Shown here: in pieces, positions 1 to 16,137 of the stretch
Position numbering within the stretch: the stretch's first letter is position 1
Layout of the letters: each line of letters starts with the position of its first letter
NCBI GenBank assembly: GCA_040289575.1
Contig: PSLL01000038.1
Coordinates: 5,508 to 21,644 of the forward strand
DNA from: Candidatus Dadabacteria bacterium
Lineage (GTDB): Bacteria > Desulfobacterota_D > UBA1144 > Nemesobacterales > CSP1-2
Direction of reading: 5' to 3'
Length of the DNA: 16,137 bases
Position numbers and translations under genes: made by a program
The notes under the pieces: generated by a model
The model's database searches: none
The model's input: only the letters and a program-made list of their open reading frames with translations
What the model was told of the DNA's origin: nothing

Positions 1-100
1 TTTTTTGCACTTGGTTGACTTCCCGCCAAGAAGGACAGTTAAAACTAAAACGAGGCCGCTTTTCTGATGACCAATTAAAGATGAATGCGACACTACTCTT

Positions 101-128
101 AGTATGGAGATTTAAGAATGTTTGTCAA
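101..128 (-). promoter_or_regulatory. possible leftward sigma70-type promoter for a gene outside the window
   Basis: Minus strand TTGACA (123-128), 16-nt spacer, CATACT (101-106). Spacing and -10 are suboptimal. Confidence 0.3.
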
Positions 129-411
129 TGGGTAAAAAATCCTACCAGAAAGACTTATACCTTCTCATTTACATAACTCTTCTCTCCGAAGATGTATAGA
201 GTAACTGCACTAACAAGGATTTTATACACACGGCCGATTATTAGCCCAAGATAAATATATTATTTAGGGGGACTCAAGAAGCCTTCTACACTAAAATCCG
301 GATAAAGCCCTTTATTAGCAATTGCGTAGATTAAAGATATTAATATATGATTTTATCAATTATATCAATGACATATAAAGAATATTATTTTTGCAATTGC
401 GAAGAAATTAC

Positions 412-440
412 TTGACAAGTATCGCCACCTGCATTACATT
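412..440 (+). promoter_or_regulatory. sigma70-type promoter for the 475-897 gene
   Basis: TTGACA (412-417), 17 nt, TACATT (435-440); SD AGGAGG at 461-466 before ATG 475. Confidence 0.7.
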
Positions 441-474
441 TAGATAAAGCAAACTAAATTAGGAGGATATATAA

Positions 475-897
475 ATGGCTGTAAGGAAAGAGACTTCAAA
501 AGCAGTAGAGGGTTTCACCGAGACAATAAAAGAACTCACTGGATTGGTGAGAGAAAGCTATCTAAACGGCGTGGAATTCGCCTTATCCCTTTGGGAAGAG
601 AATTTAAAGGTTTTAAACACTCAGATTGATCAATGGCTTAATCTTCAACGGGACTACATCAAGGCTAAAAGAGAGTACTATGAGAGGATTCCAAAGGAAT
701 TAGTGCCATTTTGGAATGGGAATTCAAAGGCTATAAATGACGAGATTAATCGACTTGTAGCCTTTCAGAAAAACCATATTGAGTCAGTTAGAAGCATTTC
801 GGATAGGCTTACGAAAGAAACTCTCAGTCTCACAAAGAAGAATGTTGAGAAAGCCTTTTCTCTCTTTGACGATTATCTCAACCTCTTCAGAGTATAA
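475..897 (+). CDS. hypothetical all-helical protein, phasin/PHA-granule-associated-like (family assignment tentative)
   Basis: 140-aa ORF with strong SD and promoter; amphipathic helical pattern (ESYLNGVEFALSLWEENLKVLNTQIDQWLNLQRDY), no catalytic motifs, no Cys. Confidence applies to the CDS; the phasin label is inference. Confidence 0.75.
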   Translation: MAVRKETSKAVEGFTETIKELTGLVRESYLNGVEFALSLWEENLKVLNTQIDQWLNLQRDYIKAKREYYERIPKELVPFWNGNSKAINDEINRLVAFQKNHIESVRSISDRLTKETLSLTKKNVEKAFSLFDDYLNLFRV

Positions 898-1047
898 TTC
901 GATTGAGAGCGTAGACTAAGTTAAAAGACATAATTCTGCTAGGAAAACGGAGTTGGTTTATTTTGACATTTATTTAGAAAAAACCGTGATCATAATTTGG
1001 ATAGTTTATTTAACTGTATGATCACTTGAGATAGGAGGCATATAAAA

Positions 1048-1257
1048 ATGAATATAACAATAGCCCCTTTTACGGTTGACACAATTGGTGATTGCAAGGC
1101 GCCGCTATCTGTGTATAAAAAAGAAGAACACGCTAAAATGCCAACTACTTATTGGGGAATCTATCTCGACGATAAATACATATCTTACACATCGAGTAAG
1201 GAGCTGGCTGAAAAGACAAAACTATGGATAGAAAGATGGCTAGAGAACAGGCGTTGA
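1048..1257 (+). CDS. small hypothetical protein (69 aa)
   Basis: SD AGGAGG at 1033-1038 at good spacing; protein-like composition; followed by a terminator-like hairpin. Confidence 0.7.
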   Translation: MNITIAPFTVDTIGDCKAPLSVYKKEEHAKMPTTYWGIYLDDKYISYTSSKELAEKTKLWIERWLENRR

Positions 1258-1278
1258 AATAGAAGAAATTTTTAAGCT

Positions 1279-1299
1279 TGGAGTGATTCTCCATTTTTT
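1279..1299 (+). terminator. possible intrinsic terminator
   Basis: TGGAG-tgatt-CTCCA stem followed by TTTTTT (1294-1299). Confidence 0.45.
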
Positions 1300-1323
1300 A
1301 CCTACAAGTGTCAGGACTCCGCT

Positions 1324-1345
1324 AGACCTTGAGGCGAGGTTTTTT
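1324..1345 (+). terminator. second possible intrinsic terminator
   Basis: AGACCTT-gaggc-GAGGTTT stem (with G-U pairs) running into a T6 tract. Confidence 0.4.
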
Positions 1346-1367
1346 CTAGGAATAGTTAAGTGATAAG

Positions 1368-4037
1368 ATGGGTGCTAAAAATATTGAAAGGATTCTTAAT
1401 CCGAAATCTATTGTTCTAGTCGGTGTAAGTGAGAGAGAGGAAAGTGTTGGCTATCGCCTCTTTAGAAATCTTATAAGCGGAGGGTTTCGAGGAAAAATCT
1501 ATGGTGTAAATCCAAATGTTAGCCAACTCTTCGAGCAAAGGATATACAAGTCCGTAAGTGAAATAGAAGGGGAAATAGACCTTGCTGTAATTGCCGTACC
1601 TATAGAAATGGTTCCCTCTATTATAAGGCAGTGCACAGAAAAAGAGTTAGGGGGCGCAATTGTTATTTCCGACGGCAGAAAGGGGACAGAAAAGGCAGGT
1701 CATGAAGAGAAAATCATTCGTGAGGCGAGGCGTATTGGAATTAGGATAATTGGTCCAAACAGTCTCGGTGTTGTTATTCCACATCTTGGAATAAATGCGA
1801 GTTTCACTGCTTCTCCGGTACCGCCTCAAGGGAATATGGCTTTTATCTCACAGAGTGGAGCACTCTGCATCGCCATTATGGATTGGGCTTGTAGGGAAAA
1901 TGTTGGATTTAGTCATGTGGTTTCAATAGGAGACATGGCCGATGTGGACTTCGGAGATTTAATCAATCTCCTAGGCGACGATAGTAACGTAAGAAGTATA
2001 CTCCTCTATGTAGAGTCGATTACAAATGTTAAAAAATTTGTAGGAGCCGCAAGAAGCGTCTCTCGCGTAAAGCCCATTATTGCACTAAAATCTGGAAAAA
2101 CTGATGCGGGTATTAAGTCTGCGGCCTTTCATACGGAGGCTCTAATCACAGAGGATGCTATATATAGCACTATCTTTAAGCGCGCAGGGATTGTAAGGGT
2201 AGATACTATAAGGGAACTCTTTAATACCGCAGAATCGCTCTCTAAACAGCCCCGTCCTCTGAAACCAAACCTTGCAGTTATAACAAACGCAGATGGCACT
2301 GGTACTATGACAGCAGATGTCCTTTCAGTCAGGTGGGAATCCAAACTCGTGGAACTGAGTGAAAGAACTGTTAAGGAAATAGAGAGTATCCTTCCCCACT
2401 ATACAAATAAACGAAATCCGATCTGTATGCTTGGCGATGCGCCCCCTGAGAAGTATGCAAAGACCCTCGAGACATGTCTTGCGGCTGAAGAGGTAGGCGG
2501 AGTTATTATAATTTTTACCCCTCAGTCAGTGGCACATCCTTCAGACATAGCAAGGGCAATTTCAAAGATTGCACAAAAATCAAATACAAAGCCGGTCTTT
2601 GCCGTTTGGATGGGCGGAAAGTTAGTTGAAGAAGCTATAGGTATTTTAAATGAGGCAGGGATTCCTACCTTTGGGACCCCCGAAGAAGCAATAAATGCCT
2701 TCATGCATATGTATTCATACACATATAACCTCAGGCTTCTCCAAGAGACTCCAAAGCTTATTGAGGAAAGGTTTGAAACAAAGAGGGCAGAATCCATTAT
2801 ACAGAGTTTTCTTAGGGAAAAAGAGAGCGAGATTCTCTCAGAGCTCGACTCAAAAGCCATAATCGCAAGCTACGATATTCCAGTGAATCATACAGAGGTC
2901 GCTACCACGCCCTCAGAGGCCTCACAAGTGGCAAAGGAACTGGGTTTCCCCGTGGTTTTAAAAATCCATCCGCCTGATGTAACAGACAGGTCTAATTCTG
3001 GTACTGTGGCATTTGACCTACACTCTGAGTCGGAAGTCTCTGATGCCTTTAATAGAATCGTCCCAAATGTAAAACGTCTAAAGCCCGATGCGGATATTGT
3101 CGGTGTTACAGTCCAGCCTATGATTACGGAAAAAGGGTTCGAACTCATACTGGGTGCCAAGAAAGACCCGACTTTTGGTCCAATAATAGTTTTTGGAGCC
3201 GGAGGAGAAATGACGGAGTTTATAAAGGATGTGGCAATGGCAATTCCCCCACTTAACTCTACTTTAGCTCTAAGATTCATGGAGAAGACTCGGATTTTTA
3301 ATCTCCTTTCAAATGGGTTCCGTAATATTCCACGCGCAAACATAGATGCCCTTATAAGAATGATTGTGAACTTTTCAGAACTCATCTCGGATTTTCCTGA
3401 GATTACAGAGATTGATATAAACCCCCTCTATGTAAGGGGAGAGCATATACTCGTTCTCGATGCCCGCATAAAAGTTGAAAGAACAGAAGAAAAAACCCCG
3501 TACCACCTCATAATTGCCCCTTATCCGAGTCAATATGAAAGTTATCATACGCTAAAAGACGGCACCGTTATACTTCTTAGACCCATAAGACCGGAAGACG
3601 AGCCGCTCATACTTGAACTTTTTAATACGTTTTCAAAAGAAACAATAGTCCATAGATTTTTTCACGTCATAAAGGTTACAACACATGAACAGCTTGTACG
3701 CTATACGCAGATTGATTACGAGCGCGAGATTGCAATTATTGCTGTGGGTCAGCCTCCGGGACGTGAGAGAATTTTTGGGATCATACAGTTGATATTTGAG
3801 CCGGAGGAGGAAAAAGCCGAATTTGCCATAGTGGTAGGTGACCCGTGGCAGGGAAGAGGACTGGGATCGAAACTAATGGACGTATGCCTATCCGTTGCAA
3901 AACAAAGAGGAGTTAAGCTTCTTTGGGGTGAGATTATTCCTGAGAACATACCCATGATTAATCTCTCTAAGAAGATGGGATTTAACATTAAAAAGAGAGA
4001 GGCCTCACTTTACGCTGAGTTAAAATTGGATGCATAG
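1368..4037 (+). CDS. Pat/YfiQ(PatZ)-type protein lysine acetyltransferase: NDP-forming acyl-CoA synthetase alpha/beta-like domains fused to a C-terminal GNAT
   Basis: N-terminal CoA-binding (LNPKSIVLVGVS, IIGPNSLG, FISQSGA, SIGDMADVDF), ATP-grasp-like (GFPVVLKI, VTVQPM, DPTFGP, EIDINPL) and GNAT (LRPIRPEDE, AEFAIVV, WQGRGLG, N..MINL..KMGF) motifs. Confidence 0.9.
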   Translation: MGAKNIERILNPKSIVLVGVSEREESVGYRLFRNLISGGFRGKIYGVNPNVSQLFEQRIYKSVSEIEGEIDLAVIAVPIEMVPSIIRQCTEKELGGAIVISDGRKGTEKAGHEEKIIREARRIGIRIIGPNSLGVVIPHLGINASFTASPVPPQGNMAFISQSGALCIAIMDWACRENVGFSHVVSIGDMADVDFGDLINLLGDDSNVRSILLYVESITNVKKFVGAARSVSRVKPIIALKSGKTDAGIKSAAFHTEALITEDAIYSTIFKRAGIVRVDTIRELFNTAESLSKQPRPLKPNLAVITNADGTGTMTADVLSVRWESKLVELSERTVKEIESILPHYTNKRNPICMLGDAPPEKYAKTLETCLAAEEVGGVIIIFTPQSVAHPSDIARAISKIAQKSNTKPVFAVWMGGKLVEEAIGILNEAGIPTFGTPEEAINAFMHMYSYTYNLRLLQETPKLIEERFETKRAESIIQSFLREKESEILSELDSKAIIASYDIPVNHTEVATTPSEASQVAKELGFPVVLKIHPPDVTDRSNSGTVAFDLHSESEVSDAFNRIVPNVKRLKPDADIVGVTVQPMITEKGFELILGAKKDPTFGPIIVFGAGGEMTEFIKDVAMAIPPLNSTLALRFMEKTRIFNLLSNGFRNIPRANIDALIRMIVNFSELISDFPEITEIDINPLYVRGEHILVLDARIKVERTEEKTPYHLIIAPYPSQYESYHTLKDGTVILLRPIRPEDEPLILELFNTFSKETIVHRFFHVIKVTTHEQLVRYTQIDYEREIAIIAVGQPPGRERIFGIIQLIFEPEEEKAEFAIVVGDPWQGRGLGSKLMDVCLSVAKQRGVKLLWGEIIPENIPMINLSKKMGFNIKKREASLYAELKLDA

Positions 4038-4156
4038 GGAATCAGACAAGCTTCTTTAAAAAATATAATGAATCTCGGTAGATTTGCTTTCAACATTCCC
4101 AACTCTGGAAAGTAATAAAATTGAGATACGGAAATCAGTCATTGAACATACTGAAA

Positions 4157-4903
4157 CTAGATGGTTTTCTTTAAGCAGAGGAAAGCCGCAAAGTTATAAT
4201 ATTGAAAGAATGTATCAACTATTTCAAAACCATTTCGATTAAACGTTTCTATATTCTCATCAATACGATAGGGGATGAGCACATCCTCAAGAGTCTCCCT
4301 CTTTCGCATTATTTCCAATTCATTATAACTATTACGTCTCTTAAAATCATAGTAGAAGTCAATAAAAAAAACGATTCATGCGAGAGTCATTTGTGAGCAC
4401 CTTCTCTGCCACCGCCAAAGCACCCCCTTCAACGAGGGCATTATAAATCCATCTAATTAGGCCATCTCTTCGTAAGGGACGAATAAATTGCAATGTTCAA
4501 CACATAGTAACAAAGCTTGCGTTATCAAGCTGTATCCTAGAGAGATCTCCGCTGAGGTTTGCATATCGAACCTCAATACGATTCTCTAACCCTTCCTCCT
4601 TTATCTTCCCATACGCCCGCTCTAGCATAGGTGGTGAGTTATCATACCCTATAAAATGCCCCGGTTGTTAGATCACTCGACAAAGGTTAATTAATGCGGG
4701 GTGGCTGTAGAGCATCCCAGATCATAGACGTTAGTTCCCGGAATAAAAAATCTCTTTGCGATCTCCTTGAACATGTCCTGTTGTTCAAGGTAAAACGGCA
4801 CACTGCGAATGATCATGTCATCGAATACCTCGGCAACTTCTGCGCTAAATTCAAAGTCTCCTATTCGAGTTGAGTTTTTCAAAAATAGTTCGTCTTTTTT
4901 CAT
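4157..4903 (-). pseudogene. cmoA: carboxy-S-adenosyl-L-methionine synthase CmoA-like pseudogene (full length, about 248 codons)
   Basis: N-term DFEFSAEVAEVFDDMIIRSVPFY...VYDLGCST. Manual translation continues GYDNSPPML, C*TLQFI, ALVEGGAL..AEK and YYDFKRRNSYNELEIMRKRETLEDVLIPY...GF..VDTFFQYYNFAAFLCLKKTI* (stop 4157-4159). Lesions: frameshift near 4695-4701, TAA 4668-4670, TGA 4497-4499, extra base in A8 run 4364-4371. Confidence 0.88.
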
Positions 4904-4972
4904 TCTACAGCCCCTAATGGCACAGAATTTGGGATTTATGTAACGTATTCACTAAAAGGAATCTGTTCATTC

Positions 4973-5791
4973 TTAATATCTTCGCATTCTATCGTCGTAG
5001 TGTGATAAGAAATCACCGCTTATTGGAATCAATTTTCCACCAGATACCTCACGATGTTTTGTGAACTCAAAAACTTCTAACCCAGTGGCTTCCAAAATTT
5101 GAATAATTTCTCTTATCGTATAGCCAAGTAAATCATCATGCAACTCGCAGAATAAATGGGAAACTTTATTTTTAAGTGTATTGAGCATTCCGGCAAGCAC
5201 TTTTCCTTTCGCACCGTGAACATCAATCTTAATAATATCAGGCTGGATATTCTCTCTTTTACACAGTTGATCAAATGTGATTACCTGTACGTCACCATTA
5301 CCCACTTCATGAAGGACTCTTTCATCCCATCCTTCCATATTTGCCTGACCCTCTTTATCAGACAGCGCTAAATTAAATGTTCGAATGTTCTCTTTAAGAC
5401 CATTAATCTGAATATTTTTCAAAAGGCGGATATAATACTTCTTATGCGGTTCTATTGATATTACCTGTCCTCTGGAACCTATTAGCTTGCCAGCGTATAT
5501 TGTGAAATAACCATAATGAGCACCAATGTCCACAAAAGTAGGGAAATCATAATCTTTGAAGAGTGTCTTTAGCTGAAGGGTAAGAGCCGGTTCATAAATC
5601 TTACCTTGTGAAATATGGGTATAATAATCAAATGTCCTATCGTCTATCATACTTATCTTCGTCCCATAAATATTGGTTTCAAAATAAATTCCCGGCTTAA
5701 ATTTATTCAATAAAGGAATCTTTCTAATATACATCCAAGGGTCTAATACAAATAAAAGATAAAGTGCTCCCCTTTTAATCCATCTTATCAT
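4973..5791 (-). CDS. FkbM-family SAM-dependent methyltransferase (possibly decaying)
   Basis: YEP, FVDIGAHYGYF, IEP..Y..L..N..IN, NLALSD, IKIDVHGA and CELH motifs. Confidence 0.85.
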   Translation of the reverse strand: MIRWIKRGALYLLFVLDPWMYIRKIPLLNKFKPGIYFETNIYGTKISMIDDRTFDYYTHISQGKIYEPALTLQLKTLFKDYDFPTFVDIGAHYGYFTIYAGKLIGSRGQVISIEPHKKYYIRLLKNIQINGLKENIRTFNLALSDKEGQANMEGWDERVLHEVGNGDVQVITFDQLCKRENIQPDIIKIDVHGAKGKVLAGMLNTLKNKVSHLFCELHDDLLGYTIREIIQILEATGLEVFEFTKHREVSGGKLIPISGDFLSHYDDRMRRY

Positions 5792-5831
5792 TTTTATGAT
5801 CCAATCTTAGGTTTAAACCCTTCCTAATTTC

Positions 5832-5861
5832 ATTATCCCACCGTGAATAACCTCTTGTCAA
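5832..5861 (-). promoter_or_regulatory. possible sigma70-type promoter for the FkbM-cmoA unit
   Basis: Minus strand TTGACA (5856-5861), 18 nt, GATAAT (5832-5837). Confidence 0.45.
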
Positions 5862-6020
5862 CACACACCTAAGAAGACCATTGGGTGAGCGGGATATAAA
5901 AGACAGAGGTTGGATTAAGTCTCTTTCCTCTTGACAAAGGAGGAAGGCTAAAACGGCTTAAAGACAGAATACTAGGTATGTCATTCCTTTACCCTCCAAG
6001 TTGTATTTGGAAGGTTGTCA

Positions 6021-6039
6021 GGTAGACAATGGGTAGACA
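6021..6039. repeat. tandem direct repeat GGTAGACA x2 (11-bp period), resembling integrase arm-type sites next to an att site
   Basis: GGTAGACA at 6021-6028 and 6032-6039, 46 bp from the tRNA-Ala CCA end. Confidence 0.4.
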
Positions 6040-6085
6040 CAAGCAGGTGGGTTATATTGGGTGTGTTGTAACTTCCTAAAATAAT

Positions 6086-6162
6086 TGGTGGAGATGAGGG
6101 GAATCGAACCCCCGACCTCTGCCGTGCGAAGGCAGCGCTCTCCCAAGCTGAGCTACATCCCC
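6086..6162 (-). tRNA. tRNA-Ala(CGC)
   Basis: GGGGATGTAGCTCAGCTTGGGAGAGCGCTGCCTTCGCACGGCAGAGGTCGGGGGTTCGATTCCCCTCATCTCCACCA: cloverleaf, G3:U70 Ala identity pair, anticodon CGC, encoded CCA. Confidence 0.97.
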
Positions 6163-6219
6163 ACACCATTGTTATTATATACTACTACTACAAACCATAA
6201 TACAAGCAAGAAACGATGA

Positions 6220-7083
6220 TTACAAAAGCAATCTTCTTATAAGAGGCTCTAATTCCCTGCGGAGTTCCGGATTTTTTATAACATAATTTAGCGTAGCCTT
6301 CAAGTATCCAAGCCTGTCTCCTCCATCGAACCTCTCTCCTTTAAATCTGTATGCTAAGAGTTTTCCCATATTTGCAAGCTCAGACAGTGCATCTGTAAGT
6401 TGAATCTCTCCGCCCTTTCCCGGAGGGATTTGTCCGAGAACATCAAAAATGTCCGGGGTTAAAACGTACCTCCCTACAACTGCCAGGTTTGACTTGGCCT
6501 CATCCGGTGCCGGTTTTTCTATGACCCCTCTTAAGTCATAAATGCCGCTTGCAATCTCGCACCCATCAATTATCCCGTATTTGCTTGTCTCTTGCTTCTC
6601 TACCTCCATTACAGCTACGACGGATTTTTTGTATCTTTCATATATATCAATAAGCTGCTTAAGACACGGAACCTCAGAATCAATCAAATCATCTGGAAGC
6701 ATAACGCCGAACGGTTCGTTCCCTATAACAGTATTGGCTGTAAATACGGCGTGCCCCAGCCCAAGGGGTCTTCCCTGTCTCACCGAAGCAATATATGAAA
6801 GTTTTGTTGACTCCTGAACCGATTTAAGAAGGTCGAACTTGTTTTTCCTCTCAAGTGCACTCTCAAGGTCTGGGAAATCGTCAAAATGATCCTCTATAGC
6901 GGCTTTTTCGCGACTGGTGATAAGCACAACCATCTCAACTCCCGAGTCTCTCGCCTCTTCAACTATGTACTGAATCATAGGCTTATCTATTATTGGAATC
7001 ATCTCCTTAGGAATTGCTTTGGTTGCAGGAAGAAACCTAGTTCCCAGTCCCGCCGCGGGAATTACAGCCTTTCTAACCTTCAT
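6220..7083 (-). CDS. galU: UTP-glucose-1-phosphate uridylyltransferase
   Basis: KAVIPAAGLGTRFLPATKAIPKEM, RQ..PLGLGHAV, IEKP, GGEIQLTDA motifs; purine-rich SD upstream. Confidence 0.96.
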   Translation of the reverse strand: MKVRKAVIPAAGLGTRFLPATKAIPKEMIPIIDKPMIQYIVEEARDSGVEMVVLITSREKAAIEDHFDDFPDLESALERKNKFDLLKSVQESTKLSYIASVRQGRPLGLGHAVFTANTVIGNEPFGVMLPDDLIDSEVPCLKQLIDIYERYKKSVVAVMEVEKQETSKYGIIDGCEIASGIYDLRGVIEKPAPDEAKSNLAVVGRYVLTPDIFDVLGQIPPGKGGEIQLTDALSELANMGKLLAYRFKGERFDGGDRLGYLKATLNYVIKNPELRRELEPLIRRLLL

Positions 7084-7144
7084 TGATCTTCTCCCCTGTC
7101 ATTATTCTAAAAGCAAATCCGCACAAATGAGGCGAATTTTCTAA

Positions 7145-8656
7145 TCACTTAGAAGCCTTAACCGCACGGTTGAATGCCCAGCGCTCTAGCTTTGAAATCT
7201 CCTCTCTCATCGTTGTAGAGAGCGGCACTATTGAGGATGAAGCAATTATTAACTCCATATCATCTAGTTCCTTGCGCTTAGAGAATGATTCAAAGAGCGC
7301 CGATACAACAGCCTGCTCTATCTCTGCGCCACTTAACCCCTCTGTGTTCTTTGCAAGTGAATCCAAATCAAAGAGTTCAGGGTTTCTTCCGCGACTGAGA
7401 AGATGAATCCGAAATATCTCCCTTCTTTCTTTCTGTGAAGGAAGAGGAACAAAAAATATCTCATCAAACCTTCCCTTCCTTAAAATCTCAGGCGGAAGCA
7501 GATCAATACGGTTTGCGGTAGCAGCCACAAAAACCGGATACCGCTTCTCCTGCATCCAGGTAAGAAAATATCCAAATATCCTTGATGTCGGACTGTCGCT
7601 TGTTTTCTCACCGCTCCTTGTAATCCCGGCCTCTATTTCATCAATCCACAAGACGCATGGCGACATTGCCTCAACTGTTTTTATGGCTTTGTGAAAAGCC
7701 TCCTCCGGGCTGCCGGAAGCTCCGCTATAGATCTGATTTAGATCAAGCCTCAAAAGTGGAAGGTTCCAGGCTGTAGCCACCGCCTTAGCACAAAGACTCT
7801 TTCCGCAGCCGCTTATCCCCATAATAAGCAGTCCCCTTGGCATATCCAACCCAAATTTTTTGGCTTCGATAGAAAAAGCCAGAGCCCTTGTTTGAAGCCA
7901 CTCCTTGAGATTTTCAAGCCCGCCAATATCATCCAGGCTTATACGGATTTTTATAAACTCAAGGGTTCCGGATTTTCTTATAATCTGAGCTTTTTCTTCT
8001 AAAAGCACATCAACTACTCCCTCATCCACAAACTCTCTTTCTACAAGAGCCCTCCTTAAGGCAAGTTCCGCCTCTACAAATCCAAGCCCGATCATCGCAT
8101 GAATGCACTTTTCTCTAAGCACCGGGGTAAGGGAACCCCAGGTCTTTTCAGAGTTTTTATGCGAGCCTAATACCGTATCAAAAATCCCTCCCAACTCATC
8201 CATATCGGGAAGTCCGATATCAACTACTGCCACCTCTTTTTGGAGCTCATTCGGAAGAATCAACACGGGGGAGAGAATAAAAAGGGTCTTGCAGCTACTT
8301 CTGAGTATTCGATAGACATCCCTGAGTTTTCTGATTAATTCCGGATTACTTAGGAAAAAATGGAGGTCTTTAAAAAGATAAAACCCTGCCTCCTCATCGC
8401 TTATGACCCTATTCAAAGCCTGAATCAAATCACGGGTTTCTCCGATTTCAGTCCCATTACTCCTCATCCCATCAACACAGGACCAAGTATAAAACTCTAC
8501 AGGGTTTGAAAAGAGCTCCGCTCCGAGAAGCTTTACCATTCTCTCAACACGCTCTTCTTCCCAAGATACAAGATAAAGTATTGGATACCCTGCGACGATA
8601 AATCTTTTTATTATTTCTCTGGGAAATGACATATTCGCTTGGTAGTAGTAATTCAT
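7145..8656 (-). CDS. Ycf46-like AAA+ ATPase (start may be the second Met at 8632)
   Basis: N-terminal degenerate domain (YLVSWEEER, KDLH..L....R.LR), IGGLENLKEWL, Walker A GISGCGKS, Walker B WIDEIE, SRH ATANRIDLLPPEILRKGRFDEIFFV, SGAEIEQAV. Confidence 0.88.
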   Translation of the reverse strand: MNYYYQANMSFPREIIKRFIVAGYPILYLVSWEEERVERMVKLLGAELFSNPVEFYTWSCVDGMRSNGTEIGETRDLIQALNRVISDEEAGFYLFKDLHFFLSNPELIRKLRDVYRILRSSCKTLFILSPVLILPNELQKEVAVVDIGLPDMDELGGIFDTVLGSHKNSEKTWGSLTPVLREKCIHAMIGLGFVEAELALRRALVEREFVDEGVVDVLLEEKAQIIRKSGTLEFIKIRISLDDIGGLENLKEWLQTRALAFSIEAKKFGLDMPRGLLIMGISGCGKSLCAKAVATAWNLPLLRLDLNQIYSGASGSPEEAFHKAIKTVEAMSPCVLWIDEIEAGITRSGEKTSDSPTSRIFGYFLTWMQEKRYPVFVAATANRIDLLPPEILRKGRFDEIFFVPLPSQKERREIFRIHLLSRGRNPELFDLDSLAKNTEGLSGAEIEQAVVSALFESFSKRKELDDMELIIASSSIVPLSTTMREEISKLERWAFNRAVKASK

Positions 8657-8707
8657 GAATGCGGGTAGCAGTCGGGTATTTCGACAAAGTCCATTCCCCT
8701 ACTGTCT

Positions 8708-10255
8708 CTAAACAATACCGGAAGAGGTTCGCCTTGGATGCTCTTTTCTCCAACGGAGTTTATTAAGCGCGTTTACAAACGCCTTAGCACTTGCAACTAC
8801 AATGTCCGTACTCGCACCCTGCCCCTGGGAAACAATTCCATCTTCCTCAATCCTCACAGTCACCTCTCCCTGGGCATCTGTGCCTCCAGTAATTGCAGCC
8901 ACAACATAGCGTTCAAGATTAGGGGTTACTCCCGTAGCCTTGGAGATCGCTTTATATGCGGCATCCACAGGGCCATCACCATACTCAGATACCGTCACCT
9001 CTTCGCCGTCTATTAGAAGCTTTATTGTTGCAACGGGACGCATATCAGTGCCGCTTGAAAAATTCGCGGAGATAATCTTGTAGAAGTCGGAGGAGCGAAC
9101 AAATTCCTCACTGATTAGTGCCTCTATGTCCTCATCAAACACGTATTTCTTCTTGTCGGCCAAATCCTTAAATTTTCGAAACGCACGCTGAAAATCGTTT
9201 TCATTGAGAAAGTATCCAAACTCCTCAAGTCGCTTCCGAAACGCGTGCCTGCCGGAGTGCTTTCCGAGGATTATTTTATTCGATGGAATTCCCACCTCTT
9301 CTGGTTTCATAATTTCATAGGTGATCCTCTCCTTAAGAACACCATCTTGATGGATTCCGGCCTCATGGGCAAATGCATTTGCACCGACTATTGCCTTATT
9401 CGGCTGGACATTTACTCCGGTCACATGAGACACAAGCCTGCTTGTAGGATAGATCTGTTCCGTGACAATCCTGGTTTTATAAGGATTACGGTCACTTCGT
9501 ACTTTAAGCGCCATAACAATCTCCTCAAGGGAGGCATTCCCAGCCCTTTCTCCAAGGCCATTTATAGTGCACTCAACCTGCCTTGCACCCTCCTTTATTG
9601 CGGCAATGGAATTTGCAACGGCAAGCCCTAAATCATTGTGGCAGTGAACGCTCAAGGTAACTCTATCAACAAGGTCGGGCACCCTCTCTCTCAATATCTT
9701 TATTATATATGCAAACTCCTCAGGCACCGTGTATCCAACCGTATCAGGAATGTTAATCGTATTAGCCCCGGCTTTAACAGCTATGTCTACGGCACGGCAG
9801 AGATAATCGAGGTCTGTCCTCGTCGCATCTTCACACGAAAACTCCACGTTTTCCGTGTAGCTCCTTGCGTGTTTTACAGCAGCAACAATAGCTTCCAACA
9901 CCTCGTCTCTGCTTTTGCCGAGTTTGTACTTCAGATGAATATCGGATGTAGCAATAAACGTGTGAATCCTGGGGTTTGCAGCCTTCTTTATCGCCTCCCA
10001 ACCCCTATCTATATCGGCAATATTGGCTCTACAAAGCGCGGCTATTTCACAACCTTTGATTTCTTCCGCAATAAGCTTTACGGATTGAAAATCCCCCTCT
10101 GATGAAGCCGGAAAACCCGCCTCTATAATGTCCACTCCTAATTTCTCGAGTTGATAAGCCACCTTAATCTTTTCTTCCGCAGTCATGCCACATCCAGGCG
10201 CCTGCTCTCCGTCTCTTAAAGTCGTATCAAATATCTTTACTATTTCACTACTCAT
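8708..10255 (-). CDS. leuA: 2-isopropylmalate synthase
   Basis: FDTTLRDGEQ, EAGFP, PDTVG, HCHNDLG, GERAGN, FAHEAGIHQDG, LGKHSGRHA and C-terminal regulatory domain (GDGPVDA, GGTDAQG); SD GGAGG at 10267-10271. Confidence 0.97.
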   Translation of the reverse strand: MSSEIVKIFDTTLRDGEQAPGCGMTAEEKIKVAYQLEKLGVDIIEAGFPASSEGDFQSVKLIAEEIKGCEIAALCRANIADIDRGWEAIKKAANPRIHTFIATSDIHLKYKLGKSRDEVLEAIVAAVKHARSYTENVEFSCEDATRTDLDYLCRAVDIAVKAGANTINIPDTVGYTVPEEFAYIIKILRERVPDLVDRVTLSVHCHNDLGLAVANSIAAIKEGARQVECTINGLGERAGNASLEEIVMALKVRSDRNPYKTRIVTEQIYPTSRLVSHVTGVNVQPNKAIVGANAFAHEAGIHQDGVLKERITYEIMKPEEVGIPSNKIILGKHSGRHAFRKRLEEFGYFLNENDFQRAFRKFKDLADKKKYVFDEDIEALISEEFVRSSDFYKIISANFSSGTDMRPVATIKLLIDGEEVTVSEYGDGPVDAAYKAISKATGVTPNLERYVVAAITGGTDAQGEVTVRIEEDGIVSQGQGASTDIVVASAKAFVNALNKLRWRKEHPRRTSSGIV

Positions 10256-10290
10256 TTAATTAATCGCCTCCGTTTTAAAGACGTTCTAAA

Positions 10291-10319
10291 ATTTTAAGAT
10301 TTATAGGGGAGTTTGTCAA
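10291..10319 (-). promoter_or_regulatory. sigma70-type promoter for leuA
   Basis: Minus strand TTGACA (10314-10319), 17 nt, TAAAAT (10291-10296). Confidence 0.7.
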
Positions 10320-10341
10320 TTGCGGGGTTTGAATATACTAT
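10313..10341 (+). promoter_or_regulatory. sigma70-type promoter for tyrS
   Basis: TTGTCA (10313-10318), 17 nt, TACTAT (10336-10341). Confidence 0.5.
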
Positions 10342-10414
10342 ATTGCCATATCGGTTCGTTACTCAATAGCGCAATCGGTATCAGAATAAACAAAATGAAA
10401 GGTTAGTTATCACA

Positions 10415-11617
10415 ATGGCATCACTGAGTCCTGAAAAACAGATTGAGATTATTAAAAGGGGAACAGCAGAGATAATCTCCGAAGAAGAACTCATTGAAAA
10501 ACTCAAGAAATCCGTAGAGGCAGAAAAACCCCTCAGAATCAAAGCCGGATTCGACCCGACCGCACCCGACCTCCATCTCGGACACTGCGTGCTCCTTAAA
10601 AAGCTTAGGGACTTTCAGGAGCTGGGACATACGGTTATCTTCCTCATTGGAGATTTTACAGCTATGATAGGAGACCCTTCGGGAAGGTCGGAGACCAGAC
10701 CGCCACTTAACAGGGAAGATGTCATCAAAAACGCCAAAACCTATGAAAGGCAGGTCTTTAAGATACTGAGGAAGGACAGAACCGAGGTTGTCTTCAACTC
10801 CGCATGGCTTGGGAAAATGAGCGCGGAAGAGGTACTGAGGCTTGCCGCGCTCCAGAACGTAGCTAGGATGCTTGAGCGGGATGACTTCCATAAACGTTAT
10901 ACCTCCGGCACTCCTATTACAATAATGGAATTCCTCTACCCACTCATTCAGGCATATGATTCGGTCAATATCAGAGCCGATGTTGAGTTTGGAGGGACAG
11001 ACCAGAGATTCAATATCCTCCTTGGCCGCGACATTCAGAGGTATTTTAAACAGGAACCCCAGGTGGCAATCCTCGTCCCAATCCTTGAGGGTATAGACGG
11101 CGTTCAGAAGATGTCTAAATCGCTCCGAAACTATATAGCAATTGAAGACCCTCCTGAGGAGATTTACGGTAAGGTTATGTCCATACCGGATGCCATTATG
11201 TGGAAGTACTATGAGCTTCTTAGCCGCAGGCCTTGGGAAGAAATCCAAAGAATAAAAGATAAATGGCACCCAATGGACGCCAAGAAGGCCCTGGCTTTTG
11301 AGATTGTCTCATGGTTTCATGGGCAGGATCAGGCAGAAGAGGCTCAAAGGGATTTTGAGATAAAGTTCTCCAAGAGGCAGTTTCCGGAGGATGCAAGGGA
11401 AGTAACTCTGGAGGGAAAAGAAACAACCATTCTAGAGCTGGTTCTGCTTTCATCTGAGAGGATCAAAAGCCGTGGTGAAGCAAAGAGGCTCATAGAGCAG
11501 GGTGGAGTAAGCATAGATGGGCAGAAGACTGCCGATCCCAAGGCGCTTGTACCATACAAAAAACCCCTTAAGGTAAAGATTGGAAAGAGAGAATTTATTA
11601 AGGTGAGATTTATTTAG
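10415..11617 (+). CDS. tyrS: tyrosine--tRNA ligase
   Basis: [13 protein letters not shown] (HIGH-like), [24 protein letters not shown] and C-terminal S4 domain ([17 protein letters not shown]). Confidence 0.97.
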
Positions 11618-11622
11618 TCCCG

Positions 11623-11960
11623 GAGGCGAGTGAACCTGTAAGCCGAATTCTGTCTGGGGCGATCATTCATCTAGGACATCCATCTCTGGATGCCTCATGC
11701 GACCCACCCGGAAGCCTCAGGCGGGCAACCTTTATCTAGCTTCCCTTTTCCATGCCACAGGATGTCGCCATCCTGTGCGGTAGTCTCTTACACTGCCTTT
11801 TCACCCTTGCCTGTTTTTTATAAAAAACATAGGCGGTCTATTTTCTGTGGCACTTTCCGTTGCCTCACGACACCTGGGTGTTACCCAGCGCTCTGCCCTC
11901 TGGAGTTCAGACTTTCCTCCCCTCTTTCAAAAAGGGGCGATCGCCTAGTCCACTCGCCTC
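11623..11960 (-). ncRNA. rnpB: RNase P RNA, bacterial type A, with an apparent internal deletion
   Basis: P1 GAGGCGAGTGGAC/GTTCACTCGCCTC; P2 GGCGATC/GATCGCC; GAGGAAAGTC; ACAGAAAATAGACCGCC; AAGGGTGAAA; P14, P16-P18; ACAGAATTCGGCTTA. The segment normally between P11 and P16 is absent. Confidence 0.95.
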
Positions 11961-12420
11961 AAGTATTGTATTTATCTATTGCTTCGTTTGCAAGCCTGTC
12001 TGCATCCCTATTTAATTCTCTGGGAATGTAATGAACCTTTACCTGTTCAAATTCTGATATTAGTTCTTTAGCCCTTTTGTAGAGAACCGCGATCTTGGGA
12101 TCACGGACGCGCCAGTTTCCATTTATCTGATTGGCAAGAAGGGATGAATCTGTATAAATCTTAAGATGATTTTTTTTAAGTTCTTTTGCAGATTGGAGCG
12201 CAGTTATTAAAGCCTCATATTCAGCCTCATTGTTTGTGGCAATGCCAATGTCTCTCCTTATTTCACGAATGCTTCCATCCACATCCCTCATCAAAACCCC
12301 TACCCCCGATCTGCCCGGGTTCCCTCTTGAAGCACCATCTATGTGGATTTCAATGTGTGATTTCGCACTTTCTAAAGATAATTTAAGCTGTTTGAGCCTC
12401 GTTTTCGGTTGTTTCTTCAC
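11959..12420 (-). CDS. rnhA: ribonuclease HI (DGASRGNPG type)
   Basis: Catalytic motifs IDGASRGNPG, TNNEAEY, TDS, NRDADRLAN; GTG start overlapping the upstream gene (exact start uncertain). Confidence 0.92.
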   Translation of the reverse strand: MKKQPKTRLKQLKLSLESAKSHIEIHIDGASRGNPGRSGVGVLMRDVDGSIREIRRDIGIATNNEAEYEALITALQSAKELKKNHLKIYTDSSLLANQINGNWRVRDPKIAVLYKRAKELISEFEQVKVHYIPRELNRDADRLANEAIDKYNT

Positions 12421-13111
12421 AGTATAGAATTCTATGACAGTTTGGGCATTGAATCATCCTTGAATTTGTTAGAACCTCGTTGAAGAGTTGAGGCGGAATG
12501 TTCATATTACAGCCCGTGCATATTTCGTTTCTTGCCGGTGCAAGCGCAAAGCCATTTCTCATTCTAATTCTCTCATACATTGAGAGAATCTCGGGATTCA
12601 CGACTGAAGTTACCCTTTTCTTCTCTTGCTTTTTAGTCTCATACACGTTTCTTAGCTCACTTATTTTCCGATTATAGCTGTTTATTATCTGCCCATACTC
12701 CTTTTCCTTTTCAGCAAGTTCATTCTCCTTTTCCTTAAGCAGTGCCTCGAGACCTTCAACCGCTTCCATCTCTTTTAAAATCTCTTCTTCTATCTCGGCG
12801 GTTAGCTTTTTAGCCTCAGCAACCTCTTTTTGAAGAGCCTCGTATTCTTTATATGTTTTTATCTCAAAAAGCTTTGCCTCAACCCTTTTTATCTTGTCCT
12901 TATTCTCGGCGAGATTTATCTCCTTTTCCATCTTCCTCTTTTTTCCTGCGTTGAGTTCCTCTTTCGTTTTAGATATGGACTCTTTAATCCCTTTGAGTTC
13001 CTCCTCGTATCGCGATATTTCTCGCGGGTATTTTTCTAGGCTGCCTTCAAGCTCTTCTAGCTCTAAATCGAGCTGCTGAAGTGTTTCGAGAACCGCAATC
13101 TGGCTTCTCAT
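12383..13111 (-). CDS. coiled-coil plus C4-type zinc-ribbon protein (HP0958/CT398-like)
   Basis: LQQLDLEL start, long coiled coil, CTGC...CPNCHRIL. Start moved from 13132 to 13111 because AAGGAGG lies just upstream of this ATG. Confidence 0.9.
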   Translation of the reverse strand: MRSQIAVLETLQQLDLELEELEGSLEKYPREISRYEEELKGIKESISKTKEELNAGKKRKMEKEINLAENKDKIKRVEAKLFEIKTYKEYEALQKEVAEAKKLTAEIEEEILKEMEAVEGLEALLKEKENELAEKEKEYGQIINSYNRKISELRNVYETKKQEKKRVTSVVNPEILSMYERIRMRNGFALAPARNEICTGCNMNIPPQLFNEVLTNSRMIQCPNCHRILYCEETTENEAQTA

Positions 13112-13258
13112 TTTTTCCTCCTTGATTTGCATTTAGATTTATTAAATCGGGGATTGATTTTTTCTAAGGGTGGTAGGTAAAAAAACGGATTGGAATTTGG
13201 ACAATGAGTTACGTGGGTATCTCTTTCCATCTAAAAATCCGGGGCTGACTATTACATA

Positions 13259-13331
13259 TGGGCCCACCTGGATTCGAACCAGGGACCCTCCGGTTATGAG
13301 CCGGGAGCTCTACCAGCTGAGCTATGGGCCC
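13259..13331 (-). tRNA. tRNA with CAT anticodon, most likely tRNA-Ile2 (lysidine-modified); CCA not encoded
   Basis: GGGCCCATAGCTCAGCTGGTAGAGCTCCCGGCTCATAACCGGAGGGTCCCTGGTTCGAATCCAGGTGGGCCCA. Paired G1-C72 and no GGG/CCC anticodon stem argue against fMet; C4-G69/C5-G68 fit TilS determinants. Confidence 0.9.
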
Positions 13332-13354
13332 AAATTATCTGTGCCAAATAATAT

Positions 13355-13383
13355 AGTTTAGGGAAACAACCCATTTTTGTCAA
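13355..13383 (-). promoter_or_regulatory. sigma70-type promoter for tRNA-Ile2 and the downstream unit
   Basis: Minus strand TTGACA (13378-13383), 17 nt, TAAACT (13355-13360). Confidence 0.72.
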
Positions 13384-13546
13384 ATTTCGCTCTTCTCTCA
13401 TAGGCATGATGCAGTATTTATCATTAGATGAACTAGAAGAGGTCAAAAATGCTTCACACGGGATTACCTTTACAATCTTGATACCATTGTGTGAATTATA
13501 AGATCACGTGGCCAAAAGCAATAAGTTATAGACTCAACTTATCTAC

Positions 13547-13584
13547 TTGAAAAAACCCTTGAGAGTTTATAGAATTATAAACTC
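13547..13584 (+). promoter_or_regulatory. sigma70-type promoter for clpX-like/rimO with overlapping palindromic operator
   Basis: TTGAAA (13547-13552), 17 nt, TAGAAT (13570-13575); inverted repeat GAGTTTATA-gaat-TATAAACTC (13563-13584); SD GGAGG at 13587-13591. Confidence 0.6.
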
Positions 13585-13601
13585 ACGGAGGCTAAACACC
13601 C

Positions 13602-14720
13602 ATGAGAAGAGGAGATAAGATATACTACATTAAAGATTTTATTCAGTCCGTTCCTCTTCATCCGCCAAAAAGGATATTTGAAGAGCTTGAGAGATTAGGT
13701 TACCGGGGTCAGCCCGGAGCAAGGCGCGCTGTGTCTCTCGCCGCATACAGGCACGTAAAAAGACTCAAGCTTCTTCACACAAAAAAGGTCCCAAGACCTG
13801 AGCTCCCCCCAAGACCCAATTCAATCCTCATGGGACCGACGGGATGCGGCAAAACATACCTAATCGAACTCCTCTTTGGTGAGATTTTTAAAATCCCTTT
13901 TGTCATAGTGGATATGACAAAGTTCACCGAGTCGGGCTACGTGGGAGACGATGTTGTAAACATACTCGTTCAGCTTGTCTATACAGCAAATGAAAGCATT
14001 GATGTTGCCGAATGCGGCGTCGTAGTGCTTGATGAATTTGATAAGATTGCGGGGGCATACAGCAGCGCGAGGTTTGCAGGACAAGGAACGACAAAAGATG
14101 TCTCCGGATACGGTGTCCAAAGAGAGTTGCTTAAAATCCTTGAAGGAGCGGATGTTCAGGTTCCGCTTGACTTCGGATTTTCAAGCCGGGGCCCAAGGGC
14201 GCTGATCTCAACAAGGGACATCACGTTTTTTGCCGTAGGGGCATTCTCAGGAATAAGGAGCCTATTTGAAAAAGGCGGATTAGGATTTCTCCAAAGATTG
14301 GAGGAAAACGGAGAAAGTGAGGAATCAATCGCGTATAAACTCAGCGAGGATGAAGCCAATGACGTTACAAGGTTTCATCTATTCGGATTTCTCCCTGAGC
14401 TTATTGCAAGGTTCAATAGAATCGTGCCGTTTTCCCCGCTCGATGACGAGACATTGAAAGACATCTTCCTTCTTAAAGTTCAAAAATATAAAAAGGAATT
14501 TGAAGAAGAGGGATTCCAGTTGCATATAGACCCAAGGGTATCAGATTTCGTCATAAAAGAGGCCGTAAAGAGACAAACTGGAGCGAGGGGACTGGATGTC
14601 CTAATCTCTAAGCACCTCGAAGAGGTAGCATTTGAGATATTTGGCAAAGGAGACGAGGGGGAGGTAATCCTAATGATAACCTCCGGAAAGGTATCTCACA
14701 TTGTAAAGAGGCGCGCATGA
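13602..14720 (+). CDS. ClpX-like AAA+ unfoldase lacking the N-terminal zinc-binding domain
   Basis: GQ..A...VSLAAY.H, Walker A GPTGCGKT, TESGYVGDDV, Walker B DEFDKI, KDVSGYGVQRELLKILEG, LGF loop, TGARGL sensor II; no CxxC pairs at the N-terminus. Confidence 0.85.
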   Translation: MRRGDKIYYIKDFIQSVPLHPPKRIFEELERLGYRGQPGARRAVSLAAYRHVKRLKLLHTKKVPRPELPPRPNSILMGPTGCGKTYLIELLFGEIFKIPFVIVDMTKFTESGYVGDDVVNILVQLVYTANESIDVAECGVVVLDEFDKIAGAYSSARFAGQGTTKDVSGYGVQRELLKILEGADVQVPLDFGFSSRGPRALISTRDITFFAVGAFSGIRSLFEKGGLGFLQRLEENGESEESIAYKLSEDEANDVTRFHLFGFLPELIARFNRIVPFSPLDDETLKDIFLLKVQKYKKEFEEEGFQLHIDPRVSDFVIKEAVKRQTGARGLDVLISKHLEEVAFEIFGKGDEGEVILMITSGKVSHIVKRRA

Positions 14721-16072
14721 AGGCGTTTATCGCGAGCCTAGGCTGTTCTAAAAACCTCGTAGACAGCGAAATAATTCTCGGCTCACTCAAGAACGCAGGA
14801 TATGAGATTTCATCCCAAAAAGACGCGGATATAATAATCGTAAACACGTGTGGGTTTATTGGTGAAGCGAAGAAGGAATCCATAAACACGATAATTGAAC
14901 TATCTAAATACAAACACAAAGGCAGTTGCAAAAAACTGATCGTTACCGGATGCCTCGTCGAGAGATACGCAGATGAACTCAGGCGAGAGATTCCCGAAGT
15001 GGATGCATTCTGGGGCACAGGCGACCTTTTAAGAATCGGGGAAGCCCTGGCAAAGAAAAAGATTAAAAAAATCCATAAATCCGTACCCGGAACGCTTTAT
15101 GATCCAGACACTCCAAGGATCCTTACAACACTTCCCCATACGGCTTATGTGAAAGTCTCAGAAGGTTGCTCAAGGACTTGTTCCTTCTGCATAATTCCGA
15201 AAATGAGGGGTCTTATGAAAAGCAGACCTGTTGATTCGATTGTCGGAGAGTTGAATAACCTTGCAAACTCAGGAGTCCAGGAGATAAATCTCATTGCTCA
15301 GGATATGACAAGCTATGGAAGGGACATTGAAACGAATCTCGAAACGCTCCTTAGAGAACTCGTAAAAGTAGACAGGATAAAGTGGATAAGGCTCCTCTAT
15401 TGCTACCCCTGGGGATTTACAGATTCCCTTATAAATCTTATTGCCGAAGAAGAGAAAATACTAAAATACATAGACATGCCCATTCAGCACATAAATGATA
15501 GGATCTTGAAACTCATGGATAGGAAAACGACAGGTGCAAGGATTAGAGACATCATTTATAAGCTCCGCAAAGAAATCTCAAATTTAATCCTTCGCACTAC
15601 ATTTATTGTGGGATTTCCGGGTGAGACCGAAGAAGAATTCGATGAGCTTCTCGACTTTTTAGAAGAGGCGCAATTTGATAGAGCCGGGGCATTTAAATAC
15701 TCACAGGAAGAGGGGACAAAAGCGGGGGAGATGCCCAAACAGATTCCCGATGAGGTAAAAGAAGAGAGATATGAAAGATTAATGGAGGTCCAATCCGAGG
15801 TTTCTCTCAACAGAAATCGCGCCCTTATTGGAACTATTCATGAAGGTTTTATTGAGGGCACAGAAAACGGTAACTACATTACCCGAATCTGGTCTCAGGC
15901 GCCGGAGGTTGATGGAGTGACTTATGTAAGTGGTTCCCCAAAAACTCTCCCTCTAGATAGCTACCCCAAACCCCAGAGAACCAAAAGATTAAAAATCGGC
16001 GATCTGGTTAAGGTTTCAATCACGGATGCGGATATTTATGACCTCTATGGCGAGGTAGTTAGTAAGAGCTGA
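14717..16072 (+). CDS. rimO: ribosomal protein S12 methylthiotransferase
   Basis: SLGCSKNLVDSE, VNTCGFI..AK.ES, TGCLVERY, radical-SAM CSRTCSFC, IAQD, D.P.QH, FIVGFPGETEE, APEVDG and TRAM domain; ATGA overlap with the upstream gene. Confidence 0.95.
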   Translation: MKAFIASLGCSKNLVDSEIILGSLKNAGYEISSQKDADIIIVNTCGFIGEAKKESINTIIELSKYKHKGSCKKLIVTGCLVERYADELRREIPEVDAFWGTGDLLRIGEALAKKKIKKIHKSVPGTLYDPDTPRILTTLPHTAYVKVSEGCSRTCSFCIIPKMRGLMKSRPVDSIVGELNNLANSGVQEINLIAQDMTSYGRDIETNLETLLRELVKVDRIKWIRLLYCYPWGFTDSLINLIAEEEKILKYIDMPIQHINDRILKLMDRKTTGARIRDIIYKLRKEISNLILRTTFIVGFPGETEEEFDELLDFLEEAQFDRAGAFKYSQEEGTKAGEMPKQIPDEVKEERYERLMEVQSEVSLNRNRALIGTIHEGFIEGTENGNYITRIWSQAPEVDGVTYVSGSPKTLPLDSYPKPQRTKRLKIGDLVKVSITDADIYDLYGEVVSKS

Positions 16073-16137
16073 TCACAACCCTCTAGAATCCATTTCAAAA
16101 CCTCCTTGCAGAAGATGAGCAGATATGGATATTTGTG

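Follow-up and report, generated by a model that had tools for sequence, protein, structure and literature searches.

The window, by which we mean the whole stretch of DNA analysed here (16,137 nt of a Candidatus Dadabacteria genome), carries on its minus strand a gene for the RNA component of RNase P, rnpB. The covariance model of bacterial class-A RNase P RNA (RF00010) matches this gene over model positions 1-367 with 229.3 bits (E 8.3e-74), and the gathering score of 100 bits is exceeded over the full model. A covariance search of the genome (3.06 Mb in 126 scaffolds, 95.35% complete) yields this rnpB and no other. An RNase H-like open reading frame (ORF; PF13456/PF00075) lies upstream on the same strand, with its stop codon ending 2 nt before rnpB, and the tyrosyl-tRNA synthetase gene (tyrS) is convergent with rnpB and ends 5 nt before its 3' end. 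A 113-aa ORF runs antisense to rnpB; it is almost certainly a chance frame, which gene callers could mis-annotate. The features of the locus are summarized in Table 1.

In the RF00010 alignment, helices P1-P4, P8, P9, P11-P14 and P18 are clean, and P16-P18 and the conserved GGU of L15 are also present. This agrees with the first-pass annotation of this DNA, which had described the RNA as cleanly paired outside one core segment. The loop GCCC of the P16/P17 arm can presumably pair with GGGC of J5/7 (P6), a reading for which we assume the usual RNase P architecture. Both strands of the P4 pseudoknot (5' AGUC..., 3' ...GGCU) are found in the gene. One pair of P4 varies, being C-G in two genomes of the same family (G003 and G004), U-A in the two congeners (G001 and G002), and U-G in the window and in contigs from three other samples (X1-X3, described below). 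We take this pair to lie at window position 11909 and a partner near 11646, a register that we assume, the Rfam structure line being without P4. Judged from the aligned letters, the U-G pair would be the wobble intermediate of a compensatory change. A compensatory P4 had been put forward as a trait of this gene; the trait is present, but it is lineage-wide (5/5 aligned sequences) and not special to this gene.

Table 1. Features of the rnpB locus in the window, and HARP-type genes of relatives
Feature	Position	Strand	Basis or remark
rnpB, bacterial type-A RNase P RNA	11623..11956	minus	334 nt as assembled; RF00010 match
Junction of the 24-nt gap	11745..11746	minus	alignment and script, placement ambiguous by 1 nt; about 17,252 on scaffold C86
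P5 5' strand CUCC, partner missing	11902..11905	minus	RF00010 alignment against the paired state in G001
P7 5' strand GAGCG, partner missing	11889..11893	minus	all five pairs non-standard in the window, paired in G001
P10 5' strand GG, partner missing	11857..11858	minus	pairs with CC of the block in G001
P15 3' strand GGUC after GGGU of L15, partner missing	11701..11704	minus	pairs with GACC of the block in G001
P16/P17 arm	11710..11745	minus	intact, begins right after the junction; sequence and homology to P16/P17 of G001
RNase H-like ORF	11959..12420	minus	PF13456/PF00075
tyrS	10415..11617		convergent with rnpB
113-aa ORF antisense to rnpB	11690..12031	plus	almost certainly a chance frame
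HARP-type PIN_5 carriers (G003, G004, G005, G008, G010, G011)	e.g. L032:5966-6616, L033:1383-2066, L034:5880-6554		

A core segment absent from the assembled gene

The first-pass annotation had claimed that a conserved core segment is missing from the gene at 11740..11757, with some 20-30 nt lost at a run of four T. The window rnpB was aligned with MAFFT to the two same-genus genes (G001 and G002) and to two same-family genes (G003 and G004). Exactly 24 nt of the relatives are absent from the window gene between GGAAA and AGGGAAGC, as determined from the alignment with a script, and the junction falls inside the interval originally pointed out. The missing block in G001 is ACCCCGCTTGGAGAAAGACCAAAT, and that of G002 differs by one C/T. 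Apart from the gap, the lengths differ by 5 nt in the variable P12 loop and by 1 nt in the P3 loop. The junction offers only 1 nt of microhomology, and a slippage deletion between direct repeats was rejected on this ground.

The gap removes the 3' strands of P10, P7 and P5, the joining region J5/15 and the 5' strand of P15. Helices P5, P7, P10 and P15 and J5/15 join the catalytic and specificity domains of the RNA and contact the substrate. In the RF00010 alignment, the window gene leaves the model mostly empty from the P10 3' strand to past the P15 5' strand (about model positions 212-250); P5, P7, P10 and P15 are marked as unpaired, and the letters from 11779 to 11712 have low posterior probabilities. 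In the G001 gene, the block aligns at high posterior probability to the closing strands of P10, P7 and P5, to J5/15, to the opening strand of P15 and to AAAUA, with zero non-standard pairs across this stretch. The partner strands that the window gene retains are identical to those of G001. It had been noted earlier that such partners remain while their complements are gone, and all four of them (P5, P7, P10 and P15) can now be located (Table 1). It had also been allowed that a covariance-model fold might recover P5, P7 and P15 from the letters that are left; the model recovered none of P5, P7, P10 and P15.

The gene was compared with rnpB of 30 relatives from 8 families of one order, giving 31 genomes with the window's own. 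rnpB is found in 31/31, and all 30 relatives keep a full-length match. The two same-genus genes measure 362 and 361 nt and score 314.8 and 305 bits, against 334 nt and 229.3 bits for the window gene, which is thus about 85 bits below its congener G001 under RF00010. The window gene has the second-lowest score of the 31. The scores of 29 of the 30 relatives range from 275.9 to 323.9 bits, and the lowest score (186.2 bits) belongs to G025, a genome that is 74% complete. Selection on the lost structure can be seen in P7, where G003 has GAGTG with CACTT in place of GAGCG with CGCTY elsewhere; this compensatory double change indicates that P7 is under selection in same-family genes.

These comparisons bear on the possibility that the deletion is real and that the 334-nt RNA still works with RnpA, as a naturally minimised type-A core. 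Helices P1-P4, P6, P8, P9, P11-P14 and P16-P18 are still cleanly paired, and visual inspection of the sequence yields a possible 3-bp replacement for P5 (UCC/GGA). However, the covariance model finds none of the four affected helices, the score falls well below that of the congener, full-length matches persist throughout the relatives (30/30, of which 29 are above 275 bits), and P7 covaries in the family. We know of no natural type-A RNA that lacks these strands. A minimised but active core is barely credible on this evidence, and the truncated 334-nt RNA would be inactive.

Search for a substitute RNase P

RNase P is essential for tRNA 5' maturation (PMC9945441), and the first-pass annotation had proposed three ways in which a cell with a broken rnpB might manage, namely a protein-only enzyme of the HARP/Aq_880 type, a second rnpB, or a two-piece RNA completed in trans. 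The genome lends support to none of them. Its rnpA is intact, with a PF00825 match of 101.8 bits in an open 124-aa frame without stops (G000:C29:29474-29788, G000 being the window's genome). Two profiles for HARP/PIN_5 (PF08745 and TIGR03875) gave 0 matches in the window's genome at E <= 0.001, and each profile matched 4/14 control genomes. The HARP proteins of three relatives found no match in this genome by tblastn at E <= 1e-10, and the same holds for the Pab1020-type RNA ligase, a constant neighbour of HARP, for which tblastn gave no match. The PRORP profile (PF16953) gave 0 matches in the window's genome, and the same profile matched 0/14 control genomes, which makes its zero here uninformative. 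A second rnpB was not found in the 95.35% complete assembly.

For a fragment that could act in trans, the 24-nt block was searched for elsewhere in the 3.06-Mb genome, and no copy is present at up to 5/24 mismatches. Three matches appear at up to 6/24 mismatches, all with exactly 6, which by our own arithmetic is about the chance expectation. A fragmented RNase P RNA is known from Thermodesulfatator indicus, which functions after the removal of about 70 nt (PMC9945441). In that species a peripheral P12 expansion is excised after transcription, whereas the present gene lacks core strands at the DNA level, and the genome contains no second piece.

HARP is, however, within reach of this lineage. 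Six of 14 same-family genomes combine a full rnpB with a full-length HARP-type PIN_5 gene (165-175 bits, 220-235 aa in an open frame), and this combination is a "dual RNase P" state. The other 7 families, with 16 genomes, gave no strong HARP matches. In 3/3 loci examined, HARP is adjoined by a Pab1020-type RNA ligase of about 362 aa. The same-family relatives thus resemble bacteria known to have both the ribonucleoprotein RNase P and HARP (PMC9945441); the phylum list in the Introduction of that paper does not include Dadabacteria. There are also Aquificaceae that have lost both rnpA and rnpB (PMC9945441). Unlike these dual or HARP-based systems, the window's genome and its two congeners are all without HARP (0/3 genomes of this genus), and rnpA is intact in the window's genome. 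The genes that flank HARP in G004, G008 and G003 lie on different scaffolds of the window's genome or have no match there; since this synteny is not conserved, it adds nothing to the absence of a match. Because the genome is 95.35% complete, the absence of HARP falls short of proof.

A second explanation for the gap can now be weighed, in which a real, fixed deletion is compensated by a substitute that processes tRNA 5' ends, be it HARP or a second rnpB in the unassembled 5% or so of the genome, or strands supplied in trans. The incompleteness of the assembly and the occurrence of HARP-type genes beside rnpB in the family leave room for it, and in at least one bacterium with both enzymes HARP works in vivo (PMC9945441). 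It is nevertheless very unlikely, given that neither HARP nor its ligase neighbour is matched in this genome, that the genus is without HARP, that no orphan fragment exists at up to 5/24 mismatches, and that near-identical populations keep the full gene (see below). An intact rnpA and an otherwise unchanged rnpB are also unlike a gene that has been replaced. It is extremely unlikely, more narrowly, that the source strain is viable with the deleted rnpB as its only copy, its tRNA 5' maturation being carried out by an unassembled or unrecognised enzyme such as a HARP acquired from same-family relatives. The case is not a transition to protein-only RNase P. Were the deletion real and fixed, it would offer a rare view of a bacterium in the act of losing a universal RNA enzyme, and a viable source strain would be a bacterium caught abandoning RNA-based RNase P with rnpA and the rest of rnpB still untouched; the evidence points the other way.

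The site in other samples and the origin of the gap

Public sequencing runs provide a view of the same site in other populations. Sixteen runs were listed by their share of sampled words of window 11000-12600, and no share is near 1.0. Four runs from two studies (X1-X4) hold 40-94% of the words, and X5-X16, among them the only RNA run (X12), hold at most 6%. Independently built Logan contigs of X1-X4 were aligned to this 1601-base stretch. A single contig spans the site in 3/4 runs, with lengths of 10,023 nt (X1), 18,298 nt (X2) and 2,259 nt (X3) and depths of 25.7, 17.9 and 4.6, respectively, and the X1 and X2 contigs cover the whole stretch. Each of the three carries 24 extra letters behind 11745 (plus strand), and the reverse complement of these letters is the G001 block, shifted by one ambiguous base; P5, P7, P10, P15 and J5/15 are accordingly present in these contigs as in G001. 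The match of the X4 contig (depth 3.8) ends at 11746, and the 22 loose letters that follow agree with the beginning of the same block. In none of the four runs (0/4) does a contig bridge the site in the deleted form. A pattern search of the JGI metagenome contig collection for the deleted or the intact junction gave 0 matches, in a collection from which the records of the genome itself or of very near genomes may be omitted. The gap occurs in this assembly alone, and the block is present in near-identical populations.

Outside the gap, the rnpB of the window and that of the X1-X3 contigs agree letter for letter. Two substitutions only separate the window from these populations, A>G at 11590 and at 12268, and they are the same in all four runs. 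Both are silent third-codon changes, the former in codon 392 of tyrS (Arg, AGA/AGG) and the latter in codon 51 of the RNase H-like ORF (Ile, ATT/ATC). General sequence noise was rejected as a cause, the two substitutions being silent and at third positions and the 11 main ORFs listed in the window being unbroken. Since the two differences set the window apart from all four runs, the strain or sample behind the assembly is genuinely different, though very close. Such a strain or sample, which may be none of X1-X4, could carry a real private deletion.

This leads to a third explanation, in which the deletion is a real but fresh, non-functional allele, from a subpopulation or a very recent mutant in the source sample whose path the assembler followed, and not from a lasting lineage. 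The two silent substitutions are in keeping with a distinct strain, and the site shows no N and no contig end and lies 4,392 nt from the scaffold end. The loss had been described as recent, and because the remaining 334 nt match the X1-X3 contigs without a difference, any loss must indeed be recent, which fits a new mutant as well. On the other side, given that RNase P is essential and that the searches revealed no backup, such cells should not persist long enough to dominate an assembly. The deleted form is seen in none of the four other runs, the junction has only 1 nt of microhomology, and the JGI collection gives no independent sighting. A fresh null allele is a possible source of the gap, though a doubtful one.

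The state of the assembly points to another origin. The window's genome contains 9,234 N in 224 runs; 60 of these runs are exactly 10 N long, and other common lengths range from 11 to 48. One 10-N gap (scaffold C86:5498-5507) ends directly before the first base of the window. This is a scaffolded draft in which many small joins were left unresolved, and a loss of 24 nt falls in the size class of these gaps. It is not error-ridden in general, because the 11 main ORFs of the window are unbroken. Systematic loss in structured RNAs was rejected as well, the tmRNA (204.7 bits) and SRP RNA (62.1 bits) of this genome scoring like those of its congeners. The site itself appears to be a difficult place for metagenome assemblers, since the X4 contig breaks inside the block and contigs of other organisms align at high depth to conserved rnpB stretches at 11785-11925. 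Local assembly errors that no read supports recur in metagenome-assembled genomes (Chen et al. 2020, Genome Res, PMC7111523). The present case resembles them in that a short consensus stretch of a scaffolded draft with small gaps differs from near-identical populations. Those errors are without read support, whereas here the gap is judged from the contigs of other samples.

We therefore infer that the gap is an artefact, a local error of assembly or scaffolding and not a feature of a working gene, and give this reading a probability of about 0.6. The argument draws on the block being present in the X1-X3 contigs and the deleted form occurring in 0/4 runs, on an essential gene (PMC9945441) for which no substitute was found, on the lack of decay elsewhere (an open rnpA, an otherwise identical rnpB, a normal tmRNA and SRP RNA), on a draft whose N gaps are of the same size class, and on the precedent of documented errors (PMC7111523). 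The junction, with 1 nt of microhomology, does not look like a replication-slippage deletion; by the same measure a k-mer-graph misjoin is not self-evident either. Graph-based short-read assemblers seldom drop 24 nt cleanly from the interior of a contig unless reads support it, and this counts against an artefact, as do the absence of N at the site and the two silent differences shared by all four runs. The first-pass annotation had named an assembly error as a serious alternative, and this is largely borne out by contigs of about 99.9% identical DNA, three of which (X1-X3) span the site with the block while that of X4 enters it.

Under an assembly error, two contig ends would have been joined without the short stretch between them, leaving the 24-nt gap at 11745/11746. 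The gene of the organism would then most likely be an ordinary type-A rnpB, whose RNA of about 358 nt would act with RnpA in removing the 5' leaders of pre-tRNAs. The window gene is like other class-A RNase P RNAs with RnpA in its full-length RF00010 match, its helices, the GGU of L15 and the presence of rnpA elsewhere in the genome; it is unlike them in being without 24 nt as assembled, and the same gene in other samples has these nucleotides. The RNase P of this organism is an ordinary RNA-plus-RnpA enzyme whether the gap is an artefact or a fresh null allele. An RNase P that has been replaced, or one that still works in its shortened form, is improbable even when the two are taken together. 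What was observed is probably no new biology, but the result of faulty assembly or of a single defective copy. The evidence gives the species a normal rnpB and confines the gap to one draft assembly. The case serves as a warning nonetheless, in that the genome representing the species has an essential gene with at least one lesion, which is absent from near-identical populations.

Two further observations concern the same assembly. A second tmRNA match is present at G000:C57:1127-1455 (plus strand; 134 bits, 329 nt) in addition to the main one at C88:54944-55301, and the four relatives searched have one tmRNA each. Scaffold C57 measures 5.9 kb and has 51.9% G+C against 44.2% for the genome, and it is therefore probably a contaminant contig in the bin. 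Within the window, the roughly 930 bases at 4038-4972 contain one ORF of at least 70 aa only (4691-4903, minus strand). They separate an acetyl-CoA-synthetase-like/GNAT fusion gene (1368-4037) from an FkbM-type methyltransferase gene (4973-5791), and may represent either non-coding DNA or the remains of a gene.
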